Sequence record: NC_028999.1
Direction: 5' to 3' (one strand)
Length of the DNA: 64,000 nucleotides
Of this stretch, positions 1 through 64,000 are shown one piece after another. Each line of letters begins with the position of its first letter. Within the stretch, counting starts at the first letter, position 1. Made by a program: the position numbers and the translations under genes. Under the pieces are notes generated by a model. The model saw nothing but the letters and a program-made list of their open reading frames with translations, had not been told where the DNA came from and ran no database searches.

Positions 1-20
1 GGATGTAAGCGGTATAAAGC

Positions 21-58
21 GGGAGCCTTCGGGCTCCCTGCTTTTCCTTTTCTTTTTT
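21..58 (+). terminator. Intrinsic terminator
   Basis: GGGAGCC-TTCG-GGCTCCC followed by a T-rich tract. Confidence 0.9.
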
Positions 59-81
59 GCCATTAAATTTTATTTCAAATC

Positions 82-89
82 TATATTAC
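82..89 (+). promoter_or_regulatory. phiKZ-type early promoter box
   Basis: TATATTAC after an AT-rich run, between a terminator and the next gene. Confidence 0.8.
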
Positions 90-127
90 GTCTTTGCTGA
101 ACCAACACTCAATCATTAGGGGTAATC

Positions 128-916
128 ATGATCACGCTTAAAAAGTCGCTGACCCAGTGCACGCTGGATAGCTGGTATACCTTCATGGCTGAGAACAGCC
201 TGTCTCGTTTTGATTGTCTGATTGATATTGGCTATCTGGATGAACCACTGCGTAAGATTCTGGAGAAGCACCCGATGTACCGTGGGGATGGTACCATTCT
301 CCTGAACCTGTCTGTGAATGCCTGTAAGCACATTAACTACAGAGGCGATGCATTTACCGGTGAGATCGGTCTTCAGGGTCGTCCGACTTCCCTGTATATC
401 CCGTACCATGCGTTCGTTTCATTGCAGATTCCGCTGTCGGAAACGGCTACAGTAGAAGCCAGTTTCCCGATCTACGACCGACTGGTATTCGATGCTCAGA
501 ACCCCACCTTCGTACACCCGTACGCTGAAGCTGGGCAACAATCGCTCCTCACTATTGCTCCTGAAGCTGTAGTGAAGTGGATGCACAATGAAGGCCACAC
601 TGAGTGTAATGTCCACAACGTCGGTGAGTTCATTAAGTACGTATGGCCTAATGGTGTACCGATGGAAGTCCAAGAATATTTGGTCGAAGAAACCGCCAAT
701 ATGCTCCGCGACCATCAAATGGCTGTACTGCAAAAGCAGTCTGCACAAGCTCCGGTTCCTTCGAATGACGATCGTATCCCGTTTGAAGAAGCTGAAATCA
801 AACCCCTGCTGGAATTCCCTGATCTCTCGGCCAATAAAGTTGTTCTGCAACAGCCGGTGGCGTCGAAGTTCAAAGGCAAGCCAACCCTGACTCTGATTAA
901 AGGAGGTAAGAAGTGA
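128..916 (+). CDS. sspB: SspB-like ClpXP adaptor protein
   Basis: ILLNLSVNAC...FTGEIGLQGRPTSLYIPYHAFVSL resembles the SspB core; C-terminal KGKPTLTLIK resembles the ClpX-binding tail (RPxLxVVK). Confidence 0.7.
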   Translation: MITLKKSLTQCTLDSWYTFMAENSLSRFDCLIDIGYLDEPLRKILEKHPMYRGDGTILLNLSVNACKHINYRGDAFTGEIGLQGRPTSLYIPYHAFVSLQIPLSETATVEASFPIYDRLVFDAQNPTFVHPYAEAGQQSLLTIAPEAVVKWMHNEGHTECNVHNVGEFIKYVWPNGVPMEVQEYLVEETANMLRDHQMAVLQKQSAQAPVPSNDDRIPFEEAEIKPLLEFPDLSANKVVLQQPVASKFKGKPTLTLIKGGKK

Positions 917-1182
917 GTGCTTCTGTCGTTGTAGGTCTTCCGACTGTTCTGCTTAGTACCATTCTCACTGCTGGGGTACAAGGTCCTGCGGGTAATAGTC
1001 AACTGGCCCAGGACTTCGAGTCTAAGGAAGCTTGCTGGCAAGCAATAGGTGCAATTCAACAAGCAACAGGTACCAATGGCGTAAAAGTACACCAGATCGA
1101 ACAAGGTGTTGTCCTTGAATATAGTTTTGAGGGCAAGAACATCCGTCGTGAAATGGTTTGTGTTAGCAAGCACAAACAGTGA
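913..1182 (+). CDS. Small hypothetical protein with hydrophobic N-terminus
   Basis: GTG start overlapping the previous stop; FESKEAC motif and a C-terminal Cys. Confidence 0.75.
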   Translation: MSASVVVGLPTVLLSTILTAGVQGPAGNSQLAQDFESKEACWQAIGAIQQATGTNGVKVHQIEQGVVLEYSFEGKNIRREMVCVSKHKQ

Positions 1183-1186
1183 ATGA

Positions 1187-1210
1187 GGGGAGTCCTACGG
1201 GACTCCCTTT
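1187..1210 (+). terminator. Terminator hairpin
   Basis: GGGAGTCC-TACG-GGACTCCC-TTT. Confidence 0.85.
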
Positions 1211-1240
1211 ATATCCCCTTCTCTTTTAGAGGCTTTAACA

Positions 1241-1993
1241 ATGAACCGACACAATTCCGAGGAAGTTCGCCAACTGATCGCCGATACGGCTGTGCAACTG
1301 GATACGCTGATGGAGAGTAATCACCTCAATGGCATCCGTTTCACTTTCGTGGCACCCAGTGAGGAGACCTTCAACGAACTGTCCAAGATCATTCATGAAG
1401 TTGAAAACCTGGGTCACACCATGCGTGTGCTGCGTGGGTCTCTCCATGACTTCAAAGAAATCATGGACGCTCAAGACTTTATCGTCACCGCTGGTAACAG
1501 TTACGGACACATGACTGGTGGTCTGGATGGTGCTCTGGCTGATATCTATCCTGATCTGATCAAACGCGTTCCATCTACCATTGCTCTTAAGTGTCATGGC
1601 GAGCTCAATGTGGGTGATGGTGTACTGGTGCATCGACATATCCAAGAACCCATCTACGAGAAGATCGTGTACAAGGATCAATACCTGGTTTACGTGCCGA
1701 CCATGCGTACTCCACGTCGGTTGGCAAAAGGTAGTGATGTACCTTATCTGGCTACCCACAAGGCCCTGAGTCTGATTCGCCAAGGCCTGATCCAACATCC
1801 TACCTTCCGTAATGTGTTCATGACCCTCATGGGTACTGGCACTGGTAACATTCCCGTGAAGGTAGCAGTCGAGCAATTCCTGCTGGCTCTTCGGAAAGCT
1901 ACTCGGATTGTCAATGTTAAGAAGCTGTTCGATGATGGTAAAGACGTCGACCATGAACTGGTTAACATTTGGAAAAGGTATGGCAATGAGTAA
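1241..1993 (+). CDS. Macrodomain (ADP-ribose binding/hydrolase) protein
   Basis: DFIVTAGNSYGHMTGGLDGAL and YLVYVPTMRTP match macrodomain motifs. Confidence 0.85.
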   Translation: MNRHNSEEVRQLIADTAVQLDTLMESNHLNGIRFTFVAPSEETFNELSKIIHEVENLGHTMRVLRGSLHDFKEIMDAQDFIVTAGNSYGHMTGGLDGALADIYPDLIKRVPSTIALKCHGELNVGDGVLVHRHIQEPIYEKIVYKDQYLVYVPTMRTPRRLAKGSDVPYLATHKALSLIRQGLIQHPTFRNVFMTLMGTGTGNIPVKVAVEQFLLALRKATRIVNVKKLFDDGKDVDHELVNIWKRYGNE

Positions 1994-2381
1994 GGACAAC
2001 GTGGGGTTAACGGTCGCACAGCGCAAGATTTACTTGGATGCGCTGGATCCAGTTATTCAAAAGATCGCATATGTCATCGATAAGGATCACAAAGGTTACG
2101 AGCCTGAAGTGCAGGTGAACTTAGCTAATCGCAGCTATGACATTATCTGCACGGAGTTCATGAAGTTCAATATGCAGCGTCGAGATGACAGTCCGCAATG
2201 GCAGTCGTTCTTCGACCAGCTCAAAGTGCCTCGTGAACTTCCCCCACGTGAGTCTGAGCAAACTGAGTACGAATGGCTGTCGATGGCTGCCCGTTCTCAG
2301 AAAGCCAAAGAGATGCAAGCAGCAATGAAGTTAGACTCTGTTGACAGAGACTACGTCAATACTTGGACGGGAAAAGTATGA
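1986..2381 (+). CDS. Hypothetical protein
   Basis: ORF track; start trimmed to MSKDNV, which overlaps the upstream stop. Confidence 0.75.
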   Translation: MSKDNVGLTVAQRKIYLDALDPVIQKIAYVIDKDHKGYEPEVQVNLANRSYDIICTEFMKFNMQRRDDSPQWQSFFDQLKVPRELPPRESEQTEYEWLSMAARSQKAKEMQAAMKLDSVDRDYVNTWTGKV

Positions 2382-2629
2382 GCGAAGAAGATTACGTCGC
2401 ATCTCAAATTCAACATGGTATTTGTCAGGAATTCCGTAAGGCTTACAAAGCAAAGATTGCTGTCTACAACTGCGAAGACATGCGAGTCAGCTTGGTCTAC
2501 GAAGATGGCCGTGTTGAACACTACCAACTCCAACACCCGACCGTCGTTTGCGATCCCGATGCTAGTCGTATCGTAGATGTCACCTACGACTTCTCCATGA
2601 TTGTCGGCAACAAACCAACTCTCCACTAA
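2378..2629 (+). CDS. Hypothetical protein
   Basis: ORF track; ATGA overlap with the previous gene. Confidence 0.75.
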   Translation: MSEEDYVASQIQHGICQEFRKAYKAKIAVYNCEDMRVSLVYEDGRVEHYQLQHPTVVCDPDASRIVDVTYDFSMIVGNKPTLH

Positions 2630-2638
2630 GGAAATACA

Positions 2639-4069
2639 ATGCACGCTTATCTCCAGCTGTTGGAAGACATCAAGAAATACGGTGTCTTCAAAGGAGATCG
2701 AACCGGGACTGGTACTCAGTCCCTTTTCGGTCGTCAGTTCCGTTTTGATCTGAAAGACAACAACCTGCCGGTTGTGACCACCAAGTTCGTTCATACCCCG
2801 TCGGTTGAAGTCGAACACGTCTGGATGAAGAACGGTCTCACTAACCTGAAGTTCCTGCTCGATCACAACGTGCGGATCTGGAACGAATGGTGCAAGCCGG
2901 GTACTGAAGTGCGCGTACCGGTGGACGAAGGTGAGCTGGTTGATCTGGTTCAACGCAAGTTCAAGTACGTTGACTTCGAAATGCACCACAGCAATGAAAT
3001 CGAAGAAGACTACAAGTTCATCCTAGATGGTGCTCGTACCAACGGCGAGAAAGGTGCGGTACTGCTGATGAGTGGTAAAGCCTGGATGGATGTCGAGCGT
3101 TTCGGCCCAGGCCCCACTACTTACGACTTCTATGGTCATGCTCGTCGAGTCTGGCAAATCGTCTGCGGAGAAACTACTACCCTTAAAGTAGGGGAAGACG
3201 GCTTTGTTTACCGTCTCGTAGATGGTGATCTGGGTCCGGTGTATGGTAAGACCTGGCGTAATATCGAGGACACTCGGATCATCAAGAAGGCTGAACTCCA
3301 GAACTTCTTGGATCGTAAGTTCACATTCGTGGTGGATGTACCGGGTACATCTCTGGAAACCGATCGAGCTGTAGTTACCCGTAATATCGATCAACTGGCT
3401 GAACTGCTCCATGACCTGGAACACAATCCGGATTCGCGGCGTCTGATCATCTGTGCCTGGGACCCGGCTCTGGTTGATGAACAGGCATTGCCTCCGTGCC
3501 ACGCATTTATTCAGTTCTGGACTCGTAAGCTGGAACTGTCCGAACGTCTGAGTCTGTGGGTTTCCAATAATGCCAATGAATTCATCAAGCATCTGTTGGA
3601 TTATAAGGGGGATTGGCCGACTCAAAACGTTATTGACATCGTCAACACTGGCGAATACCAACAAGTCATTACTCAGGTAGCCGAAAGTGATTGGCTGAAG
3701 TTTGTAGAAGCATCGGGTATTGATCTGACTGGTATTCCTGAACGAGGCATTAGTTGCCAACTCTACCAGCGATCAGTTGACGCATTCCTTGGTTTGCCCT
3801 TTAACATCACCTTCTACTCGATCATGACTCATGCACTGGCCAACCAGTTCAACATGGTTGCAGAAGAGTTCATCTGGACTGGGGGTGATTGCCACATTTA
3901 TTCCAACCACCAAGAACAGACTGATCTACAACTGACTCGGAATACGTTCCCGACTCCGAAGATTCATTTCCGTGAGAAAGGTAAACCGTATCTGGAACTG
4001 GACGTAGGTGATTTCGTGATCGAAGGTTATGAGTATCACCCACACATTGCTGGCAAGGTAGCCGTCTAA
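2639..4069 (+). CDS. thyA: Thymidylate synthase with large insertions
   Basis: DRTGTGT, GDLGPVYG, PDSRRLII, catalytic LPPCH, YQRSVD, GLPFN and GDCHIY motifs. Confidence 0.97.
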   Translation: MHAYLQLLEDIKKYGVFKGDRTGTGTQSLFGRQFRFDLKDNNLPVVTTKFVHTPSVEVEHVWMKNGLTNLKFLLDHNVRIWNEWCKPGTEVRVPVDEGELVDLVQRKFKYVDFEMHHSNEIEEDYKFILDGARTNGEKGAVLLMSGKAWMDVERFGPGPTTYDFYGHARRVWQIVCGETTTLKVGEDGFVYRLVDGDLGPVYGKTWRNIEDTRIIKKAELQNFLDRKFTFVVDVPGTSLETDRAVVTRNIDQLAELLHDLEHNPDSRRLIICAWDPALVDEQALPPCHAFIQFWTRKLELSERLSLWVSNNANEFIKHLLDYKGDWPTQNVIDIVNTGEYQQVITQVAESDWLKFVEASGIDLTGIPERGISCQLYQRSVDAFLGLPFNITFYSIMTHALANQFNMVAEEFIWTGGDCHIYSNHQEQTDLQLTRNTFPTPKIHFREKGKPYLELDVGDFVIEGYEYHPHIAGKVAV

Positions 4070-4329
4070 TGGAAAAGACCACGTTATCGTTGGAAGAACG
4101 TTGTACCTATGGAGCTCGTCAATCGATCCGTAAGGAAAGTGAGGCATCCAATGGGTATTTTGTTTGCAACAGTTTCACAATCGGTAACGTGGCTTCTCTC
4201 AAGATCTGGCAGAAGCCCAATGTCACCGATGAAGAACTACACGTCAAGTTAGATCAGATGGGTTATCCGAAATATCTGGAAGACGTGGATCCTGTTGACC
4301 TTGTTAAACAAGAAGATACCAATGTATAA
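4069..4329 (+). CDS. Hypothetical protein
   Basis: ORF track; TAATG coupling to thyA. Confidence 0.75.
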   Translation: MEKTTLSLEERCTYGARQSIRKESEASNGYFVCNSFTIGNVASLKIWQKPNVTDEELHVKLDQMGYPKYLEDVDPVDLVKQEDTNV

Positions 4330-4549
4330 ACATGTAGTAGATGGAAATGAATTGAGCAGTGCAGCCATTGATGTATTCCGCAGACTGTTCAAGAAAGGTT
4401 CCCAAGATGATGGTGATCTACCGTCCAAGTCGGGGATGCTGGAACTGATCCGTTGTGGCTTCGCCATGAAGGATTACACTATGGAATTACCTAACCGGCT
4501 GACGGTGGTAGGTCAGGAAGCTGCTGAACGTTTCTTTGGAGTACGTTAA
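4322..4549 (+). CDS. Hypothetical protein
   Basis: ORF track; start trimmed to MYKHVV. Confidence 0.75.
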   Translation: MYKHVVDGNELSSAAIDVFRRLFKKGSQDDGDLPSKSGMLELIRCGFAMKDYTMELPNRLTVVGQEAAERFFGVR

Positions 4550-4854
4550 TGCTTGAACAATCCCAGAACTGCTTCAAAATCAACTACGCTGAAATCATCG
4601 GTAACGAAGGTAAAACCGACGGTAAGCCGCTTACTGCTTTCGGTGATGAAGCCGAAGTTCAACGTCGGCTGCAAGAGCTGGTTGACAAAGACATCCTGCG
4701 TTGTTCGATTCATTGGGGCGCGCATGACTACGCCACCTTCGATATCGATGTTCCGGGTACCGACCAGGTTCAAATCCTGAAGCCCGGTGACCGTGTGAAT
4801 TTCGTTGGTGATTCGTACGAAATCGTTATCGATCCATCTAACAAGGAAGAGTAA
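4549..4854 (+). CDS. Hypothetical protein
   Basis: ORF track; TAATG coupling. Confidence 0.8.
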   Translation: MLEQSQNCFKINYAEIIGNEGKTDGKPLTAFGDEAEVQRRLQELVDKDILRCSIHWGAHDYATFDIDVPGTDQVQILKPGDRVNFVGDSYEIVIDPSNKEE

Positions 4855-5540
4855 TGTCTACGACTAGACTGGAATACATCCTCGAAAAGATTGCCATCTC
4901 TGGTAATGGTGAACAATTCAAGCACAACTTCTGTACTTACCGAAATGGTCAAGTACTTGGGTTGGGTCGTCCTGGCGTCACCAGTCGGAAACTACGTGAT
5001 TGGTTGTTCACCCAGAATGCTCACCAGTTCCTGAGTGAAGAGGACATTAGTTATCTGATTCACTGCATGGACGCCTACAGCGCAACTGTGCATGATGACC
5101 TCAATGAGTTCCTTTGTGAGCTGGGTCTGTGGTCTCCGGGGAAAGAATCTCCTGTGGATTGTCTGGCTGCGTTCACCTACCGTCTGTTCCATGGAGACTT
5201 CGTTTCGTACGAGCGTTTCCAGCGTAACAGTCGTTTTGCTGAGGCAGCTTATGGCGCTGATATGGCTACTGAGGTATCTTACAGTAAGCCTATACCAGTA
5301 TTCACCAAGACACTGGAAGAGGCTGACCTCTGGTACGAATTTGGACAAGAGATCGCTCCGATCAATGAAGATGGTATTCGCCGTCTACCTGAGGACAAGA
5401 AGATTGTCCGGGACTGGTTGAACCAGCACAATCTCCCGTTGGTGTACACCTGCTTCGACTTCAGTCCGGAGCCTGTACCCGAGGTTGATGCATCCGATGG
5501 TGAAAAGGTTCAGGAACACAAGTGTGCCATCTGTCAATAA
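4854..5540 (+). CDS. Hypothetical protein
   Basis: ORF track; TAATG coupling. Confidence 0.8.
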   Translation: MSTTRLEYILEKIAISGNGEQFKHNFCTYRNGQVLGLGRPGVTSRKLRDWLFTQNAHQFLSEEDISYLIHCMDAYSATVHDDLNEFLCELGLWSPGKESPVDCLAAFTYRLFHGDFVSYERFQRNSRFAEAAYGADMATEVSYSKPIPVFTKTLEEADLWYEFGQEIAPINEDGIRRLPEDKKIVRDWLNQHNLPLVYTCFDFSPEPVPEVDASDGEKVQEHKCAICQ

Positions 5541-5650
5541 CTACTCAAGTAACGACATGAGGCTAAGGAGAACTCCATGGGTACTCTGAAGACGGACTAC
5601 ATACGCTGCCCCACTCCGCAAGGGGGTGGGGGCGAATGTGAGTCAATCAA

Positions 5651-5908
5651 ATGTCAAGCGACAAATCCAAAAAGCAGTATCGTCATCACCATGAGCAACG
5701 CCACGTTAAAGCACAGGTGGCTATCTGGCGGTTCTACAACCAACAGGCAGCCAGTCTCGACGACCGCCGGCTCGGTCGGATGCGTAAAGAACACGCATTA
5801 AACTGTGGTCGCTCTCACTGTATGCTCTGTGTGAATCCTCGTCGGACTTGGGGTCGTAAGACTCTGGCCGAAAAGGTAGCGGATATTCGCTTTAAGGAAC
5901 AACAATAA
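5651..5908 (+). CDS. Small basic protein with probable Zn site
   Basis: HALNCGRSHCMLCVNPRR...TLAE (H/C-x-CxxC-xNPR pattern). Confidence 0.75.
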   Translation: MSSDKSKKQYRHHHEQRHVKAQVAIWRFYNQQAASLDDRRLGRMRKEHALNCGRSHCMLCVNPRRTWGRKTLAEKVADIRFKEQQ

Positions 5909-5910
5909 TA

Positions 5911-5934
5911 GAGGGGGCTTCGGCCCCTTCTTTT
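5911..5934 (+). terminator. Terminator hairpin
   Basis: GAGGGGGC-TTCG-GCCCCTTC-TTTT. Confidence 0.85.
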
Positions 5935-5954
5935 ATTCCCTCAAGGAAAATACA

Positions 5955-6263
5955 ATGCGGATAAATGATGACATGGGTTACGGGAATCTGATTGACTTCC
6001 CCGAAGAGAAATTCATGAAAGCGGGTGAGTTGGTGCTGATCCGCAAAAGAACTGCCTACGCAGGTGAAACCCCCATTGGGCTTTACCAAGTGGCGGAGGA
6101 TTGTTCTTTACCCAGACGCTACGAAGGGGAAGTCCGTGCAGACCTAGTATGGTCTGCCAAGGATAACGAGAACAGAATGCTGATCGAAGACGTTGAGAAC
6201 CTGGTTGAACAGGGTAAGCTCAAGCCAGTCGAACATACATCTATCTACTATCGGGACGAGTAA
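5955..6263 (+). CDS. Hypothetical protein, KAGE...QGKLKP repeat-domain family
   Basis: Shares the domain with the C-terminus of 6265-6975. Confidence 0.8.
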   Translation: MRINDDMGYGNLIDFPEEKFMKAGELVLIRKRTAYAGETPIGLYQVAEDCSLPRRYEGEVRADLVWSAKDNENRMLIEDVENLVEQGKLKPVEHTSIYYRDE

Positions 6264-6264
6264 C

Positions 6265-6975
6265 ATGTCAATCACAATTATTGTTTTCTCTAAGGAAGAA
6301 CCGAGTGATTCCGACATCATGACGTATGTCGGTGCTATCCCTGGACTCAGTGGAGAAGATTTCCGTTACCGTCTGGCATGGAGACATCGCTGTAATAATG
6401 ACATTCACAGCACCTTGTTTCAGATTTACGATGACGAGCATCATTCCGATAACTGTCATCTGTTGTTCAGGAATGGCCTGGTTACTGTCACAACTATGAC
6501 CGAAATTGCAGAGTTCACTCAGAACCTGCAAGACGAAATTAACTTCTACAGTAGTAACTTTGAGGAAGGGGTTAAAGCCGAAGTTTACTCGATCAGCAAT
6601 GGCGATACCTTGTACATTTTCCCTGATCAGGCCCATCGTGTTCATCATCTTCTTAAAGAAGATCTGAAATTGGTCTCCGACGACGAGAAAGAAGTAGCCG
6701 AATATACGTTGCTGGATAAGGACTATGAACTCAAAGCTGGGGAAATTGTCCAGGTGTACACCCACGTTAAATATGAAGGTGTATACGGCCACGAGTTATA
6801 CGAGGTCATCGAGGACTGCGTTATTCCCAAACGTGCTAGCGGTAGCGTTCTGAATCGCTACTTTGAAAAGGATGGTCGTAGGCAGAGAAACTACGATGAC
6901 GTTCAGACCTTAGTGGACCAAGGCAAACTGAAACCTATTAAATGCACCAGTGTTATCTACAAGGCCGAAATATGA
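6265..6975 (+). CDS. Hypothetical protein with C-terminal KAGE...QGKLKP domain
   Basis: ORF track; start trimmed to MSITII. Confidence 0.8.
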   Translation: MSITIIVFSKEEPSDSDIMTYVGAIPGLSGEDFRYRLAWRHRCNNDIHSTLFQIYDDEHHSDNCHLLFRNGLVTVTTMTEIAEFTQNLQDEINFYSSNFEEGVKAEVYSISNGDTLYIFPDQAHRVHHLLKEDLKLVSDDEKEVAEYTLLDKDYELKAGEIVQVYTHVKYEGVYGHELYEVIEDCVIPKRASGSVLNRYFEKDGRRQRNYDDVQTLVDQGKLKPIKCTSVIYKAEI

Positions 6976-7172
6976 GAAATCCATTTAGTGGCAGCAGTCT
7001 GTTCGACCTCCCTGAAGAAACCCCTGAAGAGAAGCTGCGTGCGATGTTCCATCCCTTCGGCGGTGCTTTCCGCGGCGAGATGAAATCGGATCATGGCGAA
7101 CGTACCAACCGAAAGATCAAAGATCAGCCGTTCTATCAACGTGGTCCGAAGAAGCAGATGAGGAAATACTGA
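6972..7172 (+). CDS. Hypothetical protein
   Basis: ORF track; ATGA overlap. Confidence 0.7.
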   Translation: MRNPFSGSSLFDLPEETPEEKLRAMFHPFGGAFRGEMKSDHGERTNRKIKDQPFYQRGPKKQMRKY

Positions 7173-7438
7173 TGTATCCGTTCGCTATTGCGGTTAGTCA
7201 CGTGATCGCTGTATTCCTCGTCGTCTACGCTGTTGGTGGTATGGTCATTACAGCTCGTCACGTCATTGCCTTCGAGCGAATAAAACGTTTGTTCGCTGAA
7301 GGGAAACTCCAGGAGGTTATCGCCTTTCGAAAGATGACTAAGTACGATACCCAGATGGATGGCCTGACGTATTGGTGTTGTTGGGGGTTGGGTATTACAA
7401 TCGCGATGTTGATCATTGCTGCGGGGTTAGCGCCATGA
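7172..7438 (+). CDS. Membrane protein (2 TM)
   Basis: Two hydrophobic segments; TGATG coupling. Confidence 0.8.
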   Translation: MYPFAIAVSHVIAVFLVVYAVGGMVITARHVIAFERIKRLFAEGKLQEVIAFRKMTKYDTQMDGLTYWCCWGLGITIAMLIIAAGLAP

Positions 7439-7818
7439 GATATGAAACCTGGATTAACGCCTATCTAGCGGCTATTGAAACGTTGCGCAAGCGTCATGGA
7501 TTGCGTGCGTATTACGACAAGCCGCTGGTTGAGCCGTACTACGAGCTGGAATTCAAAATGTTCAGTAAGCCTGATGAACCTCCAGCATACCTGGTCGCTT
7601 TCATGTACGAAGGACAACGGATCCAACTCCTGGTATTTGAGAATGATTCAGGTATTCAAGGACAGTTGTATAGCCTAGCTGCTGAACTTGGCGTTGCGAT
7701 CGATTTTGACCGTGATCCTTTTGGGGCTGACACTGTATTGGTTAATACACTTGGTCCATTCGTTAAGTTGATCCACCATCTGGTATTGGATGGTTACGGG
7801 GGACGGAATGCACTATAA
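7435..7818 (+). CDS. Hypothetical protein
   Basis: ORF track; start trimmed to MRYETW. Confidence 0.75.
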   Translation: MRYETWINAYLAAIETLRKRHGLRAYYDKPLVEPYYELEFKMFSKPDEPPAYLVAFMYEGQRIQLLVFENDSGIQGQLYSLAAELGVAIDFDRDPFGADTVLVNTLGPFVKLIHHLVLDGYGGRNAL

Positions 7819-8161
7819 GCTCAAGTTCTATGACATGCTCTTCCAGAACATCGTTCAGTTCCATCTGGAGGAGGGGAGTAGCTTCAAGGACTTCGAGGTT
7901 GAAAGTACCCTTGGACATAAACTCCTCTTCCGCCGTATTCGAAATGATGGCGTGGATAAGATGTCATGGGAAATCAGGATCTCTCATGAAACTGTAGAAA
8001 TTACAGCCGATCTCAACGTCCCTGGTTACGATATCAAGATCAATAAGATCCTTGACTATGAATGGAAAGAGGTTAGTTTGGATGATCCGCGTGCGGTATT
8101 CATCGCCAGTCGGTGTTGTGCGGTTTTCGTTCGATTAATGGAGGACCAGTGGTATGTCTAG
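7808..8161 (+). CDS. Hypothetical protein
   Basis: ORF track; start trimmed to MHYKLK. Confidence 0.75.
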   Translation: MHYKLKFYDMLFQNIVQFHLEEGSSFKDFEVESTLGHKLLFRRIRNDGVDKMSWEIRISHETVEITADLNVPGYDIKINKILDYEWKEVSLDDPRAVFIASRCCAVFVRLMEDQWYV

Positions 8162-8621
8162 AAAGGTCAAGTTCTATTCGCGCTTGGCTGCAATGGCTGT
8201 GACACAACCACATTACGTGATCTCCATTGGGGAAGCAAATGACGGCTGTGTATTGGACCCCGAACACAAATCGGTACTGCGTCTGGAGTTCGACGATATC
8301 CCTTATCACGTCGATGGGTATCGTCTGTTCTCGTTGACTGACGCAAGACGAATTTTAAGGTGGCTACGAGACGTTCCTGAGAACGAAACCGTTATAGTCC
8401 ACTGTGAGGCAGGGGTCAGCCGATCGGCTGCTGTAGCGCAATTCATGGTCGATCACCAGGGGTATGAACTGGAGAAAGATCAGTACTGTAATGGGAGCTT
8501 CCTGTGTGCCAATGGCCATGTTTACGGCACACTAAGAATGACTGCGTTGGAAATTACTGACCAGTACCTTCTTATGGAAGCTGAATATGATCGCAAAGTA
8601 AAGGGTATTCCCCAATGGTAG
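8154..8621 (+). CDS. CX5R (PTP/dual-specificity-type) phosphatase
   Basis: VIVHCEAGVSRSAAVA active-site loop; LRLEFDD acid loop. Confidence 0.9.
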   Translation: MSRKVKFYSRLAAMAVTQPHYVISIGEANDGCVLDPEHKSVLRLEFDDIPYHVDGYRLFSLTDARRILRWLRDVPENETVIVHCEAGVSRSAAVAQFMVDHQGYELEKDQYCNGSFLCANGHVYGTLRMTALEITDQYLLMEAEYDRKVKGIPQW

Positions 8622-8827
8622 CATCACGCTTAGCGCCACCTCCTCCACCGGGTTCTATTCTGGTGAAGGATGTACGAGATCACATCCAGGAGATGGTTGC
8701 ATCGGAAATGGGTCCGATCGAGAATGCTTGGAAATTGGAAGACTGTAAGTACATACCCAAGGCTGGGCTGGCTCTACTACAGGAAGACATCCACAAGCTT
8801 CTACGTAAACACTTTCGAGGAGAATAA
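8615..8827 (+). CDS. Hypothetical protein
   Basis: ORF track; tiles the operon. Confidence 0.65.
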   Translation: MVASRLAPPPPPGSILVKDVRDHIQEMVASEMGPIENAWKLEDCKYIPKAGLALLQEDIHKLLRKHFRGE

Positions 8828-8829
8828 CC

Positions 8830-9189
8830 ATGAGCATCACTCTGAACCAACCGCTGGTCCCTGCACTCCGGGAATTCATGTGGGACGTAAGTCGCTCCGA
8901 AGGGGGTATGGTGCGAACCCAAGCCGACCAAAGTGCGATCATCGATGTCGGTAGACCTGATGAAGATTTAATTGAGAATCCGACGGTCCGCGAAAACGAA
9001 GCCTACAACTACGGGGTAATTGCGGGTTCCCTGGGGTTGATGGATTACTTGGTTGACAAGGGGTATTCCATTATTGATCCGGCTGGAATCAAGGTGGAGC
9101 GAGCAGAGAACAAAAGCTTCCTGGAAACCTTCTCTGAGAAAAACTGGCTTAATGTAGCTACTGGCGAAACCGACGACGCGCCTTTCTAA
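8830..9189 (+). CDS. Hypothetical protein
   Basis: ORF track; GAGGAG RBS. Confidence 0.8.
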   Translation: MSITLNQPLVPALREFMWDVSRSEGGMVRTQADQSAIIDVGRPDEDLIENPTVRENEAYNYGVIAGSLGLMDYLVDKGYSIIDPAGIKVERAENKSFLETFSEKNWLNVATGETDDAPF

Positions 9190-9228
9190 GACTAATGGCG
9201 TCGTAACTAATCTAAATAAGGAAAATAC

Positions 9229-10620
9229 ATGGAAAACGTACTGGCCGAACTGAAACCCATTAAGGAAGGTTTCGGTGTCGTTGAAGAGACTCGCAAACTA
9301 GCGCGTATCGTCGAGATCGATGACGTAATCAAACACCCCAATGCCGATGCACTTGAACTGGCCATCGTTGGTGGTTGGCAACTGTGTGTGAAACTCGGTG
9401 AATACAAGAAGGGTGATCGCGCGATTTATTGCGAGATTGATTCTCTCCTGCCCCTGTCCAATATCGAACTCTTCGGTTTCCTCGAAGCGCGTCGTTCGGA
9501 CAACCGTCGTGTTAACGGCGTGAACTACCACCGGCTGAAGACCATCAAACTGCGTAAGGAACTTTCGCAGGGTCTGCTGGTGCCGGTACCGGCTGAATTC
9601 AAAGATGAACCAGTTGATACCAACCTGACCCTGAAGCTGGGTATTCTGAAATATGAATCCGCTCCGCAGATGGAACCCAAGGCTCGTATCGGTCGTGACG
9701 CCCCGTTCTTCGTGAAACTGGGCGCTCGGCTGATCGGTGATCTGGGCGGTGCTCTGCTCCCGTGGCCGAGCATGCTGACTAAGTCGGACCAAGATCGCAT
9801 TCAGAACAAAGGCGTAGCTTTCCATACTGTCAAGGAACAAGGTGACGACATGGAAGTCACCTACAAACTCGACGGTAGCTCGATGACCGTGTTCTGTGTG
9901 AATGACAAGGTTGTCCGCACTGGCGTCTGTTCGCGTAACTACGAACTGGGTACCAGTGAAGCCAACTGGACCTTCACTGAACAAGTACGTTACTGGCTGG
10001 GGAACTTCCTGATCCGTAACCGTAACGTGTTCAAGCTGAGGACCTGGTTCCGTCGTGAAGACGGCGTCCTGGAAGGTCCGCGTAAACCACGTTGGGGTCT
10101 GATCATTCCGGAATGGGTGAAGCGTGTCGATACCTCCGACAACAACTTCATCCGCGTTACTCGTGAACTTAAGATCCGCGAGAAGCTGGTGGACTACCTC
10201 CAGGCTACTGGTCGCTTCATTACTGTTCAAGGTGAACTGATTGGTCCGGATATCCAGGACAACTTTGAAGGTGTGGACAAGCCCGAATACTACGTGTACT
10301 CGGTGTACGAAGATGGTAACATCGTACTGCTCCCGAAAGAAGCACGTAAAATCGTAGCTGAACTCGGTCTGAACTACGTACCGCTGTTTGATCCCGAGTG
10401 GAAACCTACCGCTGAAACCACCGGCAAAGATGTTCTGGCGATGGCTGAAGGTCCGTCTGCGTTCAAGAACAAACGGGGCTACCGGGAAGGTCTGGTGTTC
10501 AAGTCCAATCAACGAGTACTGTCTTGGAAGGCAATCTCGAATCGCTACCTTCTGAAGCAAGAAGAAGAGCTGGAAAAGAAAGCCAAAGCCGAAGAAGCAG
10601 CTGAAGCTGTAGTAGCCTAA
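9229..10620 (+). CDS. ATP-dependent RNA ligase (Rnl2/DRB0094-like) with N-terminal OB-like domain
   Basis: Motif I YKLDGSS, QGELIG and motif IV EGLVFK; N-terminal HPNADALE...GW..V...G..K.GD...Y.EIDS.LP. Confidence 0.9.
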   Translation: MENVLAELKPIKEGFGVVEETRKLARIVEIDDVIKHPNADALELAIVGGWQLCVKLGEYKKGDRAIYCEIDSLLPLSNIELFGFLEARRSDNRRVNGVNYHRLKTIKLRKELSQGLLVPVPAEFKDEPVDTNLTLKLGILKYESAPQMEPKARIGRDAPFFVKLGARLIGDLGGALLPWPSMLTKSDQDRIQNKGVAFHTVKEQGDDMEVTYKLDGSSMTVFCVNDKVVRTGVCSRNYELGTSEANWTFTEQVRYWLGNFLIRNRNVFKLRTWFRREDGVLEGPRKPRWGLIIPEWVKRVDTSDNNFIRVTRELKIREKLVDYLQATGRFITVQGELIGPDIQDNFEGVDKPEYYVYSVYEDGNIVLLPKEARKIVAELGLNYVPLFDPEWKPTAETTGKDVLAMAEGPSAFKNKRGYREGLVFKSNQRVLSWKAISNRYLLKQEEELEKKAKAEEAAEAVVA

Positions 10621-10621
10621 C

Positions 10622-10656
10622 GGCATACGGGGAGGCTTCGGCCTCCCTTTCTATTT
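10622..10656 (+). terminator. Terminator hairpin with GGCATA flank
   Basis: GGCATAC-GGGGAGGC-TTCG-GCCTCCC-TTTCTATTT. Confidence 0.85.
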
Positions 10657-10673
10657 AACAAGAGGCCATTACA

Positions 10674-10970
10674 ATGCGTTTAGTTTGGAAAGACCAAAGC
10701 GATGTGATGCTCGACTCCATCACGAAATTGGCTACACCGATTCCCATGGATCTAATACCCATGATCCGACGTGCATTGGAGGGGTTTGAAAAGCCCTACC
10801 ATATTTCCATCACGCTGGTTCTGAAAACCGACTGGCTTAATCTGTTCGCAAGAAAGTGGAACAGCATACCAACCCAGCGATACCACCTGCGGATGGAATA
10901 CAATACAGGATACGTCTGGGATACGCTGATTGATGCTAAGGGTACATGCACTAAGAGGGCCATTCAATGA
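10674..10970 (+). CDS. Hypothetical protein
   Basis: ORF track; AGAGG RBS. Confidence 0.75.
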   Translation: MRLVWKDQSDVMLDSITKLATPIPMDLIPMIRRALEGFEKPYHISITLVLKTDWLNLFARKWNSIPTQRYHLRMEYNTGYVWDTLIDAKGTCTKRAIQ

Positions 10971-11434
10971 GTTGGCAACTACCCTACAACCATCCCAAGC
11001 GTAAGCTGGTTAAAACCAATCCATTGACTTGGATTCCTTATTTCATCCAATGGCTTCGCACCGGTAAGGGTTACCATAACCTGACCCCCATTGGTGAATT
11101 GTGGGCGTTGGGTTTGATCTTGCTGGTATGGCTCTTCTACATCTCCTATGCATGGTTCCTTTACGCGTTTCGTGCAAAGATGTGGATTGGTCGTGCTGAT
11201 CAGCTCGGGGACTGGATGCGGCAGAACTATAATCGTTATCAGTGCGATATGGCGTATTCTGCTGAAACGTTCAATGAACCCGATGCAATCGTAACGATCA
11301 CTATCCGTAAACACCCGATCTTCATAGGTCCAGAATTCATGCGGATTGAATCTCCGGGTTTCCGTGGGAAGATCCTGGAAGATAAAGTCTATTACTGGGA
11401 AAATAGGATTCCTGATGATCTCACGAAAAAGTAA
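10967..11434 (+). CDS. Membrane protein
   Basis: ATGA overlap; TM segment WALGLILLVWLFYISYAWFL. Confidence 0.8.
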   Translation: MSWQLPYNHPKRKLVKTNPLTWIPYFIQWLRTGKGYHNLTPIGELWALGLILLVWLFYISYAWFLYAFRAKMWIGRADQLGDWMRQNYNRYQCDMAYSAETFNEPDAIVTITIRKHPIFIGPEFMRIESPGFRGKILEDKVYYWENRIPDDLTKK

Positions 11435-11777
11435 TAAGCCTATTACGGGCTGTGAACCAAACTTGGCTACTATCATCATTATTGGTGGGTATTGCCTGGT
11501 GGTCTGTTTGCTCCACGTATTGTTCGTGGGGTGGTGGAAGTTCCTGTTTTGTCGGAAAGAATGGCATGTACTCGACTTGGGTGTGGCTACCGAAGACGAT
11601 ATCAACTGCCATTTTGCGCGTTCCGGTAAACTGGTTGAAAATGAACTGCATTCGATGTTGCATCGGTTCAATCGTCGTAAATGTGTTTACTGGGAAATTC
11701 GCCAACATCCGTTCTTTGTAGGGAACGATATTCTTATTATTCGCCAAGGTAATTTCAGGCGATGGGTCGTTGTTTAA
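11415..11777 (+). CDS. Membrane protein
   Basis: Hydrophobic segment LATIIIIGGYCLVVCLLHVLFVGWW; start uncertain. Confidence 0.6.
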   Translation: MISRKSNKPITGCEPNLATIIIIGGYCLVVCLLHVLFVGWWKFLFCRKEWHVLDLGVATEDDINCHFARSGKLVENELHSMLHRFNRRKCVYWEIRQHPFFVGNDILIIRQGNFRRWVVV

Positions 11778-11793
11778 AAGATAACTAGGAACA

Positions 11794-11818
11794 CTAATAC
11801 TCTGCTAATTGCTGTAAG
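11794..11818 (+). promoter_or_regulatory. Possible middle/late promoter variant
   Basis: TAATACTC-N12-TAAG, same spacing as the TACTC-N12-TATG family. Confidence 0.4.
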
Positions 11819-11826
11819 GAGTTGTT

Positions 11827-12036
11827 GTGAACGAGCAAGAAAAGCTCAAGGAACTCAGTATCCGTGTACATCAGACTGGGGACTGGCAGATCTTCTGGAC
11901 GGTCTTGGTAATATTCTGGTGTGCCGGGGTTGCAGCAGGTAAAACAACACCTGAGAAATTCTTTGCCTTGATCCCACCCTATGGTGTCTATAAAGGCGTT
12001 GAACTGTTTTTGACCAAGCTAGGATTTTTGATATGA
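11827..12036 (+). CDS. Small membrane protein
   Basis: AAGGAG RBS and GTG start; hydrophobic core. Confidence 0.8.
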   Translation: MNEQEKLKELSIRVHQTGDWQIFWTVLVIFWCAGVAAGKTTPEKFFALIPPYGVYKGVELFLTKLGFLI

Positions 12037-12578
12037 CTCACGAAGAAGTAGTAACCGAACGCACTGAAACTCCCCTGAGCCCTGCGCAGGTCTACGACAT
12101 CGCTCGTGCTATCCCTCTAGTGGCACAGCGCATCAAAACTGAATGCATGGATGACGTGACTCCGGAAGAAAAAGACTTCAACGCTGACGTGGAACGTAAG
12201 TATAACCATGACAAAGGTCTGAAGCTGCTGGAGTCTATGGGTATTCCGAGTACTGTAGAAGGTGTTGCTGAGAAGACGGATTGGTACTTCCAAGCCGAAC
12301 TCATCGGTCCGGTACGTTACAAGAAAGGTGAATACATCGTTCTGTACCCGCAGGTGGGTTATTCTCCGCAGGATGTCACTCAGGGTACTCTGATCGCTGA
12401 AGTCCTTACCGATATTGAATTCCCGTCTGACGTTGATCTCAAGTCATCTTTTGGTGAAAATCTGGAATACGCATTGCGTCCCTATGTTGATGCTGGTCAG
12501 CTTCGTCTGATCAAGCCCACTGGCGCACGTATGTATACCAGTTATTCCAAATGGTCCTTCGAGGATAAATTTAAATGA
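12033..12578 (+). CDS. Hypothetical protein, distant KAGE...QGKLKP family member
   Basis: YKKGEYIVL...EVLTDIEFP...YVDAGQLRLIKPT. Confidence 0.8.
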   Translation: MTHEEVVTERTETPLSPAQVYDIARAIPLVAQRIKTECMDDVTPEEKDFNADVERKYNHDKGLKLLESMGIPSTVEGVAEKTDWYFQAELIGPVRYKKGEYIVLYPQVGYSPQDVTQGTLIAEVLTDIEFPSDVDLKSSFGENLEYALRPYVDAGQLRLIKPTGARMYTSYSKWSFEDKFK

Positions 12579-13162
12579 CAACCCTGAAAGAACAGCTGGA
12601 ACAACTGGGACTGACGGAGGAATTCAAAAACCTCTTCATGTTCCAACACCATGATGGAGAATTTTATCTTCAAAATGGCGTCAAAGATAAAGCTCGCGAA
12701 TGGCTCATCTCGAAAGGGGTGAGCGCTGCGGAATTTATTCCTAAGTTCCCAAAGCAGCCCACTAAGGTTCTTAAGTACGGAGACTTCTGTGTGAATCAGT
12801 GGGCTGTTGTGGCTCGTGCTAAGGTACAAGCCTACATTGATCTTAAGCTGAAACCGACTTATCAAGCGTTCTGCTATGAGATGGCTGTTCTTAAAGTGGT
12901 TGACCCCGAGCTTCTCCGAGGTTACCCAACAACAGTGGCGTTGCTTGAGCAATTCTTTAAGGAACACAATCTCGTGCTCCGACAGGAATTCCTTAACCCG
13001 TCACTGTTTGAATACGTAAACTCAGTCACTAATTACGAGCATTACGTAGCCTCACGTTACCAGATGCTGAACGGTTATCCGGAGTATTTCCATGACATTG
13101 TATCGGAAAGCAGCCGGGCGCCCGAGTACATCCATGATGGGTGGGCCAGCATCGGCGTATAA
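12575..13162 (+). CDS. Hypothetical protein
   Basis: ORF track; ATGA overlap. Confidence 0.8.
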   Translation: MTTLKEQLEQLGLTEEFKNLFMFQHHDGEFYLQNGVKDKAREWLISKGVSAAEFIPKFPKQPTKVLKYGDFCVNQWAVVARAKVQAYIDLKLKPTYQAFCYEMAVLKVVDPELLRGYPTTVALLEQFFKEHNLVLRQEFLNPSLFEYVNSVTNYEHYVASRYQMLNGYPEYFHDIVSESSRAPEYIHDGWASIGV

Positions 13163-13433
13163 GAAAGTCGAACGTATGGGGAGTCGGGTTCCACCCGATC
13201 CCCTGTTTGACCGTGCGGTATTTGTACCAAAAGACGATCCCATTCCCCACAGTAAGGAAATCCGTGGGGAAGTCGTTCGTGATGAACCAAAGTGCAGCAC
13301 TCCGCTATCCACGGTGAATAATACTGAGGAGTTCCCAACTATAAGAACCTCAGTGATCATTCTACTACTCTTGTCGGGTATTGGAACGATTATTGCTGAT
13401 ACAATTGCTAACGCCTTAAGAGCAACCCACTGA
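13092..13433 (+). CDS. Hypothetical protein with C-terminal TM
   Basis: ORF track; start uncertain. Confidence 0.6.
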   Translation: MTLYRKAAGRPSTSMMGGPASAYKKVERMGSRVPPDPLFDRAVFVPKDDPIPHSKEIRGEVVRDEPKCSTPLSTVNNTEEFPTIRTSVIILLLLSGIGTIIADTIANALRATH

Positions 13434-13450
13434 CCTTAGGAACGATTGTC

Positions 13451-13759
13451 ATGAGTATTAAAGCCATTTGTAGTGAGCTTCTTTCCTGTGTTGATTTCGC
13501 CTTGACTATGGGGTTGGCGAATCGGTTGTTTGGCCAGGAACGCATAGAAGGGACTGGGGTGGAAGTGTCCCAGGTCATGGCTCATTATGAGAAATATGGT
13601 TGGAACGAAGAACGGAGTCTAGAGCTGGATCGGATGATCTATGAACTCGATGCGGACGCTCATTGGGTAGCTAAGATTATCCCATCGATGTTCAAGCCTG
13701 GCAAAGCCCGGTTTGTATTTCAAGGTGGTGGTTTCACCATAGACTACAACTTCGTTTAG
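13451..13759 (+). CDS. Hypothetical protein
   Basis: ORF track; AGGA RBS. Confidence 0.75.
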   Translation: MSIKAICSELLSCVDFALTMGLANRLFGQERIEGTGVEVSQVMAHYEKYGWNEERSLELDRMIYELDADAHWVAKIIPSMFKPGKARFVFQGGGFTIDYNFV

Positions 13760-13769
13760 GATAATACAA

Positions 13770-14273
13770 ATGGAAAAGGTGTGGACATGCACCGAGGAAT
13801 ACCTCGAAGCATGGATGCGTTGCCTGTGGTTAGAACAGCCCATGCGTCTACCAGAAGCCGATCTGAATTATCTGGTAGGTAAGTTCTATCAAGCCGTGAA
13901 GATCTTCCATCAACGTGGGCCTACCACCAATGCCGCTATGTGGAATGGCTTGACTCGATACTGGTGGGCATGGCGATTTCTAACCGAAGAGCAACAGCGG
14001 GTATGGATGGAACATAATCCCGTGATGTGGGAATACTGGCAAACTGAAACAGCCTGTCATATTCCAGCAATGGAAGAAGCCATTAAGGAAGGCAAGGTTA
14101 CCGCCTCGGAAATATTCAGACCCGAAAGATACGTTATGGATATGTACAAGGTCGCAATGGCGTTCATTGGAATGCCAACTCAAGCTCAACAGGTGGCTTT
14201 GATTGAGAAACTTAAACCTGAGGTGGATAAATGCAAGTTGGAATTGGCGAAGGCTAAGCTGGGGTTAGCTTAA
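13770..14273 (+). CDS. Trp-rich hypothetical protein
   Basis: ORF track; AGGA RBS. Confidence 0.8.
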   Translation: MEKVWTCTEEYLEAWMRCLWLEQPMRLPEADLNYLVGKFYQAVKIFHQRGPTTNAAMWNGLTRYWWAWRFLTEEQQRVWMEHNPVMWEYWQTETACHIPAMEEAIKEGKVTASEIFRPERYVMDMYKVAMAFIGMPTQAQQVALIEKLKPEVDKCKLELAKAKLGLA

Positions 14274-14274
14274 C

Positions 14275-14297
14275 GCTGCCTTCGGGCAGCTTTATGC
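14275..14297 (+). terminator. Terminator hairpin
   Basis: GCTGCC-TTCG-GGCAGC-TTTATGC. Confidence 0.8.
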
Positions 14298-14326
14298 TGT
14301 TTAATCAATGTAAAGAATTTCAAGGC

Positions 14327-14334
14327 TATATTAC
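14327..14334 (+). promoter_or_regulatory. Early promoter box
   Basis: TTTCAAGGC-TATATTAC-AA. Confidence 0.8.
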
Positions 14335-14378
14335 AACAATGAATTTAACCCATCTAAAATCCAATAGGGAAATCAAAT

Positions 14379-14873
14379 ATGTTCTGCGTACAACAACCGA
14401 ATTCTACACCGCAGGTAATGCTGCAAGGTCCAGGTCCCACAATGAATAAATTAGATGCTCTGTACCTGATCCAGAAGGCCCAACTCGAAGCCATTCTGGG
14501 TGTCTACACAAGTCACTACCGAAAAGATGCCTGTAATGACTTCCAATCCCTCACCTTTGGTATGGATGGCAAAGACGCTACCGTCTATGCCGGTTGGATG
14601 TCTGAAGGTGGTTCTCGGAGTGTGGCTCATTTCAAGGTCGTCAACCTACGGACCAATCAATCATGGCTGTTCTGTCAGAACTACAATTTCAACGTCGCAA
14701 TGAACGTTGAGATCTGGAAAGGTGACGTGGACAATAATGAGAAACTCAAAGATGGTAATGAGGGCTTCACTCTGGACGAAAGCAATGAGTTCGAGTGGGC
14801 ATTGGGTTACTTGACCGAGAGTTTGGCCGAATGGATGGAGTACCATCCAACCAACAAAGATACAATCAACTGA
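14379..14873 (+). CDS. Hypothetical early protein
   Basis: ORF track; between the promoter and a terminator. Confidence 0.8.
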   Translation: MFCVQQPNSTPQVMLQGPGPTMNKLDALYLIQKAQLEAILGVYTSHYRKDACNDFQSLTFGMDGKDATVYAGWMSEGGSRSVAHFKVVNLRTNQSWLFCQNYNFNVAMNVEIWKGDVDNNEKLKDGNEGFTLDESNEFEWALGYLTESLAEWMEYHPTNKDTIN

Positions 14874-14874
14874 C

Positions 14875-14911
14875 GGCATAAGCCCTCTCCTTCGGGAGAG
14901 GGCGCTATGTC
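14875..14911 (+). terminator. GGCATA-hairpin-TATGTC element
   Basis: GGCATAA-GCCCTCTCC-TTCG-GGAGAGGGC-GCTATGTC. Confidence 0.85.
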
Positions 14912-14980
14912 TATTTCTTTGGACTGGAAAAATATATCTGAGGTATACATTATCTGGGCGATGGCTGTAAGGAGCAGTAG

Positions 14981-15505
14981 ATGTCGACAGAAGAAATCCA
15001 TCCAGTGGTAAAAAACATCATCTACGAGGCTCTACGCAAAGGGCACGACGCCGTGAGCGCGATGGAGATGTACGAAGGGTTCTTATTGGACCTGGTCGAT
15101 AATGGGGTAAAAAGAAAAGGTATGTTGACGGCCTACGCTCAGAGTGGGTTTTTCATCAATATGAAATATCCTAAGACCACGCCACCTATAGCTCGTTACA
15201 TTACTCCCACTGGAGAACATTTAGGATTCATCGAGATCTTTACCCCGTATGACAACGTACGCAATAAAAGGCAAGCGGAGGAATACGATCATGGAACGCG
15301 CTGGTTCACTGTCATGTATGACCGCATCATGTACTTCGGTGCAGATGAGGGTAATTGCCTGACTATTGCTGAAATCAAGAAGACGTATACTGCATTAAAA
15401 GAGGTACCTCCGGATGATTTTATCTGGACGCGTAATGGGTATTTCTTTGATCCAACAGAATCCATTTTCAAACAAGCACTAGGAGAAACTAATGAATCTC
15501 AGTAA
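14981..15505 (+). CDS. Hypothetical protein
   Basis: ORF track; AAGGAG RBS. Confidence 0.8.
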   Translation: MSTEEIHPVVKNIIYEALRKGHDAVSAMEMYEGFLLDLVDNGVKRKGMLTAYAQSGFFINMKYPKTTPPIARYITPTGEHLGFIEIFTPYDNVRNKRQAEEYDHGTRWFTVMYDRIMYFGADEGNCLTIAEIKKTYTALKEVPPDDFIWTRNGYFFDPTESIFKQALGETNESQ

Positions 15506-16406
15506 AGAAGACATGGGCGTTGTGGTCGCGCACCTGTACGATGCCATCATCAATTGGCGTATTCGCGGGATAAAATTCACCACCGAAGACATGGTGCGAC
15601 TCGGTAAACAGTACAATATCACCAAGCGCAGTATTCTAGACATCATTGCCGGGATGATGCGTTGGGATATGATCAATCGACTGACCGCGGTGGCCAGTCT
15701 TGGTGATAGAGCCGATGCTCTTATTGATGGGACTATTCTTGGCTATTATGCCTTCGTGGCCGAAGATAAGACCATCCGTGATATCCCGCAGTTGGGATTG
15801 GTTCTAAAAGAAGCGCGGGTCACTCGCAGTGAAGAGTGGTACCAGAAAGGCCATCTCGTTGTGGCCATGACCCGTGAAAGCTTGATTTCCAACATCGCTG
15901 CAACCGTCCAAGTAAAGCGAGCCGATGGAGATTGGCGTTCTAATGACGAATACAGTTCGGGTTTCGCTGACTACGTCACAGCCATCGCGCGCCGACTCTT
16001 TGTCGAGTTTATTGATCGCGGTATTCAGACTAATTGTCAGGATGTAGACCAGCTCATCAAAAGAATGCAGATCATTGGAGCTGTCGACTATAACGGTTAT
16101 TTCGTTAACTTTGACAACAGGAAGTACTTGATTAGCTTCCGGGATAACATTGATATCGATGAGCTGTGCGATTATCAAACCCGTAAAGCTGAATACGTAC
16201 TGGGTCCACAACATGAAGAATGCATCAGTGAACGCGACTTTAAAGCATTTACTGAAACCATGAGTGATATCGGTTTCGTGGTTGCACAGAACGACATTTC
16301 TTCTTCCCATATGTCGTTCGCGTTGGGCGGTGTATACCCATTGCGTGTTACCGTTCAAGTTATAGGTCTAGAAGAACCTTTTAAGCCTTTCATGATCAAG
16401 GAGTAA
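15492..16406 (+). CDS. Hypothetical protein
   Basis: ORF track; AGGAG RBS. Confidence 0.8.
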   Translation: MNLSKEDMGVVVAHLYDAIINWRIRGIKFTTEDMVRLGKQYNITKRSILDIIAGMMRWDMINRLTAVASLGDRADALIDGTILGYYAFVAEDKTIRDIPQLGLVLKEARVTRSEEWYQKGHLVVAMTRESLISNIAATVQVKRADGDWRSNDEYSSGFADYVTAIARRLFVEFIDRGIQTNCQDVDQLIKRMQIIGAVDYNGYFVNFDNRKYLISFRDNIDIDELCDYQTRKAEYVLGPQHEECISERDFKAFTETMSDIGFVVAQNDISSSHMSFALGGVYPLRVTVQVIGLEEPFKPFMIKE

Positions 16407-16409
16407 GTC

Positions 16410-17042
16410 ATGCACCAGGCTATCAATATTGCAAACATGGCGAATCAGGTAAAAGCGATTGTCCGTCAATATCCCACAACACTACACATCGATACCAACA
16501 ACAGCATCAACAAGGCAGCATATTTCTGCGTCAGTGCCTCCAATGCCTTGGGGTTGACTCGTTCGGATAAAACCACTCCGGCGTGGTATCACCAATACTG
16601 GGCAGTGGAAGTTGGCAAGCTGTTTGGGTTGGCACCGGGGGATCTGACCATTCTGTGGTTGCACGATATCGTGGAAGACACTGGCTGGACTCATGAGCAG
16701 ATCTTCCAGCATTTCAGTGGTTATGTGGCTAAGGGTGTTAAAGCCCTAACCCATGAGAAACCTGAAGGTATGGTTCGTTGTGAGTGGATCGCGCTATATC
16801 ACCAGCAATTGGCCGATTCTATCGACACCTATCAGACTATCAAACTGATCGAGTCGATGACTAATCTCTGCACGATTCTGGATGGATCGAAGAAACAAAA
16901 ATTTGCTAAGGTATGGTTGGCTGAGCAGGTCCAGCTACATACCAAACTCGTTAAGGCCCATCCGGTTGTACGCGACGTTTATCATCACCTGCTATCTGAA
17001 ACCCTGGATCGTTACAACGAACTGGTGAATCAAGCAGCATAA
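16410..17042 (+). CDS. HD-domain hydrolase, SpoT/Mesh1-like (divergent)
   Basis: WLHDIVEDT, V..LTHEK and TIKLIESMTN (canonical KLADxxxN). Confidence 0.75.
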   Translation: MHQAINIANMANQVKAIVRQYPTTLHIDTNNSINKAAYFCVSASNALGLTRSDKTTPAWYHQYWAVEVGKLFGLAPGDLTILWLHDIVEDTGWTHEQIFQHFSGYVAKGVKALTHEKPEGMVRCEWIALYHQQLADSIDTYQTIKLIESMTNLCTILDGSKKQKFAKVWLAEQVQLHTKLVKAHPVVRDVYHHLLSETLDRYNELVNQAA

Positions 17043-17080
17043 TGAATATCCCTCCCTTCGGGGAGGGTTTATTCAATTTT
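17043..17080 (+). terminator. Terminator hairpin
   Basis: CCCTCCC-TTCG-GGAGGG with TGAATA/TATTCA flanks and a T tract. Confidence 0.85.
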
Positions 17081-17109
17081 CTTTTTTAGATTTAAAGCAA
17101 TTAAAAGGC

Positions 17110-17117
17110 TATATTAC
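17110..17117 (+). promoter_or_regulatory. Early promoter box
   Basis: TTAAAAGGC-TATATTAC-AA. Confidence 0.8.
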
Positions 17118-17152
17118 AAACTCGAATATCCATTAGGAAAACGGAGTTTGGT

Positions 17153-17491
17153 ATGGACCGCATTAATCTACTCATTACTAACAACAAAGAACGCTACGGC
17201 GTTCGTTCTCCCTTCACTGACATTGACGTAGTGAAACACCCGGTGGTAAATGTGGCAGTACGCCGTGATAACCGTCTGGTCATTATGGAGCTGGCGCGCG
17301 ATAAAGCAGCCAATCTGGTAATTGTGATGGACTTCAAACGTGCTGGTGTACGCAGCGCACTGGATTCCTTCTTACGTGCAATTAATATTCCTTGCACCTA
17401 CGACTTGGTCGGTACCTACAATTATAACGGGGCTGAACCGATCGAGCGCACGTTTCGAACCAACCAATACTTGATTCAGGGGGCGGCATGA
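17153..17491 (+). CDS. Hypothetical early protein
   Basis: ORF track; GGAG RBS; ends in QGAA. Confidence 0.8.
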   Translation: MDRINLLITNNKERYGVRSPFTDIDVVKHPVVNVAVRRDNRLVIMELARDKAANLVIVMDFKRAGVRSALDSFLRAINIPCTYDLVGTYNYNGAEPIERTFRTNQYLIQGAA

Positions 17492-17838
17492 AATACCTAG
17501 TGCTGATCTGGTTACTACTGTTTGTCGGATGTCAACCGTCGTTTGCTGAACGTGATATCCAGATCACCGATAAATCCTGCCAAGTGGCTGTAGACATTGC
17601 TAAAGTGGCAATGAGCCATTATCGCAAAGGGGCTAATCAATACGACGTAATGTCGGCAGTAAATGGATTCAAGGTAGAAAATAACGAGGAAGCATACGCT
17701 GGTAAAGTGTATGCTCAACTCGCTGTCTTGGATATACAAAAGAACATTCGTCGAGGTTACACCAACACCGATATCCTGAAAGTCTATGTTGAAAACTGTA
17801 AAGGTATTCGGGGTTCCAAATTCGCAAAAGGAAAATAA
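17488..17838 (+). CDS. Secreted/lipoprotein-like protein
   Basis: Signal-peptide-like MKYLVLIWLLLFVGC. Confidence 0.75.
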   Translation: MKYLVLIWLLLFVGCQPSFAERDIQITDKSCQVAVDIAKVAMSHYRKGANQYDVMSAVNGFKVENNEEAYAGKVYAQLAVLDIQKNIRRGYTNTDILKVYVENCKGIRGSKFAKGK

Positions 17839-17840
17839 CC

Positions 17841-17906
17841 ATGAAGCGCAGCACTGTCATCATTGCTATTGCAGCCGTCATTATTGCATGTTGTATTTTT
17901 GAGTAA
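17841..17906 (+). CDS. 21-aa membrane peptide (not in ORF track)
   Basis: AAGGA RBS; MKRSTVIIAIAAVIIACCIFE. Confidence 0.55.
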   Translation: MKRSTVIIAIAAVIIACCIFE

Positions 17907-17908
17907 AC

Positions 17909-17942
17909 GGCCATAAGCCCTCCCTTCGGGGAGGGCCGTGCC
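17909..17942 (+). terminator. Hairpin element
   Basis: GGCCATAA-GCCCTCCC-TTCG-GGGAGGGC-CGTGCC. Confidence 0.85.
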
Positions 17943-17963
17943 TACTAAATTTTTTTTCACATC

Positions 17964-17971
17964 TATATTAC
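17964..17971 (+). promoter_or_regulatory. Early promoter box
   Basis: ATC-TATATTAC-G after a T run. Confidence 0.8.
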
Positions 17972-17997
17972 GCTAATGGCAAACAAAGGAAACTGTA

Positions 17998-18162
17998 ATG
18001 ACCCACGAAGAAAAGAAACTAGGTTGGCACGCTGTCCTTGCAGTTGTACTGGTGGGGGCGTTCGTCATCTTTTCAATCTATCATCAGGGTAAACGTAAGC
18101 AAGAACAATGCGAACGTTATCCGCTCATCTGTAAGTCGGAATCAACCAATGAATCAAAGTGA
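17998..18162 (+). CDS. 54-aa membrane protein (not in ORF track)
   Basis: AAGGA RBS; MTHEEKKLGWHAVLAVVLVGAFVIFSIY...CERYPLIC. Confidence 0.7.
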   Translation: MTHEEKKLGWHAVLAVVLVGAFVIFSIYHQGKRKQEQCERYPLICKSESTNESK

Positions 18163-18376
18163 CTATTTACATACGCTCGACCGCAGCCAGTCTCGTGGTA
18201 CTGACCGTGTTGCGGCTTTGATGCGAACTGCGACTCTGGCACTGGAACGACATCCTGACTTGAAAGATAGGCTGAAGTCAGTTGAAGTAAATTGGGTTGG
18301 CGAGGGGAATGAACGCCAACCCAATATTCGGATTGAATTCACTGATGGTGAGGTGCGTAACCATGTCCCGGATTAA
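18149..18376 (+). CDS. Hypothetical protein
   Basis: ORF track; start trimmed to MNQSDY. Confidence 0.7.
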   Translation: MNQSDYLHTLDRSQSRGTDRVAALMRTATLALERHPDLKDRLKSVEVNWVGEGNERQPNIRIEFTDGEVRNHVPD

Positions 18377-18893
18377 GGCTACTATCTATGGTACATGGGT
18401 ACCCAATGGCGATGGTTACGAACTGGCTATTTATCCCATCGTACAGCGCTGGCGTGATGATGGAGATCGTATCATGCCTCAGGGTAGTTTCTCATTGATT
18501 AATCTTCACGACGATAAAACGTTGGAAAAGATCCTAGATGAGGACTACCGGTTCACATCGGAGATGAAAGTCCGTACCGTCTGCAATGAAGACGACGACA
18601 TTCAGAACTTCTTCGCTGCGGTTAAGAACGAGCAGTACACGCCTACTCTGGAACTGCACAACCTTGGCGAGTTCCAAGATAAGGAAGGTTTCGAATACGA
18701 AGTCTACCTCATGATCACCAACTATAACCTGACGGCTACGCCTACCTCCAGTAAGTATGCTTGGGATGGCATGTATTTGCTGGAAGACATCGAACTGGAT
18801 GAAGATGAGGAACTCGAACGCGAGATCCTAGCTACTCTTCGTAAACTCAAAGGCCCGGCTACGTTCAGTGCTGGCCGAGTGGAGAAACCGTAA
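18363..18893 (+). CDS. Acidic hypothetical protein
   Basis: ORF track; start trimmed to MSRIKA. Confidence 0.8.
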   Translation: MSRIKATIYGTWVPNGDGYELAIYPIVQRWRDDGDRIMPQGSFSLINLHDDKTLEKILDEDYRFTSEMKVRTVCNEDDDIQNFFAAVKNEQYTPTLELHNLGEFQDKEGFEYEVYLMITNYNLTATPTSSKYAWDGMYLLEDIELDEDEELEREILATLRKLKGPATFSAGRVEKP

Positions 18894-19159
18894 TGGATTC
18901 CACAATCCATGTCGCTTATAGTTACAGTATCATACGGCTATGCCAAGACTCGCCCCGCACCAGCCATACGCGACGTCGGTCATGGTCAGTTCAACGCAAT
19001 AGTTACAAAGAAAGTAACGGTGAATACCTACGTTATCCATCTAAAGCCGATGCAATAACCGGCTGGTTTTCTGCTACCAATGCACGGATTGCCAAGAAGC
19101 AGGCAAAGAGATACCTCAAACTCAACATTAACAAGTTCAAAGAACAGGTGCAAGCATGA
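18893..19159 (+). CDS. Basic hypothetical protein
   Basis: TAATG coupling. Confidence 0.7.
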   Translation: MDSTIHVAYSYSIIRLCQDSPRTSHTRRRSWSVQRNSYKESNGEYLRYPSKADAITGWFSATNARIAKKQAKRYLKLNINKFKEQVQA

Positions 19160-19509
19160 CTATTTATTTCGAAGGTAATGGTGAATCCAAGCCGGTTACC
19201 CTGAGCCAAACCCGTGACCAGTTCATGCTGGCTATCAAGAACAAGCGCGATGAGGTTCTGTCAAATCCGCTGCTGGAAACTTACGAAGACCCGGCACAGC
19301 GTGACCGCGTAGTGGCAGATGCTACTATTAAAGGTGTTCTACAAGTGCTGGATGGTGAATCCAATGACTTCCCAGCAGTGGAACTCAAGCCGTTCGTTCC
19401 AGAAGAAGACATCACCGAAGCAAAAGAAGCAGGTGCGGATTACTTAGATCCAGAATGTGCTGATTTCGGTCAAGGGTTGGCTGAGTACTGGAACTTGATC
19501 TCTTCCTAA
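19156..19509 (+). CDS. Hypothetical protein
   Basis: ATGA overlap. Confidence 0.8.
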   Translation: MTIYFEGNGESKPVTLSQTRDQFMLAIKNKRDEVLSNPLLETYEDPAQRDRVVADATIKGVLQVLDGESNDFPAVELKPFVPEEDITEAKEAGADYLDPECADFGQGLAEYWNLISS

Positions 19510-19514
19510 GGAGG

Positions 19515-19769
19515 TTGGTGATGGCAACGTTGAAAGAGGATGTCCTCGGTCAAATATCATTCGAGTTGCTAGAACTGCGCCAGGCTTTGCTTGACGACGT
19601 TCCTAACATGACCCCGAGCAAGCTGATTGATCGAGCTATCACTGGTGCAACTACGGTATTGGAAAAGAATTTTGAATTCAAAGCCAAGGCCGTTCAGGAA
19701 TGCAACGGTGATCCCCACTGGTGTGTTGGTATAACCGAGAAATACTGGGAAGACCTTACAAGCGGTTAG
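19515..19769 (+). CDS. Hypothetical protein
   Basis: ORF track; AGGAGG RBS. Confidence 0.75.
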   Translation: MVMATLKEDVLGQISFELLELRQALLDDVPNMTPSKLIDRAITGATTVLEKNFEFKAKAVQECNGDPHWCVGITEKYWEDLTSG

Positions 19770-19777
19770 GAGGGCAC

Positions 19778-20347
19778 ATGCGGATTAAACCAGAGAGGGT
19801 GTTGATGGTAGTCAACCAAACTATCTATCACCCGGATATGCCGAGTACAGTTGTTTTCCACAAGGGGGATACTCTTGAGGTTAAGGACGATGGAACGTTG
19901 GTCTACCTCAATAATGATCCCTTTACGCGGTTTCCCAAACCGGCAACACCAATGAGTAAGCAGGCTTACGATCAGTTCGTTAAACCTTATCTGGATAAAT
20001 TTCCATCGCCGGCACCTAAACCGGTACGTCCATCTCTTAAAGAACAGTGGGCGGCCGTAGGGATTGATCTGGACAAGTGGGATCCAACCACCAGACCTGA
20101 ATACGATGGACCTTCCCCTCAACTGTCATACACTCGTGAAGCTTTGCGTGCACTAGCAGACAAGAAGGTAATCGACATGTACGGGATCGTTAAGGGGGCG
20201 AAACAACAGGCTCTCATGACGCAGTTGATCCAAAGTACTGTGGTGGACACAGTGAAGGTCATTGACAAACATCTGGTTATTCAGGACGACTACCATGAAG
20301 ATGTTTGGGGGATTACTGAACAACTCTTCAACGACATCAGTAACTAG
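19778..20347 (+). CDS. Hypothetical protein
   Basis: AGGAGG RBS; start trimmed to MRIKPE. Confidence 0.8.
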   Translation: MRIKPERVLMVVNQTIYHPDMPSTVVFHKGDTLEVKDDGTLVYLNNDPFTRFPKPATPMSKQAYDQFVKPYLDKFPSPAPKPVRPSLKEQWAAVGIDLDKWDPTTRPEYDGPSPQLSYTREALRALADKKVIDMYGIVKGAKQQALMTQLIQSTVVDTVKVIDKHLVIQDDYHEDVWGITEQLFNDISN

Positions 20348-20355
20348 GAGGTCAT

Positions 20356-20925
20356 ATGTTCTTCCTCACTGAAGATACAGAATGCAGTATCAATGGGCGC
20401 ACTGTCAAAGTTTCGGAAGGGACAGTGGTTGCACCGGAAGGGCTTATCGACCTGGATATGATCCCGGTACGATTCCCTGGGCATGATGACAGCAGTACGC
20501 ATTTCCTGCCGGTCTCATCGCTACAATGGAAATACGAACCTGACCAACTGCTATTGCGTGAAGCAGTTGAAGAAACCACCGAACAGATTATTGAGGGTGT
20601 TGGGATCTATGATAACGACATCTCGTTCAATAATGCCCTCGAACGGTTGGCGAAAGTACGAAAAGATCTGCACAGGGATGTAAACAACTATCTCCCTGAA
20701 AGCATGCAAACTGTCGTTCACCTGTTGGTAGATGAATCCATCGCAGCTGGGATGAACGTGATCGCCGAGAACTACGAGCTACGTGGCGATATGCGGTATG
20801 GTCCGGATGAAGAAAATGCCATCGAGGTTTCCTACGAAACTACCCAGTCGGTCAATGATTCTCTGTGGAACACTATCTTCGAGCTAGAAGTAGATAAGCT
20901 CCAGGAGATCAGTGATGAGCAGTGA
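20356..20925 (+). CDS. Acidic hypothetical protein
   Basis: AGGAGG RBS. Confidence 0.8.
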   Translation: MFFLTEDTECSINGRTVKVSEGTVVAPEGLIDLDMIPVRFPGHDDSSTHFLPVSSLQWKYEPDQLLLREAVEETTEQIIEGVGIYDNDISFNNALERLAKVRKDLHRDVNNYLPESMQTVVHLLVDESIAAGMNVIAENYELRGDMRYGPDEENAIEVSYETTQSVNDSLWNTIFELEVDKLQEISDEQ

Positions 20926-21036
20926 AATTAATCACGTCCTTGATCCCAAGAAATAAATACGCTCGTGTGTTAGCTTGTGTGATGATTGTCGTCATCGTTC
21001 AAGCTAGCTCATTTAAATTCATCTAGGAGTAATACA

Positions 21037-21654
21037 ATGGCTGAAGTTAAATTCGAGATCACCTCGGATAAAGCTCATCTGGGTAAGACCCTGCTGGGTG
21101 CTGAACTTGTGCGCCAACTGCGTAAAGCTGGCTTTCCGGTGGTCACCGAATGCATAGACGGTGATCTGGAGTGCCGGGTTGAAGACGACGAGACTGATCA
21201 CAATCATCGCCTGAAAGAGCTGGGGAAGTTCTTCCAGGACAATGGTCATGCGGTTAAAGTGGTCGAGTACTTGACTGTTCCGCTAGCGCGCTATCCACTT
21301 TTTGATCAGCAAACCCGTGTGGTCATGCCTGTTCCGAACGGTGTTGAAAACCCCGCCGCCTTTGCAGAGGAAGTCAATGCCGCAGTGAAGGGTATCTTCG
21401 AACGGTATGGGGTACCACCAGAAGCATATGCCAAGCTTCGACAATCCAGTCTCTATGGTCGGCCGTTATCCCGTGCCGTGCTCGAACTGGATAAAGATAA
21501 CCCGGATCCATCGCATACGGCTCAACTCGTTCAAGATGCGATCAATGAGTCTGCCCATCGTGCGTTCCCACTGGGTGACCCGCGTGATCAACGTCAGGAT
21601 GTCTCTGACGCCATCGCTAATGCCAACAATGTTGTACTGTCCAAGAAACCCTAA
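21037..21654 (+). CDS. Hypothetical protein
   Basis: AGGAG RBS; start trimmed to MAEVKF. Confidence 0.8.
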   Translation: MAEVKFEITSDKAHLGKTLLGAELVRQLRKAGFPVVTECIDGDLECRVEDDETDHNHRLKELGKFFQDNGHAVKVVEYLTVPLARYPLFDQQTRVVMPVPNGVENPAAFAEEVNAAVKGIFERYGVPPEAYAKLRQSSLYGRPLSRAVLELDKDNPDPSHTAQLVQDAINESAHRAFPLGDPRDQRQDVSDAIANANNVVLSKKP

Positions 21655-21667
21655 TAGGAGCTTTACC

Positions 21668-21982
21668 GTGGAAGAAATTGAAATGACCCAAGCGCAAGAA
21701 AACAAAGAAATCGTTCGTACCTCCTACGCAGCTACCGTGCTGGCTGGAGTGGTTGAATTCGGTGGTGATCTGCTGCGCGATGTACCGAGTGATAGCGCCG
21801 CACATGCTCTGGTCCCTCAAGCCATTGCGGGTACTCTGGACGCCGTACAGAACGCCTACCACCTCGTACCGAAGATCGAGTATGTGGGTGATGACCTGCG
21901 TGATCGCGAAGCACCGGTAAATACCGAGAGCACCAAGCTTAGCGGTCTGCTGGATGAGCTCTGGGATAAGGTCTCTGGCTAA
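21668..21982 (+). CDS. Hypothetical protein, AIxGTLDAV family
   Basis: AGGAG RBS and GTG start; AIAGTLDAVQNAY. Confidence 0.75.
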   Translation: MEEIEMTQAQENKEIVRTSYAATVLAGVVEFGGDLLRDVPSDSAAHALVPQAIAGTLDAVQNAYHLVPKIEYVGDDLRDREAPVNTESTKLSGLLDELWDKVSG

Positions 21983-22119
21983 TGCCTACGGTTTTTGATA
22001 TAGCTGAAAACCGAGCCCGTTTCGTTACTTCTGTAATTAAGGAAGATAAGGCAATTCATCTGCGCTTATCTAAATCCACCGATAGTGGCGTGCTTATCGA
22101 TATCTGGAAGGATGTTTGA
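21982..22119 (+). CDS. 45-aa protein (not in ORF track)
   Basis: TAATG coupling; MPTVFDIAENRARFV...; fills the gap exactly. Confidence 0.6.
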   Translation: MPTVFDIAENRARFVTSVIKEDKAIHLRLSKSTDSGVLIDIWKDV

Positions 22120-22412
22120 TTATGAGTGAACAACTGAAGATTCGCGGTTGTAGCGAGATCCTAACGGATTTCAACAACCATCTGGTCGAAAAGCTGATTG
22201 CGGTACGTGATAACTGCACTACTGAATTTGACATCGCTCCTGAGGTGGTGAACAAGATCGTTGGTAGTACAGTTGAGGTCATGGAGACCACCTGTCGTAT
22301 TCTACCCGACTACGACAAGATCCTGACCGAGGAAGAGAAGAAAGCCGAACTCACTTTGGTCTGGAGTCCTGTGGGTTACACTGAGGCTTTCTGGAATGCC
22401 GTCAGCAACTGA
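22116..22412 (+). CDS. Hypothetical protein
   Basis: ORF track. Confidence 0.75.
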   Translation: MIMSEQLKIRGCSEILTDFNNHLVEKLIAVRDNCTTEFDIAPEVVNKIVGSTVEVMETTCRILPDYDKILTEEEKKAELTLVWSPVGYTEAFWNAVSN

Positions 22413-22590
22413 AATTGATCTGGTAGAGGCAGTCACTCGTACTGCACCTCTACCAGTCGAGAAGAATCTCTCTATTCGAGAGAAGAACGTTATCCGTCGC
22501 GTGAACCGTAAATGTAAAGCTGAACGTAAGCGTATTCATAACGCTACGCTAGGTATGTTACGTCGCATGGTGCTCGAATCGGTTAACTAA
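22396..22590 (+). CDS. Small basic protein
   Basis: ORF track. Confidence 0.6.
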   Translation: MPSATEIDLVEAVTRTAPLPVEKNLSIREKNVIRRVNRKCKAERKRIHNATLGMLRRMVLESVN

Positions 22591-22631
22591 CCCAAGGCTT
22601 AGATACCCTTGGTCAATATCTGGAGACGGGA

Positions 22632-22958
22632 ATGACTACCCAATTCTTTGGTGCTGTAAAAGAAGCTCGACAAGCGGCTATCGACCTCTACAAGACTCAG
22701 CTCACTGATGAGCAGGTCCGTGAAGCGGTCAAAGGTATGGGTGCCGACGAAATCATTGCTCACTTCACTGGTATCCGGGAACAGCGTGCAATGGATGCAA
22801 TCGACATGGCCATTGGTGGTACCCTCGATGCAGTGGAAAACCACTACGAGGAAATCATCGAAGCCACGGCCTCTGACTCGGAAGGGACGGAGATCGAAGT
22901 GAGTGTATCGTGTGTCAGCAGTCTGGCTGCTTCGTTCTTTGACGAGATCAGCAATTGA
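22632..22958 (+). CDS. Hypothetical protein, AIxGTLDAV family
   Basis: GGAG RBS; AIGGTLDAVENHY. Confidence 0.8.
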   Translation: MTTQFFGAVKEARQAAIDLYKTQLTDEQVREAVKGMGADEIIAHFTGIREQRAMDAIDMAIGGTLDAVENHYEEIIEATASDSEGTEIEVSVSCVSSLAASFFDEISN

Positions 22959-22964
22959 TGTAAC

Positions 22965-23000
22965 GGCATATCGGCTCTCCTTCGGGAGAGCCGGTGTGTT
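22965..23000 (+). terminator. GGCATA-hairpin element
   Basis: GGCATAT-CGGCTCTCC-TTCG-GGAGAGCCG-GTGTGTT. Confidence 0.85.
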
Positions 23001-23023
23001 CATTTCTTTTTTGGAATAAAACA

Positions 23024-23458
23024 ATGACGGTAACCAATTTCTTCATTTGTTTCGCCTGTGCTGGTGTGATAGTATTCATCTGGCGGTTCCTGGGTCATTT
23101 GGCTCTTGCTAAACAACAACTCTTGCAAGGCCCGGTCAACACTGACAGCCTGATGGATCTGATCATCTACCGTATGGAACATTTATACGGGGACGTTATT
23201 GAAACTTCTGCTGTCTTTCAGTTCTTGAGAATTCCATTCCAACCTGGTCGTTCGGTCTATTACCTACTGTGTTACAAGGATCGGGTTCAGGTATTCACCA
23301 CGTCTGATCAAGCAAACAATGCAGCCAATGAAGAAGCTTATTCCATTGTTGAATTGGAGATGATCGGCAAGCCTGATTTTACTGTTAAAATCAGGCAGAT
23401 GACATCGCATCATGCTGGAGTAGAAACCCATCTGCATTGGGGTGTGCAAACCCGGTGA
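23024..23458 (+). CDS. Membrane-anchored hypothetical protein
   Basis: N-terminal TM; start trimmed to MTVTNF. Confidence 0.75.
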   Translation: MTVTNFFICFACAGVIVFIWRFLGHLALAKQQLLQGPVNTDSLMDLIIYRMEHLYGDVIETSAVFQFLRIPFQPGRSVYYLLCYKDRVQVFTTSDQANNAANEEAYSIVELEMIGKPDFTVKIRQMTSHHAGVETHLHWGVQTR

Positions 23459-23518
23459 TTCTAACAGATGTTATGTATTAGCAATCCCGCTGATACTTTC
23501 ATAGCTGGAGAAACACCA

Positions 23519-23875
23519 ATGGCGATTCTCAGTCTTGTGCAAGCGGGCGAACAGCTGGCTGCCAACGAGATTGCTCCGTTCGAAGCGGACATTAACAACT
23601 ACCTGTCTCAGCCGACAACGGTTGACTTCCTGAACAACCCTGATCAGGAAGTTCACTTTGTGTTCCGTACCTACAAGGGCGTGAAAATCGCTCAGGCTTC
23701 AGTAGATGCTCTGAAAGCAGCTATCGAAGCAGCTGGTTGGAAGTCCGTAGAAGTTACCCTGGTTGGTGACGTTCTGGATGTCAAGTTCTACGTCGAAGAG
23801 CAAACTGCTGAACCCGAACCGCCGGTATCCGGTGGTGACGAAGGCGGTGAACCGGATCCGGCTCCGACTGAGTAA
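23519..23875 (+). CDS. Hypothetical protein with acidic Pro/Gly tail
   Basis: GGAG RBS; start trimmed to MAILSL. Confidence 0.85.
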   Translation: MAILSLVQAGEQLAANEIAPFEADINNYLSQPTTVDFLNNPDQEVHFVFRTYKGVKIAQASVDALKAAIEAAGWKSVEVTLVGDVLDVKFYVEEQTAEPEPPVSGGDEGGEPDPAPTE

Positions 23876-23917
23876 CAACATAATTGCCCTCTCCTTCGGG
23901 AGAGGGCGTTATGCTGT
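23875..23917. terminator. Bidirectional hairpin between convergent genes
   Basis: ACAACATAA-TTGCCCTCTCC-TTCG-GGAGAGGGC-GTTATGCTGT. Confidence 0.85.
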
Positions 23918-24087
23918 CAAACGTCTTTATAGCTTGCACCTATCTGGACGTTCTCAACGGAGGCCTTTTGATCAGCCTTGTTGAATTCTTTGGCTACCTT
24001 TTGTGGGATACCCACTTTCTTAGCAAATTCCTTTGAATGTGCGGCAGCAGCCATAGTACGCTTTTGTTTCTCACTAACTGAAGGCAT
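23917..24087 (-). CDS. 56-aa basic protein (MPSVS..Q...MAAAAH..EFAKKVGIPQ.VAKEF type; not in ORF track)
   Basis: Translated by hand; GAGGAG RBS 7 nt upstream; resembles a small-protein pattern I recall from diverse phages. Confidence 0.8.
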   Translation of the reverse strand: MPSVSEKQKRTMAAAAHSKEFAKKVGIPQKVAKEFNKADQKASVENVQIGASYKDV

Positions 24088-24132
24088 GGGCATACTCCTC
24101 TGACTTTCATATATTTAAAGCATTTAAAACCC

Positions 24133-24140
24133 TATATTAC
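24133..24140 (+). promoter_or_regulatory. Early promoter box
   Basis: ATTTAAAACCC-TATATTAC-AA. Confidence 0.8.
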
Positions 24141-24183
24141 AAATGTGATCTAACCCCTTCAAATACCAATAGGAATCTTCAAA

Positions 24184-24561
24184 ATGCAACAGATTAAAAA
24201 CGCTATGGAAGCTGTAGTTGTAGTTGGTGCTGTAGTTATCGCCGCTGCGGCCATGGTCATCATGGCTTCTCAAGCTATGCAGGAAGAAAGTTCTCCACGC
24301 CCGGTAAGACCGCGTCCTCAACCGCGTATCTGGTACACCACTCCAGAGATGCATGCTTTCATTGACGAACGCTTTGAACGCATGTACGAACGCATGGTCT
24401 TCCTGTTCGACCAACGTGAACAGCAGCTGTACTTCCATGAAGAATGCATGCGCATTGCAGTAATCGTGGAAAAGATGAGTCCCACCAGTCATCACGCTCT
24501 GGACTACCTGGATTACCTCGAACGTAAGAAACGTGAATTCCGTATCGAACACAACATCTAA
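24184..24561 (+). CDS. Early membrane-anchored protein
   Basis: N-terminal TM AVVVVGAVVIAAAAMVI. Confidence 0.8.
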   Translation: MQQIKNAMEAVVVVGAVVIAAAAMVIMASQAMQEESSPRPVRPRPQPRIWYTTPEMHAFIDERFERMYERMVFLFDQREQQLYFHEECMRIAVIVEKMSPTSHHALDYLDYLERKKREFRIEHNI

Positions 24562-24570
24562 GGACTAACC

Positions 24571-25218
24571 ATGCAACTGTTACGCAGCATTGAGATCACT
24601 CGCACTACCCATGGCTACCCAGAAGTGGCCCAACTCGACATCTATCTGGACTGGATGAACACAGTCCCGGTTTATGCCGTCCACACACCGCATGCAATGG
24701 ACTCCGAACGTGAGGTTCGTCTGCATGCTCGTTACTTCGTTTCCCGCCCCCATGTGCGGGAATTCGTGGAGGAGTACAGCAAGTGCTTCGGCCTGGGGGC
24801 TGAGTCGATCGAGATCGATAAGGGGTATTGTTGGGCAGAGCTACATCAATTGATGTTCCTGCAAGATATCGACGCTCCTAATCCATGGCGGGTGCGCATC
24901 ACCAACCATGCCGAGCTGTTCAGTGGCATACACCGTTACGTCGGCATCGACCTCAGTAACCAAGCTCCCACGGTAACGTACGAACAGCATCAAGCAGCAA
25001 AGTTCCACAGTCAGGCTCTGGCGAGCGTCATTGCCATGACCTACACCAGCGCAGCTTGTAAACCAGTATTCAACAGTCTACTGGAAGAGCTGGATAACGA
25101 GCTGATTTTCATCGTGGAACGTTACGACGATGTCGATGGTTCGTGGAAGGAATTCTGTGCACCCGACTTCGTCAGCCGTCAACCAGTCATTCAATACAAC
25201 GACTCGATAGGCCTGTAA
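24571..25218 (+). CDS. Hypothetical protein
   Basis: AAGGA RBS. Confidence 0.8.
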   Translation: MQLLRSIEITRTTHGYPEVAQLDIYLDWMNTVPVYAVHTPHAMDSEREVRLHARYFVSRPHVREFVEEYSKCFGLGAESIEIDKGYCWAELHQLMFLQDIDAPNPWRVRITNHAELFSGIHRYVGIDLSNQAPTVTYEQHQAAKFHSQALASVIAMTYTSAACKPVFNSLLEELDNELIFIVERYDDVDGSWKEFCAPDFVSRQPVIQYNDSIGL

Positions 25219-25257
25219 TACCCCAACCTCAATTCAATACACAAAAGGAATATACCC

Positions 25258-25497
25258 ATGCAACTGCAATCCAAAGCTATTTTCGGTGGTGCTCGTCAGA
25301 TCGACCTGGATCCGGTTCTGATGATGTCCGAACGCAACGTACTGGCAGTACGCTGCCTGGTGGCCTCCAAGCTTGGTCATGAAGCGCGCGCCTTCTACCA
25401 GGTCAACACCAAGGGTTACCCGTTCATCGAGGTCTGGGGCGGCGACAAAGATAAGCGCGACGAGTTCGAAGCCGAACTGCGTAAAGTCTTCCATTAA
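25258..25497 (+). CDS. Hypothetical protein
   Basis: AAGGA RBS. Confidence 0.8.
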   Translation: MQLQSKAIFGGARQIDLDPVLMMSERNVLAVRCLVASKLGHEARAFYQVNTKGYPFIEVWGGDKDKRDEFEAELRKVFH

Positions 25498-25510
25498 TAA
25501 GGAGCTATCA

Positions 25511-26017
25511 ATGGAACTGAAGCTGAAAAAGATGCCGGGTCGTGGACCTTGCATTGAAATGTACGGTCACTGGGTAACGGAGCGGGTACATGAAGTTGTG
25601 TCCCGTATGTTGAACAATAACTGGATGGGCTCTCCGGTCTATCAAGCCAAGCAACTGGCAAAGCCTTTCTTCCAAGGCGGCTTCGATAATCCGAAGGGTC
25701 GATGGATCCTCATCGAATTCTGGAATCATGATATCGATGAGTCCTGTGAATTCATTCGCCTGCTGCAAATCGGCGTCAACGACGTCCTGGGGAAATACGA
25801 ACAGAAGATCATGGTTAACCCGTACAAGATGGGTTACGATAATGGTGGTGGCTCTTATGGTGTTATCCACATGATCCAACAAGAGACCGGATGTCCTGCT
25901 GATTGGGGAGATAGCATGTCACCCATCACGTTCCTTCCGGAAAACAACAACCAGTTCTCGCAGGTCATGAGTCTGTGCGAACTGTTTGAACTGCCGGTAA
26001 CCCCGGTAAACATGTAA
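25511..26017 (+). CDS. Hypothetical protein
   Basis: AAGGAG RBS; start trimmed to MELKLK. Confidence 0.8.
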   Translation: MELKLKKMPGRGPCIEMYGHWVTERVHEVVSRMLNNNWMGSPVYQAKQLAKPFFQGGFDNPKGRWILIEFWNHDIDESCEFIRLLQIGVNDVLGKYEQKIMVNPYKMGYDNGGGSYGVIHMIQQETGCPADWGDSMSPITFLPENNNQFSQVMSLCELFELPVTPVNM

Positions 26018-26083
26018 CAAAGTACGACCTTGCAAGATCGTTTAGTAAGATAATCCAAAGATTAAATATTAGGAGTTACAACA

Positions 26084-26545
26084 ATGCAAGCTACCACCCA
26101 AGTTATTGAATCCCTGCTGCTCGAAACTTTGGCCAGCAATCGTGATCTGGATATTTCTGAGAACGGTTTGGGGTTCCATGGGTTGTACCATATTTCGCAT
26201 CCGGTTAAGGAAGATCTGGAACTGATCCAAGCCAAAGCTGTTGTCAAGGATATCATGCCTGACCTCCTGGTGTGGGAGCAGCTGGATGAGAAAAACATCC
26301 GTGCTGGTTACATGACCCTGGGTGGTTACCTGGATTCCGTCAAGTTGATGCAAGTCAGCTATGCTTACCTGGCTAATATGACTGATGAGGAAATGGTTCT
26401 CGTCCGTCGTCAGCTTGAGCATATCGACCGTCATCACCGCGTGGCCTGTGCTCAGGCTATGAGTGACAAGCTCTGCCTGTACATCGACGTAAAGGGTACT
26501 CACTACGCCCTCACCATCAACGTCATGAACCTGGCAGTGAACTAA
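26084..26545 (+). CDS. Hypothetical protein
   Basis: AGGAG RBS. Confidence 0.8.
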   Translation: MQATTQVIESLLLETLASNRDLDISENGLGFHGLYHISHPVKEDLELIQAKAVVKDIMPDLLVWEQLDEKNIRAGYMTLGGYLDSVKLMQVSYAYLANMTDEEMVLVRRQLEHIDRHHRVACAQAMSDKLCLYIDVKGTHYALTINVMNLAVN

Positions 26546-26550
26546 TCCAT

Positions 26551-26580
26551 AGGGAGCCTTCGGGCTCCCTTTTATTTTTT
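26551..26580 (+). terminator. Intrinsic terminator
   Basis: AGGGAGCC-TTCG-GGCTCCCT-TTTATTTTTT. Confidence 0.9.
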
Positions 26581-26601
26581 GTCCAATAGGAAGATATCAA
26601 A

Positions 26602-26913
26602 ATGATACCACTTGAAGAAATGCCGACTCCCGTTGATCTGCATGACCTGATGAGTTCCAACGACGAGCTTGTTTACAACAGTCTACAACGGCGACTTGTA
26701 GATGCCATGAACGTACGTGAGAACTGGAGATTCGCCCAACATGCTTTGGGCGCCTATTTCGAAAAGGATTTCTCTGTCGATAAGACCATGGGTGTCTCCC
26801 CTCTGGTAATACAGAGGTTGCGCAACAACCTTCGTGCGTGTGGCTATGTCAGTATTCACGTTGGTATTCAGGTAGGAAACGGTGACTTGCGTGTGGGGTT
26901 CTTCTGTCCATGA
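26602..26913 (+). CDS. Hypothetical protein
   Basis: AGGA RBS. Confidence 0.8.
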   Translation: MIPLEEMPTPVDLHDLMSSNDELVYNSLQRRLVDAMNVRENWRFAQHALGAYFEKDFSVDKTMGVSPLVIQRLRNNLRACGYVSIHVGIQVGNGDLRVGFFCP

Positions 26914-27332
26914 CCACACAAGAGAAACTCAATTACATCCGGGAATTCTGTCCACGCATGTTGGACGTCGAACTGAACTTCCCTGGTAATGCTCAACTAT
27001 GGCAACTGCTCGGCACGTCATCGATCAAGCATGGCAGTTACGTAGCTTTGGGTGGGGGTGACAGCAGTAAGAAGCCCTATGACGAGGAACTGTGGACTCG
27101 TTGTCTGGAGGTCAACACCTGGGTAGCCGTTATTGCTCGCTTGGTTGAACGGCAACAGAGAAAGTACAGTTGGGAAAATCCGATCAATACCAACAAATCA
27201 ATCATTGCCTGGGCACCATCATTTGATGAAGCAGTTGGCATTCTGTACAACTGGATAAAAGAACACGCTACTGACGAACGCGGTGCAGAATACTCGACAT
27301 CGCTGGAGCGTCGCTTTGTAAAATTCGACTGA
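26910..27332 (+). CDS. Hypothetical protein
   Basis: ATGA overlap. Confidence 0.8.
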   Translation: MTTQEKLNYIREFCPRMLDVELNFPGNAQLWQLLGTSSIKHGSYVALGGGDSSKKPYDEELWTRCLEVNTWVAVIARLVERQQRKYSWENPINTNKSIIAWAPSFDEAVGILYNWIKEHATDERGAEYSTSLERRFVKFD

Positions 27333-27342
27333 GGGGAACAAT

Positions 27343-27615
27343 ATGTCAAGGGACATCAAGCTGGTTAAACGTGGGGATAAAGGTTGGGTTGCTGAACTAC
27401 TGGGCACTGACCGGCGTTTCAACTTTGATCTCGATGATCAACAAACTTGGGTATCCCTTGGCATTCACCCCGAGGGCGCAGTTCGTTTCGAATGTGATAT
27501 GCGCGGTAATCTGGAACGTGTAACACTCGTGAACGGTGACGTTGAACTGGATAACCTGATCATTCCTGCCGGTAAGGCTCTGTATAACGCGGTGAACATA
27601 ACAACAGCGATCTAG
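27343..27615 (+). CDS. Hypothetical protein
   Basis: GAGG RBS. Confidence 0.8.
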   Translation: MSRDIKLVKRGDKGWVAELLGTDRRFNFDLDDQQTWVSLGIHPEGAVRFECDMRGNLERVTLVNGDVELDNLIIPAGKALYNAVNITTAI

Positions 27616-27624
27616 GAGTAGTAC

Positions 27625-28044
27625 ATGGAAGAAGATAAACTGATTCTGCTTTTTAACTTCCTGATTATCGGGGGCGCATACTTCGCATTTTGGCTCGTCA
27701 TGACCTACATCTCTAAACCGGTGTTGGAGTTTCATGTACGCGCTGTGTATTTGCAGCGACTGCGAGTACGTTGCACCGAACTACGTGGTGGATTCAAACT
27801 ACGGCGTGGTAACAATGGTTTCTATGTTATCATTGGCCTAGACAACAACGTTCGGTATCAACTACCAGGCAATAGCTTCAGGATAGCTCAGCAGAATCCC
27901 GACAACATTATCTTCCAGGTTCAGGCATTCGTTAAGAAAGGGCGTGTAATCAAATACGATTACATCCAGATCTCCAAACACAACGCCTCGCTGGATTGGG
28001 AAAGCCTCCCTATTGGCAATCCTATGCAAGCCGTTTCGGCGTAG
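27625..28044 (+). CDS. Membrane-anchored protein
   Basis: AGGAG RBS; N-terminal TM. Confidence 0.8.
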   Translation: MEEDKLILLFNFLIIGGAYFAFWLVMTYISKPVLEFHVRAVYLQRLRVRCTELRGGFKLRRGNNGFYVIIGLDNNVRYQLPGNSFRIAQQNPDNIIFQVQAFVKKGRVIKYDYIQISKHNASLDWESLPIGNPMQAVSA

Positions 28045-28062
28045 TCAATTTTGGAGCAAGTA

Positions 28063-28503
28063 ATGACCGCAGCACGTAAACCGGGTAGTGTACCCGTGTA
28101 CCTTGAAGGTGTTAACGACAAGTTCTTCTTTAAAGACCCGACCAAACCCATGGAGTACGTCATGTACACTGACGGTAGTGGTCGCCACGTGGCTACCGGT
28201 GCAATCGTACCAGGTGTTAAGTTTGATATCTGGGCACTGTGTAAACAAGAGCCGGGTCAGGAACTGCGTAACATCGTGATCGATGCCATTGTGTATCGTG
28301 ATGTTGATGGCTCCATTCAGGAATACAGCCGTGAGCATCAAGCGATCGCTGTGGATCGTCGCAACTGGGAATTCGGCTTCGTGTCGAAGTTGGCCGGTTT
28401 GCGCTGGGGCTTTACGCTTTCGATCACGCCGGAAACTGGTGAGAGCTTTATCCATGTTGATCTGAAGTCTCCTATTCTGGGGATCAAGTTCCACTTCGAA
28501 TGA
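28063..28503 (+). CDS. Hypothetical protein
   Basis: GGAG RBS; start trimmed to MTAARK. Confidence 0.8.
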   Translation: MTAARKPGSVPVYLEGVNDKFFFKDPTKPMEYVMYTDGSGRHVATGAIVPGVKFDIWALCKQEPGQELRNIVIDAIVYRDVDGSIQEYSREHQAIAVDRRNWEFGFVSKLAGLRWGFTLSITPETGESFIHVDLKSPILGIKFHFE

Positions 28504-28504
28504 C

Positions 28505-28537
28505 GACATAATGCCCTCCTACGGGAGGGCTTATGCC
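28505..28537 (+). terminator. GACATAA-hairpin-TTATGCC element
   Basis: GCCCTCC-TACG-GGAGGGC. Confidence 0.85.
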
Positions 28538-28559
28538 GCAATACAATTATTGTTAGATC

Positions 28560-28567
28560 TACATTAC
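28560..28567 (+). promoter_or_regulatory. Early promoter variant
   Basis: TACATTAC inside a 20-nt near-copy of the promoter at 79-98. Confidence 0.75.
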
Positions 28568-28599
28568 GTCTTTGCTATACGTAATCGCTTGAGGTTTTG

Positions 28600-28707
28600 A
28601 TGTCGAACCAACAATTCAAGAACAGTCCCATCAACTCCATCCTAGACCAGTCTTGGAGGAAGCGTAACGAACAGACCCGTCCCAGTAGTAAGGAGCAAAA
28701 ACAATGA
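28600..28707 (+). CDS. 35-aa peptide (not in ORF track)
   Basis: GAGG RBS; MSNQQFKNSPINSILDQSWRKR...; ATGA overlap with the next gene. Confidence 0.55.
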   Translation: MSNQQFKNSPINSILDQSWRKRNEQTRPSSKEQKQ

Positions 28708-29006
28708 GCAGTCTTGGTTCGGTAGTGAACGTCGGTATTGACCTGTTCAGTGCCCTGGCTAAATCTGACGTAGTGCGCGGCATGGTTCTACAGGCCGCTC
28801 GTGATGTATTCATCACCCGCACTGATCGTGACAAAGGTTTCAATGAGTATAAATATGCACGTGAGGGCGACGACTTGGAAGTCATCGGTGAAGACACCGA
28901 CAATCCAGACGGCGGTTTCCGTGTGATAAACCGCGACAACTACGACCAGATCGAAACCGTACAGATGAGAGATCTGGAAGATACCTTCAACGAGTATGGG
29001 AAGTAA
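28704..29006 (+). CDS. Hypothetical protein
   Basis: AAGGAG RBS. Confidence 0.8.
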   Translation: MSSLGSVVNVGIDLFSALAKSDVVRGMVLQAARDVFITRTDRDKGFNEYKYAREGDDLEVIGEDTDNPDGGFRVINRDNYDQIETVQMRDLEDTFNEYGK

Positions 29007-29219
29007 ACAAGCTGATGAACCAGCCGTACTACCAACGCATTCGTTCTGGCAAGATGAAGGGGTATTGAGGCATGTATTGGAAAGTAACCGCTTTCAACGG
29101 TACCGAGTGGACTTCCCCGGTATCTCAAACATTGATCGAAGCAGTGGAGATGTTCTGTGAACGGAACCAACTCCATATGCAAGACATCAAAATCATTGAA
29201 CGCATTGATTGAGGTAATC

Positions 29220-29417
29220 ATGACTGAAGGTGAAGTCGTCTACGCAAATGGTCAGATCACTGCCAACGTGAATGACAATGGTCGACCGTTGGTTCTAGCG
29301 CAAGACGGGGAACGTCTCCGTATCGTTGCTGAATACCCCGACGGTCAGTTTCAAGTGGAGCCGACTAACGATCCGGGTAATACGTTCTACGCCTCTCGTT
29401 ATCAACTTCGCTACTGA
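29220..29417 (+). CDS. Hypothetical protein
   Basis: GAGGT RBS; start trimmed to MTEGEV. Confidence 0.75.
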   Translation: MTEGEVVYANGQITANVNDNGRPLVLAQDGERLRIVAEYPDGQFQVEPTNDPGNTFYASRYQLRY

Positions 29418-29472
29418 TCGAGACTTTTAACTAGCCCGTTCAATGTAGTAGTTAATTGGCGGAACTGTTAAT

Positions 29473-29814
29473 ATGTTTTATGGTGAATCGGACTATCGGA
29501 TGTGGTCATCCACTACTCACGGTAGAGGTAAGCGTAAGGAAATCGTAACAACCGGAGCGTACTGTGTCGTACATGTAGGAACTGGTAAGTTCATTGTAGG
29601 TACGTCAAAGAACGTGTCCACTGAAGTAGATCGCCTGATCGTTGAAATTAAAAGCGGTCGTTCCAAATGGCCCAAGTTCAACAAACTAGTCTCTGGTGAA
29701 CCTGAGAACAGCGATCTGGAATTACTCGAATTTCCAGCTAACATGAAAGATGCTAAAGCGATTGAAGCTCGCATTCGAAAAGCAGTAGTTCCGAGTTGGT
29801 TGTTACTCAATTGA
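29473..29814 (+). CDS. GIY-YIG-like protein (degenerate)
   Basis: GAYCVVHVGTGKFIVGTSKNV...AKAIEARI...LLN. Confidence 0.65.
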   Translation: MFYGESDYRMWSSTTHGRGKRKEIVTTGAYCVVHVGTGKFIVGTSKNVSTEVDRLIVEIKSGRSKWPKFNKLVSGEPENSDLELLEFPANMKDAKAIEARIRKAVVPSWLLLN

Positions 29815-29823
29815 GGTAAGGCT

Positions 29824-30450
29824 ATGTCAGAGATCGATGATACAAAAATCTTCGACTACGCCCACAACGTGGCACGTAATCACAAACGTATTGTTGAAGA
29901 ACTTCGTGCCGAGTTGCAGGATAAAGACTACATCATCTACACCCGTGCCGGAAGCCCCATTGAATTCCCTAAGGTACAGTTTACCATTGGGAGTTTGAAA
30001 GATGATCTACCAGATTTCGTCATGACTGGGGAACTGGCACGGGAAGGCGTGGAAGCGTTCATTAAGCTCTGTCGCGATCATCTGATTAGACGAGTGCCTG
30101 AACACGTAACGCGCCTGTTGATGCATGTAGACGAGATGGTCAAGATCATCAACGAAGAGCTTGCGGCCAATGGTAACGAATTTGATGTTCGTGCTATTGC
30201 TATTGATACGTCGCAGTTCATGTGGGGCGTTGGGATGAACGCTCGGCGTTTCTATGGGGATTACGCCGAAGACGTGAAAGTGATTCAGTTGCAAGTTGCG
30301 CGTGGCGGTGTCTTCCCTGAAGATATTCATTATCCACAAGCACTGTATCCTCAGCCGTTACTGCCGACTAGTGGCTTTGGTAACTATCGTACTCCGATCC
30401 CACAGTGGGTGAAGATGCAGCGACAGTACCAAATTCACCGGTTCAACTGA
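29824..30450 (+). CDS. Hypothetical protein
   Basis: GAGGT RBS. Confidence 0.8.
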   Translation: MSEIDDTKIFDYAHNVARNHKRIVEELRAELQDKDYIIYTRAGSPIEFPKVQFTIGSLKDDLPDFVMTGELAREGVEAFIKLCRDHLIRRVPEHVTRLLMHVDEMVKIINEELAANGNEFDVRAIAIDTSQFMWGVGMNARRFYGDYAEDVKVIQLQVARGGVFPEDIHYPQALYPQPLLPTSGFGNYRTPIPQWVKMQRQYQIHRFN

Positions 30451-30460
30451 GGTACAGGTT

Positions 30461-30811
30461 ATGTCATGGCAATGGGATTCACGTTGGGCTCTCACGGGTC
30501 GTAACACAATCTATCCGAGTGAGAGCCCGTATTACGTGGCAATCTTTGACGAGGCACAGACTGAGGTCATGTGCTTCGTTCGCACTAAGGGCGAGAAACT
30601 GGGTCACTGGGCTACTGAGCCTGCTGACAACATAGAACTCGTCCGCTGGAAAGATTACCTCCAAGGTTGTAGGGCACTTCCAATGATCGCTAACAATGTC
30701 GATACATTGGAACAGCTCCGCCGTGCTGGATTCCCGTCTGGTACGTACAAATGCACACTCGTGAACCAACGCGATAACGAACGGAGTGTGTCTCAACTGA
30801 TCTACATTTAA
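30461..30811 (+). CDS. Hypothetical protein
   Basis: GAGGT RBS. Confidence 0.8.
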   Translation: MSWQWDSRWALTGRNTIYPSESPYYVAIFDEAQTEVMCFVRTKGEKLGHWATEPADNIELVRWKDYLQGCRALPMIANNVDTLEQLRRAGFPSGTYKCTLVNQRDNERSVSQLIYI

Positions 30812-30822
30812 AGGACATTACA

Positions 30823-31308
30823 ATGAGCAATCTGGGTATGGTTGTACGTGACAATAAAGTTCTCGTGGCAACCGATGATGTGGCAATGGCTCTGTTCCAA
30901 TACTGGGCTCCCAAAGGTACGATGGAAATCGAATACCAGCGGGTTAACCAGCGTGTGAAATACGTGGTAGTCGCGCAAGGCACGGCTGCGGATCGGGAAA
31001 CGATGCGTCAGTCACTGTCCACATCCCAGGCGCTCAGTCCCTGGCATATCGAAACGATTCTGCGTCAATGCGAAACACTGGGCGTGGAAGTTCGTCTGAT
31101 CGTGGAAGGTGGTGCCCATGTGTTTCAATCCATCCGTGGGGAAATGAAACATGGATTCGTTAAGGATCGTACCATGTTCTTCTCGGGAGACAATGATCAG
31201 AAGCGTAAGGCATTGTACAAGTACGGCGACCAATTCGGCCCTGACCTCAAGCGGGCTGTGCAGGATGACATCGTCCTGGGTCACTTCGACTTCGTTACCG
31301 TGCTGTAA
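30823..31308 (+). CDS. Hypothetical protein
   Basis: AAGGA RBS. Confidence 0.8.
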   Translation: MSNLGMVVRDNKVLVATDDVAMALFQYWAPKGTMEIEYQRVNQRVKYVVVAQGTAADRETMRQSLSTSQALSPWHIETILRQCETLGVEVRLIVEGGAHVFQSIRGEMKHGFVKDRTMFFSGDNDQKRKALYKYGDQFGPDLKRAVQDDIVLGHFDFVTVL

Positions 31309-31342
31309 GGCATAATGGCCCTCCCCAACAGGGAGGGCTTTC
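31309..31342 (+). terminator. GGCATAA-hairpin element
   Basis: GCCCTCCC-CAACA-GGGAGGGC-TTT. Confidence 0.8.
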
Positions 31343-31365
31343 TATAACGTCAAGAGGAAATTACA

Positions 31366-31737
31366 ATGGATAAACGCCCCGATGTAAAGAATACGAGTAT
31401 GTGCTTGGTGCAATACTCGGGTAAGTGCATGATGGATTGGTGGATTAATCGCCGTCTTTGTCAGGAACTGTGTGAAGTCCTGCATGTTAGCCTGAAGCGT
31501 CTGGATACGCTATTTCAGATCGTGGAAGACTCTGACGATGCGCTCTACGACAAGCTTCGGGATGAATTGCTGTTCTTCAGTGGTAGTTACAAGGAACTGA
31601 TGGACCTGCTATTCCGTTATCAGGGTTTGTACAAATCCCGTCACATGGATCTGGCCGTACTGGCCATCGATTCAATCATCGGTATTACCGCTGACATTCA
31701 TTACAAAGATGAATGTTACGGCAGTGAATTTCATTAA
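31366..31737 (+). CDS. Hypothetical protein
   Basis: GAGGA RBS. Confidence 0.8.
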   Translation: MDKRPDVKNTSMCLVQYSGKCMMDWWINRRLCQELCEVLHVSLKRLDTLFQIVEDSDDALYDKLRDELLFFSGSYKELMDLLFRYQGLYKSRHMDLAVLAIDSIIGITADIHYKDECYGSEFH

Positions 31738-31748
31738 GGAGAAACCAC

Positions 31749-32300
31749 ATGTTTCTTGGCACAGTTTACAGTAAGGATGGGATATTCCTGATCAGCGATG
31801 GGAAAGATACCCTCCAACAGAAAGCCGATCAAAACGTCTGGTTTGATTTCGGTACATCGAAATGCAACCAACGGGTCTTGGTGTGGGATGACCACTACAA
31901 GAACAAGATCCACGGTTTCATGCTCACTGTAAAGGATCCCGGTAAACGGGAGATCCTGCGCAACAAGCTGTACGCCATCAAGGCGTTCAACGAAACGCAC
32001 GATGAGAGCATTATCATCGAGGCACTGAGCGAGCTGAAACAAGACGACGAAGCGGCTGTACTGTTGATCACGGACTACGGTCTGCACCTGTACCAACCCG
32101 CTATCCGTCCTCAAGTCCGTAGGGTACATCTCCCGTACGAACGTCGGGATGGTTGCACTGCATTAGGGGAACTCGACAAGCGCCTGAAAGAAGAGTGCCT
32201 GAATCGTCCGTTGAATGAGTGTATCGGGATGATCAACTACAACCCGGATTTCTTCCTGATTGACGGGATGGTGTTTGAAGGAGCGGACCACTATGAGTAA
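31749..32300 (+). CDS. Hypothetical protein
   Basis: AAGGAG RBS. Confidence 0.8.
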   Translation: MFLGTVYSKDGIFLISDGKDTLQQKADQNVWFDFGTSKCNQRVLVWDDHYKNKIHGFMLTVKDPGKREILRNKLYAIKAFNETHDESIIIEALSELKQDDEAAVLLITDYGLHLYQPAIRPQVRRVHLPYERRDGCTALGELDKRLKEECLNRPLNECIGMINYNPDFFLIDGMVFEGADHYE

Positions 32301-32727
32301 GGTGGTTCCGTTCATCCCACAGTGGAAACGTGATCAGAACAATTACGATCATCGTTACTCATGGGTCGTGACGCAACATCGTGATTACATGTTCATCGAG
32401 CGGCGAGTGTATTACCGCCGTCGTAAACAGGGGGATATCCAGTTCGATACCATTCAGGTAATCCATCTGGGTAAAGATCGTCACTTCACATTTGTTCAAC
32501 GTGGCAACGATCCAATGCCAGAGTTCTCCATGGCATGGTTGATCGGTGAATTCGATAACGTGAACAAAGCACGTTACAGTGCGTTCTACGCTACCGAAAC
32601 CATCGCTGATCTACAGGCCCTGGCAAAACGACAAAACATCGTCATAGCCACTTGGGCTATCGCCTTCAACAAAGAAGTCGTCATTACACCCGAGCGCCTG
32701 CTCTGGTCTGACGTTCGGCATGAATGA
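32293..32727 (+). CDS. Hypothetical protein
   Basis: AAGGAG RBS; start trimmed to MSKVVP. Confidence 0.8.
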   Translation: MSKVVPFIPQWKRDQNNYDHRYSWVVTQHRDYMFIERRVYYRRRKQGDIQFDTIQVIHLGKDRHFTFVQRGNDPMPEFSMAWLIGEFDNVNKARYSAFYATETIADLQALAKRQNIVIATWAIAFNKEVVITPERLLWSDVRHE

Positions 32728-32739
32728 AAGGAAATTCCA

Positions 32740-33261
32740 ATGAAACTTGTACCGCTCAACAGCGTCGTTGGTAAATGCGATGGCGTTAGCATCATCCCAC
32801 GTGATGTTCCCAAATTCGCTAAGATCTGGGAAGGTCTGAAAGAACGTGACGTGGTAGTTGCTGAAGATAAGGATGCCATCAGCATCCATCTCCCACGGAA
32901 TCCTTCCGAACAAGAACAGGCTCTGTTCAAAGAAGCCCAAGCGTGGGTTGCTGAAGTCATGAAACCTAGCTTCCTTGACTCGTCGGAAGTTGACGAATAT
33001 GCTCGCTTCATTGCCGATGTCCTCAGTAAAAATACGCGGGCCCTTCTCGAATTGCGTAACAACAATTCATTTGGTCATTACGTGATTGCTGAAGATCACT
33101 TGTGGTATGTCCAGTTTAACCCACACGGGGAGACTGGCAAGATGCATTTCCGCCGTTACATTGGAAGACGTACTTCCATTCCTGAGTACGCTCCGATTTG
33201 GAGCGACGTGGATATGGAATTTAAAGTGGATTACAACTTGAAGGGTCGCCTCGATGGCTAA
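32740..33261 (+). CDS. Hypothetical protein
   Basis: AAGGA RBS. Confidence 0.8.
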   Translation: MKLVPLNSVVGKCDGVSIIPRDVPKFAKIWEGLKERDVVVAEDKDAISIHLPRNPSEQEQALFKEAQAWVAEVMKPSFLDSSEVDEYARFIADVLSKNTRALLELRNNNSFGHYVIAEDHLWYVQFNPHGETGKMHFRRYIGRRTSIPEYAPIWSDVDMEFKVDYNLKGRLDG

Positions 33262-33691
33262 ATCTAAAGAACAAAAACGTACTGAAGCTAAGGAACGTAA
33301 CGCCCTTAGTTACATGCGCCATCACATGCCTGAACTGAGCCGTCGGTTACCGGGCGGTGAATACTGGCTCCTCTGTGGTGATCACCTGTATTCGTCTAAG
33401 GATGCTGTTAAAGCCTTAGCACACATGACGCGTATCTGCAACGAGATGGGTATCACTCTGACCGGTTCCAAATCGTACGATACCTTCATGAGTTGGGCTC
33501 CGGAACAGCAGTTTGATTTCCTGTTGCATGGTAATAACCTGAATGACCTACGTGAAGGAATGGCACGTACTTACAACATGCGTTTTGGTACGATGGATGA
33601 CGCCTTCATGGTTGATGAAAGTAAGACTCGCGCCGCTATCCGAGATCTGAAACAACATATCACCGCAACGGTAGGTAAAATCAAAGCATAA
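33254..33691 (+). CDS. PGG-array paralog 1
   Basis: HHMPEL...LPGGEYW. Confidence 0.8.
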   Translation: MAKSKEQKRTEAKERNALSYMRHHMPELSRRLPGGEYWLLCGDHLYSSKDAVKALAHMTRICNEMGITLTGSKSYDTFMSWAPEQQFDFLLHGNNLNDLREGMARTYNMRFGTMDDAFMVDESKTRAAIRDLKQHITATVGKIKA

Positions 33692-33701
33692 GGAATTTGC
33701 A

Positions 33702-34049
33702 ATGACCATTGGGGTAGTGAAGATTCAAACAAAAGAACAAAGACTGAATCAACTGCGTCGGGACTACATGCTCAAGCATTTCCCGAAGTGGGCGATGAAA
33801 GCACCTAAGATGCCTGGCTTCACCAACTGGGATGATTTCATCAAAGCAACGATTGAACTCAATGCTCGCTCGATAGAAGCTCAGGTCAGTCTGTCTGGTC
33901 GTCATTGGCCGGACGATGATTTGGAAACCCTACGTAACCGTCCCATCGGTCGTTTGATCAAACGTGTGCGTGAACGTGGGTATCCGGCTCACTTGATCGC
34001 ATCTTTCGAAAACGAAGCCCTGAAACAGGGTATTCTTCAGGCAGCATAA
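33702..34049 (+). CDS. PGG-array paralog 2 (divergent)
   Basis: YMLKHFPKW...MPGF. Confidence 0.8.
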   Translation: MTIGVVKIQTKEQRLNQLRRDYMLKHFPKWAMKAPKMPGFTNWDDFIKATIELNARSIEAQVSLSGRHWPDDDLETLRNRPIGRLIKRVRERGYPAHLIASFENEALKQGILQAA

Positions 34050-34061
34050 AAGGAAAATATA

Positions 34062-34532
34062 ATGCAACAGAACCATGCCGACGCCATCCGCAGGCTGGCC
34101 GACGAAAAACCCGAACTGTACCAACACTATCTGCGGATTAAGTTCCCCCTCTGGATGTCGTATACCCCTGGTGGGCATAACTACAGTAAGGGTTATACCA
34201 ACATCGATCGTCAGTTGCATCTGATGGCCTGGGCTGCTGAAACTCGTGAACTATGTAAGCTCGCTGAAGAACTCGGCATCCGCATCGACGGAATGCCTTT
34301 CCATCACCAGTACGACAAGTCCGTTGAGCTGCTGATGATCCGCTATTCCCAAGCGGCCAATCTGCGCAAACTCCGTAACTCCTGGAAACAGGTTCTGGAG
34401 GAACTGGGTCTCAACGTCCCTGATTCGGATTGGCGGCGCGCTCGTCAACATCACGATGAATGGGCTGAGGAATGGAAACATTTCCGTAAGACCATCAACC
34501 TCGCCTACGGTCATCTGGTTATCAACAAATAA
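34062..34532 (+). CDS. PGG-array paralog 3
   Basis: FPLWMSYTPGGHNY. Confidence 0.85.
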   Translation: MQQNHADAIRRLADEKPELYQHYLRIKFPLWMSYTPGGHNYSKGYTNIDRQLHLMAWAAETRELCKLAEELGIRIDGMPFHHQYDKSVELLMIRYSQAANLRKLRNSWKQVLEELGLNVPDSDWRRARQHHDEWAEEWKHFRKTINLAYGHLVINK

Positions 34533-34546
34533 CAGGAACATACAAA

Positions 34547-35044
34547 ATGAACGAAACCAAATCGCAGAAAATCATGGTCCTCATCCAGAACCCGATGTAC
34601 CGTGTTCTGGTGAAAGAACTCTTCCCGAAATACATGTCCTATACTCCAGGAGGGGATCGCTACGTACGTGGTATGTCCGATGAATATATGTACATCCATG
34701 TGATCTCCTGGGGACAAGTAGCGCAAGAAATTGCTCTGGTTGCCAACCAACTCAACGTTACCGTCGACGGCTTCCCTCGCAGCATCACCAGCGAGGACGA
34801 ACACATGACCAAGTTGATGCAGCGCCACTCCCATGCCGCGTCCCTGCGTGACAGCCGTAACCGTTGGAAGAAGGTCATGAAAGTACCGGCCTTCGACAGT
34901 GATGACTCCCTGTGGCGTCGTTCCGATCAAAAGGAACATGACTGGACGGATGAATGGACTCGCTTCCGCGATACCGTTCATCGCTACCTGAACCAAGATA
35001 CCTATCTGAATACCGAAGGTGTGTTGGAGGAACATCATGCCTAA
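34547..35044 (+). CDS. PGG-array paralog 4
   Basis: FPKYMSYTPGGDRY. Confidence 0.85.
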   Translation: MNETKSQKIMVLIQNPMYRVLVKELFPKYMSYTPGGDRYVRGMSDEYMYIHVISWGQVAQEIALVANQLNVTVDGFPRSITSEDEHMTKLMQRHSHAASLRDSRNRWKKVMKVPAFDSDDSLWRRSDQKEHDWTDEWTRFRDTVHRYLNQDTYLNTEGVLEEHHA

Positions 35045-35447
35045 AAGTAAGGAACTCAAACGGCTGGAGGCGCAGGAGCGTAAACGGGAAATGTTGCTTA
35101 CCCATCATCTCCCTGCTTTGTTTGAAGTGCTACCGGGTGGGGAGCGGTATGACCCCACTCACGAATACTACTACCGCATGGTAAATGACCGAGCCAGAAA
35201 CGTACTGAAAATAGCTCGTGAATCCAAAACGGATATCGACTTTGCGCACTACTGGAACGGTAAGATCGATCAGATGGGTACTCGTTCTTACATTCGTATC
35301 GCTTTCCAAGGTACGAGCGGTGAGTACTATATTCGGTCGTTCAACAAGTATATGTCGATTCATTACCCCAGCTTCAAACCTGTAGCCGTACCGCATTACA
35401 TGGCCCCTCGGGTAGACGAAGCATTCCTCGCGAACATCGAGGATTAA
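35037..35447 (+). CDS. PGG-array paralog 5
   Basis: MPKSKELKR...HHLPAL..VLPGGERY; start trimmed. Confidence 0.8.
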   Translation: MPKSKELKRLEAQERKREMLLTHHLPALFEVLPGGERYDPTHEYYYRMVNDRARNVLKIARESKTDIDFAHYWNGKIDQMGTRSYIRIAFQGTSGEYYIRSFNKYMSIHYPSFKPVAVPHYMAPRVDEAFLANIED

Positions 35448-35454
35448 GTGAGAT

Positions 35455-35498
35455 CCTACTTACCTTCCTAATGGTGGGAGGTAAGTAGGTTTTATGCC
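35455..35498 (+). terminator. Long hairpin with TTATGCC flank
   Basis: CCTACTTACCTTCC...GGGAGGTAAGTAGG-TTTTATGCC. Confidence 0.8.
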
Positions 35499-35520
35499 AA
35501 TTTGCAATAAGGAATCTGTA

Positions 35521-36054
35521 ATGAATCAATGGGATCTCGTTCGTAGTATCACTGGCATGCGCGCAACCCCGACTGGCACATGCGCTATGCGTAAAGACAT
35601 GATGGTCATGCGGGAACAGCCGATGTACTACCATTGGAACCTGGTTGAGCTACGGTCATTCAATGAAATGCCTTCCGTCCATTGCTGCACCAGTGGTGCT
35701 ATGAACGGCGCCTACACCATCACGGGTGAAGCGGCTGAGCCGGTCCAGTATTCCACTATCATGGTCTATGCAGAGGCAAAGGAAACCGCTGAAGAAGTAG
35801 CTCGCTTGCTCCAAGGAGCTAAATCGCACAAAGGTGATGACCTGTTCGAGCTGGCGAAAGTCAAACGTGCAATCATCTACCCGGTGACTCAAAATGGGTG
35901 GTTGTTCTATGATGGCCTGGTTGCGGCTCGGCATGAACGCAAGCAGATTACCGATATTTATCCGCCCCATGTGGTAGATCAAATCATCAGCCATGGTTTG
36001 GAGCTGCAATCAATGCCCAAAACTAAGCTTGATGATATATTCACAGCAGCCTGA
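35521..36054 (+). CDS. Hypothetical protein
   Basis: AAGGA RBS; start trimmed to MNQWDL; ends in FTAA. Confidence 0.8.
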   Translation: MNQWDLVRSITGMRATPTGTCAMRKDMMVMREQPMYYHWNLVELRSFNEMPSVHCCTSGAMNGAYTITGEAAEPVQYSTIMVYAEAKETAEEVARLLQGAKSHKGDDLFELAKVKRAIIYPVTQNGWLFYDGLVAARHERKQITDIYPPHVVDQIISHGLELQSMPKTKLDDIFTAA

Positions 36055-36063
36055 TTAATTGCC

Positions 36064-36579
36064 ATGGAAAATCCAGAATTTCTTTATCATGGTTCCCTGT
36101 ACAAACAGAAGGAACTTATGCCAGGGTTTAAACGCTCTGGTCAACTATCGGTGTGGGATGGTGTTGAGTCTAACCTTAATCTCTACGCAACCACCAGTAA
36201 GGAGGAAGCGTACGACCTAGGGATCGGTTCAGCTACTGAGAAGAACTATGACTCGGATCGTTTCACCACGATCGATGGGAATATCTGGGTTTTCTGCCAG
36301 AAGCCGATTGATATCACGCAATGGTTACAGATGGAGCTTTACTGCTACACTATTCCATTTCGTGAAACGGATGGTTGGGTTAAGAACAAGAACCCGTACA
36401 ACAACATTGATACTGAGTGGACTACTCGTAAGACTGTTCACAATGTCAGTGTTGAGCAAGTAGACATGCGTACCGTGCTCAAAGGTCGTTGCGTAACGAT
36501 CACACAAGCGCCTATGGACGTCGATCTGTCTCAACTACTCCGTAAGTACCGGGACGTTACGAAAGTTTACCATATCTAA
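36064..36579 (+). CDS. Putative ADP-ribosyltransferase-fold protein (H-Y clade, Arr-like)
   Basis: FLYHGS...ELMPGF...NLYATTSKEEA resembles YHGT...LxPGF...YFT..A. Confidence 0.55.
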   Translation: MENPEFLYHGSLYKQKELMPGFKRSGQLSVWDGVESNLNLYATTSKEEAYDLGIGSATEKNYDSDRFTTIDGNIWVFCQKPIDITQWLQMELYCYTIPFRETDGWVKNKNPYNNIDTEWTTRKTVHNVSVEQVDMRTVLKGRCVTITQAPMDVDLSQLLRKYRDVTKVYHI

Positions 36580-36609
36580 GCGTAGAGCCCCCTACGGGGG
36601 CTTTATGCC
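36580..36609 (+). terminator. Hairpin-TTTATGCC element
   Basis: AGAGCCCCC-TACG-GGGGCTTT-ATGCC. Confidence 0.8.
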
Positions 36610-36626
36610 ATCACTAGGAGAATACA

Positions 36627-37034
36627 ATGTGTAAGCGTTACGAGTTCGATGATTTGGTCGTTCATCAGGCTTCTCGTTTTGGGACTGGTTCGCCATTCGC
36701 TTTGTCGGACTTGGGCTTTGATACACCCACGGATGCACGACTGTATATCGAAGACGTAATCAAATACATGGCCAATGAAACAGCCATCGATGAAGAATAT
36801 GTCGATCGTTGTCTGAGCAATGGGTGGGTAATGACCATCCGCTTTACTCCACAGAAGAAGACCGCATTCATTGAGCTGTTCATCTGTTCAGCTTCACATC
36901 AAGTAACTTTCAATCTTCGGTTGAAGTTGAAACGTCAGCCAGGTTGTCGTTACGACAAGATGATTGACATCCGGGAGCGGTTCGTTAATTGGATCCATGC
37001 TCGTCTGGATGATGAATTCAACGAAATTTTCTAA
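36627..37034 (+). CDS. Hypothetical protein
   Basis: AGGAG RBS. Confidence 0.8.
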   Translation: MCKRYEFDDLVVHQASRFGTGSPFALSDLGFDTPTDARLYIEDVIKYMANETAIDEEYVDRCLSNGWVMTIRFTPQKKTAFIELFICSASHQVTFNLRLKLKRQPGCRYDKMIDIRERFVNWIHARLDDEFNEIF

Positions 37035-37080
37035 AAGGAAATTCCAACGTTAGCATTTATCTCAAACGGTAGAGGTTGAT

Positions 37081-37446
37081 ATGAATACGTTGATTGTGCG
37101 GGTGAATACTAGTCGTCGTTTCGATAGCCTGATGGAGTCCGTTTTGCGCATGGGTCTTGTGGTAAAGGAACCTGTACATCACGATGGGATCAAGGACGAA
37201 TACATTCTGGTATTCGCTGAAGATCCTACTACCTGTCAGATTATCCGTGATGAGAAGCTTATTGGCTACTACTCGGCTAGTAAGTCTATGCGTGTATTGC
37301 ATAGCCTCATTCGTATGGAGGAGTTCTTTGCTCCTGGTGGTTATGAGACGATCTACATTGATCGTCATCAGTTAGATAATCGAGGTCGTATCCATCTCTC
37401 TTTCCTTGAGAAAGGTAAAGAAGAGGATGTAGAATTTTACCCATAA
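37081..37446 (+). CDS. Hypothetical protein
   Basis: GAGGT RBS. Confidence 0.8.
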   Translation: MNTLIVRVNTSRRFDSLMESVLRMGLVVKEPVHHDGIKDEYILVFAEDPTTCQIIRDEKLIGYYSASKSMRVLHSLIRMEEFFAPGGYETIYIDRHQLDNRGRIHLSFLEKGKEEDVEFYP

Positions 37447-37447
37447 G

Positions 37448-37485
37448 CAGAATAAGGTGAGGGGCTGAGTGCCCCTCTTTATTCT
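37448..37485 (+). terminator. Terminator hairpin
   Basis: AGAATAAG-GTGAGGGGC-TGAGT-GCCCCTC-TTTATTCT. Confidence 0.75.
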
Positions 37486-37527
37486 TCTCTTATATAAACA
37501 TCTACAGCTATACCGAAGGTATACCCG

Positions 37528-37746
37528 ATGTCTAAATGTAAACCGGAATACACCTGGGATCGACTTCAAGAGGAGATCCTTAATAATGGAATCAAACATG
37601 TAACCCTACTAGCAACAATGCCAGATCGTGATCCTCCAAGGATCATTCATGGTGGTACATGTGAGTGCATTCACCCAATAAGAGAATTCAAAAATGCAAA
37701 ACGAGATCACCGACCCCTCTGTTATAATCTTCACTGGTTGGGATGA
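37528..37746 (+). CDS. Possible small protein
   Basis: ORF track; GAAGGT RBS; overlaps the next gene by 53 nt. Confidence 0.45.
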   Translation: MSKCKPEYTWDRLQEEILNNGIKHVTLLATMPDRDPPRIIHGGTCECIHPIREFKNAKRDHRPLCYNLHWLG

Positions 37747-38521
37747 GCAACAAGTCGCATTGGAGTATATCCATGCTCAACGGTTGCAAGATCTGCTGGA
37801 AATCATCCTGATGGGTAAAGATGACAACGATAATACCTATTTCGTTATCCGTCCCACGAAGGTTGCTCTGCGTGAACCAGCTGGTAGTTGGGTTAAGCAT
37901 CTGACTGCCCTCGTGTACCGCATTCGCAGTAGACAACAAAATCATTCTTCTGTACGCGTATACGCGTACAAAGTACCGCTTGACACCATCTATTCGTTCG
38001 TGACGGTTGGGGGTAGCCTCTACACGTTTACTGACGCTGAACGTGCTGAGTGTCGTTCTCTGGAACCCAAGAGCTGGTATCTCCCGATTGACGGTTACCC
38101 CAAGATCTTGAAACTTCAGATCTGTGGTAATCCTATTGCTGTGCGTAGCGCTTACAAATACCTGCGTAACGAAATGCGCACGCGTACCTACATTGGTGTA
38201 CGGGACATTAAGAAAGCCATGGCATTGATGATGGCAAGTGGTGGGGATAAGGCCTACTTGCTAGCTATCACTGAAAATGGGGTGGTCGTTAAGATCGATC
38301 AAACCAAAATGTCCATCATGGAAAGCAAGAACGAATCCAACTGGCTCATGATGGATCTCATTGCCAACCACTTCACTCAACGAGACTGTACCAAGGTCGC
38401 TGAGAACCCTGAGCGACTGTGGGATGAATGGGACCAACTCCGGAAAGACTATATTCGTGCGATGCGCAACATTGCCGAACACAAAGTCCCCAATCTCAAC
38501 GTTTCTGTAAATAACTACTAA
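37694..38521 (+). CDS. Hypothetical protein, ITEDG family
   Basis: LQICGNPIAVRSAYKYL...LLAITENGVVVKI. Confidence 0.8.
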   Translation: MQNEITDPSVIIFTGWDEQQVALEYIHAQRLQDLLEIILMGKDDNDNTYFVIRPTKVALREPAGSWVKHLTALVYRIRSRQQNHSSVRVYAYKVPLDTIYSFVTVGGSLYTFTDAERAECRSLEPKSWYLPIDGYPKILKLQICGNPIAVRSAYKYLRNEMRTRTYIGVRDIKKAMALMMASGGDKAYLLAITENGVVVKIDQTKMSIMESKNESNWLMMDLIANHFTQRDCTKVAENPERLWDEWDQLRKDYIRAMRNIAEHKVPNLNVSVNNY

Positions 38522-38530
38522 GGCATTCCA

Positions 38531-39313
38531 ATGACTGACAAAGTAGCAGTAATCGCTATCCCGCGCCCACTTAGCCCCGAACACATGATCTACCTGTACA
38601 ACATGGTCGATCGACATAATGAGTCGCTCCCTGATCCTTTCTTCAACCTGGAAATGGTTGAAGATGAGGAAGGTGGTGATGGTCTCTACCTCATTCGCCC
38701 CAATGCTGGATATTACTGGGCTAGACATCGTTATACTGAAAACCTGGAAGTAATGAAATCGGAACTGATAGCACAAGATATTGGCTATCACGACTTCACG
38801 TTCGTCCGTGTTATTTTCAAAGCGATGGATACACTGAGCTATAACGGTAACCTACGCATCTTTAAGAGTCCGGAATGTGACTCTTACGAACTGGACATTC
38901 GCAAGGTAGATGTACACCTGCCGATTCCTGGAATCAGACCCAAGCTCAAGCGTATCCTGCTCACAGGCGAACATAATAGCCTTCGTAGTGTGCGTCGTTG
39001 GTTGAAATGGAACATCATCCACAACCGCGGTCGTCTGTGCCAAAACGTTATCCATGAGGCCATGAAACGCATGGGGTCTAGTAGTGTTCACTTCATCACT
39101 GAAGATGGCTTCGTGGCACGCTTGACCAAGCAAGGCATCAACATGGTGTTCGCTAATCCTCAAGCTACTGCGGTGCGAATGACTGCTTTGGCTAATGGGT
39201 TGGAGGAAGACATTTTGGTCAAAGGGCTGCGCCGTACGGAATCCCCGCCGCATGCCCCGATGTGGACCGTAATGCATGACGTCTACAGCTACAACCAAGC
39301 ATTTGCTATGTAA
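38531..39313 (+). CDS. Hypothetical protein, ITEDG family
   Basis: ILLTGEHNSLRSVRRWL...HFITEDGFVARL. Confidence 0.8.
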   Translation: MTDKVAVIAIPRPLSPEHMIYLYNMVDRHNESLPDPFFNLEMVEDEEGGDGLYLIRPNAGYYWARHRYTENLEVMKSELIAQDIGYHDFTFVRVIFKAMDTLSYNGNLRIFKSPECDSYELDIRKVDVHLPIPGIRPKLKRILLTGEHNSLRSVRRWLKWNIIHNRGRLCQNVIHEAMKRMGSSSVHFITEDGFVARLTKQGINMVFANPQATAVRMTALANGLEEDILVKGLRRTESPPHAPMWTVMHDVYSYNQAFAM

Positions 39314-39320
39314 TGGAATT

Positions 39321-39348
39321 GGACCCTTGTCAGAAATGACCGGGGTCC
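39321..39348 (+). terminator. GAAA-tetraloop hairpin
   Basis: GGACCC-TT-GTCA-GAAA-TGAC-CG-GGGTCC; no U tract. Confidence 0.6.
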
Positions 39349-39379
39349 ATCCATTTATAATCGATAACAGGAGACTCCA

Positions 39380-40165
39380 ATGAATCGTCGTACCGAATAC
39401 CGTTTCTCTCTGTCATACGACCGTGAGCTGGTCGCTGCTAATCCACTGGGTTTCGTGGTTGAAGAATTCCTTGGAGGCTGGTTCAAAGAACTCGAAGAAA
39501 AGATCAATCGAGATTATGTAGCTAGCTATAATGTGCCTTTCCATGGTAGCTGGAACTACTTTGAGTTGGAGCAATTCCAAAACAATGCTTTCTTCAACCA
39601 GTACCACGAAGTAATGCAGTCCCTCGAAGCATTGGAAAAACAACTGGGCGAACGCGCCGGATTGCGCATCCAGATCACAAAACCTGAGTGTGCTCTTACC
39701 CATGTACTGATTGGTCAGGATAAGATTTTGTTGTCTCCTGATTGTGGTCACGTGGGTATCCGTGTTCCAGAAGGGACAGTGGTGGCTAGCGAAAGATGGG
39801 GTGACCATAGAGATCGTAACGTAGATTCCATTGCTGTGTTTGGTGAGCATTCCAAGATGCGCTACGTTGCCAAGCAGGTGCGCTACGCATTGAAGCAAAA
39901 AGGTGTAACCACGATCGCTAACAGTTCGATGGCGCGATTCCTACATGACCTCTTCCACCCCACCTACGAAAACAACCAAAAGTACAAGTTCAACATGATC
40001 ATGTCTGACGTGTATGTATTGGTGTTATTCAAGGATGGTGGTGCTGAGATCTATGGCAAGGATCTGGGAGAGATCTTCGAAAACCATAACCTGATATTCC
40101 TAGAACGGGAATACACCATTTGTGGACAACATTTCCCGATGTTGACTGGAGACCGTTTGGTATAA
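39380..40165 (+). CDS. Hypothetical protein, ITEDG family
   Basis: IAVFGEHSKMRYV...VLVLFKDGGAEIY. Confidence 0.8.
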   Translation: MNRRTEYRFSLSYDRELVAANPLGFVVEEFLGGWFKELEEKINRDYVASYNVPFHGSWNYFELEQFQNNAFFNQYHEVMQSLEALEKQLGERAGLRIQITKPECALTHVLIGQDKILLSPDCGHVGIRVPEGTVVASERWGDHRDRNVDSIAVFGEHSKMRYVAKQVRYALKQKGVTTIANSSMARFLHDLFHPTYENNQKYKFNMIMSDVYVLVLFKDGGAEIYGKDLGEIFENHNLIFLEREYTICGQHFPMLTGDRLV

Positions 40166-40167
40166 TC

Positions 40168-41694
40168 ATGGAAACATTGATACATTACTACGACCTGTTC
40201 ATGACAATCAGTCAGAAGAACATGGTCATGGGGGGTGTAATTGGAGCGGGGATTGGTGCTTTCTTCTGGAGTGTCCTTCGGGGCATTCCGAGGAAGACCA
40301 TCAACGCGATTAAGTCGCAGTTGATATCCACGCTCCATATCACCAACGTGGGGAATCAGTTTAACGAGAAAAACTTCGATGCTTTCATGGAGTGGTATCA
40401 GAAGCAACCGTTGGCTGGGTATAACCGAAGACTCAGTGCGAACACAGTTGACGACTGGGTATCGTCCGATGAGAGAAAACCAACGATTGGGGTTGGCTTC
40501 GGTTTACACTTCTTCATGTACCGTGGGCGACTGTTTTGGTTTAATAAAGTTCGGATCGACGGTAACCAATCTGCCGTAGATAAGCAGGAGATTCTGATCC
40601 ATGGGTTGACACGTGATAAACAGCTCCTGGTAGACATGGTGGAAGAGTACCGTGTTAAGCGAAAGAAGAATGGCCTGACGATCTGTCATTGGGACGGCAA
40701 TCGCTGGGGCAACGAGATTGAAGTCACCAAACGTGATCTATCAACCGTTGTTCTGAACAATGAGATCAAAGCTGGACTGATGCGTCGAATGGAGGAATTC
40801 TATTCTGGACGCGCGTGGTATGATGAACGTGGGCTACCCTACAAGTTCACGGTAGTTTTCCACGGGCCACCGGGTACAGGTAAATCGTCTTTGGCTAAAG
40901 CATTCGCTTCTCACTACAATAAAAATGTCAGCACGATGTCTTTGGCAGCCATGTCGAACGATACCCTGCGGCGAGCTTTCCTGACGCTGCCTAAAGGGAA
41001 CATCCTACTCATCGAGGACTTTGACGATACACCTGCTGTCAAAGATCGCTTGTCTTCTGATCCCGTTAAATTGGAAAACGAGATTAAGCGAATGGAACGT
41101 GAATATAAGCTGGAGTATATCGGCCATCTGTTTCCGGACATGCAGGAGTATGAGAACAGTGTCCAGCGCTACGTAGCTATCGATAAAGTTGCCATTATGG
41201 CAGACCTTAGCCACGAGCCTGCCGGTCTCAGTGTCAGCATGGGTGGTGTTCGTGATGAGATTGAAAGCCAGGGCTACCAGATGGGCCCCGTCAGTATTGA
41301 TGACTACGCAATTTGTCAACGGTACGCTGAGCTTTTGGTTAAGCGCGATCAGGGTGTACAGTTTGATACGAGTTCAGGCTTGACTTTATCGGCGCTGCTC
41401 AATGCGCTCGATGGGATCGTTCCTTTGGATGAAACGATGGTTATCATGACTACTAACCATCCAGAAAACCTGGACGCTGCATTGACTCGTAAGGGTCGTG
41501 TGGATTACATGGTCGAGATCCCGTTGTTCCAAGATGCGGAGGTACGTGAGTACATCAATCTCATGTTCCCGGATTACGAGGTCCCTACGGATATTCGTTT
41601 CCGGCCCATTGCAGGTTGCGATGTCATGGCGGCCTTCAGTGAAAACCGGACCTGTCCAGAATCGATGATTCGCGCCCTACCTAAAGTAGCATAA
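40168..41694 (+). CDS. BCS1-like membrane-anchored AAA+ ATPase
   Basis: N-terminal TM; Walker A GPPGTGKSS; Walker B LLIEDFD; LSALLNALDG; TTNHPENLDAALTRKGRVD; ERGLPYK. Confidence 0.9.
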   Translation: METLIHYYDLFMTISQKNMVMGGVIGAGIGAFFWSVLRGIPRKTINAIKSQLISTLHITNVGNQFNEKNFDAFMEWYQKQPLAGYNRRLSANTVDDWVSSDERKPTIGVGFGLHFFMYRGRLFWFNKVRIDGNQSAVDKQEILIHGLTRDKQLLVDMVEEYRVKRKKNGLTICHWDGNRWGNEIEVTKRDLSTVVLNNEIKAGLMRRMEEFYSGRAWYDERGLPYKFTVVFHGPPGTGKSSLAKAFASHYNKNVSTMSLAAMSNDTLRRAFLTLPKGNILLIEDFDDTPAVKDRLSSDPVKLENEIKRMEREYKLEYIGHLFPDMQEYENSVQRYVAIDKVAIMADLSHEPAGLSVSMGGVRDEIESQGYQMGPVSIDDYAICQRYAELLVKRDQGVQFDTSSGLTLSALLNALDGIVPLDETMVIMTTNHPENLDAALTRKGRVDYMVEIPLFQDAEVREYINLMFPDYEVPTDIRFRPIAGCDVMAAFSENRTCPESMIRALPKVA

Positions 41695-41725
41695 ACAGAG
41701 AGGCCTTCGGGCCTCTCTTTATATT
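41690..41725 (+). terminator. GCATAA-hairpin-TTAT element
   Basis: AGAGAGGCC-TTCG-GGCCTCTCT-TTAT. Confidence 0.85.
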
Positions 41726-41742
41726 CAAATCCATTTAAAGCC

Positions 41743-41750
41743 TACATTAC
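41743..41750 (+). promoter_or_regulatory. Early promoter variant
   Basis: ATTTAAAGCC-TACATTAC-AA. Confidence 0.75.
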
Positions 41751-41777
41751 AAGCTTGATAACCCAAGGAGTTAAATT

Positions 41778-42128
41778 ATGTCTATCAATCTAATCCGAGA
41801 GGATTGCCGTTATGCCCTGAAGTACGCAGATCTTTTCGTAGCCGCTGCGCTCCAGGGTTCTTCGGACTTTTATATCGACTCGTGCATGGGTATGCTTGCC
41901 GCGCACGGCGATAAGTCCGAGCAGTATCGTGACTACTGGGTCTCCCGTGGTCTCGACTATAAACGGGCTCAGCTGGTTTACCTGCTGACCTTCACCAAAC
42001 TGTTGGGGGCTACTCCGAAGCATCATTCGAAAGAGTGGGTGCTGACGAACTACCACAACTACGTCCCCATCTTTGAGCAACTGGAGCGTGATCATGGAAC
42101 TGAACAAACGCATCAAACTTCTTCATGA
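41778..42128 (+). CDS. Hypothetical early protein
   Basis: AAGGAG RBS. Confidence 0.8.
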   Translation: MSINLIREDCRYALKYADLFVAAALQGSSDFYIDSCMGMLAAHGDKSEQYRDYWVSRGLDYKRAQLVYLLTFTKLLGATPKHHSKEWVLTNYHNYVPIFEQLERDHGTEQTHQTSS

Positions 42129-42417
42129 AATCCTGGGTCAATTCTCACCACTCGGTTCGATCATGAGTGACTACGAGGATGTGACCTTCGTCAATCTAAC
42201 AGTAACCAAGCGTGAGCCTGGCGTACTGGAATACAAAGTTACTTATAAACCCAAAGGTGATCTGTTCAAGCAGGTCGGTGCTTGGGATGCAGTGGTTGTG
42301 CTGAAAAGCCAATCGCAGGTCATTAACCAAGTTATCCTGAAGTCGATATTCGGTAAGTCCATCGAATGGGTATCGACCATGGACGACGTTGCAGAAGAAC
42401 TCTCGCCTACCACCTGA
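42094..42417 (+). CDS. Hypothetical protein
   Basis: GGAG RBS; start trimmed to MELNKR. Confidence 0.75.
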   Translation: MELNKRIKLLHEILGQFSPLGSIMSDYEDVTFVNLTVTKREPGVLEYKVTYKPKGDLFKQVGAWDAVVVLKSQSQVINQVILKSIFGKSIEWVSTMDDVAEELSPTT

Positions 42418-42428
42418 GAGTGAAAGGT

Positions 42429-42590
42429 ATGAACAAACTGCTAAAATGGGAATTGGACTGGGTGGCTAGCCACCCAGAACACTATCGCGACGCACGGCAT
42501 CAGTCGTATGTACAGAAACGAATTGCCGCGCGTTATCTCCTCAACTGGTTCACTAAAGCAGCTCGTGTAAAAAATCACCAGAGTTCCTAA
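42429..42590 (+). CDS. Small basic protein
   Basis: Start trimmed to MNKLLK. Confidence 0.6.
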   Translation: MNKLLKWELDWVASHPEHYRDARHQSYVQKRIAARYLLNWFTKAARVKNHQSS

Positions 42591-42690
42591 TGTTTTAGGA
42601 AGGAACTCTGGCTGTTCAATAACAAAAATCTTGGACTCAGGCCGAAAGGCTTTTATGTCCGCAAACTTCAAAGATCAAAAGGGAACGAAA

Positions 42691-43602
42691 ATGAGTGCAT
42701 GGTTGGTTGATAAGGTAATGGCTCGTATTCGTCAGTTCGACATTCAAAGGGAAGTCGAACAGGCTGCTGAACAACCGCAAGCAATCGAAGAAGTCGCACA
42801 GCAGCCAGAAACTAAGGCAGATCCCACCATGTTGGAATTCCTGCGTGGGCTTGATAATGAACTGCCGGTAATGGAAAAAGAAGAGAATCCAAAGAAAGAA
42901 AGGAGCACCACCGATATGTTCTTCGAGGACTTGAAGACCAAAGCTTTCGAAATGACCAGCTACGTTCTGCGTCGCTACATGGCCGACTATACCAATACTC
43001 AAACTGCTCCGAAAGGTAAGTCCATTACCTTTGCAGCAGTAACCAGCATCACTGGTGAAGTATGGCTGGGGGAATCCAAAGATCCGCAAGCGGTCTTTAA
43101 TCGTTTCAAGTCTGGTAAGAATCTACCGAAGAATCTCCAGGACTTGGTTGATGATGGTCAGAAACTGCATATCTATGCAACGGCGCGGGAAATCGATGTT
43201 GACTCGCTCCGCAGGGAATTGGAAGATATGGATGTCCTACTGGCTCGTACCGCACCTAACCGTCGTGGGGACGTCTGTGGGTATGTGTACGTATGCCGTC
43301 ATCGCCGCACCGGCAATTACTTCCTGAAGAAAGCTCGTGGCGCTACCCCTAACCCGGAATTGGTTCTGTCTATGTTCCTTGGTTATCTCAACAATACCAA
43401 ACAAACCTACATGGCCCACAGCAATAAACTGCTTCACAGCTTCGTTACCCAGAATGCTGCTGATTGCCTTAACAAGCAGAACTTCACTGTGGATGTGGTC
43501 GCCAAATTCAACAATGTCGATCATGCAATTGAAATCATGAATGAGTTCATGATCAATTCCATTATGGGTGTTTGCCTGAATCGCGGTTTCACCCGCCACT
43601 AA
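42691..43602 (+). CDS. Protein with two degenerate GIY-YIG-like domains
   Basis: SITFAAVTSITGEVWLGESKD and GYVYVCRHRRTGNYFL...VCLN; start trimmed. Confidence 0.6.
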   Translation: MSAWLVDKVMARIRQFDIQREVEQAAEQPQAIEEVAQQPETKADPTMLEFLRGLDNELPVMEKEENPKKERSTTDMFFEDLKTKAFEMTSYVLRRYMADYTNTQTAPKGKSITFAAVTSITGEVWLGESKDPQAVFNRFKSGKNLPKNLQDLVDDGQKLHIYATAREIDVDSLRRELEDMDVLLARTAPNRRGDVCGYVYVCRHRRTGNYFLKKARGATPNPELVLSMFLGYLNNTKQTYMAHSNKLLHSFVTQNAADCLNKQNFTVDVVAKFNNVDHAIEIMNEFMINSIMGVCLNRGFTRH

Positions 43603-43665
43603 AATATACAGGGGTGGTATTATCTTTGAGGTGATACCACTTCTAATGAATTAAAAGGAAAGCAC

Positions 43666-44328
43666 ATGTCTGCACAAATCGTAAATCTTCCATTTGTTAC
43701 ATTGATCGTACAACGAATCAACGATTACACTGTTAATCACCAATCAGGTACTGACAACATTCCGCATCTGTGCGTGAAGGTAAAACATGCCAACGGTTTT
43801 GCATGGTTTGGTATCAACGTCATGCCTGGTTTTGAACAACGCAACTGGACATCGTCTGAATCCAATCAGGTTCGTGAACGTTTCCTGGACGCGATTCACC
43901 TGCTTACTGACGTAGTCGAGATGGTTAGCAACGTCGACCGTCTGATGGACAGCCTGCAATCGATCGTCTCGGGTCATAAACGTTCGATCCAGATCTGTGC
44001 ACCCCATAACGAGTTCCTCCAGTGCTACCTCAACAACAATATCCAACTGGATGTGTATCGTGAGGAAGTCAATGAGGAAATCATGTCCTATGGTGGCTTC
44101 TTCTTCACGGTGAACATTCGCAATCAAGACTACCCTGGTTTCCTGTACCATCGCGGTATCATCCTTTACAACTATATCGACGAGGATGAAGCCAAGCTCC
44201 TGATCTCGTCCAATTTGGATACCCTGTATCCGGAATTGATCGGTTGTGATCTGGAAGCCGATGATATCATCATCCACAAGGTGGTGGAGCGTACTCGTAA
44301 CCGCGCTAATCGCCGGGAGTATGCGTAA
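43666..44328 (+). CDS. Hypothetical protein
   Basis: AAGGA RBS. Confidence 0.8.
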   Translation: MSAQIVNLPFVTLIVQRINDYTVNHQSGTDNIPHLCVKVKHANGFAWFGINVMPGFEQRNWTSSESNQVRERFLDAIHLLTDVVEMVSNVDRLMDSLQSIVSGHKRSIQICAPHNEFLQCYLNNNIQLDVYREEVNEEIMSYGGFFFTVNIRNQDYPGFLYHRGIILYNYIDEDEAKLLISSNLDTLYPELIGCDLEADDIIIHKVVERTRNRANRREYA

Positions 44329-44745
44329 GTGTCTTCACAGCTTGTTGTCGTTGACCTACTTCGTGGTTGGAGAAAGGTCAACTTCAGCGAGTTGGCAAGG
44401 GAACCACATGAAAGCCTGATGGACTACGTTGGTGAAGAAACCGAGCTGGCGTCGCTCCATCAGTTCTCGTACCATCGTGAGTACAGCGACCGACCATCGT
44501 ATCAAATCGATATCTGGTGGGACGAGGTACCCCAGCAAGCCAGACCGGAGAATTATGAACCCTCAGTTAAAGAGGCATTCGTTCACCGGCTGTGCAAGCT
44601 TTACGCAGCGGCCCTAGGCGGTTTCGTCGAAGGGGTTAAACATATCGGCCAAACCACTCACGTTTATATCAAGGTCAAAGAAGAAAAGGCCTTGCCGGTA
44701 AACTTGGATTGGATCCGGAATGAGCTGCCAGTTACAGAGGACTAA
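44329..44745 (+). CDS. Hypothetical protein
   Basis: GTG start abutting the previous stop. Confidence 0.75.
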   Translation: MSSQLVVVDLLRGWRKVNFSELAREPHESLMDYVGEETELASLHQFSYHREYSDRPSYQIDIWWDEVPQQARPENYEPSVKEAFVHRLCKLYAAALGGFVEGVKHIGQTTHVYIKVKEEKALPVNLDWIRNELPVTED

Positions 44746-44778
44746 TTGCGCAATACTATGCGTGAGTATTTCCTTTAC

Positions 44779-44859
44779 GATGCTCTTTCGACAATACGGT
44801 TAAGAATGTTTAACAACATTCGCTAGAACATGTTGGGTTCGAGTCCCAACAACCCATCA
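44779..44859 (+). pseudogene. tRNA-like relic
   Basis: T-arm TGTTGGG-TTCGAGT-CCCAACA, anticodon-like hairpin AATGTT-TAAC-AACATT and D-like TCTT...CGGTT-AAGA; acceptor pairs only GATG/CATC. Confidence 0.45.
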
Positions 44860-44934
44860 GGGGTTATCAATCGGTCAACCCCCGCTCCACTGAAAAGCCT
44901 TGAGTGAGCTTTGATGTAGAGTAATTGTAATATG

Positions 44935-44965
44935 TAAGCCCCACCTTCGGGTGGGGTTTATTTCC
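44935..44965 (+). terminator. Terminator hairpin
   Basis: GCCCCACC-TTCG-GGTGGGGT-TTATTT. Confidence 0.85.
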
Positions 44966-44987
44966 CCTTTAAAATTTGGAGCTTATA

Positions 44988-45476
44988 ATGACACAAGAAT
45001 TGAACCTGACTTTCTATCACTTGAAGTACGATGAATTGATCACCGTTCTACGTTTGATGGCTGGTGAATACAACGGAATGTCCGATCAAGGTTGCCGTGA
45101 TATGGTTCATGGTAATGCGTTCGGTACCGGCGCCAAAGTAATCGCCCAAGATTTTTCTGTCATGAATGGCTACGTGGCCATCACTGGTCCTATCCCTTCT
45201 GTACTCTTTAAAGGGGAAGAACATACCTTGTCCACAGCTGTGCTCGATCTTCCGGAACTGAGTCTACATGACTACACCGAAGAGATGTTGCACGACCTGA
45301 TTCGACGCAAGATGAGTGAGAAACTAGGTTGGTACTATACCGCTCAAGCTAATAAGGCGATCCTGGAACAACGTGAAGCTGCTGGACGTTTGACTTTCGC
45401 CAAAAGCCAACTTCCCAAACGCGCAGGAAATCCCAGCGTGGAATCGGTAAACGTCGAAGTTCAGGTCAAGCTGTAA
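44988..45476 (+). CDS. Hypothetical protein (paralog of the next gene)
   Basis: GGAG RBS; start trimmed to MTQELN. Confidence 0.8.
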   Translation: MTQELNLTFYHLKYDELITVLRLMAGEYNGMSDQGCRDMVHGNAFGTGAKVIAQDFSVMNGYVAITGPIPSVLFKGEEHTLSTAVLDLPELSLHDYTEEMLHDLIRRKMSEKLGWYYTAQANKAILEQREAAGRLTFAKSQLPKRAGNPSVESVNVEVQVKL

Positions 45477-45485
45477 GGATTCATA

Positions 45486-45890
45486 ATGGCCCGCGATATT
45501 CAAGTTACTTTTACCGTACTTCCTCCACAAGTGTTGACTATTGCACTGCGTCAACATTACGTGAAGAATGCTCGTCCGGAAAAACGACGGGAAGGAGCAT
45601 TCACAGAGACCGTTGGTCAATCACGTGGATTCGGTAAAGCTATTGACTTCATGATCATCAACGGAATCGTCGAAGCAGACGAGCGACCGATGATCAAGTT
45701 CGTGTGCGACAAGACTGGTGCCAACGTTCAGTGGCAGTTCCCCTCTATTGGGAAATCGGTTACCACTGAGCAACAAGTCGTGAATCTGGTACGAGAACGC
45801 GTGTGCAAGATTCTGCTGGAATACAATCTGTTTGATCCTAAGCAGGTTGAGATGGAAAAACGTGGTTGGGAAAAGTTACTCGCAGCGTAA
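45486..45890 (+). CDS. Hypothetical protein
   Basis: AAGGA RBS; ends in LLAA. Confidence 0.8.
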   Translation: MARDIQVTFTVLPPQVLTIALRQHYVKNARPEKRREGAFTETVGQSRGFGKAIDFMIINGIVEADERPMIKFVCDKTGANVQWQFPSIGKSVTTEQQVVNLVRERVCKILLEYNLFDPKQVEMEKRGWEKLLAA

Positions 45891-45899
45891 TGATATACG
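45873..45899 (+). promoter_or_regulatory. Bipartite middle/late-type promoter
   Basis: AAGTTACTC-N12-TATACG. Confidence 0.7.
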
Positions 45900-46281
45900 T
45901 GGAAACATTTCCCAACTAGACCGAGGTTACAGCTGGACCATCTCCCCTAGGGCTTCCCGTCGCCTAAACTAGGGTGCCACCTGTGGCCTCACTTATCAAC
46001 CCTCTGCTTTCGGTGTGAGGGGTGGTCTCTCCGTATAGAGGAGAGACGCTATAGCGCAGCTCGCCAAGCTGCAAGCCGAAGCGTGATGTCTTACCTGGCT
46101 GGTATGACTAGCGAAGTTACGACGTGGTGTACTTTCCGAAGGCCAAAGGCGCCCCGGCCCATCAGAGTAGCGCTTTCGTTTTCCTTAGAGGCTGCCCTAA
46201 GCAGGCTCGCACTGGCCAGTGAGGAAAACGTCTGTATTCGAAACCAGCATAGCCCCGCCCCATCCGGGCGGGGTTTATGCC
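45894..46281 (+). ncRNA. Large structured non-coding RNA (~380 nt), family unknown
   Basis: Promoter motif upstream, terminator downstream, GC-rich, at least 10 hairpins, no ORF with an RBS. Confidence 0.7.
46247..46281 (+). terminator. GCATA-hairpin-TTTATGCC element
   Basis: GCCCCGCCC-CATCC-GGGCGGGGT. Confidence 0.85.
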
Positions 46282-46306
46282 CTTAAATATACAAGAGGAG
46301 CTTATA

Positions 46307-47041
46307 ATGTCGATTGTTGTTTATGATGGTGAGAATCTGCTGGTAGATAAGATCACCACTGCTACCCACGACCATTATCGAAAGGTAGATGGTAAGGATG
46401 TCGAGTACTATTCTGAACTCGACTGCAAAATAAATTTCCCCAAAGGGGCGGACACCTTCAACAATAAGCTCTATGGTCGTACCGTCTCTGCTTACACGTT
46501 AGTTGGTGACACCCGAGATCAACATCGGGTAATGTTCCTACTCAACTCTGAAGTCGTGATCGACCTGCGCTGTATTTCCGATACGGCAGTGGCCTGGCCG
46601 GAGATAGGCGTATTGTCCCCTGAGACCACCCACCTTTTCATCAATGAGGATGGCGGCCTAATCGAAATGACCATGGAGATTGATCCGGATAAGGGGACCT
46701 ACAAGGTCATCGATAATATTTATCACCCAGAGAGCTTGGCTAAGGTAGGTCCGGCGGTCTTTGGCCAGCCTTCTGCCTTCCTCAACAGTTACAACCGTCA
46801 CCTGCTCCGTCGTAATTTCACTGCGTTGGAACTGATGGTGTTCGGCATGTCTCGTTATCCAGGCCTGGGACGTCGCTTCGATCATTGGCATCGCCCTACT
46901 GGCAAACTGACCAAGGATATCCTGCTGTCGGATAGGCAGCGTAGACATATTCTAAATAAGATCGCAAAGGATTCGGCACTTGTGGACCTAGCGCCGGTGA
47001 AAACACTACAGGAGTTGTACACCGATGAGAAGCTTACCTGA
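46307..47041 (+). CDS. Hypothetical protein, possible Ntn-hydrolase-like fold
   Basis: GAGGAG RBS; MSIVVYDGENLLVDK N-terminus; HLFINEDGGL. Confidence 0.75.
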   Translation: MSIVVYDGENLLVDKITTATHDHYRKVDGKDVEYYSELDCKINFPKGADTFNNKLYGRTVSAYTLVGDTRDQHRVMFLLNSEVVIDLRCISDTAVAWPEIGVLSPETTHLFINEDGGLIEMTMEIDPDKGTYKVIDNIYHPESLAKVGPAVFGQPSAFLNSYNRHLLRRNFTALELMVFGMSRYPGLGRRFDHWHRPTGKLTKDILLSDRQRRHILNKIAKDSALVDLAPVKTLQELYTDEKLT

Positions 47042-47164
47042 GGAGCGTTTAAAGCGCCAACAAAGCGCTATGCGCAAAGATCTCCTTCAGCGCTACCTGT
47101 GCTGGGGTTTCATCGGAGCGTGCGTTATACACGCTCTTTACAACCTTACAAAAGGAATTTTTTA

Positions 47165-47659
47165 ATGATCTTCATCAATAAGCCGTATCTTCCCGAAGAC
47201 CAAACCGCTCTCTGGGAAATGTTCCGTGAATCCGCCGATAATGCCTGTAGTGGGAATTATGCCATTGATCCGGAAATGCTCCCGATTATTCAGGAGTTCA
47301 ACCGTATCGAGGGTGTTACTACTCGTTACTGCTGTGAGGGTCACCCGGATGATCTCGGCGTAGATAACGCCTACGTCATGCTCGTCTGCGATCAATCTGG
47401 TCTCGAAAAGCTGATGCGTTTCAATATGCATCAAGCTTTCCATTGGATCAGTGAGAACGAGGGTGGCCAAGTCTGGCGCCTCGAACATTCCATGGCAGTG
47501 GTAGTAAATAATCGTGGTACTGAGTTTTGGTATCCGTGCGTTGTCTTGCGTAGTAACGATGGAGACAACAAGGCGACCACCACTCGTTACAACGCTTTCC
47601 TGCTCCAACAACTCCAGGGCTTTAACCGTGCCAAAACAACTGAACATCCGGAAGGTTAA
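47165..47659 (+). CDS. Hypothetical protein with IDPE...N...G..T..CxGH motif
   Basis: AAGGA RBS; AIDPEMLPIIQEFNRIEGVTTRYCCEGH. Confidence 0.8.
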   Translation: MIFINKPYLPEDQTALWEMFRESADNACSGNYAIDPEMLPIIQEFNRIEGVTTRYCCEGHPDDLGVDNAYVMLVCDQSGLEKLMRFNMHQAFHWISENEGGQVWRLEHSMAVVVNNRGTEFWYPCVVLRSNDGDNKATTTRYNAFLLQQLQGFNRAKTTEHPEG

Positions 47660-48002
47660 ACGTGAGTTCTTCGCCAATGAGCGCAGTTATCAGGCAGCGC
47701 TTTATTGCGTGGAGCGCTGCAACGCGATTATCCGGCTGGTGAACCAAGGTTACATGATCTCCGATGGAGACCAACTCATGAAACCAGAGATCACCATGGC
47801 CTACAACCCGCCTAAGGATATCGAGGATAGCCATGATGTCGATTGGGTGATTGGCATCCGCGAACGACCAAAAGGGGGGCAAACCATCATTGCTGGGTGG
47901 TGCTGGGCAGACAACGGTAAGATCTACCTTACCAAGAAAGAAATCAACGAGTACTTCTCGAAATGGCGAGCAGTACATCCGAAACACCTGATCAAACTTT
48001 AA
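47628..48002 (+). CDS. Hypothetical protein
   Basis: ORF track; start uncertain (GTG chosen). Confidence 0.6.
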   Translation: MPKQLNIRKVKREFFANERSYQAALYCVERCNAIIRLVNQGYMISDGDQLMKPEITMAYNPPKDIEDSHDVDWVIGIRERPKGGQTIIAGWCWADNGKIYLTKKEINEYFSKWRAVHPKHLIKL

Positions 48003-48024
48003 TCAACCAAAAGGAAACTACAAC

Positions 48025-48843
48025 ATGGGTATTCTTGCCGATTATGTTAACTTCCGCCGTAAGAACGGCAAAAGCGTCGCAGTACTGACCAGCATTGGCT
48101 CCAGCCTGGTAAGCCCGCGTCTGCAATCTTTCGAAGTCATTTCTGCACGGAATGGTTTCCTGCAAATCGATCACCCTCAGCTGGGGATACTCGATATCAA
48201 AGTCGATGTGGAATCCCAACAGGTAACCCACGACGGCTATATCCTCTGCACGGCTGACCGGGAACACTTCGCTAACTATCGTCGTGTTAATGAACACCCT
48301 GAACTACCGATCGCTACCGTACTGGTGGATATCAAATCCATCAGTCATCGTTTCGCTAAGGCCAGTGAACTACTACATATGCCATGGACTGTCCAACGTA
48401 AAACCAAGAACGGTATTGAACGCCGTAAGGTGGTACGTACGGAAACCACCAATGGTTTTGTCCAGGTGGAAGGCGAAACCGATCTCACCTGCATCTACGG
48501 TGAACACATCCTGCGTGATAAGGATGTAATCGCCAAAGGTGAGTCGCCCTGGGTGATCGATCCGAGCTGCCCGCTGTTCAACGAAATGAACCGTCTGTTC
48601 CGTCTCTACATGGAGAAAGTTACGGTCGATCATTTCCAAGCAATGCGTGCAGCACTGCCATGGTCCAAGCTTGCCTACATGCATAACCCGGCTCTCTCCA
48701 CTGCACCTGGTCGTGTAGTGGTACTGTTGGTTGATCCTGTTGGGCGGACCAGTGGTTATCGTGTAACCCACGACGGCAAGTTCGCATGGACCAATATCAA
48801 TGAACGCGCCTGGGCCAATGAAGGTTACGACATCGTCGACTAA
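48025..48843 (+). CDS. Hypothetical protein
   Basis: AAGGA RBS. Confidence 0.85.
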   Translation: MGILADYVNFRRKNGKSVAVLTSIGSSLVSPRLQSFEVISARNGFLQIDHPQLGILDIKVDVESQQVTHDGYILCTADREHFANYRRVNEHPELPIATVLVDIKSISHRFAKASELLHMPWTVQRKTKNGIERRKVVRTETTNGFVQVEGETDLTCIYGEHILRDKDVIAKGESPWVIDPSCPLFNEMNRLFRLYMEKVTVDHFQAMRAALPWSKLAYMHNPALSTAPGRVVVLLVDPVGRTSGYRVTHDGKFAWTNINERAWANEGYDIVD

Positions 48844-48844
48844 C

Positions 48845-48895
48845 GGCATAAAACCCCTCTCCTTCGGGAGAGGGGTCTATGTCTTTTTTTTCTTT
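48845..48895 (+). terminator. GGCATAA-hairpin-TATGTC terminator
   Basis: ACCCCTCTCC-TTCG-GGAGAGGGGT followed by a long T tract; ends the + strand block. Confidence 0.9.
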
Positions 48896-49054
48896 TTGCT
48901 GTTCTTCGAGGCGAGTTCGATAAACATGGTTATACCTCACGCCAACAGGGCATAGGCAAGGTAGTTGGACTGTTCCTCCAACTACCCTACCACCAAGGTA
49001 TCTGATGCAAGCATCAACCTCATATAATTGCATGTCTATGAGGATATGTCTTTA

Positions 49055-49246
49055 TTACCGCGGAGTGATGCGGAACGCTTTAGTCCACAGGTCTATCCGG
49101 AAGAACGGGCGGTATTCATTGCGACCGCCGCCAGCACGAATCATCTCGTTCCCTGGGGTGAGGGTCAGTCGTTCTACCCGATAGTTCGTAGCCTTGTGAA
49201 TAATGCCGTTGAACTTACGAGCGATTTCCAGCTTATTGAATTTCAT
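49055..49246 (-). CDS. Small basic protein
   Basis: GGGAG RBS 6 nt upstream on the - strand. Confidence 0.7.
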   Translation of the reverse strand: MKFNKLEIARKFNGIIHKATNYRVERLTLTPGNEMIRAGGGRNEYRPFFRIDLWTKAFRITPR

Positions 49247-49269
49247 AGATTACTCCCGTCCTGTTTGAG

Positions 49270-49295
49270 GGCATAAAGGTAGTCTTGCGACTACC
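49270..49295 (-). terminator. Terminator hairpin
   Basis: GGTAGTC-GCAA-GACTACC-TTTATGCC. Confidence 0.8.
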
Positions 49296-49302
49296 CCGTG
49301 CG

Positions 49303-49345
49303 GCTGTACCTGCGTCCACTCTTTCGACTGGTTTTACCCTACAGC
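49303..49345 (-). ncRNA. c-di-GMP-I (GEMM)-like half aptamer
   Basis: GCTGTA-GGGTAAAA-CCAGTC-GAAA-GAGTGG-ACGCAGG-TACAGC; second hairpin absent. Confidence 0.5.
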
Positions 49346-49452
49346 TAGGCTCATCAGTAATGAATTTTGCCAGCGCACATTTAGGAGGCGACAACTGTTA
49401 ATAGGTCGGGGGTGATAGCATTTGGGCCCAGTCTTTAACAGTGTCGCCAATT

Positions 49453-49541
49453 TGGCGGAAGCGCAGAGATTCGAACTCTAGGGGCCCTTTGGACCCGTCT
49501 GATTTCAAGTCAGGTGCCTTAAACCACTCGGCCACGCTTCC
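49453..49541 (-). tRNA. tRNA-Ser(TGA)
   Basis: GGAAGCG acceptor, CT-TGA-AA loop, long variable arm, TTCGAAT, encoded CCA. Confidence 0.95.
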
Positions 49542-49549
49542 ATTGTACA

Positions 49550-49641
49550 TTAGTCGTAACGATGTTTTAACCAGCGTAAACTACCGGCCCGAAGGTGGGC
49601 CGCCCGAGGGTGTTGAACCCCCGATTCTTCGTTACGACTAA
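49550..49641 (-). ncRNA. Circularly permuted, anticodon-less tRNA-like RNA
   Basis: 13-bp terminal stem enclosing a T-arm, a loop-closed acceptor-like stem and a D-arm, in that order. Confidence 0.75.
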
Positions 49642-49652
49642 ATTTCTGAATA

Positions 49653-49729
<77 letters not shown>

Positions 49730-49730
49730 A

Positions 49731-49821
49731 ATATGTGACTAGGTAGAACGAGTGCACTTTTCGCATCCAATCAACCCAAGTTAGGAAGATAGATACCACG
49801 CGCAATACCCTAGTCACATAT
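49731..49821 (-). ncRNA. Stem-closed leader RNA of the Thr/Ser tRNA operon
   Basis: 13-bp inverted repeat ATATGTGACTAGG/CCTAGTCACATAT between the promoter and tRNA-Thr. Confidence 0.55.
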
Positions 49822-49841
49822 GGTAATACACTGAGTATAGT
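49817..49841 (-). promoter_or_regulatory. Bipartite promoter
   Basis: ACTATACTC-N12-TATG. Confidence 0.7.
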
Positions 49842-49891
49842 TTTACTTACAATGACGCAATGGACCACAGTTCGTTATTCTGGCTAGATCC

Positions 49892-49923
49892 GGCATAAAG
49901 GGAACCCGAAGGCTCCCTTTATT
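49892..49923 (-). terminator. Terminator of the Kelch gene
   Basis: AAAGGGAGCC-TTCG-GGTTCCCTTT-ATGCC on the - strand. Confidence 0.85.
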
Positions 49924-49944
49924 CGCTGCTGGTATCTGACCACA

Positions 49945-51804
49945 TTAACTAGGGTTATACACGTACAGTGTTTTCTGTATAACGTTCCCAGGCTGTACGC
50001 CACCCGACACATATATCATGCCATTGACAGATGCACACGAAATGTCGTTACCAATTACAGGTAGATCAGGTAGTTGTTTCCATGTATTAGCAACCACATC
50101 ATATTCCCAGAAATCACTGAACGTTTGTGAAGCTGAAGCACCACCGACAATGTAAACCTTATTGCCAACTGACGCCATACCAAACGAAACTCTTGCCTGT
50201 ATAGCGGTGGGGACATTGGCTAGCTTTGTCCATACACGGGTATTCAAATCCAGTACATGGACATCCCTCGACATGGTAGTTCCATTCAACCAACCAAATG
50301 CCAAGACTAGTTTACCCGCAGCAATAGCCATCCGACCATTCTTGCGTGGTGGGGGTGTGGAACCAGAAACCGATGGTTTAGTCCATTTATTTCCAGTACC
50401 GTCCAGATTGTACTGATAAAGGGCATTGTCAGTTGGACCACTATCACCGAACATATAAAGACTTCGTCCATAAGAAGCCATGCAGTGACCCATTCTCCAA
50501 CTGGGCATTGCGCCATCAGTAATTGAACTCCAGGTATTTACACTGGGGTCGTATGCAAACATATCCGGTGAAGAATTAGATCCACTGAAAATATAAGTCT
50601 TCCCATCTATTGTTGCACCAGCGGTTTCATGCCTTCCTGGTCCTTGGACAGCATCTTCGCTCCATGTGTTCGTATATGGATCGTAACTGTAATTGGTATT
50701 TGTTACCACCGCGCCAGTAGATCCGTAAAGAACCCTGTATTTACCAGCACTCTCAACCCCAACAGCACTCCGGCGACCCGCAGGCATATCGGCTAGCTGT
50801 GTCCATTGGTTCTTCTCAATTGATGGGGCTAATCGAATGCGATAGACATCTTCTAAGAGGTTTGCTTTCAAGAAATATCCTTGGCTGGACATTGGAACCT
50901 TGGTACCACCACTGACAATCATATCCCCATTACCCATCGGTGCAACGGAAACGATGTTTCTATAAGGGATATTCAACTTCAGTGGTTCAGCAAATCGCTT
51001 AGTTTTAATGTGGAATCGTTGTGCATACATTTCACCATTAACGACGTTAATATAGTTGTAGTAATCGCCAGTAACGTATCCGTTACCCTGCCACACCACT
51101 CCTTTATCTTCCGGTAACGTCATCCATGGCGTTTGTTCCCAGGTACCTGCTGCATTATTGTATCTATAAACGTCGAGATACAATCCACCCTTGTCATTAT
51201 TCCAACCACCAAAATGGTAGAAGTAACCATCGTAGTAAAAAAGCTGCTGCCCTGAGCGTGTATCACCGGCGTAGTTTTGACCAGCTTTCCAATCATTAGT
51301 AGCCGGACGGAGTCTAATAGAGTTATTGGAAGTACCGTTCGCTATCATTACGTCGGTACCACCGTCAGAAGCTGCCGCTGTACCATAGAACGAAAATGGC
51401 CCAGGTACAGTGCTCACTCTGGCGCCAGTTGCCTTAGTAAAGCGCTGCATTCTATTGGTCAGACCAGTACCGCCCATACCCGCAGAGTCATATCCGGTGA
51501 TACCACCGAATGTAAAGAACTCTCCGTTATGCATTACATGGTAGCCGATAGAAAAACCAGGGGAGAACGTTCCAGCTGTGGTTGATCCAATATACGAGAA
51601 AGGTTCCAACGTATACTGCCTGAATACGGTCCCTGCTACTGAACCTTCAGTATGGTGACCAGAACCAACAAACAGTGTGTTACCATCCACGTAAGAAGAT
51701 GAACCTCCTAACGCTACTCCTAAATCACCTAGTTTATCTATCCTCCCAAAACCGGTTAAAGGTAGCTGCTCGCCTTTTCCTGACGAAAGTAATATTTCAA
51801 ACAT
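49945..51804 (-). CDS. Kelch-repeat (double beta-propeller) protein, possibly virion-associated
   Basis: About 12 repeats with GG, Y..D and W signatures (IYVSGG, VYIVGG, FYHFGG). Confidence 0.85.
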   Translation of the reverse strand: MFEILLSSGKGEQLPLTGFGRIDKLGDLGVALGGSSSYVDGNTLFVGSGHHTEGSVAGTVFRQYTLEPFSYIGSTTAGTFSPGFSIGYHVMHNGEFFTFGGITGYDSAGMGGTGLTNRMQRFTKATGARVSTVPGPFSFYGTAAASDGGTDVMIANGTSNNSIRLRPATNDWKAGQNYAGDTRSGQQLFYYDGYFYHFGGWNNDKGGLYLDVYRYNNAAGTWEQTPWMTLPEDKGVVWQGNGYVTGDYYNYINVVNGEMYAQRFHIKTKRFAEPLKLNIPYRNIVSVAPMGNGDMIVSGGTKVPMSSQGYFLKANLLEDVYRIRLAPSIEKNQWTQLADMPAGRRSAVGVESAGKYRVLYGSTGAVVTNTNYSYDPYTNTWSEDAVQGPGRHETAGATIDGKTYIFSGSNSSPDMFAYDPSVNTWSSITDGAMPSWRMGHCMASYGRSLYMFGDSGPTDNALYQYNLDGTGNKWTKPSVSGSTPPPRKNGRMAIAAGKLVLAFGWLNGTTMSRDVHVLDLNTRVWTKLANVPTAIQARVSFGMASVGNKVYIVGGASASQTFSDFWEYDVVANTWKQLPDLPVIGNDISCASVNGMIYVSGGVQPGNVIQKTLYVYNPS

Positions 51805-51865
51805 GAGTATGATCTCAAGTAATCCATCGTTGCATAGGATTAACCTTTATTATAATTGGGTAGAC

Positions 51866-51900
51866 GATATAAACCCACCCGCAATGGGTGGGTTTATGCC
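51866..51900. terminator. ATAAA-hairpin-TTTATGCC element
   Basis: ACCCACCC-GCAAT-GGGTGGGT. Confidence 0.8.
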
Positions 51901-51901
51901 A

Positions 51902-52783
51902 TCAGACTAAAATAACCCTAGCTACCGGATGGAATCTTCCACCAAATTCTGGCTCTACTTCACGGGTTTCCCCTACCAGATTTATTTGGACAAAGTATCC
52001 AGGTCTAGTTGGACTTTCAGTGGAGGTTATATACCAAGCATCAGGAGGATCTTGTATATAGCCATAATCGGTCCTGTACGGTACTTTATCTCCACGCATC
52101 ATGATAGCTGGACCTACGTACTTAATGAACTCATCCACCGTAGGACACCAACAGAACATTCTTACGCCAGCAATACCGTTATAACTGCGCGATTGAATAA
52201 CACTACCACCAAATGCGCTGATAGCTTCGGGACTAAATACCGTGGACATGTCTTTCTGGTCACCGGTTCTATCGCCCAACCAACTCCAGTTATACAAAGC
52301 TGTTACGGACCAACCGTCGGCAGCCGGGTAAATACTGGTGCAGATGTATTCATCGTCGTAGGTATAGATTCTTAACCGAGTGCGAAAAAGATCATCATCC
52401 ATGCCATGACCCCTGTCACCGGTTATATCAGTAAAATCAATCCATCTTGGCGGTCTAATACCAGCCCAAGACACAGCGACCAAAGAATTATGCTCGGACG
52501 TTTCTCTAAAACCATAAGGCGCCAATACTCCAAGTCTTGGATCATTATGCCTGAATGTTTTAACATCCGAATAATAGCTTCCCCAATCCATTACATATTC
52601 AAGTAAGTACCAATACTGGAAACCCAGTAAGGTATTGTACTCGATGATACCTATCGTACCTGGATAACTTACCCAATCAGTCGGTAATGTATCTTTTGTA
52701 AATGGCTCGTTAGCCACGTACAGTCGATATTCCTTAGGCAAGTTTAGAGAAATGGTTGGATCTAAATAAAGATGGATGCGCAT
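51902..52783 (-). CDS. Putative virion structural protein
   Basis: N-terminal beta-sandwich-like module (YRLY...TLP...YWY) shared with the next gene. Confidence 0.7.
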   Translation of the reverse strand: MRIHLYLDPTISLNLPKEYRLYVANEPFTKDTLPTDWVSYPGTIGIIEYNTLLGFQYWYLLEYVMDWGSYYSDVKTFRHNDPRLGVLAPYGFRETSEHNSLVAVSWAGIRPPRWIDFTDITGDRGHGMDDDLFRTRLRIYTYDDEYICTSIYPAADGWSVTALYNWSWLGDRTGDQKDMSTVFSPEAISAFGGSVIQSRSYNGIAGVRMFCWCPTVDEFIKYVGPAIMMRGDKVPYRTDYGYIQDPPDAWYITSTESPTRPGYFVQINLVGETREVEPEFGGRFHPVARVILV

Positions 52784-52784
52784 G

Positions 52785-53642
52785 TTATCCTCCGTTACCG
52801 ATCAAGCGCAGCGCCACTTTCCAATAAATTTTATACAAACTGGTATTCACATCCGGTGCAGTGATAAAATTGTCAGGATAAAATTTAGTCAGTCCAGCGC
52901 GGGAGTATAGCTTCTGTGTCACGTAGGAGGAAATCCTGTTTGCAACTACGATCGTATCTTCAGCTACATTAAGGAAACCAGCAGCGGCTTCAACGATACT
53001 CTTACCCCGTACTTCATGCTCTATATTCTCCAAGTACTCGGCATCGCTGTCGCAATAACTGTTCATGATGTATTCAGCCGTATTGGACATATCGAAAGCA
53101 TAGGTGAAATCGTTGATGGTGATTAACTTACCACTAGACAGCTCGGTGAGCACGTCATATAAATTCTCTGGCAGTATCTGTAAGTAACCCCCCAATGCAG
53201 TGTAGTAGTAATCACCGTTAAGATCATTGAGCTTAGTCCACTTATTGGTCCAGTTACCAATCACCAGTCCAGGTATATTCAATGCAGTGATCAATTCATC
53301 AGCCGTAGGCAATTGAGGGTCTTGTGTTACCCCAATAACCTTACCGAAGACATGTTGGCTCATTGACGAGCGCAGTTCACTACCAGGACCGTATAGACCA
53401 CTTGCCTTCATGGTAAACTGAGGACTAATGGCCTTGGTATTATTGAACACTGTCTGAATACGGTAGTTATACGTCGACCCACCAACTGCGGTAACGTCCC
53501 TGAAAGAGTTAGCAAATCCATCCAATACTGCAATGGGTGAATCTGTCGGGTCTTCTGGGATTGGGGTATCCACTGGAGTACGGAAAATGTTTATAACTGT
53601 ACGATCGGGTGGATTGGGGTTCTTAAATTCAAACTGAATCAT
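52785..53642 (-). CDS. Putative virion structural protein
   Basis: INIFR...D.TA..G.TYNYRI then GPG...FGKV; similar to phiKZ-type tail-associated families (from recall). Confidence 0.7.
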   Translation of the reverse strand: MIQFEFKNPNPPDRTVINIFRTPVDTPIPEDPTDSPIAVLDGFANSFRDVTAVGGSTYNYRIQTVFNNTKAISPQFTMKASGLYGPGSELRSSMSQHVFGKVIGVTQDPQLPTADELITALNIPGLVIGNWTNKWTKLNDLNGDYYYTALGGYLQILPENLYDVLTELSSGKLITINDFTYAFDMSNTAEYIMNSYCDSDAEYLENIEHEVRGKSIVEAAAGFLNVAEDTIVVANRISSYVTQKLYSRAGLTKFYPDNFITAPDVNTSLYKIYWKVALRLIGNGG

Positions 53643-53977
53643 TAATACACCTCAAACGTCGGCATGTACGGAGTAGCGAACTCTACTTTAAGATCAGTTA
53701 CGGGTTCAGCATGGGCGTCCATTGGGTCTTCTAATCTAACCTTAATAAGACGTGCAGGCAAGCTGCCTCCGAGGTAATTAATAACGACGTAAATGATGTT
53801 GTCTTTACCCGCACAGATGGTATCTTGGCCGGACTGGTGAGGGTGGTCTATATTGCGAAGAACGGCACTCCAACGTCTGTTCAACGGCATCCATTGATAT
53901 ACTGGGAATCTAGGATTACTCGATATCGGGAATAAAGTCGACGGAACATAGAACAGTGTATCACGCCAGATATGCAT
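53642..53977 (-). CDS. Hypothetical protein
   Basis: TAATG coupling with 52785-53642. Confidence 0.7.
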   Translation of the reverse strand: MHIWRDTLFYVPSTLFPISSNPRFPVYQWMPLNRRWSAVLRNIDHPHQSGQDTICAGKDNIIYVVINYLGGSLPARLIKVRLEDPMDAHAEPVTDLKVEFATPYMPTFEVY

Positions 53978-53992
53978 TCAACCTTTTGACGG

Positions 53993-54024
53993 AATAAAAG
54001 AGTAGCCGAAGCTACTCTCGTTAT
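53993..54024 (-). terminator. Terminator of the Asn/Tyr tRNA operon
   Basis: GAGTAGC-TTCG-GCTACTC-TTTTATT. Confidence 0.85.
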
Positions 54025-54025
54025 A

Positions 54026-54111
54026 TGGTGGTTGAAGGAAGGAATTGAACCTCTAGCCTAGGCGGGGGTGTTACAGACCCCTGACAGTAGCCATCTGTCT
54101 ATACATCAACC
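54026..54111 (-). tRNA. tRNA-Tyr(GTA), non-canonical
   Basis: GGGGT-CT-GTA-AC-ACCCC, variable arm, TTCAATT, ACCA end; atypical D-arm and acceptor. Confidence 0.8.
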
Positions 54112-54118
54112 GAAGGTG

Positions 54119-54152
54119 TGGAGACTCCATTTGACCGCTCTGGAACCTCTCC
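54119..54152 (-). pseudogene. Internally deleted tRNA (acceptor + D-arm only)
   Basis: GGAGAGG-TT-CCA-GAGCGGTCAAA-TGG-AG-TCTCCA. Confidence 0.65.
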
Positions 54153-54266
54153 GAATTTGGGCGGCATTTTTATTATACTGAGCTCCCCGCAGTCTCTCAG
54201 TCCCAGGCGGCCAGCTTTGGGCTGCTGACCTTACGCTCGGTGTGACTGTTGTTAACAGTCAGTGTT

Positions 54267-54342
54267 TGGCTCCGGAAACATGATTCGAACATGTGACCCA
54301 CAAGTTAACAGCTTGTTGCTCTACCAGCTGAGCTATTCCGGA
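54267..54342 (-). tRNA. tRNA-Asn(GTT)
   Basis: Canonical 76-nt cloverleaf; ACAAG-CT-GTT-AA-CTTGT; encoded CCA. Confidence 0.97.
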
Positions 54343-54469
54343 AGGAAATTTGACGGTTTGCTTTTTCAGAGTGGGGGAACACCGACAACCCTCTCACCAA
54401 TGCAAGCGTTTGCTCACCTGGCTTTGCGAGGACAGAATCGTTAGCCCAGTGGGCGATTGCATTTCCTCG

Positions 54470-54494
54470 TATACTATTACATACTGAGTAAGTT
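54470..54494 (-). promoter_or_regulatory. Bipartite promoter
   Basis: AACTTACTC-N12-TATACG. Confidence 0.7.
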
Positions 54495-54732
54495 ATTTAT
54501 TTTCATCGCAACGCCAACCGTACACTGTGTAGTTCCCATTATCAGAAACTTTCATGGCGGTAGCTGTGCGTTGAATCTCTACGTTCGGTAGATTCTTGAA
54601 CTTACTGTATTGTATTTCTAGGTGGTTGAGGCATTGGGGCATGGAGTCAAACTGAATGTAGGACTTCTCTACATTAGTAATACCAAACAACCCTACCTTA
54701 GCAACCAGTGCTAACATGGCTACCTTGACCAT
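54493..54732 (-). CDS. Small secreted-type protein
   Basis: Hydrophobic N-terminus; FDSMPQC and a C-terminal Cys. Confidence 0.7.
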   Translation of the reverse strand: MVKVAMLALVAKVGLFGITNVEKSYIQFDSMPQCLNHLEIQYSKFKNLPNVEIQRTATAMKVSDNGNYTVYGWRCDENK

Positions 54733-54739
54733 TGCTATC

Positions 54740-55033
54740 TTATTCCGTGTGCTTCAGATATTTCTCCAAAGCTTCGTGGGCTCGGTTGAAATACACCAGC
54801 GGAACGAACGAAACATTGGTGACTCGATGTTCGTCATGCAGTTCCCACTTGATAGCCTTTACTTGGCCATTGGGGAGAATGATATCAAGACCATTAGGGA
54901 ACAATACAATCCCTTCGTCAATCCTGATATGCTCGGGAGCAGCAGCTCCACCACGAAAAGCCGGGTTGAAAGTCAGGTTGTATAGTTTTTGAATAAGCGG
55001 CGTAATAATCGCCTGTTGCATTTGACTTTCCAT
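54740..55033 (-). CDS. Hypothetical protein
   Basis: TAATG coupling. Confidence 0.75.
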   Translation of the reverse strand: MESQMQQAIITPLIQKLYNLTFNPAFRGGAAAPEHIRIDEGIVLFPNGLDIILPNGQVKAIKWELHDEHRVTNVSFVPLVYFNRAHEALEKYLKHTE

Positions 55034-55380
55034 TATCTTCCCCTATTGTTGTTGTATGGGGTAACGGTTGCAACTATCGACATGCCCTTAAAGAAAGGAT
55101 GATAATCAAACGCAAGAATACCGGTTTCCTGTACCAGCCAGAAGGTAAGCCTGAGTGTATCTCCATTGTCCCCACGAATGGATATCTTACCTTCTGTACG
55201 GCTACGCTTGTCTACGTAACCGACTTGCACTTTGGCAGCGGGATAGATTTGACCGCGACTGTTCATCAACCGAACGTTAGAAATCCCAAACGAGTCGGTG
55301 ATCTCCGGCTGAACATTCAAGTCCTTGTAAATCGGATAATGGTTTTGTGCAATCGGAATCGTTACGTCTTGGTCAATCAT
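55033..55380 (-). CDS. Hypothetical protein
   Basis: AAGGA RBS. Confidence 0.8.
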   Translation of the reverse strand: MIDQDVTIPIAQNHYPIYKDLNVQPEITDSFGISNVRLMNSRGQIYPAAKVQVGYVDKRSRTEGKISIRGDNGDTLRLTFWLVQETGILAFDYHPFFKGMSIVATVTPYNNNRGR

Positions 55381-55500
55381 GCCATGCTTCCTTTAATAAT
55401 GGCTACGGTACCGGACCGAAACCGGTGACTGCTCGCAGTACCCCGCAGCGGATACCCAGTGTTGAATCCAAGGAGTATGCAGAGACTGTCGAGATCTCCA

Positions 55501-55525
55501 CATACCAATTCCCTTTGAGTAACTT
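55501..55525 (-). promoter_or_regulatory. Bipartite promoter
   Basis: AAGTTACTC-N12-TATG. Confidence 0.7.
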
Positions 55526-56032
55526 TTAGCTAAAGCGGATTACGAGGATGTCATTTCCAAAGGTGTCTGCTACCCATTGGTTGAATTCCTTATCAGTAAT
55601 CCCTCGAAGATTTAAATTGTAGGAAGCATTGTCTACAAGTAGATACTTTAGCCGTTTGGAGATATCTGAATTGAAGTCTTTTTGGATCGAGTATTGCTCG
55701 GGGTGACGAATGTACTTACGTAGCCTTTCAGTGATTAGATACGGTAATGTCAAGCCTGGACTCTTAGACTGAATACCCCGTTGAATTTTATCGTCCGTGA
55801 ATACAGCCAGGCATTCCCCTTGATGTCGAGTAGCGAATTCAACGAGTGCACTACTGCTACCACATTGACGACCTACAAAGAACCCTACGGTACGACATTC
55901 GCGAATCAACACGTGTGACGAGATATTACCTCGATGGTATTCCCAACCTTCATTGGTTTTTTGGATCAATGCATCCAGGATGTCCTGGTAATTTACAATA
56001 GTTCTTACGAACCGATTATAGCCATTGGCCAT
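55526..56032 (-). CDS. Hypothetical protein with degenerate P-loop-like motif
   Basis: GFFVGRQCGSSSAL; LLVDNAS. Confidence 0.75.
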   Translation of the reverse strand: MANGYNRFVRTIVNYQDILDALIQKTNEGWEYHRGNISSHVLIRECRTVGFFVGRQCGSSSALVEFATRHQGECLAVFTDDKIQRGIQSKSPGLTLPYLITERLRKYIRHPEQYSIQKDFNSDISKRLKYLLVDNASYNLNLRGITDKEFNQWVADTFGNDILVIRFS

Positions 56033-56055
56033 GATTATCTCCGGTATTACAATGC

Positions 56056-56322
56056 AACATAAAGTCCCGCCCTAGGGCAGGACCTGATGCCGACTTTGGA
56101 AAGGTCTCGTCGTCCCTTCCTCATCTACATGCGAACTTTGTTAGTGGATACAAATAACGAGATTCGCGCGTCTTTAGTCGCCCCAACGACTTCCCACAGT
56201 ACCATTAACTTTCCACTAATCGTCTCTGGTTTTCCGGGTGCTATAAGCATATCAAGTCAATGCAGTCTGCGGGGCTCGGGTGAGAGTGGCACCGCCTCGA
56301 TATGGTAGCAATTAGCTACATA
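56056..56322 (-). ncRNA. Candidate structured RNA (~260 nt)
   Basis: Promoter motif at 56319-56343, terminator at 56056-56091, multiple stems, no ORF with an RBS. Confidence 0.55.
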
Positions 56323-56343
56323 TCATCGCAACGCCAGTATATT
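56319..56343 (-). promoter_or_regulatory. Bipartite promoter
   Basis: AATATACTG-N12-TATG. Confidence 0.65.
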
Positions 56344-56347
56344 TTCA

Positions 56348-56704
56348 CTACCAGCGACTGGCACTGAATGGACGAGGATATTCAAGGCCAGCAATATCTT
56401 TACCGTTAACCACGACTACCCATTGATTCATGGTGGCGGTCTCACGGTAAACGATTGTTGGTTTAATCTCTTCACGAGTATACGTGGTTGCATACCATTC
56501 ACGCCAAACATCAATCAGACGGGCTTCCATGATTTCACGTAGTTGAGCCATGTTCCAGGTGCTATTTCCCGCTAGATCAGCCACTACCTCGCGAAGTCCA
56601 TCTAGGTATTTCTCATTTACATGGGGTTCGCCCCGGTTAGCCAATAGCTTCTCGTTGTTTGCATCCCGATCTGCTTGACTTATGAATATACGATTCGTAG
56701 TCAT
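56348..56704 (-). CDS. Hypothetical protein
   Basis: ATGA overlap. Confidence 0.8.
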   Translation of the reverse strand: MTTNRIFISQADRDANNEKLLANRGEPHVNEKYLDGLREVVADLAGNSTWNMAQLREIMEARLIDVWREWYATTYTREEIKPTIVYRETATMNQWVVVVNGKDIAGLEYPRPFSASRW

Positions 56705-57171
56705 TTTCTCAGTCCCTCAATCTCAGCACGTAAAAATGAACTAATCATACCTGCTGCTTTTCGAGTGGGCGAATCAAACATTTTGTCATTCCCGGCTACT
56801 GAGTCAGTAACTTTCTGAGCTAGTATCAGTCCAGGGATATAAGCACGATTACCATGAGTTGCGATGCGTGGTTGATCACGATAATACTCAACGTGATGAT
56901 AGCCACTAGGATGCACTACGATAACTTTGATGCTATCTCGTTCCCTAGTAATTTCGATCTTGAAATCGGACAATCCATCTTCAATCAAAGCAATCGTCAG
57001 CTTGCATTCCAGGACCTGGAAGAGTAGCTTGTCTGTGAGATGCGGTTGATTCTGAATCGTAATGGGCGCATTGAAATACAGCAAATCCCTGATACGGGCA
57101 CCGAATACTTTCTGTTCAGTGGTATCCAGATCTCTTTGCAGTTGTTCTTCGTTGTTTTGGCTCATTACCAT
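56701..57171 (-). CDS. Hypothetical protein
   Basis: AAGGA RBS. Confidence 0.8.
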   Translation of the reverse strand: MVMSQNNEEQLQRDLDTTEQKVFGARIRDLLYFNAPITIQNQPHLTDKLLFQVLECKLTIALIEDGLSDFKIEITRERDSIKVIVVHPSGYHHVEYYRDQPRIATHGNRAYIPGLILAQKVTDSVAGNDKMFDSPTRKAAGMISSFLRAEIEGLRK

Positions 57172-57300
57172 TGTCCTTTGTCTCTATGAATTTTGTCGTA
57201 TTTGATATAATAGTCTCTACCGCAGTGGGCACACCACTTGTAAAGACGGCCGCCTTGACATTGATTTCCAACTAGCTTGTGGCCCAATAGCCAGCACAGT

Positions 57301-57528
57301 TTACACCGTATTGAGTAGAGCTTCGACACGTTGCGTCCCCTGGCAAACCAGAACTGGTACTTCGATACCTTTCTCCTCGCAGTATTTTACGAGATCTTCA
57401 TGTGCCTTTCGCCACTGCTCCAGCAGCTGCCGATTCCGAATGCGATTAGCTTCCTTTTCTTCGGGAGTCAGTTCTGTTATATTACGAACACTGAGCTTGG
57501 GGATGGGATGGTATTCAGCAGATTTCAT
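57301..57528 (-). CDS. Hypothetical protein
   Basis: GGAG RBS; promoter motif at 57548-57573. Confidence 0.75.
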   Translation of the reverse strand: MKSAEYHPIPKLSVRNITELTPEEKEANRIRNRQLLEQWRKAHEDLVKYCEEKGIEVPVLVCQGTQRVEALLNTV

Positions 57529-57547
57529 ATTGGATCTCCGTTTTCTC

Positions 57548-57573
57548 TATAATGGAAAGGAAGCCAGTATATT
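57548..57573 (-). promoter_or_regulatory. Bipartite promoter
   Basis: AATATACTG-N13-TATA. Confidence 0.55.
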
Positions 57574-57590
57574 CTAAATATCTAGAGGCC

Positions 57591-57598
57591 TATATTAC
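57591..57598 (+). promoter_or_regulatory. Early promoter box
   Basis: AGAGGCC-TATATTAC-AA. Confidence 0.8.
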
Positions 57599-57649
57599 AA
57601 TTGTGATATCCAGAAGAGATATCATTCAATAACCTAAGAGGAAACTACA

Positions 57650-57844
57650 ATGAACGACAACATCATCGATTTCGAAGCTTACCGTAACAAGAACAACGGT
57701 AAGCGCAAGATGAAGAAGATCAAGAACGGCGTGTTCAAAGCCATCGACGAAACGCTGGATGATCGGGTCATAGAAAAAGTCCGTGACGTTACTATCTGCG
57801 CGGCTGTGGTTGGTATCGTCTGGTATTGCCTCACCCGTGATTGA
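57650..57844 (+). CDS. Early protein with C-terminal TM
   Basis: GAGGA RBS; own promoter and terminator. Confidence 0.85.
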   Translation: MNDNIIDFEAYRNKNNGKRKMKKIKNGVFKAIDETLDDRVIEKVRDVTICAAVVGIVWYCLTRD

Positions 57845-57850
57845 TTATTA

Positions 57851-57890
57851 GGGAGCCCTTCGGGGCTCCCTTCTATATCTTTTTTCTTTT
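57851..57890 (+). terminator. Intrinsic terminator
   Basis: GGGAGCCC-TTCG-GGGCTCCC followed by a T tract. Confidence 0.9.
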
Positions 57891-57900
57891 TGTCTGATAC

Positions 57901-57938
57901 GACATAAAGGAAGTAGCCACCGCTACTTCCTTTATTTA
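57901..57938 (-). terminator. Terminator after tRNA-Leu
   Basis: ATAAAGGAAGTAGC-GGTG-GCTACTTCCTTTAT-GTC. Confidence 0.85.
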
Positions 57939-57940
57939 AT

Positions 57941-58025
57941 TGGTACCCGAAGTGGGACTCGAACCCACACGTCACAAGGACAACTGATTTTAAGTCAGCA
58001 GCGGCTGCCTTTACGCCATTCGGGC
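57941..58025 (-). tRNA. tRNA-Leu(TAA)
   Basis: GCCCGAA acceptor, GCTGA-CT-TAA-AA-TCAGT, variable arm, GTGGG-TTCGAGT-CCCAC, ACCA. Confidence 0.95.
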
Positions 58026-58170
58026 ATATAGAGAACAGACGACAAGGCCATGTTGTAGCTTTCGCTAGTTATACGTATCTCATTCCCTAGGGAAGTGCCT
58101 AACGGCTTCTTTCGTACAACATTCATGGCTTTACAGACGTTGCTCAGCCCTCGTGAGCTGTTCTCTACAT
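58026..58170 (-). ncRNA. Stem-closed multi-branched RNA upstream of tRNA-Leu (~145 nt)
   Basis: 13-bp terminal stem with a G.U pair on the - strand; GCCATG/CATGGC; TAGC-GAAA-GCTA; GCC-GTTA-GGC; TTCCC-TA-GGGAA. Confidence 0.65.
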
Positions 58171-58193
58171 ATTAGATAACACTTGAGTATTAT
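58168..58193 (-). promoter_or_regulatory. Bipartite promoter
   Basis: ATAATACTC-N13-TATG. Confidence 0.65.
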
Positions 58194-58660
58194 CTTGGTC
58201 GCGGTCGATTCCCTGGACTCTGGCGATGAATCACCCGAGCAGGCATGTTAGGTACTTCGACAGCAGGCTTAAATAAGATCTTTGCAATCATGCGATCGAT
58301 TGCATCTTTCTGATCTTGAATAAACTCAAAGTGTTCTTCTGGTGGATCAGAGAACTTAGTGCGTGACTTACTTTGCCACTCTTCGTCTTTGGGATGGATA
58401 TATCCACCAATGACTCCGAATCGCAAGAAGTTGTCTGCTATGCCCAGACCTGGTTGACTTTCAAAACAGACCACTCGATCTGCACCACGTGAATGGCCGA
58501 TATAGAAGTCTGCTTGTGGTGGGCAAGTATCAGGCTTGCCCTTATCCATGATTACTTCTACACCTCGTTGGGTGAGGTAATCAACAATCGCAGCGTAGTA
58601 AGCCCGAGCTACATCGTTATTGATGAACAGGGGATTACCGGTGATTAGAACGGCCTTCAT
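58190..58660 (-). CDS. Minimal alpha/beta-hydrolase-like protein
   Basis: FYIGHSRGA nucleophile elbow (GxSxG). Confidence 0.65.
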   Translation of the reverse strand: MKAVLITGNPLFINNDVARAYYAAIVDYLTQRGVEVIMDKGKPDTCPPQADFYIGHSRGADRVVCFESQPGLGIADNFLRFGVIGGYIHPKDEEWQSKSRTKFSDPPEEHFEFIQDQKDAIDRMIAKILFKPAVEVPNMPARVIHRQSPGNRPRPR

Positions 58661-58690
58661 GGCGAAGCCTCCGAGTGAATCTCATAAGAT

Positions 58691-58912
58691 TCAGGCTTCG
58701 ATAGGCTCAACTACACGACGATGTTGTACAGTACCCCTGTCTGTAACTACCGTGATGGTGTTCTGGTTGTCAATAGCTACTACCTTCACCCCTTTAATAG
58801 TGGTGTGAATAGCTGCTGCCATCTCCGCTTTGGAGTAACGCCAATTGGCCATCAGGATTGCCGATACCTGGGTTTGAAGTTGTTTCAGTTCATTGATGTT
58901 TACAGACTGCAT
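58691..58912 (-). CDS. Hypothetical protein
   Basis: AAGGA RBS. Confidence 0.8.
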   Translation of the reverse strand: MQSVNINELKQLQTQVSAILMANWRYSKAEMAAAIHTTIKGVKVVAIDNQNTITVVTDRGTVQHRRVVEPIEA

Positions 58913-58965
58913 GGTTGTTTCCTTTTAGAGGGGATTTCATGAGATTAAACGTATCAGTAAAATAC

Positions 58966-59002
58966 AACATAAAGCCCCTCCCGAAGGAGGGGCTGTTATG
59001 CC
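58966..59002 (-). terminator. GGCATAA-hairpin-TTTATGTT element
   Basis: AGCCCCTCC-TTCG-GGAGGGGCT on the - strand. Confidence 0.85.
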
Positions 59003-59126
59003 AACCATCAACACAACAAGGAGAATCCCTCGACAGTGAGTCTTGCTCACTAGAAGCCACTTGGAAGGGTTAGTGGCTCCGGCGCGCCGAGTGTAGGAGA
59101 ACGAGGAGTAGGCATTCTTCTACATA
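58966..59126 (-). ncRNA. Candidate sRNA (~160 nt) with three CUCCU motifs
   Basis: Promoter at 59123-59147 and terminator at 58966-59002; hairpins AGCCACT/AGTGGCT and AGTGAG/CTCACT. Confidence 0.55.
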
Positions 59127-59147
59127 ACATTACATATTGAGTAACTT
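59123..59147 (-). promoter_or_regulatory. Bipartite promoter
   Basis: AAGTTACTC-N12-TATG. Confidence 0.7.
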
Positions 59148-59847
59148 AATTATTAATCAGTTTCTCGATACGTTCTGCAATATCGGTCTCTCCAATATTA
59201 CTGGAGAAGTCTTCCAGCCCAACATTCACACCATCGATCATGCGGACTCCAATGCGGAGAGCTTGTTTAGCATCATCCTTAAGTCCATCCTGACCGGCTT
59301 GCTTTAATGATGTCTGATATCGTTTTAGAGTTTGAACGTCTGTACTCTCAAAACTCAGATGTATATAAAGAGTTATGGGTTTATCGACGTATGATTCCAT
59401 TCCTGGACGGACCATGACCTGACCTTTGACCAACTTGGCAGCGTAATCACCTTTAATCGTTTTGTTGATGTAGCTGTTCAACCCACGTCCTATTTGTGCC
59501 AGTTCAATCATGTTGGCCAGGTAGATTGGAGGCAATGATTTGATCGAGTACAGATAAAATGAGTTATCACCAAATGCAACAAGAATCCATTGACCCTGTA
59601 CGAATTTATAACTCTGGACATTGGATTTTCCTGATAGATTCATGTAAGGAATCATTCCACCTAAGCTATTCAGAATCGCTGAGGCATTCTGAATCACAGG
59701 CGTAGGACTGGGTTGCTCATCTGGGTCCACGTCAGCACCAGATCCATCGGCAACCTGATCAAAGAAATCCTCGATGTAATCCATCAAGTTGAATTCTTCT
59801 TCAATAGAGATATTGGTTTTCATGAGCTCTACCAAAATGTTTGACAT
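59146..59847 (-). CDS. Hypothetical protein, possibly a head protein with propeptide
   Basis: Acidic N-terminus with S-I-E, like the S/A/G-x-E phiKZ head-protease sites (inference). Confidence 0.75.
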   Translation of the reverse strand: MSNILVELMKTNISIEEEFNLMDYIEDFFDQVADGSGADVDPDEQPSPTPVIQNASAILNSLGGMIPYMNLSGKSNVQSYKFVQGQWILVAFGDNSFYLYSIKSLPPIYLANMIELAQIGRGLNSYINKTIKGDYAAKLVKGQVMVRPGMESYVDKPITLYIHLSFESTDVQTLKRYQTSLKQAGQDGLKDDAKQALRIGVRMIDGVNVGLEDFSSNIGETDIAERIEKLINN

Positions 59848-59856
59848 AGAATTAAC

Positions 59857-59891
59857 GGCATACAGCCCTCCCTTCGGGGAGGGCTGTATAC
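59857..59891. terminator. GGCATA-hairpin element
   Basis: TACAGCCCTCCC-TTCG-GGGAGGGCTGTA. Confidence 0.85.
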
Positions 59892-59894
59892 TTA

Positions 59895-60317
59895 CTACTT
59901 CAGGATCTTGGTCTGACCCGAACTCATCTTAAGGATCGTAACCTCAGCTCCTACACGTGGTTCGCTATTGCTAATGGCTTCTACGAGTTGCTTGGAGCCA
60001 TCAACATCAACAACCATGTTGCAGGTATAGGTCTTCACGGACGAGACATCATTTCCAATGGCGCTTCCGATAGCTGCGCCTGCCAGTCCGCCGATCCATC
60101 CCCCAGATTTGCCGAACAGTGCTTTTTCAACAACTGCACCACCGACACCCCCAGCCGTCCCCCCGACGGCAGTCCCTACTACAGAAGTATCTTTCGCTAC
60201 CAGAGTACAATCACTCCTGCGAACGACACCTGTGGATTCTGATACGATCTCATCTGCATGGACCGTAGTACTGCCCAACATCAGAATCAGGGCAATCGCT
60301 TTAAAGTTCGAATTCAT
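59895..60317 (-). CDS. Glycine-zipper (SlyB/YcfJ-like) secreted protein
   Basis: Signal peptide MNSNFKAIALILMLGSTTVHA; GTAVGGTAGGVGG...GGLAGAAIGSAIG; start trimmed. Confidence 0.8.
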   Translation of the reverse strand: MNSNFKAIALILMLGSTTVHADEIVSESTGVVRRSDCTLVAKDTSVVGTAVGGTAGGVGGAVVEKALFGKSGGWIGGLAGAAIGSAIGNDVSSVKTYTCNMVVDVDGSKQLVEAISNSEPRVGAEVTILKMSSGQTKILK

Positions 60318-61446
60318 CCAGTTCGCCCTTATCATCCATGAGGTTGACCATATAATCGCCCTTCTTCTCTTCCTGAGCGCTACCTTGGTTAGCACCCATG
60401 TCCAGCCATTCAGCCATGTAGGGGAGCGGGTTCTTGGATGGCCATGCGAAACCATAACCTGCCAGGTCTTCAAACTCTTTACTGTAACGAACAGCTACGT
60501 CTTCTTGGATATTCAGGAAGGTGGCAGCAGCGTTACCGTTGAACAGAACCCAGTTGATGAGTTTCTGTGCATTCATGCCGGTCAGTTCACGACCTTCAGA
60601 GAACAGGTATTGAACCCAGGTAACTTCCGTACGGATGATTTCCCACAGTAGTTCCACGATCTGGTCATGGCACTGGCTGTAGGCAGTCATGCCACGTTCG
60701 GTTTTCAGCAGAGCCTTGATGACTTCTTGGCCGAACTGTGCATGAATCTCGAATTCGTCTTGAGCAATCTTCTTCACGGCATTCGCAATGGGCTGGAATT
60801 GACCAGTCTTACCAATAGCGAAAGTCACAGCGAACGACGCCAGGAACTGAATACGCTCCAGGAAGTACAGTGCAATGAAGAACATGAAGATCTTGTTGTA
60901 GAGTTCTTGGTTGTTCTCTACTTGACCCAGGGAGTAACGGTGCGACCAGTCGTGGGCTTCACCCATGACCTTAGCAACTGCCACCATGCGCTCTTGTGCT
61001 TCTTCTACGCGAAGGATCTCATCGAGGATCGCTGACGGGTTGCTGAAGCTGTTACGCACGATCTCCGAGTACGTCAGAGCGTGTACGTTTTCATTGTCAT
61101 TGATACGAACGTAACCCGACCAAACACGAGAATCGGACATGACCGGAGCCAAGATGTTCACAATCGAACGGCTGGCCACAGAGTCAGCTTCCCACTGCCA
61201 GGCTAGCGTCTTGATCATCATGTCGTAAGTGGACCGATCACAGGTCTCGAACTCCACCAGGCAGTCGCCATAGGGGAATTCGTTCTCATCCCAGTCCAGC
61301 ATCTTCAGACGCTTGTACAGGCCCCACAGCACCGGGTAATGATTGTGGATAGTATCCAGCAGCCCCGGTTCTTGACCCAGAATGATTTCCGGGACGGCGT
61401 AGTCGTCTTTCTTGGTGTTAAAAATCTTGCGATGAAGCTCGGCCAT
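60301..61446 (-). CDS. nrdB: Ribonucleotide reductase class Ia beta subunit
   Basis: WEADSVA, ENVHALTY (radical Tyr), LERIQF and DEFEIH di-iron ligands. Confidence 0.95.
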   Translation of the reverse strand: MAELHRKIFNTKKDDYAVPEIILGQEPGLLDTIHNHYPVLWGLYKRLKMLDWDENEFPYGDCLVEFETCDRSTYDMMIKTLAWQWEADSVASRSIVNILAPVMSDSRVWSGYVRINDNENVHALTYSEIVRNSFSNPSAILDEILRVEEAQERMVAVAKVMGEAHDWSHRYSLGQVENNQELYNKIFMFFIALYFLERIQFLASFAVTFAIGKTGQFQPIANAVKKIAQDEFEIHAQFGQEVIKALLKTERGMTAYSQCHDQIVELLWEIIRTEVTWVQYLFSEGRELTGMNAQKLINWVLFNGNAAATFLNIQEDVAVRYSKEFEDLAGYGFAWPSKNPLPYMAEWLDMGANQGSAQEEKKGDYMVNLMDDKGELDEFEL

Positions 61447-61512
61447 TTTGAAACGTCCTAATTGGTCTTAATATTTCTCACACTAGATAACCATCTAGAG
61501 TAATTTATCTTG

Positions 61513-61550
61513 GGCATAAAGCCCCAGCTTTCAAACTGGGGCAGTATGTC
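61513..61550 (-). terminator. GGCATAAA-hairpin-TATGTC element after nrdA
   Basis: GCCCCAG-CTTTCAAA-CTGGGGC. Confidence 0.8.
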
Positions 61551-63839
61551 TTACAGTGAGCAGGCGCCACCGGCGCAACCGCGAGTACCGTCATTATTCT
61601 CCAGCGCGGTTTCCAGCGCTTCGAGGGACAGGCTTGCAGTGGTTTCGGTGTTAATGTAGTAACGGGTCTTCACGCCCATCTTGACCGAATAGAAATGGTT
61701 AGAAAGCATCTCGTTCGAAGAGATCTTCTCGGCACCTACGATACGGCGCCACCAGTCACCAGAGATGGCCTGGTCAGTGAACTTCTGTGTGATGGCATAC
61801 ATATCGATCTGGTCTTTGATCTTGATATCGTAAGCCAGTTCGTAAACGTAAGCAGGATCGTCGCTATAGGGGGCAGCCCACTTGATCTTGTTATTAAGAT
61901 CGGATTTACCTAGAACCTTACGACGAACCGGGTACATGGAATTCGCACCACCCAGCGCTTTAGAAGACGCCTCGCCTGGCATGTAAGCAACCAGACTGGA
62001 GTGAGCGATACCACCTTGTTCGATGATCTGCTCGCGCAGCTTCTCCCAGTTGAAGTAGCTATCAAAGCCGCCTTCAACAATGGTGTCCACATTACGGTTA
62101 TAGGTATCGATCGGCAGCCAGCCTTCCGGCCACTTGGTCTTGTGAATCCACGGAGCATTACCACGTTCTTTGGCAATACGCAGAGAAGCTTCGATCATGT
62201 GGTACATGTGGCGTTCGGCCACAAAGTGAATCTCTTGCTTACCGTTGGGTTCAGAATACTTCAGACCAGCTCTAGCCAGATGAGTTGCCAGACCCATGAT
62301 ACCAACACCAGCATTCATACGTTGCTTGGCAGTGAACTCCAGGTGCGGGAACGCGTACTCTGCGTTGTTGATGCAGTAGTCGATCATCTTCAGAGCGTAG
62401 TAGCAAGCTTTCTGATACGTTTCCTTGTCCGGGATATTATCGACAGGAATGGCTGCCAGCGAGCAAGTCGAGATCTCACCACGACCATGGTCTTCTGTGG
62501 AATACAGATCGATCATGTTGTAGTAAGGGGCAGTCGGCTGAGTGATCTCCAGGCACAGGTTCGAGCTGTAGATCGGGTCTTTGAACGGAGTATGCCGGTT
62601 GATCTCGGAGATGTTCGCCATGTAGGCGGTACCCGTCTCGAAGCCTTCGTTCAGTACAACCTTCAGCAGATCACGTGCGTTGACGTAAACCTTCTTGAAA
62701 TTCGGGTCAGCTTCGTAGCGTTCGTAGATCTCTTTGAACAGTTCTTGATCCTTACCATAGAAAGCGGCATGCAGATCAGGAGCTGTGTAGACGTTGAACA
62801 GGAAGACTTCACCGCCCTTCTGTGCAGCCTTCTGGTTGAACAAGGTATTGTTGACCAGAGCGTAGTGCAGATCACGGTTCTTCTTGTCTTCAGTCGAACG
62901 CGGGTTACGCAGCTGAGAGATCAGCTCGCCTTCTGGATCGAACGCATTGTAGTAGAAGGTGATAGCACCACCACGACCTGCTTGGATGTTAGCACGAACA
63001 GCTTTACCCAGTGCATCGATGTAGGGTTTCTTACCGTTGTGAATAATGAGACCATTACGAACGGGGTCACCGATCGAACGACACATCATGTTCATGCCGA
63101 TCCCAGCAGATTTCTGGGTCATCATGTTCGCGATAAAGTCTCCAGTAGCCAGCGACTCGCCAGTATCACCAGAAGCAATGAGACAGCAAGAAGCGAAGCC
63201 ACGAAGAACAGTACCAAGGTTAACGTAGTTCGGAGTAGGTGCCGACAGCTGCTTACGAGAGAAGAGCTCGTAAAAATTCTTAACATGTTCCAGTCGCTCC
63301 GCTTTGGGTTCTTTCTCCGACAGAGTCATTGCCATCCGCATGTACACGAACTGAGGAGTTTCGTACTCCTTCTTGGTCAGTCGGTTTTGCAGAGCGTACT
63401 TGCTGCGAATGTGGTGCAGGGCAAAATGAGGAGTTTGCAGATCCAGTTCATGGTTCATGAACTTCTCGATCTGCTCGTATTCTTGGGTACTATAGTTCAG
63501 CTTGACCATAATACCATCTTTGCGCATGCGAGTGTGCAGCGCTTTAACGGTGGGGATACCGTCGTTCCCATAGAACTTCTTACGCAGCCATACGGCGTAC
63601 AGGCGCCCTGCCATCAGGTAGTAGGACCAAGTATCGCGGCTCAAGCATTCTTCAATCAGTTTCATCTGAAGTTCTTGAGAAGTCACGCGCTCGGGCAGGT
63701 GTTGGACAGTGTCCATTACCACAGAGCCCCAATCTACCATGTCGCCCAAAGTTGCAGCAGCCCATTCACCCCAGCGATTCAGTTTACCAGGGTTGAATTC
63801 CTGCTCGGTATTATCCAGCTTAATGATGGTCTTAATCAT
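61551..63839 (-). CDS. nrdA: Ribonucleotide reductase class Ia alpha subunit
   Basis: ATP-cone-like N-terminus, PTPN, SCCL, GRGG, NLCLEI, TCSL, MPGEASS, RYY and C-terminal CAGGAC. Confidence 0.97.
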   Translation of the reverse strand: MIKTIIKLDNTEQEFNPGKLNRWGEWAAATLGDMVDWGSVVMDTVQHLPERVTSQELQMKLIEECLSRDTWSYYLMAGRLYAVWLRKKFYGNDGIPTVKALHTRMRKDGIMVKLNYSTQEYEQIEKFMNHELDLQTPHFALHHIRSKYALQNRLTKKEYETPQFVYMRMAMTLSEKEPKAERLEHVKNFYELFSRKQLSAPTPNYVNLGTVLRGFASCCLIASGDTGESLATGDFIANMMTQKSAGIGMNMMCRSIGDPVRNGLIIHNGKKPYIDALGKAVRANIQAGRGGAITFYYNAFDPEGELISQLRNPRSTEDKKNRDLHYALVNNTLFNQKAAQKGGEVFLFNVYTAPDLHAAFYGKDQELFKEIYERYEADPNFKKVYVNARDLLKVVLNEGFETGTAYMANISEINRHTPFKDPIYSSNLCLEITQPTAPYYNMIDLYSTEDHGRGEISTCSLAAIPVDNIPDKETYQKACYYALKMIDYCINNAEYAFPHLEFTAKQRMNAGVGIMGLATHLARAGLKYSEPNGKQEIHFVAERHMYHMIEASLRIAKERGNAPWIHKTKWPEGWLPIDTYNRNVDTIVEGGFDSYFNWEKLREQIIEQGGIAHSSLVAYMPGEASSKALGGANSMYPVRRKVLGKSDLNNKIKWAAPYSDDPAYVYELAYDIKIKDQIDMYAITQKFTDQAISGDWWRRIVGAEKISSNEMLSNHFYSVKMGVKTRYYINTETTASLSLEALETALENNDGTRGCAGGACSL

Positions 63840-63888
63840 GTTCCGTTGAGTCCAGTGTCACGTAAAAAGTGTGGAACGAATCCGTTAA

Positions 63889-63916
63889 CATAAACTAAAT
63901 TCATCCCAGTAATTTT
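63889..63916 (-). promoter_or_regulatory. Probable nrdA promoter
   Basis: AAAATTACTG-N14-TATG. Confidence 0.55.
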
Positions 63917-64000
63917 ACTTCCCCCGCGAATTAAAAATCTATTGCATAAGGTTGGAAGAAACTTACCGACCATAAAGAAGATAATGTGCAGATCTCTGCG

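Follow-up and report, generated by a model that had tools for sequence, protein, structure and literature searches.

What does the unannotated gap of about 400 bases between gp354 and gp355 of Pseudomonas phage PhiPA3 encode? The window analysed here, 64,000 nucleotides in length, is the last 64 kb of the PhiPA3 genome (100% identity to HQ630627; window base 1 is record base 245209). In it, gp354 (45486-45890) and gp355 (46307-47041) border the gap at 45891-46306, which is filled by a unit at 45894-46281 that a sequence-only reading of this DNA had described as an undescribed, large, stand-alone phage non-coding RNA. Judged by comparison with related phages, the unit is a real, heavily folded non-coding RNA gene of about 380 nt, and its family is confined to phiKZ-like Pseudomonas jumbo phages.

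A Pfam search of gp354 and gp355 returned zero matches, and a PHROGs search gives no backing to the 'putative integrase' label of gp354. The nearest tRNA lies 3 kb away on the opposite strand, and the RNA is a separate unit. Its G+C content, taken in 200-nt windows, is 55-57% compared with 44-49% in the immediate flanks, so that the claimed richness in G+C stands, although at a value slightly under the 58-60% first given. Fold strength reaches z = -2.74 on the + strand and z = -2.40 on the - strand; folding by itself is only moderately unusual. When PhiPA3 was compared with Pawinskivirus by blastn, the DNA similarity comprised the RNA only and the flanking genes were unmatched.

Predicted promoter and terminator

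The unit had been credited with a promoter and a terminator of its own, and elements of the phage type are found at both ends:

45871-45899, + strand: phage middle-type promoter, AAAAGTTACTC-N-GTAAT-N-TATACG, made up of an A-rich run, TACT (45877-45880), GTAAT (45887-45891) and TATA (45894-45897)
46231-46252, + strand: linker with TTCGAAA, not conserved (gapped in the Pawinskivirus alignment, of another sequence in the 201phi2-1 group)
46253-46279, + strand: predicted intrinsic terminator of phiKZ type, CCCCGCCC-CATCC-GGGCGGGG-TTTATG (UUUAUG in the RNA)

The stop codon of gp354 (45888-45890) lies within the promoter, and transcription is predicted to start at about 45899-45901. In middle promoters of phiKZ, TACT is centred 22 nt upstream of the start and an A-rich run precedes it (Wicke 2020, PMC8244752). 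By motif match, this layout of A-rich run, TACT, TAT(A/G) and spacing is found in PhiPA3 and all relatives, an equivalent promoter element preceding the RNA in each. A stricter form of the motif, TACT-N5-9-TAAT-N1-4-TAT, has three sites in the window, where 0.53 are expected; none of 100 shuffles reached this count. One of the other two sites (54490-54471, - strand) lies about 130 nt upstream of tRNA-Asn, in line with the likeness to the tRNA-Asn promoter noted in the sequence-only reading; the promoter class is common to the RNA and phage tRNA genes, and in 201phi2-1 a tRNA is driven by middle promoters.

The terminator motif of phiKZ is a hairpin followed by TTAT (Putzeys 2024, PMC10914365). 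In PhiPA3 a G+C-rich hairpin with TTAT precedes the next gene, as it does in all homologs but L031, where a terminator was looked for and none was located. A generic terminator scan misses 46253-46279 because the T run is short. The hairpin is perfect and self-contained, with no overlap with helix P1 of the core described below. Apart from L031, the promoter lies upstream and the terminator downstream of the RNA in matching orientation across the phages. The TTCGAAA segment of the linker, which had been likened to a T-loop, was rejected because it is not conserved, being absent from Pawinskivirus and the 201phi2-1 group.

The start of gp355 is 26 nt past the terminator, too close for a promoter of the same type to fit between them; it is therefore probable that there are read-through transcripts in which the RNA forms a 5' leader. 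The description of the gene as stand-alone is likely to be right, with the qualification that read-through as a gp355 leader would also occur.

Known RNA families and coding potential

When the whole window was searched with the 4227 models of Rfam 15, the gathering score was reached by four tRNAs only. The models without a match include RNase P, tmRNA, 6S, group I and II introns, riboswitches and the T-box, as well as GOLLD, ROOL, HEARO, OLE and raiA. Between 45700 and 46500, the search up to E = 10 gave three chance matches of 15-16 bits, compared with gathering scores of 37-60, and the 201phi2-1 homolog gave terminator-like chance matches only. ARAGORN found five tRNAs and zero tmRNA in the window. 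The sequence-only reading had likewise recognised no tmRNA, RNase P or intron core. The Stem I and specifier loop of a T-box leader are absent, and the Rfam T-box model has no match up to E = 10.

The 67-aa open reading frame of PhiPA3 (46083-46286) has a GTG start and no Shine-Dalgarno sequence, and it extends through the terminator. Across the homologous stretch of the relatives there is no conserved ORF; those that exist are mutually non-homologous and nearly all lack a Shine-Dalgarno sequence. Almost every frame in the relatives holds 1-6 stops, and the single open frame, in L151, carries no homolog of the PhiPA3 ORF. Furthermore, the lengths of the indels that separate PhiPA3 from Pawinskivirus are not divisible by three. 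The frame at 46083 had been taken as non-coding, and the lack of both a homologous ORF in relatives and a Shine-Dalgarno sequence supports this. In HPP-Temi, HHBS36_1 and Viktualia, small CDSs have nevertheless been annotated automatically across the homologous stretch.

A universal core of 80 nt

In each of 20 distinct phiKZ-like Pseudomonas phages, models R1 and R2 match a single core; it is present once in the whole PhiPA3 genome, and the RNA gene is single-copy in every clade member examined. In PhiPA3 the core has the following parts:

45918-45999, + strand: universal core of four stacked helices (R1, 84.8 bits; R2, 68.2 bits)
45923-45932 with 45981-45990, + strand: helix P1
45934-45936 with 45977-45979, + strand: helix P2
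45945-45950 with 45969-45974, + strand: helix P3 (CCTAG/CTAGG)
45951-45953 with 45962-45964, + strand: helix P4
45940-45945, + strand: internal loop AUCUCC, invariant and unpaired
45954-45961, + strand: apical loop UUCCCGUC, invariant and unpaired
45973-45978, + strand: GGUGCC, among the invariant elements
45991-45996, + strand: tail ACUUAU, CCUA in most relatives

Family-wide, the asymmetric internal loop reads AUCUCYC and the apical loop YCCCGUC, both C-rich, invariant and unpaired. NCC(U) follows P1 directly in 18 of the 20 cores, whereas PhiPA3 has ACUU instead.

For the alignment, a structure given by hand on four close sequences was turned into a covariance model, by which the sequences were aligned. 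In this model-fitted alignment 93.9% (R1) and 93.1% (R2) of the core pairs are kept, compared with about 66-67% in shuffles and 34-53% when the partner strand is slid, although the core and extension sequences form one clade and shared ancestry inflates the shuffle statistics. Compensatory changes are seen in 17 of 20 core pairs. On the core sequences of the different genera, plain MAFFT followed by RNAalifold misaligned the covarying stems and for this reason yielded no structure. There are 9 G.U pairs to 2 A.C pairs in the core and 30 to 6 in the extension, an excess that points to an RNA made from the + strand. Homologs and covariation, which the sequence-only reading had named as its checks, support its proposal: an RNA of no Rfam family, with no conserved ORF and with strong covariation in both the core and the 3' domain.

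Partners for the invariant loops were sought within the phage. Inside the RNA there is no conserved complement to AUCUCYC or CCCGUC, as judged by eye in the aligned long forms. The PhiPA3 genome has no site complementary to both core loops within 80 nt except the antisense of the RNA itself; single matches of 6-7 nt carry no information in such a search.

Two architectures

The family exists in two forms. A short form of about 115 nt, consisting of promoter, core and terminator, is found in phiKZ, Psa21, Phabio and others, and a long form of 380-480 nt, with a 3' domain of about 250 nt, in PhiPA3, Pawinskivirus and the 201phi2-1 group. The RNA is thus large in its long form, as had been claimed, but the evolutionarily fixed part is the 80-nt core and the rest is accessory. 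The forms are interleaved among genera: the long form of PhiPA3 stands against the short one of phiKZ, and that of 201phi2-1 against the short one of Phabio. PhiPA3 and 201phi2-1 nonetheless have homologous extensions, with CUUUCGG, CCGAAGC, GAAGUUA and CUGGCC in common. In 201phi2-1 the unit lies at about 287056-287526. From the core to the end of the terminator there are 27-30 nt in 9 of 10 short forms, the tenth being L031, and 264-280 nt in the long forms.

Most homologs have the order promoter, RNA, terminator and, 10-35 nt on, a gene. This gene encodes an HslV-like protein, a small membrane protein or, in the 201phi2-1 group, a different small protein. In 8 of 14 loci a PHIKZ289/HslV-like gene is the first or second gene downstream, and the downstream gene deviates in the 201phi2-1 group, Phabio, L025 and L015.

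Pattern scans found no lineage beyond the phiKZ-like Pseudomonas-phage clade. In IMG/VR, the pattern CAAGCCGAAGC...GAAGTTACGACG occurs in PhiPA3 only, and a three-anchor pattern gave 6 true and 8 chance loci; in metagenomes the latter gave at least one true locus among the 120 matches listed. A relaxed core pattern gave 88 new loci, two of them true and both already known.

The 5' hairpin and 3' domain of the long form

Outside the core, the long form of PhiPA3 comprises a 5' hairpin and a series of 3' elements:

45901-45912, + strand: 5' hairpin Ha, GGAA-ACAU-UUCC; 100% paired, 3 of 4 pairs change on both sides
46000-46021, + strand: hairpin H3, CCCUC/GAGGG; compensatory CCCAC/GUGGG in Pawinskivirus
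46025-46047, + strand: hairpin H4, GUCUCUCC/GGAGAGAC; independent folds of PhiPA3 and Pawinskivirus agree
46056-46072, + strand: hairpin H5, GCAGCU/AGCUGC with loop CGCCA; 100% paired, 4 of 6 pairs compensatory
46076-46082, + strand: single-stranded CCGAAGC, invariant in all long forms
46083-46112, + strand: hairpin H6, between CCGAAGC and GAAGUUA; 7 of 7 pairs compensatory, 78.6% of cells paired
46113-46171, + strand: region of GAAGUUA and H7
46113-46119, + strand: invariant GAAGUUA
46116-46120 with 46167-46171, + strand: H7, GUUAC/GUAGC, enclosing a variable hairpin; 91.7% paired
46177-46230, + strand: three-way junction, recurring in independent folds of Pawinskivirus, L022 and others
46177-46185 with 46222-46230, + strand: junction closing stem, CGUUUUCCU/AGGAAAACG; 5 of 5 counted pairs change on both sides, 92.5% paired
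46188-46208, + strand: junction hairpin A
46210-46221, + strand: junction hairpin B, CACUGGCCAGUG, with a GGCC loop; CUGGCC invariant, outer pairs covary

In the extension, 90.4% of pairs are kept, compared with 69.7% in shuffles, and 23 of 32 pairs are compensatory; part of the helix register was set by hand, and the share of paired cells is inflated as a result. The H6 strands were derived mechanically from the two anchors CCGAAGC and GAAGUUA. Ha takes the compensatory forms GGAC/GUCC in Pawinskivirus and GAGU/GCUC or GAGC/GCUC in the 201phi2-1 group, and H7 (GUUAC/GURGC) becomes GUUAUC/GAUAGC in L022 and L019. The H4 region varies by lineage, with other hairpins there in the 201phi2-1 group, in which the local H3 stem is also not evident.

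Five of the six stems first picked out are kept in relatives: CCTAG/CTAGG is P3, CCCTC/GAGGG is H3, GTCTCTCC/GGAGAGAC is H4, GCAGCT/AGCTGC is H5, and the supposed multiloop stem CGTTTTCCT/AGGAAAACG closes the three-way junction. The sixth, GCCAC/GTGGC, lies outside the conserved fold; its bases lie in the 3' strands of P2 and P1, and the pairing was rejected because it is not conserved.

Two tertiary contacts are suggested within the 3' domain. The loop of H5 contains RCCA in 11 of 11 long forms (GCCA, 46063-46066, in PhiPA3), and the loop of H6 (UGGCU, 46096-46100) contains UGGY in all of them. These are GCCA and UGGC in PhiPA3 and Pawinskivirus, and ACCA and UGGU in 8 of 8 sequences of the 201phi2-1 type. 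A kissing loop between H5 and H6 is probable, resting on this single compensatory switch. The other contact would join CCGAAGC to CUUUCGG in the loop of H3 (46007-46013), itself invariant in 11 of 11 long forms, in a long-range helix; in PhiPA3 we infer that this would make a pseudoknot with H3. For the 201phi2-1 group, the CUUUCGG/CCGAAG helix is predicted by RNAalifold; as both of its strands are invariant, the pairing is beyond the reach of a covariation test.

Possible functions of the RNA

The explanation we favour, to which we give about an even chance of being correct, is a stable, discrete RNA that acts in trans, its invariant core loops binding a partner and its 3' domain being accessory. 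The RNA would be transcribed by the non-virion RNA polymerase inside the phage nucleus during the middle stage of infection, and would accumulate as a discrete, stable species ending at the terminator. P1-P4 are arranged coaxially, and the invariant loops of the core would be the binding surface for a phage or host protein or for a G-rich RNA, for example ribosome-binding sites of the GGAGAU type. The 3' domain would be a compact accessory fold, held by the H5-H6 loop-loop contact and the CUUUCGG/CCGAAG helix, which modulates or adds to the function of the core and has been lost repeatedly.

The same locus could instead be read as a cis-acting 5' leader of the operon of gp355 (HslV-like), whose fold, perhaps together with a protein or ligand, sets passage through the terminator, either as an attenuator or through put-like processive antitermination, with the short RNA as a by-product. 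This is a serious but less probable possibility. The layout of most homologs, the lack of promoter space before gp355, the HslV-like gene close downstream in 8 of 14 loci and the near-constant core-terminator spacing of 9 of the 10 short forms all speak for it. Furthermore, phiKZ has 17 '5'UTR-derived ncRNA candidates' of such a layout, with dual-mode units in which a short RNA and read-through are both produced (Putzeys 2024, PMC10914365). However, the gene downstream is not conserved, no Rfam riboswitch or leader family matches, and the separate terminator hairpin has no apparent antiterminator pairing with P1 or the tail in phiKZ, Psa21 and PhiPA3. In the long forms the distance between core and terminator means that coupling dependent on proximity is not general. 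The varying downstream gene, the varying distance and the separate hairpin together argue against a dedicated leader.

Other readings appear less plausible still. The core could be a hairpin substrate or mimic for host RNA-processing enzymes, or the long form a ribozyme or an RNA-only particle assembled through the palindromic GGCC loop. We regard this as improbable, even though NCC(U) stands directly after P1 in most cores, as in RNase P substrates and tRNA acceptor ends, the promoter class is that of tRNA genes, and the multi-domain long form has a putative tertiary contact and an invariant palindromic loop on hairpin B. The RCCA and UGGY loops likewise recall the pairing of a tRNA acceptor end with a T-box or with the L15 loop of RNase P. 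All of these resemblances are short motifs, PhiPA3 itself departs from NCC, neither ARAGORN nor Rfam detects a tRNA-like element, and models for ribozymes, T-box, RNase P, GOLLD and ROOL have no match. An element that works in the DNA, for example a binding site for a protein or a signal for replication or packaging, would fit inverted repeats that in PhiPA3 fold equally well on either strand, but it is very improbable given that G.U pairs are tolerated and A.C pairs are not, which is specific to RNA of the + strand, and that promoter and terminator keep a matching orientation around the RNA. Scarcely any weight falls on a small protein encoded by the 67-aa frame or another short ORF, with the structure incidental. 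The frame is open in PhiPA3 and small CDSs are annotated in three relatives, but in addition to its GTG start, missing Shine-Dalgarno sequence and passage across the terminator, nearly all relatives have stops in their frames, the ORFs are non-homologous, indels are non-triplet and substitutions are compensatory within helices.

Beyond the favoured trans-acting RNA, a bolder version can be considered, in which the long form is a compact, tertiary-folded RNA machine of nucleus-forming jumbo phages: a ribozyme, a multimer made of RNA only through its GGCC loop, or a subunit of a phage RNP for transcription, RNA export or translation, with the core recruiting the partner. We hold this to be speculative and rather unlikely.

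Significance

The phages phiKZ, PhiPA3 and 201phi2-1 are models for nucleus-forming jumbo phages, and work on them concerns their polymerases, protein shell, RNA export and use in therapy. To our knowledge, the non-coding RNAs of such phages are almost unexplored. The RNA has been kept even where the DNA of the protein genes on either side has become unrecognisable, and this retention speaks for an important function. Few long RNAs are supported by covariation yet lack a known function, and several of this kind later turned out to be ribozymes, riboswitches or assemblies made of RNA only. The forms of 115 nt and 380-480 nt provide a natural dissection of the core and the accessory domain. Several GenBank records carry spurious CDSs on the RNA that can now be corrected, and the covariance model is usable for annotating new jumbo phages.

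Comparison with known systems

The main texts of the literature on the transcriptomes of phiKZ, 201phi2-1 and PhiPA3 and on eCLIP do not mention this RNA family, and in them we found no description of a long form of 380-480 nt, of the common core or of the covariation; according to the eCLIP paper, the transcriptome of PhiPA3 is as yet unannotated. ONT-cappable-seq has identified 5'UTR-derived and intergenic ncRNA candidates in phiKZ and 201phi2-1 (Putzeys 2024, PMC10914365; PMC11512511). These resemble the RNA described here in having a phage promoter, a short structured transcript and a phiKZ-type terminator just before a gene, and the short form of phiKZ (AF399011, about 263171-263292, upstream of PHIKZ289) may be one of its 17 candidates. 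In contrast to the present family, the lists were filtered to below 250 nt and are defined by read ends rather than by conservation. The sole candidate conserved across genera in them, an sRNA upstream of gp182/gp277, lies at a different locus (PMC10914365; PMC11512511).

The 201phi2-1-type H6 loop UAGGGUGGUACCUA is near the T-box motif AGGGUGGNACC, with 12 of 14 positions matching. PhiPA3 and Pawinskivirus lack the extended motif, and H6 lies about 150 nt upstream of the terminator, outside any competing antiterminator, in both respects unlike a T-box. As in the contact of the T-box bulge with the discriminator base of tRNA, however, the UGGY loop faces the RCCA loop and R and Y covary.

The put RNAs of HK022 are cis-acting antiterminators of two hairpins that act on host RNA polymerase in two operons. 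Like them, the core of the PhiPA3 family is a stacked-hairpin RNA with conserved loops in the size range of 60-80 nt, placed directly after a promoter and before terminators. The RNA differs from them in being single-copy, in its four stacked helices and in its presumed use of a phage polymerase; moreover, in long forms of the 201phi2-1 type (about 470 nt) the core lies more than 100 nt from the start.

RNAs C and D of phage T4 (rnaC, rnaD) are stable, are encoded with tRNA genes and have no known function. The RNA described here is likewise phage-encoded, under a promoter class used for phage tRNAs, and may likewise be stable. Unlike rnaC and rnaD, it lies 3 kb from a tRNA, on the other strand and as its own unit, and homology is not expected.

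GOLLD and ROOL are large structured non-coding RNAs of about 600-800 nt, often carried by phages, whose function is not known. The PhiPA3 family differs from them in matching no Rfam model, in its length of 380-480 nt, in its restriction to one phage clade and in that its essential 80-nt hairpin also exists alone. In common with GOLLD and ROOL, it has a long, multi-domain phage fold backed by covariation, with palindromic loops that could self-associate.

Locus and transcription signals

The window matches the final 64 kb of PhiPA3 (HQ630627, Miltoncavirus), a jumbo phage of P. aeruginosa, at 100% identity, window base 1 being record base 245209. The RNA (45894-46281, + strand) fills the unannotated gap from gp354 (45486-45890) to gp355 (46307-47041). 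GenBank names gp354 (134 aa) a 'putative phage integrase', a label without backing, with no family match in Pfam or PHROGs. A reading of the sequence alone had proposed a promoter, a G+C-rich stretch and a terminator here, and all three are present; G+C is 55-57% in the RNA region against 44-49% in the adjoining flanks. The minimum-energy fold (z = -2.74 on the + strand, -2.40 on the - strand) is suggestive of structure, not conclusive.

Predicted transcription signals of the RNA and of tRNA genes in the window
5' of the RNA, +: promoter motif; A-rich run, TACT (45877-45880), GTAAT, TATA (45894-45897)
46253-46279, +: terminator; 8-bp G+C hairpin, then TTTATG, at the end of the RNA region
54490-54471, -: TACT...TAT(A/G) promoter upstream of tRNA-Asn/Tyr
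49837-49817, -: TACT...TAT(A/G) promoter upstream of tRNA-Thr/Ser
58189-58168, -: TACT...TAT(A/G) promoter upstream of tRNA-Leu

The predicted promoter matches the description of phiKZ middle promoters, which have an A-rich run and then a TACT whose centre lies 22 nt before the transcription start (PMC8244752); one tRNA of 201phi2-1 is transcribed from a middle promoter (PMC11512511). A stricter pattern, TACT-N5-9-TAAT-N1-4-TAT, occurs at three sites in the window (0.53 expected by chance). One of the two further sites lies ~130 nt upstream of tRNA-Asn, as expected from the shared architecture that the sequence-only reading had seen, and is followed by a ~130-nt leader and then the tRNA; the other stands ahead of a second non-coding unit, at 59.1 kb. 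Looser versions of the pattern are found before tRNA-Thr and tRNA-Leu. The predicted terminator fits the phiKZ consensus of a hairpin and then TTAT (PMC10914365), and is missed by a generic terminator scan solely because its T run is short.

The unit at 59.1 kb (59143-58968, - strand; ~150 nt) has no convincing ORF. Its promoter (TACTCAATATGTAATGTTATG) is of the same type as that of the RNA, a phiKZ-type terminator (CAGCCCCTCCTTCGGGAGGGGCTTTATG) stands just before a gene starting at 58912, and the unit probably represents a further non-coding RNA or a leader. The GenBank tRNA-Thr and tRNA-Cys at 49453-49541 and 49653-49729 (- strand) are called tRNA-Ser (anticodon TGA) and tRNA-Thr (TGT) by ARAGORN, which also finds a tRNA-Tyr (54030-54109) absent from the Rfam tRNA-model list at gathering score.

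Absence of known families and of coding capacity

Searches of Rfam 15 with PhiPA3 and its 201phi2-1 homolog returned no family at gathering score and nothing meaningful to E = 10, in keeping with the earlier description of the RNA as undescribed, and ARAGORN found no tmRNA. A 67-aa GTG ORF at 46083 was rejected as a gene; it is without a Shine-Dalgarno sequence and extends through the terminator. In ten homologs the matching stretch carries one to six stops in almost every frame (one frame is open in the contig L151), the ORFs found there are mutually unrelated, and indels between PhiPA3 and Pawinskivirus are not multiples of three in length. Judged by sequence, the region is non-coding. In HPP-Temi, HHBS36_1 and Viktualia, small 'hypothetical protein' CDSs from automatic annotation overlie the RNA (fetched loci L009 729-946, L013 729-854 and L173 148-598). 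For 201phi2-1 gp425 the annotated start falls within the 3' domain of the RNA (201phi2-1 locus L006, 7505-7574); a start at the ATG at 7575, past AAGGAG and the terminator, is more plausible.

Relatives in Pseudomonas phages

With the 1.2-kb region, blastn found DNA-level relatives solely in eight Pawinskivirus-group phages (PS119XW, PA1C and others), in which 77% identity covers the first 160 nt of the gap only and the flanking genes are unmatched. These phages have a gap of equal size at the same position, and independent folds of their RNAs reproduce the helix series of PhiPA3. Further homologs came from a profile search of syntenic loci, fetched via the neighbouring gp351/PHIKZ287 protein: a full-length one in 201phi2-1 (450-nt gap, gp424/gp425) and a partial one in phiKZ (167-nt gap, PHIKZ288/PHIKZ289), 99-100% identical across 45 Phikzvirus records.

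Common to all relatives is an 80-nt element, the core (45918-45999). A first covariance model was built on four close sequences with four helices specified by hand, and a second (R2) was rebuilt from 16 diverse hits. R2 finds exactly one core in each of 20 distinct phages, namely phiKZ, PhiPA3, Pawinskivirus, 201phi2-1, Viktualia, Phabio, Psa21, RVTF4, D6 and eleven uncultivated contigs. The core is single-copy in the whole PhiPA3 genome, searched piecewise; two weak matches at 57846-57938 (+ strand), adjoining tRNA-Leu (11.8-16.6 bits, E = 0.3-2), were judged to be chance. Two relaxed IMG/VR pattern scans gave no homologs outside one clade of Pseudomonas phages, and a metagenome pattern scan gave none among the matches listed.

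A covarying core with invariant loops

The sequence-only reading had proposed covariation in homologs as a test, and 17 of the 20 core pairs have changed on both sides. Standard pairs fill 93.9% and 93.1% of cells in the two model-based alignments, against 66% with shuffled partners and 34-53% with the 3' partner slid by one to three columns; these core figures are upper bounds because the alignments are model-fitted and the phages related. In P1, P3 and P4 three or four different Watson-Crick combinations are seen at nearly every pair. G.U outnumber A.C pairs by 9 to 2, and the + strand is therefore the folded strand. The most conserved part of the core is its unpaired positions.

Highly conserved unpaired segments of the core (within 45918-45999, +)
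AUCUCYC: 5' side of the asymmetric internal loop
YCCCGUC: apical loop
GGUGCC: 3' side
C-N-C-C-U-A: directly after P1

Short and long forms

The short form (~115 nt; phiKZ, Psa21, Phabio, RVTF4, D6 and most uncultivated relatives) consists of promoter, ~10-15 nt, core, a 12-nt linker and terminator, which ends 27-30 nt past the core. In the long form (PhiPA3, Pawinskivirus, 201phi2-1, Viktualia and contigs L019, L020, L022, L039 and L151) ~250 nt lie between core and terminator, and the 201phi2-1 type has ~100 additional nt ahead of the core. Within this extension CUUUCGG, CCGAAGC, GAAGUUA, GU(A/G)GCG and CUGGCC are invariant and keep their order across the long-form genera, among which it is homologous. 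Genera with the long form and genera with the short one are interleaved, and we therefore infer that the extension is most likely ancestral and was lost several times.

In the Phabio locus (L007) the short-form RNA lies at 8767-8930. The place of the 201phi2-1 long RNA, ~1.3 kb before it (7396-7592), is taken by a ~150-nt promoter- and terminator-bounded non-coding stretch without similarity to the family.

Structural model of the PhiPA3 RNA (+)
45901-45912: Ha
45918-45999: core
46000-46021: H3, loop holding CUUUCGG
46025-46047: H4
46056-46072: H5, loop CGCCA
46076-46082: CCGAAGC
46083-46112: H6, loop UGGCU
46113-46171: GAAGUUA and H7
46177-46230: three-way junction, second hairpin CACUGGCCAGUG
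3' of the junction: non-conserved linker, then terminator

MAFFT was unable to align the covarying stems. Strands of the extension helices were written out between the invariant anchors, loops N-masked and the register checked; H6 and H7 were derived mechanically from anchors, and Ha, H5, the junction closing stem and hairpin B were picked by hand. Pairing reaches 90.4%, a share inflated by hand choice, against 69.7% for shuffles not corrected for phylogeny and 31-51% for slid strands. Compensatory change is seen at 23 of 32 pairs, G.U to A.C pairs stand at 30 to 6, and the pair-type diversity at H5, H6 and the junction stem is independent of hand choice.

In 11 of 11 long forms the H5 loop (RCCA) could pair with the H6 loop (UGGY): PhiPA3 and Pawinskivirus have GCCA/UGGC, and all eight 201phi2-1-type sequences have ACCA/UGGU; this single compensatory switch lends modest support to a putative tertiary contact. 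CUUUCGG is complementary to CCGAAG, and for the 201phi2-1 group the long-range helix between them is predicted by RNAalifold. We propose it as a second tertiary contact, which in PhiPA3 would form a pseudoknot with H3; covariation is uninformative here because both strands are invariant.

Stand-alone RNA or leader

We give about even chances to a trans-acting stable RNA. Promoter and terminator accompany the RNA in every phage, whereas the neighbouring genes do not: the downstream gene is HslV-like (PHIKZ289 family) in PhiPA3, Pawinskivirus and phiKZ, but the Psa21 group has a small membrane protein in first place, and the 201phi2-1 group and Phabio an unrelated small protein. This favours a self-contained RNA gene over a cis-acting leader of the downstream gene, which we consider possible but rather unlikely, as do the single copy of the core, a terminator that forms a perfect hairpin of its own without an evident competing pairing, and a core-to-terminator distance of ~30 nt in short forms against ~270 nt in long ones. 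However, the next gene starts 10-35 nt past the terminator, which leaves no space for a promoter of this type, so that read-through probably yields some transcripts with the RNA as their leader. Dual-mode transcription units of this sort are common in phiKZ (Putzeys and colleagues 2024, PMC10914365).

gp355 and PHIKZ289 (7755-8486 of its locus, L005) form one family, starting M-(T/S)-x-I-V-x-D-G. PHIKZ289 matches the PHROG 'peptidase HslV family' (phrog_1040, E = 1.3e-5), which suggests a proteasome-like N-terminal-nucleophile hydrolase; the family has no Pfam match and no PDB sequence match.

Possible mode of action and comparison with known systems

Fold, invariant loops, copy number and context are observed, and from here on we infer the mechanism. 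By eye, no conserved partner of the C-rich core loops is seen within the long-form alignment, and a search of the PhiPA3 genome gave no bipartite complement. The simplest reading is therefore a recognition surface, which would bind a protein or a G-rich RNA. GGAGAU-type ribosome-binding sites could pair with AUCUCC, but a match of 6 nt is no proof. The 3' domain resembles a compact accessory fold.

No mention of the RNA was found in the phiKZ dRNA-seq paper, in the phiKZ and 201phi2-1 ONT-cappable-seq papers or by full-text literature searches, nor is it mentioned in a 2026 review or in the PhiPA3 ChmC eCLIP paper, which analysed transcripts for annotated protein and tRNA genes only. The 17 unnamed '5'UTR-derived candidates' of Putzeys 2024 (PMC10914365) may include the phiKZ short form; the family, conserved core, long form and structural model appear undescribed. 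T-box and RNase P models gave no match, and likenesses to their recognition of tRNA 3' ends may serve as leads only: the UGGY and RCCA loops of long-form RNAs, NCC after P1 in 18 of 20 cores (PhiPA3 excepted) and UAGGGUGGUACCUA in 201phi2-1-type RNAs. The RNA would thus be a new family within a known general kind, the structured non-coding RNAs of phages with their own promoter and terminator.

What the first reader, a model, noticed from the sequence alone, without database searches (positions are those of the whole stretch)
49550..49641. Circularly permuted tRNA mimic with no anticodon, embedded between tRNA-Thr and tRNA-Ser
Seen on the - strand: UUAGUCGUAACGA-AGAAUC-[GGGGG UUCAACA CCCUC]-GGG-[CGGCCC ACCUUC GGGCCG]-GUA-[GUUU ACGCUGGUUA AAAC]-A-UCGUUACGACUAA. 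The order is T-arm, then acceptor stem closed by a loop starting A-C-C, then a D-arm with GG; a perfect 13-bp open helix replaces the anticodon arm. Known: bacterial YrlA Y RNAs use this permuted tRNA topology, and permuted tRNA genes exist in red algae and archaea. No Ro60/TROVE gene is in this window. Inference: an L-shaped elbow mimic acting as a decoy for anticodon nucleases, tRNA-sensing defences or modifying enzymes, or a two-piece RNA after loop cleavage.
Basis: partly seen in the sequence, partly recalled or inferred. Interest (0 to 1): 0.9.

Follow-up and report, generated by a model that had tools for sequence, protein, structure and literature searches.

The report
Phage-borne circularly permuted tRNA mimic
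A 92-base stretch between two tRNA genes of the Pseudomonas jumbo phage PhiPA3 encodes a small RNA shaped like a tRNA, but with its ends where the anticodon should be; it belongs to a rare, previously undescribed family of such RNAs scattered among large virulent phages, and its function is unknown.

Summary
Window 49550-49641 (- strand) lies in Pseudomonas phage PhiPA3 between tRNA-Thr(UGU) and tRNA-Ser(UGA).

It is not a lone oddity or a deletion scar. I found at least 18 relatives in unrelated large virulent phages: phiKZ-like jumbo phages, T4-like pf16, T5-like GSW6, Seunavirus GAP31/NINP13076, Peetri and uncultured contigs. A covariance model built without PhiPA3 finds the PhiPA3 copy full-length (51.5 bits, E about 5e-11). 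Tandem-tRNA junctions score about 17 bits.

All 12 modelled closing-helix pairs, the 6 T-stem pairs and 2 inner acceptor pairs covary. The tRNA core nucleotides are conserved.

The family is not YrlA. Rfam's YrlA model misses it but hits a true phage YrlA. No Ro60 homologue was detected in any carrier phage, and the Ro-binding motif is absent.

No Rfam family, database annotation or paper describes it. A strict consensus pattern found no copy in 185,579 representative bacterial and archaeal genomes.

Function is unknown. The best guess is a trans-acting tRNA-shaped ligand or decoy, possibly an RNase P substrate. PhiPA3 carries a stripped-down variant.

The parts
49629..49641 (-). P1 5' strand (UUAGUCGUAACGA). 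It forms the open 13-bp helix that occupies and extends the anticodon-stem position.
   Evidence: Perfect inverted repeat (I11). Paired in the MFE fold. The homologous helix covaries at all 12 modelled pairs across 19 relatives.
49624..49628 (-). Junction AGAAU, the variable-loop analogue (tRNA positions 44-48).
   Evidence: Aligned to the family's AG.A junction. The first A is invariant in 19/19 and the G in 18/19.
49605..49623 (-). T arm: 6-bp stem CGGGGG/CCCUCG with the T-loop UUCAACA.
   Evidence: All six family T-stem pairs show double changes. T-loop U54, U55, C56, R57 and A58 are conserved in 16-18 of 19.
49603..49604 (-). GG bulge between the T stem and the capped stem. It is the remnant of the family's 6-nt bulge NNGGAM.
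   Evidence: Structural alignment A3. In the family, GGA is conserved in 18/19.
49585..49602 (-). Acceptor-like stem CGGCCC/GGGCCG capped by the loop ACCUUC.
   Evidence: GGCCC/GGGCY is invariant in the family. The CC after the stem is invariant in 19/19.
49582..49584 (-). G-U-A linker. The U and A correspond to tRNA U8 and A9.
   Evidence: U and A are invariant in 19/19.
49564..49581 (-). D arm: stem GUUU/AAAC with loop ACGCUGGUUA, which contains the GG.
   Evidence: The D loop is identical to that of Peetri, L004 and L006. The second stem pair is U-A here where the other 18 have C-G, a compensatory change (col 74-92, CG:18 UA:1). A14 and A21 are invariant.
49563..49563 (-). Single A between the D stem and P1 (tRNA position 26).
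   Evidence: It is G in the other 18 members.
49550..49562 (-). P1 3' strand (UCGUUACGACUAA).
49653..49729 (-). tRNA-Thr(UGU) immediately upstream. Its 3' maturation would set the 5' end of the element.
   Evidence: ARAGORN; Rfam tRNA model, 65.7 bits. The processing step is inferred.
49453..49541 (-). tRNA-Ser(UGA) 8 nt downstream. RNase P cleavage at its 5' end would set the 3' end of the element.
   Evidence: ARAGORN; Rfam tRNA model, 53.2 bits. The processing step is inferred.

Best explanation
The element is a small RNA gene on the same strand as the neighbouring tRNAs. It is a divergent, stripped-down member of a previously undescribed family of RNAs, mostly 95-105 nt, that are circularly permuted tRNA look-alikes carried sporadically by large virulent phages of Gammaproteobacteria.

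Shown:
- The fold is a four-way junction with the tRNA arms in permuted order, supported by covariation.
- The tRNA core nucleotides needed for the L-shape are conserved.
- PhiPA3's copy belongs to the family.
- No Ro60 homologue was detected in any carrier phage, and no conserved protein gene lies next to the RNA.
- No bacterial or archaeal genome searched holds the family's consensus pattern.

Inferred:
- The RNA is co-transcribed with tRNA-Thr and tRNA-Ser.
- It is released by the same processing that matures those tRNAs: 3' trimming of tRNA-Thr and RNase P cleavage at the 5' end of tRNA-Ser.
- It folds into an L-shape with an intact D-loop/T-loop elbow. The acceptor arm is closed by a loop, and the anticodon arm is replaced by a long open helix. 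As made, it can therefore be neither charged nor decoded.
- It acts in trans as a tRNA-shaped ligand, that is a competitor, decoy or substrate, for a factor that reads the tRNA body rather than the anticodon.

The most concrete candidate partner is RNase P. It could bind the elbow and the 'NCC' that follows the capped stem, and could cut the capping loop 5' of the GGGC strand to give a two-piece tRNA-like RNA. This is documented for M. smegmatis YrlA.

My confidence that this is a real, conserved, permuted tRNA-like RNA is about 0.9. My confidence in the trans-acting ligand/decoy mechanism is about 0.35-0.4. My confidence in RNase P cleavage specifically is lower still. The single confidence figure given for this explanation (0.5) is a compromise between the identity and the mechanism.
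For: Identity and fold:
- Sequence and fold as described.
- Relatives were found by blastn in Peetri, Psa21, RVTF4, pf16, Astolliot, Milchi, GAP31, EC152, FENT2, NINP13076, KE22/23 and GSW6, and by pattern search in IMG/VR and metagenome contigs.
- Model R1, built from 13 members without PhiPA3, hits window 49551-49640(-) full-length at 51.5 bits, E 4.9e-11. It hits the other non-seed members at 83-92 bits.
- True tandem-tRNA junctions score only about 17 bits.

Covariation on 19 sequences:
- 93.8% of cells are paired, 21 of 29 pairs have double changes, and the covariation score is 0.645 against 0.19 for shuffles (0 of 500 reach it) and 0.09-0.15 for slid controls.
- RNAalifold independently recovers the four helices.
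- About 35 G-U cells, including G-U at one capped-stem pair in 14 of 19 members, show that the selected structure is RNA on this strand.

tRNA core nucleotides:
- Invariant or nearly so: U8, A9, A14, A21, the U12-A23 pair, G26, A44, the T-loop UUCRA and the D-loop GG.
- The two members that lack the T-loop motif also lack the D-loop GG (L013, L016).

Autonomy:
- 4 of 19 members have no tRNA anywhere in the fetched locus (Peetri, L019, L020, L023).
- Peetri's copy is followed by a GC-rich hairpin and a U run that reads as an intrinsic terminator.
- So the RNA is not merely a tRNA spacer.

Accessory-gene behaviour:
- About 14 carriers among 50,697 phage records.
- 90.8% identity between a Pseudomonas T4-like phage and a Salmonella T5-like phage.
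- No hit to the strict consensus pattern in 185,579 representative bacterial and archaeal genomes.

RNase P precedent:
- M. smegmatis YrlA is cut by RNase P in the equivalent loop and receives CCA in vivo (PMC4201824).
- The CC after the capped stem is invariant in 19/19 although the loop centre varies.
- That bacterial RNase P RNA pairs with C74 and C75 of substrates is established knowledge, not tested here.
Against: - No expression, end-mapping or binding data exist for any member. The function is entirely inferred.
- The family's most conserved single-stranded motifs are the GGA bulge and the AACA at the 3' end of the capping loop. PhiPA3 has lost AACA and reduced the bulge to GG. PhiPA3's copy may therefore have lost or changed the family's specific function.
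- As an RNase P site, the loop is atypical compared with the neighbouring genuine phage tRNAs. Those encode a full CCA end and mostly U at -1 (30 of 49). The family has an invariant A at -1 and GCCA in only 3 of 19.
- The acceptor plus T stack is 13 bp with a 6-nt bulge, not the canonical 12 bp.
- Two or three members lack a canonical T-loop, so the elbow cannot be the only functional determinant.
- PhiPA3's variant is known from this one genome only.
Confidence: 0.5

Rival explanations
1. It is a cis-acting processing or insulator module of the polycistronic tRNA transcript. A stem-closed, tRNA-shaped spacer would recruit RNase P or RNase E, or keep neighbouring tRNAs folding independently. 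It would have no role once excised.
For: - Most members sit 2-11 nt after the CCA end of a tRNA or tRNA-like RNA, often about 8 nt before the next tRNA.
- In PhiPA3, other unrelated stem-closed structured segments flank tRNAs in the same way: 49731-49821 (z -5.4) and 58026-58170 (z -4.0).
Against: - 4 of 19 members lie in loci with no tRNA at all.
- A generic spacer would not keep 80-90% sequence identity in its core across unrelated phage groups.
- It would also not keep invariant single-stranded motifs such as GGA, GCC and AACA.
- The other PhiPA3 spacers have no homologues elsewhere, unlike this element.
Confidence: 0.2
2. It is a functionless relic of the junction between two tandem copies of one tRNA gene. 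The pieces would be the T arm and acceptor 3' strand with NCC from copy 1, a spacer, then the acceptor 5' strand and D arm from copy 2. On this view PhiPA3's copy is decaying.
For: - This origin explains the topology and the NCC after the capped stem (inference).
- PhiPA3's copy lacks several family-invariant motifs and scores far below the others: 51.5 bits against 83-108.
- Tandem-tRNA junctions weakly resemble the model.
Against: - The family helices covary strongly.
- In PhiPA3 every pair present in the structural alignment is intact: 27 of 27, with the other 2 of the 29 model pairs deleted. Counted on PhiPA3's own helices, that is 13/13 in P1, 6/6 in the T stem, 6/6 in the capped stem and 4/4 in the D stem.
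- That includes a compensated D-stem change.
- A decaying pseudogene should show broken pairs.
- The family is spread by horizontal transfer among unrelated phages.
Confidence: 0.08
3. It is a YrlA-type Y RNA that tethers a Ro60 (Rsr) protein of the phage or the host.
For: - It has the same arm order as YrlA: ends in the anticodon-stem position, T arm, capped acceptor-like stem, D arm (PMC4201824).
- PhiPA3 has a CGAA at the junction of P1 and the variable loop.
Against: - Rfam RF02553 finds nothing in the element or in 7 family loci, yet it detects the Bxz1 YrlA next to its Ro60 gene.
- Model R1 gives only 9 bits on that YrlA.
- tblastn with Bxz1 Ro60 finds 356 phage records, none of them from Pseudomonas, Salmonella, Cronobacter or Enterobacter phages.
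- No protein is shared next to the RNA across loci.
- The full GNCGAAN0-1G motif occurs in 1 of 19 members.
- In YrlA the acceptor-like stem is the variable part. Here it is the most conserved part.
Confidence: 0.03
4. It is a genuine circularly permuted or split tRNA gene that matures into a decoding tRNA.
For: The order of halves, with the 3' half before the 5' half joined at the acceptor end, is that of permuted tRNA genes (established knowledge, Cyanidioschyzon merolae). NCC follows the acceptor-like stem.
Against: - There are no anticodon-loop nucleotides. The termini form a perfect helix of up to 27 bp (11-14 bp in most members), with no bulge-helix-bulge motif and no conserved sequence.
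- Bacterial hosts lack the splicing endonuclease pathway (established knowledge).
- The T stem is 6 bp and the acceptor-like stem carries a 6-nt bulge.
Confidence: 0.02
5. It is a DNA-level element, such as a miniature inverted-repeat transposable element or a recombination site. On this view the 13-bp arms are terminal inverted repeats.
For: It has perfect 13-bp terminal inverted repeats and a sporadic distribution.
Against: - The arm sequences are unrelated between copies, while pairing is preserved.
- G-U pairs, which would be A-C mismatches on the other strand or in DNA, are frequent.
- There is one copy per genome.
- No target-site duplication is visible.
- No transposase is associated.
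Confidence: 0.02

Closest known systems
YrlA (Y RNA-like A; Rfam RF02553) of bacteria and actinobacteriophages
   Same: - It is a permuted tRNA mimic with its 5' and 3' ends in the anticodon-stem position.
- The arm order is T arm, loop-capped acceptor-like stem, D arm.
- The tRNA tertiary nucleotides are conserved.
- At least one YrlA (M. smegmatis) is cut by RNase P in the capping loop and receives CCA (PMC4201824).
   Different: - No match to the YrlA model (with the positive control).
- No Ro60 gene nearby, and no Ro60 homologue detected anywhere in the carrier phages.
- No Ro-binding module: the closing helix is perfect and its sequence is not conserved.
- The acceptor-like arm with its bulge and loop is the most conserved part, whereas in YrlA it is the least conserved.
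- The carriers are virulent phages of Gammaproteobacteria, not phages of Actinobacteria.
- The RNA sits in tRNA clusters, not next to rsr.
Circularly permuted tRNA genes (Cyanidioschyzon merolae; some archaea)
   Same: The 3' half of the cloverleaf is encoded before the 5' half, and the two are joined through the acceptor end.
   Different: - Those genes regenerate a normal tRNA through a bulge-helix-bulge motif, circularisation and RNase P/Z cleavage.
- Here there is no anticodon loop, no bulge-helix-bulge motif and no such pathway in the host.
tRNA-like domain of tmRNA, including the two-piece (permuted) tmRNAs
   Same: It is a tRNA-like body without an anticodon, and permuted gene forms exist.
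   Different: - ARAGORN finds no tmRNA here.
- There is no tag reading frame and no free alanine-accepting CCA end.
- This RNA has a full D arm, which tmRNA lacks.
Stable RNAs of unknown function in phage tRNA clusters (T4 species 1 and 2, RNA C and RNA D)
   Same: They are small stable non-tRNA RNAs encoded inside a phage tRNA gene cluster and matured with the tRNAs. This comparison rests on my own knowledge and was not checked here.
   Different: No sequence relationship was seen. The family is absent from T4 itself, and within the T4-like phages in the collection it was found only in pf16.
tRNA-like processing modules (mascRNA of MALAT1, gammaherpesvirus 68 tRNA-like RNAs, plant-virus tRNA-like structures)
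   Same: They are viral or cellular RNAs that copy the tRNA shape to engage RNase P, the CCA-adding enzyme or other tRNA enzymes.
   Different: - Those keep a normal, non-permuted arm order with a free acceptor end.
- They are eukaryotic systems.

Membership tests
YrlA / bacterial Y RNA (Rfam RF02553) | Match to the family covariance model | tested here: not met
   There is no RF02553 hit on window 49250-49900 at E<=10, nor on 7 family loci at E<=1. As a positive control, RF02553 hits the Bxz1 YrlA at 32.5 bits, E 2.3e-4.
YrlA / bacterial Y RNA (Rfam RF02553) | Encoded within about 4 kb of a Ro60/TROVE gene on the same strand | tested here: not met
   No protein family is shared within +-5 kb across the 19 loci. 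The neighbours in PhiPA3 are virion and hypothetical proteins. tblastn with Bxz1 Ro60 finds no Pseudomonas, Salmonella, Cronobacter or Enterobacter phage.
YrlA / bacterial Y RNA (Rfam RF02553) | GNCGAAN0-1G Ro-binding motif near the 5' end | tested here: not met
   The full motif occurs only in Peetri (1 of 19). PhiPA3 has AACGAAG, that is the CGAA core only. The other 17 have no CGAA at that position.
YrlA / bacterial Y RNA (Rfam RF02553) | Arm order T arm, capped acceptor-like stem, D arm, with the ends in the anticodon-stem position | tested here: met
YrlA / bacterial Y RNA (Rfam RF02553) | Bound by the Ro60 (Rsr) protein | not testable with these tools
   This needs immunoprecipitation.
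Phage permuted tRNA-like RNA family defined here (model R1) | Full-length match to a covariance model built without the sequence being tested | tested here: met
   51.5 bits, E 4.9e-11, model positions 1-102 of 102. Tandem-tRNA junction controls score about 17 bits.
Phage permuted tRNA-like RNA family defined here (model R1) | Four helices (P1, T stem, capped stem, D stem) all intact | tested here: met
   27 of 29 model pairs are formed. The other 2 are deleted rather than broken.
Phage permuted tRNA-like RNA family defined here (model R1) | Two inner acceptor pairs plus the 6-nt bulge NNGGAM | tested here: not met
   PhiPA3 lacks the two pairs on the 5' side and keeps only GG of the bulge.
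Phage permuted tRNA-like RNA family defined here (model R1) | Capping loop GCC...AACA | tested here: not met
   The PhiPA3 loop is ACCUUC. The CC is kept (19/19), but G73 is A and the AACA is absent.
Phage permuted tRNA-like RNA family defined here (model R1) | Conserved tRNA core nucleotides (U8, A9, A14, A21, A44, T-loop UUCRA, D-loop GG) | tested here: met
   All are present in PhiPA3.
Canonical tRNA | Detected by tRNA finders; has an anticodon loop and a free acceptor end | tested here: not met
   ARAGORN and Rfam RF00005 give no call on 49550-49641. There is no 7-nt anticodon loop, and the acceptor-like stem is closed by a loop.
Circularly permuted tRNA gene | Termini carry the anticodon-loop halves in a bulge-helix-bulge motif that allows circularisation | tested here: not met
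   The termini form a perfect 13-bp helix without bulges. In relatives the helix reaches up to 27 bp (11-14 bp in most), with no conserved sequence.
Miniature inverted-repeat element (DNA level) | Conserved terminal repeats, several copies per genome, target-site duplication | tested here: not met
   The arm sequences differ in every copy. The window holds a single copy, and so does each record. No duplication is seen at the flanks.

The most novel reading that the evidence does not exclude
The family is a phage counter-defence RNA. An anticodon-less, uncleavable and unchargeable tRNA body would soak up or mis-trigger a host factor that senses or attacks tRNAs through their L-shape and acceptor arm, such as a tRNA-targeting immune nuclease or toxin. 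Alternatively, after RNase P cutting it would become a two-piece tRNA-like RNA with a new activity. This would make it an RNA decoy spread horizontally among unrelated virulent phages, independent of Ro60.
Probability: 0.15. Interest if true: 0.9.

Novelty: new variant of a known kind. Interest (0 to 1): 0.7.

Why it matters
Permuted tRNA mimics in bacteria and phages have so far been tied to Ro60 (YrlA). This family shows that the same architecture exists without Ro60, in virulent phages of Pseudomonas and enterobacteria, embedded in tRNA clusters and moving between unrelated phage lineages.

It is a well-supported new structured RNA class: strong covariation, no Rfam family, no database annotation, and some records annotate spurious ORFs over it. 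That gives annotators something concrete to add.

It also gives experimentalists a tractable handle. The RNA is small, and it occurs in culturable phages such as PhiPA3, pf16, GAP31, GSW6 and Psa21. This could help show what tRNA-shaped RNAs do during infection, at a time when tRNA-targeting defences and phage tRNA counter-measures are an active question.

Tried and rejected
- Rfam at gathering and at permissive thresholds on the window and on family loci returned only the flanking tRNAs and noise.
- A hammerhead-like CUGAUGAG...CGAAA string at about 49300-49345 (- strand) has no convincing stem II and no Rfam hit at E<=10. I treat it as chance.
- The pattern hit L005 1551-1605 and the R1 hit L005 2805-2888 are ordinary tRNA or tandem-tRNA sequence.
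- Most GC-rich loci from the relaxed pattern (L025-L054) and L057 are chance matches.
- A search for a conserved neighbouring protein found none. Pfam on neighbours in the tRNA-free loci shows unrelated functions.
- The Thg1-like gene beside L019 is not a consistent partner. Thg1 homologues are common in large phages of other hosts, and no enterobacterial carrier appears among the listed hits.
- I considered a pseudoknot between the bulge GG and the loop CC. Both partners are invariant, so covariation cannot test it, and the geometry looks strained (my inference). I did not adopt it.
- The GGA bulge could be read as a CsrA/RsmA site. But there is a single site, it lies in a bulge, and PhiPA3 lacks it. 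I kept this only as a weak idea.
- The leader and trailer comparison with genuine neighbouring tRNAs shows that the capping loop is not a typical tRNA-to-tRNA junction. That weakens both the pure-relic reading and the simple RNase P reading.
- Literature searches found no description of this RNA.
Full report
**Source and observation**

The window is part of Pseudomonas phage PhiPA3. A 1.2-kb query around the finding (window 49000-50200) is 100% identical to NC_028999.1 294208-295408. PhiPA3 is a 309-kb phiKZ-like jumbo phage of P. aeruginosa.

ARAGORN places tRNA-Thr(tgt) at 49653-49729 and tRNA-Ser(tga) at 49453-49541 on the same strand. Rfam's tRNA model confirms both.

The element is unannotated in RefSeq. 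Neither ARAGORN nor Rfam calls it, even at E<=10.

Its 13-nt arms are perfectly complementary with 66 nt between them (I11). By my own arithmetic, about 0.14 such repeats are expected by chance in 64 kb.

**It has relatives**

A sensitive blastn of the element found one weak hit outside PhiPA3, in Pseudomonas putida phage vB_PpuM-Peetri (72% identity over 80 nt, E 0.03). Reading that locus shows the following:
- The arm order is the same.
- The D loop is identical (ACGCUGGUUA).
- The D stem carries a compensatory change.
- The closing helix has a completely different sequence but is again perfect.
- No tRNA lies within 2.5 kb, and a GC-rich hairpin followed by a U run, which reads as an intrinsic terminator, sits just downstream.

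Using Peetri's copy as the query revealed clear relatives in these phages:
- Psa21 and RVTF4 (jumbo Pseudomonas phages)
- pf16 (T4-like, P. putida)
- Astolliot and Milchi (Pseudomonas)
- GAP31, EC152, FENT2, NINP13076, KE22 and KE23 (Seunavirus; Cronobacter, Enterobacter and Salmonella hosts)
- GSW6 (T5-like, Salmonella)

Pattern scans added about ten uncultured viral contigs and three further metagenome contigs.

No record annotates an RNA there. Some annotate short 'hypothetical protein' ORFs over it. Rfam finds nothing but the flanking tRNAs in seven of these loci.

The family is rare. It occurs in about 14 phages among 50,697 records. A strict consensus pattern had no hit in one genome each of 185,579 bacterial and archaeal species.

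**Structure of the family**

A hand structure on a MAFFT alignment of 13 members that excluded PhiPA3 is strongly supported. I used it to build covariance model R1.

R1 recovers every member and finds the PhiPA3 element full-length at 51.5 bits, E 4.9e-11. Other non-seed members (Peetri, NINP13076, Psa21) score 83-92 bits. Genuine tandem-tRNA junctions, the obvious false positive for such a model, score only about 17 bits.

On the model-guided alignment of 19 sequences, the pair counts are as follows:
- 93.8% of pair cells are standard pairs.
- 21 of 29 pairs show changes on both sides.
- The covariation score is 0.645. Shuffles give 0.19 (0 of 500 reach the observed value) and slid registers give 0.09-0.15.
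- All 12 modelled closing-helix pairs covary.
- All 6 T-stem pairs covary.
- Two inner acceptor pairs covary (U-A/A-U and C-G/U-A).

RNAalifold independently predicts the same four helices. Frequent G-U pairs, including one capped-stem pair that is G-U in 14 of 19 members, mean that selection acts on RNA of this strand, not on DNA.

The architecture, from 5' to 3', is:
- P1, an open helix of up to 27 bp (11-14 bp in most) with no conserved sequence.
- A 4-nt junction, AGAA.
- A 6-bp T stem, usually with the T-loop UUCAACU.
- Two acceptor pairs, then a conserved 6-nt bulge NNGGAM.
- A 5-bp stem GGCCC/GGGCY capped by a loop that reads GCC...AACA.
- U8 and A9.
- The D arm, GCUU-A...GG...A-AAGC.
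- One G, then the 3' strand of P1.

The nucleotides that build the tRNA L-shape are invariant or nearly so: U8, A9, A14, A21, the U12-A23 pair, G26, A44, the T-loop UUCRA and the D-loop GG. The two members that lack the T-loop motif also lack the D-loop GG (L013 and L016).

So this is a tRNA-derived body in circularly permuted order. It has a capped acceptor arm and no anticodon loop.

**Where PhiPA3 fits**

PhiPA3 carries the most reduced version. The two inner acceptor pairs and most of the bulge are gone, leaving only GG. The capping loop is ACCUUC instead of GCC...AACA. Position 26 is A.

Yet every pair that is present is intact (27 of 27 aligned pairs). One D-stem pair is changed compensatorily.

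That pattern indicates continued selection on the fold. It also suggests possible loss or change of whatever the GGA and AACA motifs do. No second example of this reduced variant was found.

**Context**

Most members lie inside tRNA gene clusters, 2-11 nt after the CCA end of a tRNA. The upstream tRNA varies (Lys, Tyr, His, Thr, or non-canonical tRNA-like RNAs). Often the next tRNA starts about 8 nt downstream.

Four of the 19 are in loci with no tRNA. No protein gene is shared next to the RNA across loci. Identity of 90.8% between the copies in a Pseudomonas T4-like phage and a Salmonella T5-like phage points to horizontal transfer.

In PhiPA3 the unit reads as follows:
- a promoter-like motif, TACTCAGTGT (49828-49837);
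- a 91-nt stem-closed leader (49731-49821);
- tRNA-Thr;
- the element;
- tRNA-Ser;
- a hairpin.

Release of the element by tRNA processing (RNase P at tRNA-Ser, 3' trimming of tRNA-Thr) is an inference from this gene order.

**Comparison with YrlA**

YrlA RNAs have the same permuted order, and one of them (M. smegmatis) is cut by RNase P in the capping loop and receives CCA (PMC4201824).

Membership fails on every defining test:
- Rfam's YrlA model RF02553 does not hit the element or its relatives. It does hit the genuine YrlA upstream of the Ro60 gene of mycobacteriophage Bxz1.
- R1 gives only 9 bits on that YrlA.
- tblastn with Bxz1 Ro60 finds 356 phage records, all from phages of Actinobacteria apart from four phages of Agrobacterium, Sinorhizobium and Vibrio. 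None is a carrier of this family.
- The GNCGAAN0-1G motif is present in 1 of 19 members.
- In YrlA the acceptor-like stem is the variable part. Here it is the most conserved.

The element therefore works like a YrlA in shape, but it is not a YrlA.

**Mechanism**

What is shown is a conserved, L-shape-competent tRNA body that cannot be decoded, because it has no anticodon, and cannot be charged as made, because its acceptor end is capped. It is carried as an accessory gene by virulent phages, not next to any conserved protein gene and with no Ro60 homologue detected in its carriers.

My best inference is a trans-acting tRNA-shaped ligand, decoy or substrate for a factor that reads the tRNA body.

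RNase P is the most concrete candidate:
- The CC after the capped stem is invariant in 19/19, while the centre of the loop varies.
- Bacterial RNase P RNA pairs with C74 and C75 of its substrates (established knowledge, not tested here).
- The YrlA precedent exists.

Several points count against a simple RNase P substrate:
- The neighbouring genuine tRNAs encode a full CCA end and mostly U at -1 (30 of 49). The family has an invariant A at -1 and GCCA in only 3 of 19.
- The acceptor plus T stack is 13 bp with a bulge.

A purely cis-acting spacer role is weakened by the four tRNA-free loci and by the sequence conservation. A relic is weakened by the covariation and the intact helices. A true permuted tRNA gene and a DNA-level element are both excluded on structure.

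**Novelty and verdict**

I found no Rfam family, no annotation and no paper describing this RNA.

It is a new, Ro60-independent variant of the known idea of a permuted tRNA mimic. It defines a new structured RNA family in phages.

The existence and fold of the family are solid. The function is open. PhiPA3's copy is an atypical, reduced member.

Noticed in passing
window 49731-49821 (- strand): A second perfect 13-bp helix (ATATGTGACTAGG/CCTAGTCACATAT) closes 65 nt directly 5' of tRNA-Thr. Folded with 2 flanking nt on each side (49729-49823), the MFE is -37.1 kcal/mol and z is -5.4. It is not related to the tRNA-like family, and blastn finds no homologue outside PhiPA3.
   Followed up: partly
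window 58026-58170 (- strand): A stem-closed structured segment of about 145 nt lies directly 5' of tRNA-Leu (z -4.0). A 14-bp hairpin (49386-49448) follows tRNA-Ser. PhiPA3 tRNAs seem to be embedded in stem-closed modules.
   Followed up: partly
window 49828-49837 and 54481-54490 (- strand): TACTCAGTRT occurs exactly twice in 64 kb (0.17 expected). Each copy lies just upstream of a tRNA transcription unit, so it is a candidate phage promoter element. A similar ATACTCAAGTGT precedes the tRNA-Leu unit.
   Followed up: partly
window 49453-49541, 49653-49729, 54030-54109: The RefSeq record labels the tRNA-Ser(tga) as tRNA-Thr, the tRNA-Thr(tgt) as tRNA-Cys, and a tRNA that ARAGORN reads as tRNA-Tyr(gta) as a tRNA-Val pseudogene. 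These are probable mis-annotations.
   Followed up: no
L019 7227-8024: A Thg1-like tRNA-His guanylyltransferase gene (Pfam PF04446, E 1.6e-31) lies 240 nt downstream of a family member in an uncultured 212-kb phage contig. It is not a consistent partner in the other carriers.
   Followed up: partly
L013 about 4700-4760 (-) and L016 about 1825-1900 (-): Immediately upstream of the family member lies another stem-closed RNA that ends in an acceptor-like helix plus GACCA or ACCA. ARAGORN does not call it a tRNA, so it may be a further non-canonical tRNA-like RNA.
   Followed up: no
L012 1482-1604; also FENT2, KE22 and KE23 records: Short 'hypothetical protein' ORFs are annotated over the RNA in several GenBank records. 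They are probably spurious.
   Followed up: no
L003 2461-2487 and L006 about 5330-5350: In Peetri and L006 an upstream hairpin's 3' arm can alternatively pair with sequence downstream of the element. This would extend P1 to 25-27 bp, a possible alternative-structure or RNase III site.
   Followed up: no

Follow-up and report, generated by a model that had tools for sequence, protein, structure and literature searches.

The gap upstream of gp367 in Pseudomonas jumbo phage PhiPA3 makes an apparently abundant non-coding RNA, a probable leader, that corresponds to a phiKZ ncRNA locus but has another body

The 5'UTR-derived RNA described for phiKZ gp297 and the corresponding gap in PhiPA3

In phage phiKZ, Gerovac et al. 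(2021) detected an abundant RNA of ~100 nt from the gap between PHIKZ298 and PHIKZ297, which was found in light Grad-seq fractions, did not co-sediment with ribosomes and was confirmed by Northern blotting; the same probe also showed a longer, mRNA-like species, and the RNA was taken as a processed 3'UTR of PHIKZ298 ('3'UTR_PHIKZ298') (PMC8545117). In the re-annotation by Putzeys et al. (2024), the RNA spans 270595-270485 on the minus strand, has a start of its own mapped by ONT-cappable-seq and derives from the 5'UTR of PHIKZ297 (PMC10914365). In phiKZ, 17 candidate ncRNAs derived from 5'UTRs by premature termination have been listed (PMC10914365), and sRNA005 of phage 201phi2-1 is located upstream of a tail gene of the gp182 family (PMC11512511). 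A review of 2026 says merely that phiKZ expresses non-coding RNAs. The signals that delimit such transcripts have been described as well: a conserved motif is present at 61 phiKZ terminators (PMC10914365), and motif A/B has been reported in 201phi2-1 (PMC11512511). According to the published descriptions, phiKZ late promoters carry TATG with G as +1, and phiKZ middle promoters carry an A-rich run followed by TACT about 22 nt upstream.

The window analysed here is a 64,000-nt stretch of the genome of Pseudomonas jumbo phage PhiPA3 (NC_028999, genome positions 245209-309208); positions below are those of the window. The RNA is encoded in a 315-nt gap between gp369 (56348-56704) and gp367, both on the minus strand, in which GenBank annotates a single feature, the plus-strand orphan ORF gp368. 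A real non-coding RNA of about 262 nt, to all appearances abundant, is transcribed from the minus strand of this gap (Table 1). It is not a new kind of element but represents in PhiPA3, with another body, the leader/ncRNA locus published for phiKZ.

The two RNAs lie on the same strand directly upstream of a gp297-family gene, and both begin with a 5'-terminal hairpin; the promoter, the PB element, the last hairpin and the leader CAUUGUAAUA-GGAG are homologous. They differ in the body. The phiKZ RNA, about 111 nt long, ends at 270485, immediately downstream of an internal hairpin followed by UUAUAUU (T1); in PhiPA3, which has neither T1 nor that body, an unrelated core of some 140 nt takes their place, giving about 262 nt to the terminator T2. 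Because PhiPA3 has no T1, its RNA should run to T2, and the library contigs agree with this. The upstream neighbour is different, too. The other 5'UTR-derived candidates of giant phages are likewise short terminated transcripts between a promoter and a coding sequence, and their position, like that of the PhiPA3 RNA, is conserved across genera; they belong to other loci and have other sequences, the RNA of the gp182 family being located upstream of gp214 in PhiPA3.

Table 1. Features of the gp369-gp367 gap and its surroundings in the PhiPA3 window
Feature	Position	Strand	Remarks
Promoter	56319..56346	-	predicted; A-rich run and TACT (56339-56336, about -18), TATACTGGC, TATG 56322-56319
RNA	56055..56319	-	about 262-265 nt, G56319 to terminator U-tract; library contigs
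P1, 5'-terminal hairpin starting at +1	56305..56319	-	pair probability 0.97-0.99
PhiPA3-specific core	56164..56304	-	small hairpin 56191-56176 and predicted helix 56262-56254/56211-56203; no homolog
Conserved single-stranded block	56140..56163	-	AUCUCGUU-AUUUGUA-UCCACUAAC; alignment
PB	56092..56125	-	3-bp outer helix GAU/GUC and 7-bp inner helix GGAAGGG/CCUUUCC, loop ACGACGAGA; p = 0.99
T2, predicted family intrinsic terminator	56055..56091	-	GC-rich hairpin of 10 bp (56084-56063) with a GGCAU extension, followed by UUUAUGUUG
Leader box, GGAG and start codon of gp367	56030..56054	-	CAUUGUAAUA 56054-56045; GGAG 56041-56038; start codon 56032-56030
gp367	55526..56032	-	downstream gene; homolog of phiKZ gp297; phrog_2586, function unknown
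gp368	56087..56308	+	GenBank 'hypothetical protein' of 73 aa (YP_009217447); antisense to the RNA; probably not a gene
41-aa ORF	56125..56250	-	inside the RNA, in the non-conserved core; probably not translated
25-aa ORF	56047..56124	-	overlaps PB and T2

As to the downstream gene, the structure predicted for gp367 (Atlas) is similar to one RecA/P-loop domain of DEAD/ResIII helicases (TM 0.56-0.61), and GRQCGSS stands at the expected position of Walker A, without its lysine; we note both as leads only.

Ends, strand and coding potential of the PhiPA3 RNA

Four public RNA libraries from two studies were compared with positions 54000-59000, X3 and X4 being contig sets of small RNA-seq and X1 and X2 being of the immunoprecipitation type. 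Neither exact ends nor levels nor strand can be read directly from contigs. Within this interval, the sole contig of X3 covered 56084-56323 and the sole contig of X4 covered 56060-56282; together they span about the distance from the predicted start to the terminator, and the confinement of contigs to the RNA in the libraries of two studies fits an abundant species. Along the RNA, X1 showed high word depth only over 56171-56337, in the 5' half. Because many neighbouring bins were empty in all four runs, the coverage at the locus did not come from genomic or contaminating DNA. A contig of X2 (55892-56340) spanned both T2 and the promoter, and some read-through transcripts therefore exist. The ChmC eCLIP study on PhiPA3, which names its data set as GSE243675 and which we guess to be one of the two sources, confined its analysis to annotated genes and stated that RNA-seq analysis of start sites does not exist for this phage.

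Other signals were seen in the same interval. A contig of X1 joined the 5' end of tRNA-Leu (57941-58025, minus strand) at 58025 back to its 3' end at 57941, which is most simply explained as a circular or concatenated form arising as a ligation artefact of the immunoprecipitation library. Very high word depth was found over 58008-58174 (7117 in X2), over an RNA abutting tRNA-Leu, and over 55169-55335 (2492 in X1), inside the coding sequence of gp366, the latter having no obvious explanation.

The orientation of adapters is read by the logic of the single-end eCLIP library design. At 56203, an adapter was joined with the orientation that adapters have where minus-strand tRNAs end 3' (54267 and 58029), and the random-mer-side adapter was found at 56340. 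The RNA is therefore on the minus strand, as indicated by adapter orientation calibrated with tRNAs in the libraries of one study. This bears directly on gp368, which could be a real gene whose mRNA gave rise to the contigs: its frame is open, AGGA precedes the ATG by 4 nt, and the contig 56084-56323 nearly coincides with the ORF. The adapters, however, point to the opposite strand, neither a plus-strand promoter nor a terminator family motif accompanies the ORF, and the AGGA is the complement of the terminator stem. Furthermore, gp368 had no match in Pfam or PHROG and no tblastn match at E<=1 among 50,697 phage records, was a singleton among 5.8 billion protein clusters and has no annotated counterpart in the gap of phiKZ; the indels in the alignment of the gaps are not multiples of three. 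The chance that gp368 accounts for the contigs is close to negligible, and the gene is probably spurious, a mis-annotation.

The two ORFs that had been listed on the sequence alone, the 41-aa ORF on the minus strand and the 73-aa ORF at 56087-56308 on the plus strand, are both present, and neither has any relative. The RNA could still serve as mRNA for a small protein encoded on the minus strand, by the 41-aa ORF or by the 25-aa ORF, the latter beginning with MRKG in both PhiPA3 and phiKZ and, in PhiPA3 and U5, stopping within the conserved leader box. Yet neither ORF is preceded by a Shine-Dalgarno sequence; the 41-aa ORF, for which no relative was found, lies in the non-conserved core, and the shorter one is reduced to 16 codons in phiKZ and 4 codons in fnug and OMKO1. 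Per-sequence folds showed that substitutions in the region of the 25-aa ORF keep base pairs rather than codons, and the phiKZ RNA stays away from ribosomes. A coding function is highly improbable. What the sequence-only reading had proposed, a non-coding transcription unit on the minus strand with a promoter and a family terminator, was supported by the contig ends, by ORFs lacking relatives and by the mapped start in phiKZ.

The promoter-like arrangement AATATACTG-N12-TATG is present on the minus strand at 56343-56319 as originally described, and G56319 in TATG is the predicted transcription start. In sequence, 56346-56319 fits both the middle (A-rich run and TACT, 18-22 nt upstream) and the late (TATG) promoters described in phiKZ. 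This block is shared by phiKZ and five relatives in our alignment, and the phiKZ start mapped at 270595 differs by 1 nt from the corresponding G in the conserved TATG. The X3 contig end at 56323 bounds the PhiPA3 start, 4 nt upstream of the predicted G. The promoter block occurs once more, as AATATACTGGC-N11-TATAG (57545-57571, minus strand), upstream of gp371 (start codon 57528); this resemblance points to a small class of promoters to which that of the leader RNA would also belong. A census of the promoter using simple regular expressions returned too few matches to define a class, the site at 57571 being the sole second TATACTGGC-like site.

Alternatively, the RNA might lack its own promoter and be cut from the 3'UTR of the gp370-gp369 operon, an origin initially proposed for the phiKZ RNA with respect to gp298. 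No terminator is found between the gp369 stop (56348) and the RNA, and the X2 contig crosses the predicted start as far as 56340. Against processing, the promoter block is conserved even though the upstream gene in phiKZ is unrelated, the phiKZ start is a primary 5' end according to cap enrichment (PMC10914365), and neither X3 nor X4 has a contig upstream of 56323 within 54000-59000. We consider this origin very unlikely.

Folding of the RNA and its conservation among relatives

Several of the stems read from the sequence were recovered in the thermodynamic ensemble: the 5' hairpin GUAGC-UAAUU-GCUAC (56319-56305, pair probability 0.97-0.99), the hairpin AGUCG-UUGGGG-CGACU (56191-56176, p about 0.78), the stem GGAAGG(G)/CCUUUCC (56118-56096, p 0.99) and the family terminator, with its hairpin 56084-56063 followed by UUUAUGUUG (p 1.0). 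The two long-range domains that had been drawn with them, closed by GGUGC/GCACC and by UUAGUGGA/UCCACUAA, each had a closing probability of about 0; enforcing both closures raised the energy from -86.8 to -73.7 kcal/mol, a penalty of 13 kcal/mol, and by our own estimate one perfect 8-bp complement per 265 nt is about what chance provides. The whole 265-nt RNA was more stable than shuffled sequences (z = -2.31; 4 of 200 shuffles equally good), but its interior without the two end hairpins was not better than chance (z = -0.01), and the plus strand gave z = -0.79. The 'large, multi-stem, stand-alone ncRNA' proposed earlier holds as an ncRNA but was overstated as a multi-stem one, given the interior score and the two unsupported domains.

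Within the core, the predicted helix 56262-56254/56211-56203 consists of 9 bp and its end coincides with the adapter-joined 3' end of RNA at 56203, which fits nuclease trimming of single-stranded RNA. Downstream of the core, PhiPA3, U5, fnug and OMKO1 share the 24-nt block AUCUCGUU..UUUGUA.CCACUA, of which phiKZ, SL2 and Churi have a degenerate form. CUCGU in this block could pair with ACGAG in the loop of the PB hairpin, forming a putative pseudoknot without covariation. Pairing of the block with the Shine-Dalgarno sequence of gp367 was considered and dropped, as it would involve 5 bp only and is not kept in fnug.

Rfam covariance models gave no match at the gathering score; at E up to 10, the sole match was isrJ with 13.8 bits, a chance hit. 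A T-box-like, tRNA-sensing interpretation of GGUGGUA-type motifs was abandoned, there being no model match. The covariance scan suggested for this RNA thus returned no family; per-sequence folds of the relatives showed helices kept through compensatory changes, as detailed below. A search of the PhiPA3 genome for paralogs of the RNA was negative; one match of 14 nt, at 54516, falls within the gp364 coding sequence and was dismissed as chance. The leader RNA has no sequence similarity with the PhiPA3 RNA at 45894-46281, and the two are therefore not paralogs.

With blastn against 50,697 phage records, the gap retrieved PhiPA3 itself only. The homology with phiKZ emerged only via the flanking protein, gp367 being 63% identical to phiKZ gp297; the gaps upstream of the two genes (315 nt in PhiPA3, 284 nt in phiKZ) can be aligned. 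We aligned the gaps of seven phages, PhiPA3, phiKZ, SL2, Churi, U5, fnug and OMKO1; helices were compared using per-sequence folds, and the PB and T2 columns of the MAFFT alignment are not structurally aligned. The features in common are TATACTGGC followed after about 10 nt by TATG, the position of the 5' hairpin, PB, the last hairpin and the leader box. The 5'-terminal hairpin occupies the same position in all six phiKZ-like relatives with a lineage-specific sequence, and two of its pairs are changed on both sides within Phikzvirus. PB folds alike in 7 of the 7 sequences, with a 3-bp outer helix and a 7-8-bp hairpin; an outer A-U pair is replaced by G-C in fnug and OMKO1, the inner helix is lineage-specific yet paired, and ACGAG is present in the loops of PhiPA3, U5 and fnug. 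Similarly, the last hairpin is entirely different in sequence from lineage to lineage but always paired. The 10-nt leader box CAUUGUAAUA is invariant in all seven phages, whereas its flanks diverge.

The core of PhiPA3 (about 56304-56164, ~140 nt) has no counterpart in the relatives. Conversely, a covariance model of the 111-nt phiKZ body (R1, built from six Phikzvirus sequences) scored 6.1 bits (E 1.4) at the PhiPA3 locus and found nothing elsewhere in the genome. The phiKZ body is absent from PhiPA3, and the accumulating RNA species therefore share their flanks only. The neighbouring genes behave differently as well: the upstream one varies (gp298 in phiKZ, gp369 in PhiPA3), whereas the downstream gp297 homolog is constant. 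The RNA stays with the gp297 homolog while the upstream gene is unrelated, which independently supports the interpretation of the RNA as 5'UTR-derived.

Between phiKZ and fnug, identity is 84.8% in the 111-nt body, 70.4% in the gp297 coding sequence and 57% in the rest of the leader; the better conservation of the small-RNA body than of the coding sequence is a hint of a function of the RNA itself. In the same pair of phages, identity reaches 95.5% over the last 600 nt of gp298, and a recombination boundary is placed by this comparison of sequences at or near the RNA promoter. As for gp297, three roughly equidistant alleles exist (phiKZ, the fnug group and PhiPA3).

In phage PA1C (MK599315, about 297,160-296,960), a single deletion extends from the first RNA hairpin into gp297 and removes about three quarters of the gene, leaving the last 40 or so codons; the promoter is mutated, with TATCTAACA for TATACTGGC and TATC for TATG. 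Removed by one deletion, the RNA and gp297 disappeared jointly and are dispensable in that phage. In Psa21, Phabio and 201phi2-1, the gaps upstream of the gp297 homologs contain tRNAs and/or the family terminator and no PB-like module. A scan for the leader-box pattern gave one phiKZ-like PA7 contig in IMG/VR and nothing in metagenome contigs; the search for related loci with gp367 returned the same single PA7 contig.

Predicted termination upstream of gp367 and possible roles of the RNA

T2 is an ordinary predicted member of the phiKZ-family intrinsic terminators, which likewise consist of a GC-rich hairpin with a TTTATG tail and a partly complementary GGCAU extension. Among the 120 TTTATG sites of the PhiPA3 genome, 56 are preceded by a hairpin of <= -10 kcal/mol, as compared with 8% of random positions, and T2 is one of the 56 (-15.4 kcal/mol in the genome census, -21.6 kcal/mol including the extension). 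Family sites in the window include 58973, 56063, 49277 and 48852 on the minus strand and 46274, 36602 and 35491 on the plus strand. An ORF of >=50 codons preceded by a Shine-Dalgarno sequence begins within 120 nt downstream on the same strand at 25 of the 56 sites, the corresponding figures being 21% for random positions and 23% for the other side of these hairpins. From terminator to ORF, the distances cluster at 25-28 nt, that of gp367 being 26. TTTATG contains TATG, the start motif of the phage non-virion RNA polymerase. PhiPA3 terminators may accordingly double as restart points for the next gene, and TATG in the tail of T2 (G56058) may restart transcription. In U5, fnug and OMKO1, the last hairpin is followed by TATAC instead of TATG, which counts against restart as a general rule; gp297 must there depend on the upstream promoter.

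It is somewhat more probable than not, in our judgement, that the RNA is the terminated 5' leader of the gp367/gp297 unit, and hence the positional and partly sequence counterpart of the published phiKZ RNA. A promoter of the phiKZ type would fire at G56319, and most polymerases would stop at T2, 26 nt upstream of the start codon of gp367. The 5'-terminal hairpin and the 3' terminator hairpin would protect both ends, allowing the RNA to accumulate, and gp367 would be expressed via read-through, as seen in X2, and/or via restart at TATG in the terminator tail. The conserved part made up of PB, T2 and the leader box may act in cis on the expression of gp367, with the lineage-specific core as a spacer or an accessory part. 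In this respect, the term 'stand-alone' used in the sequence-only reading was overstated: the RNA does have promoter and terminator motifs of its own, but the phiKZ locus is described as derived from the 5'UTR of gp297, and the PhiPA3 RNA may therefore represent a terminated leader and not a gene in its own right.

If the TATG of the terminator tail is the real promoter of gp367, the RNA is an independent unit, as first proposed. In the main rival reading, it is an independent, trans-acting regulatory RNA or a sponge for an RNA-binding protein, with gp367 transcribed separately from that TATG. The strength of the terminator speaks for this, as do the recurrence in the genome of the arrangement hairpin-TTTATG-about 26 nt-ATG, the presence of the phiKZ RNA in light fractions away from ribosomes (PMC8545117), the conservation of the small-RNA body of Phikzvirus above that of the neighbouring coding sequence, and the word depth over the 5' half in a library of the immunoprecipitation type. 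On the other hand, no core is conserved between PhiPA3 and phiKZ, the interior structure is no better than chance, no extended complementarity exists elsewhere in the PhiPA3 genome, three relatives have no TATG after the last hairpin, and PA1C dispenses with the RNA. We regard an independent trans-acting RNA as possible but rather unlikely; in particular, the lack of a core common to PhiPA3 and phiKZ, together with the unremarkable folding of the PhiPA3 core, argues against a single conserved trans-acting fold.

A conserved frame might nevertheless carry exchangeable cores. We consider it doubtful that these are modular trans-acting RNAs in which a lineage-specific core binds an RNA-binding protein or a target RNA. 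If that were true, the frame would comprise the promoter, the 5' hairpin, PB and the last hairpin, the core would be the 111-nt body in Phikzvirus and the 140-nt one in PhiPA3, and the leader position would be a delivery vehicle only; the gp297-leader RNAs of nucleus-forming Pseudomonas phages would then be bound by a phage or host protein during infection.

The comparison has consequences for both phages. The annotation of PhiPA3 is corrected, in that a minus-strand RNA feature should probably replace gp368; this is relevant wherever this model of nucleus-forming phages is analysed gene by gene, as in the ChmC eCLIP study with its annotated genes. Few ncRNAs of phiKZ have been observed in experiments, and for this one the first comparison across genera is now provided: the RNA travels with gp297, not with gp298, and conservation covers its promoter, its 5' hairpin and its 3' module while its body is replaceable, which narrows the search for its function.
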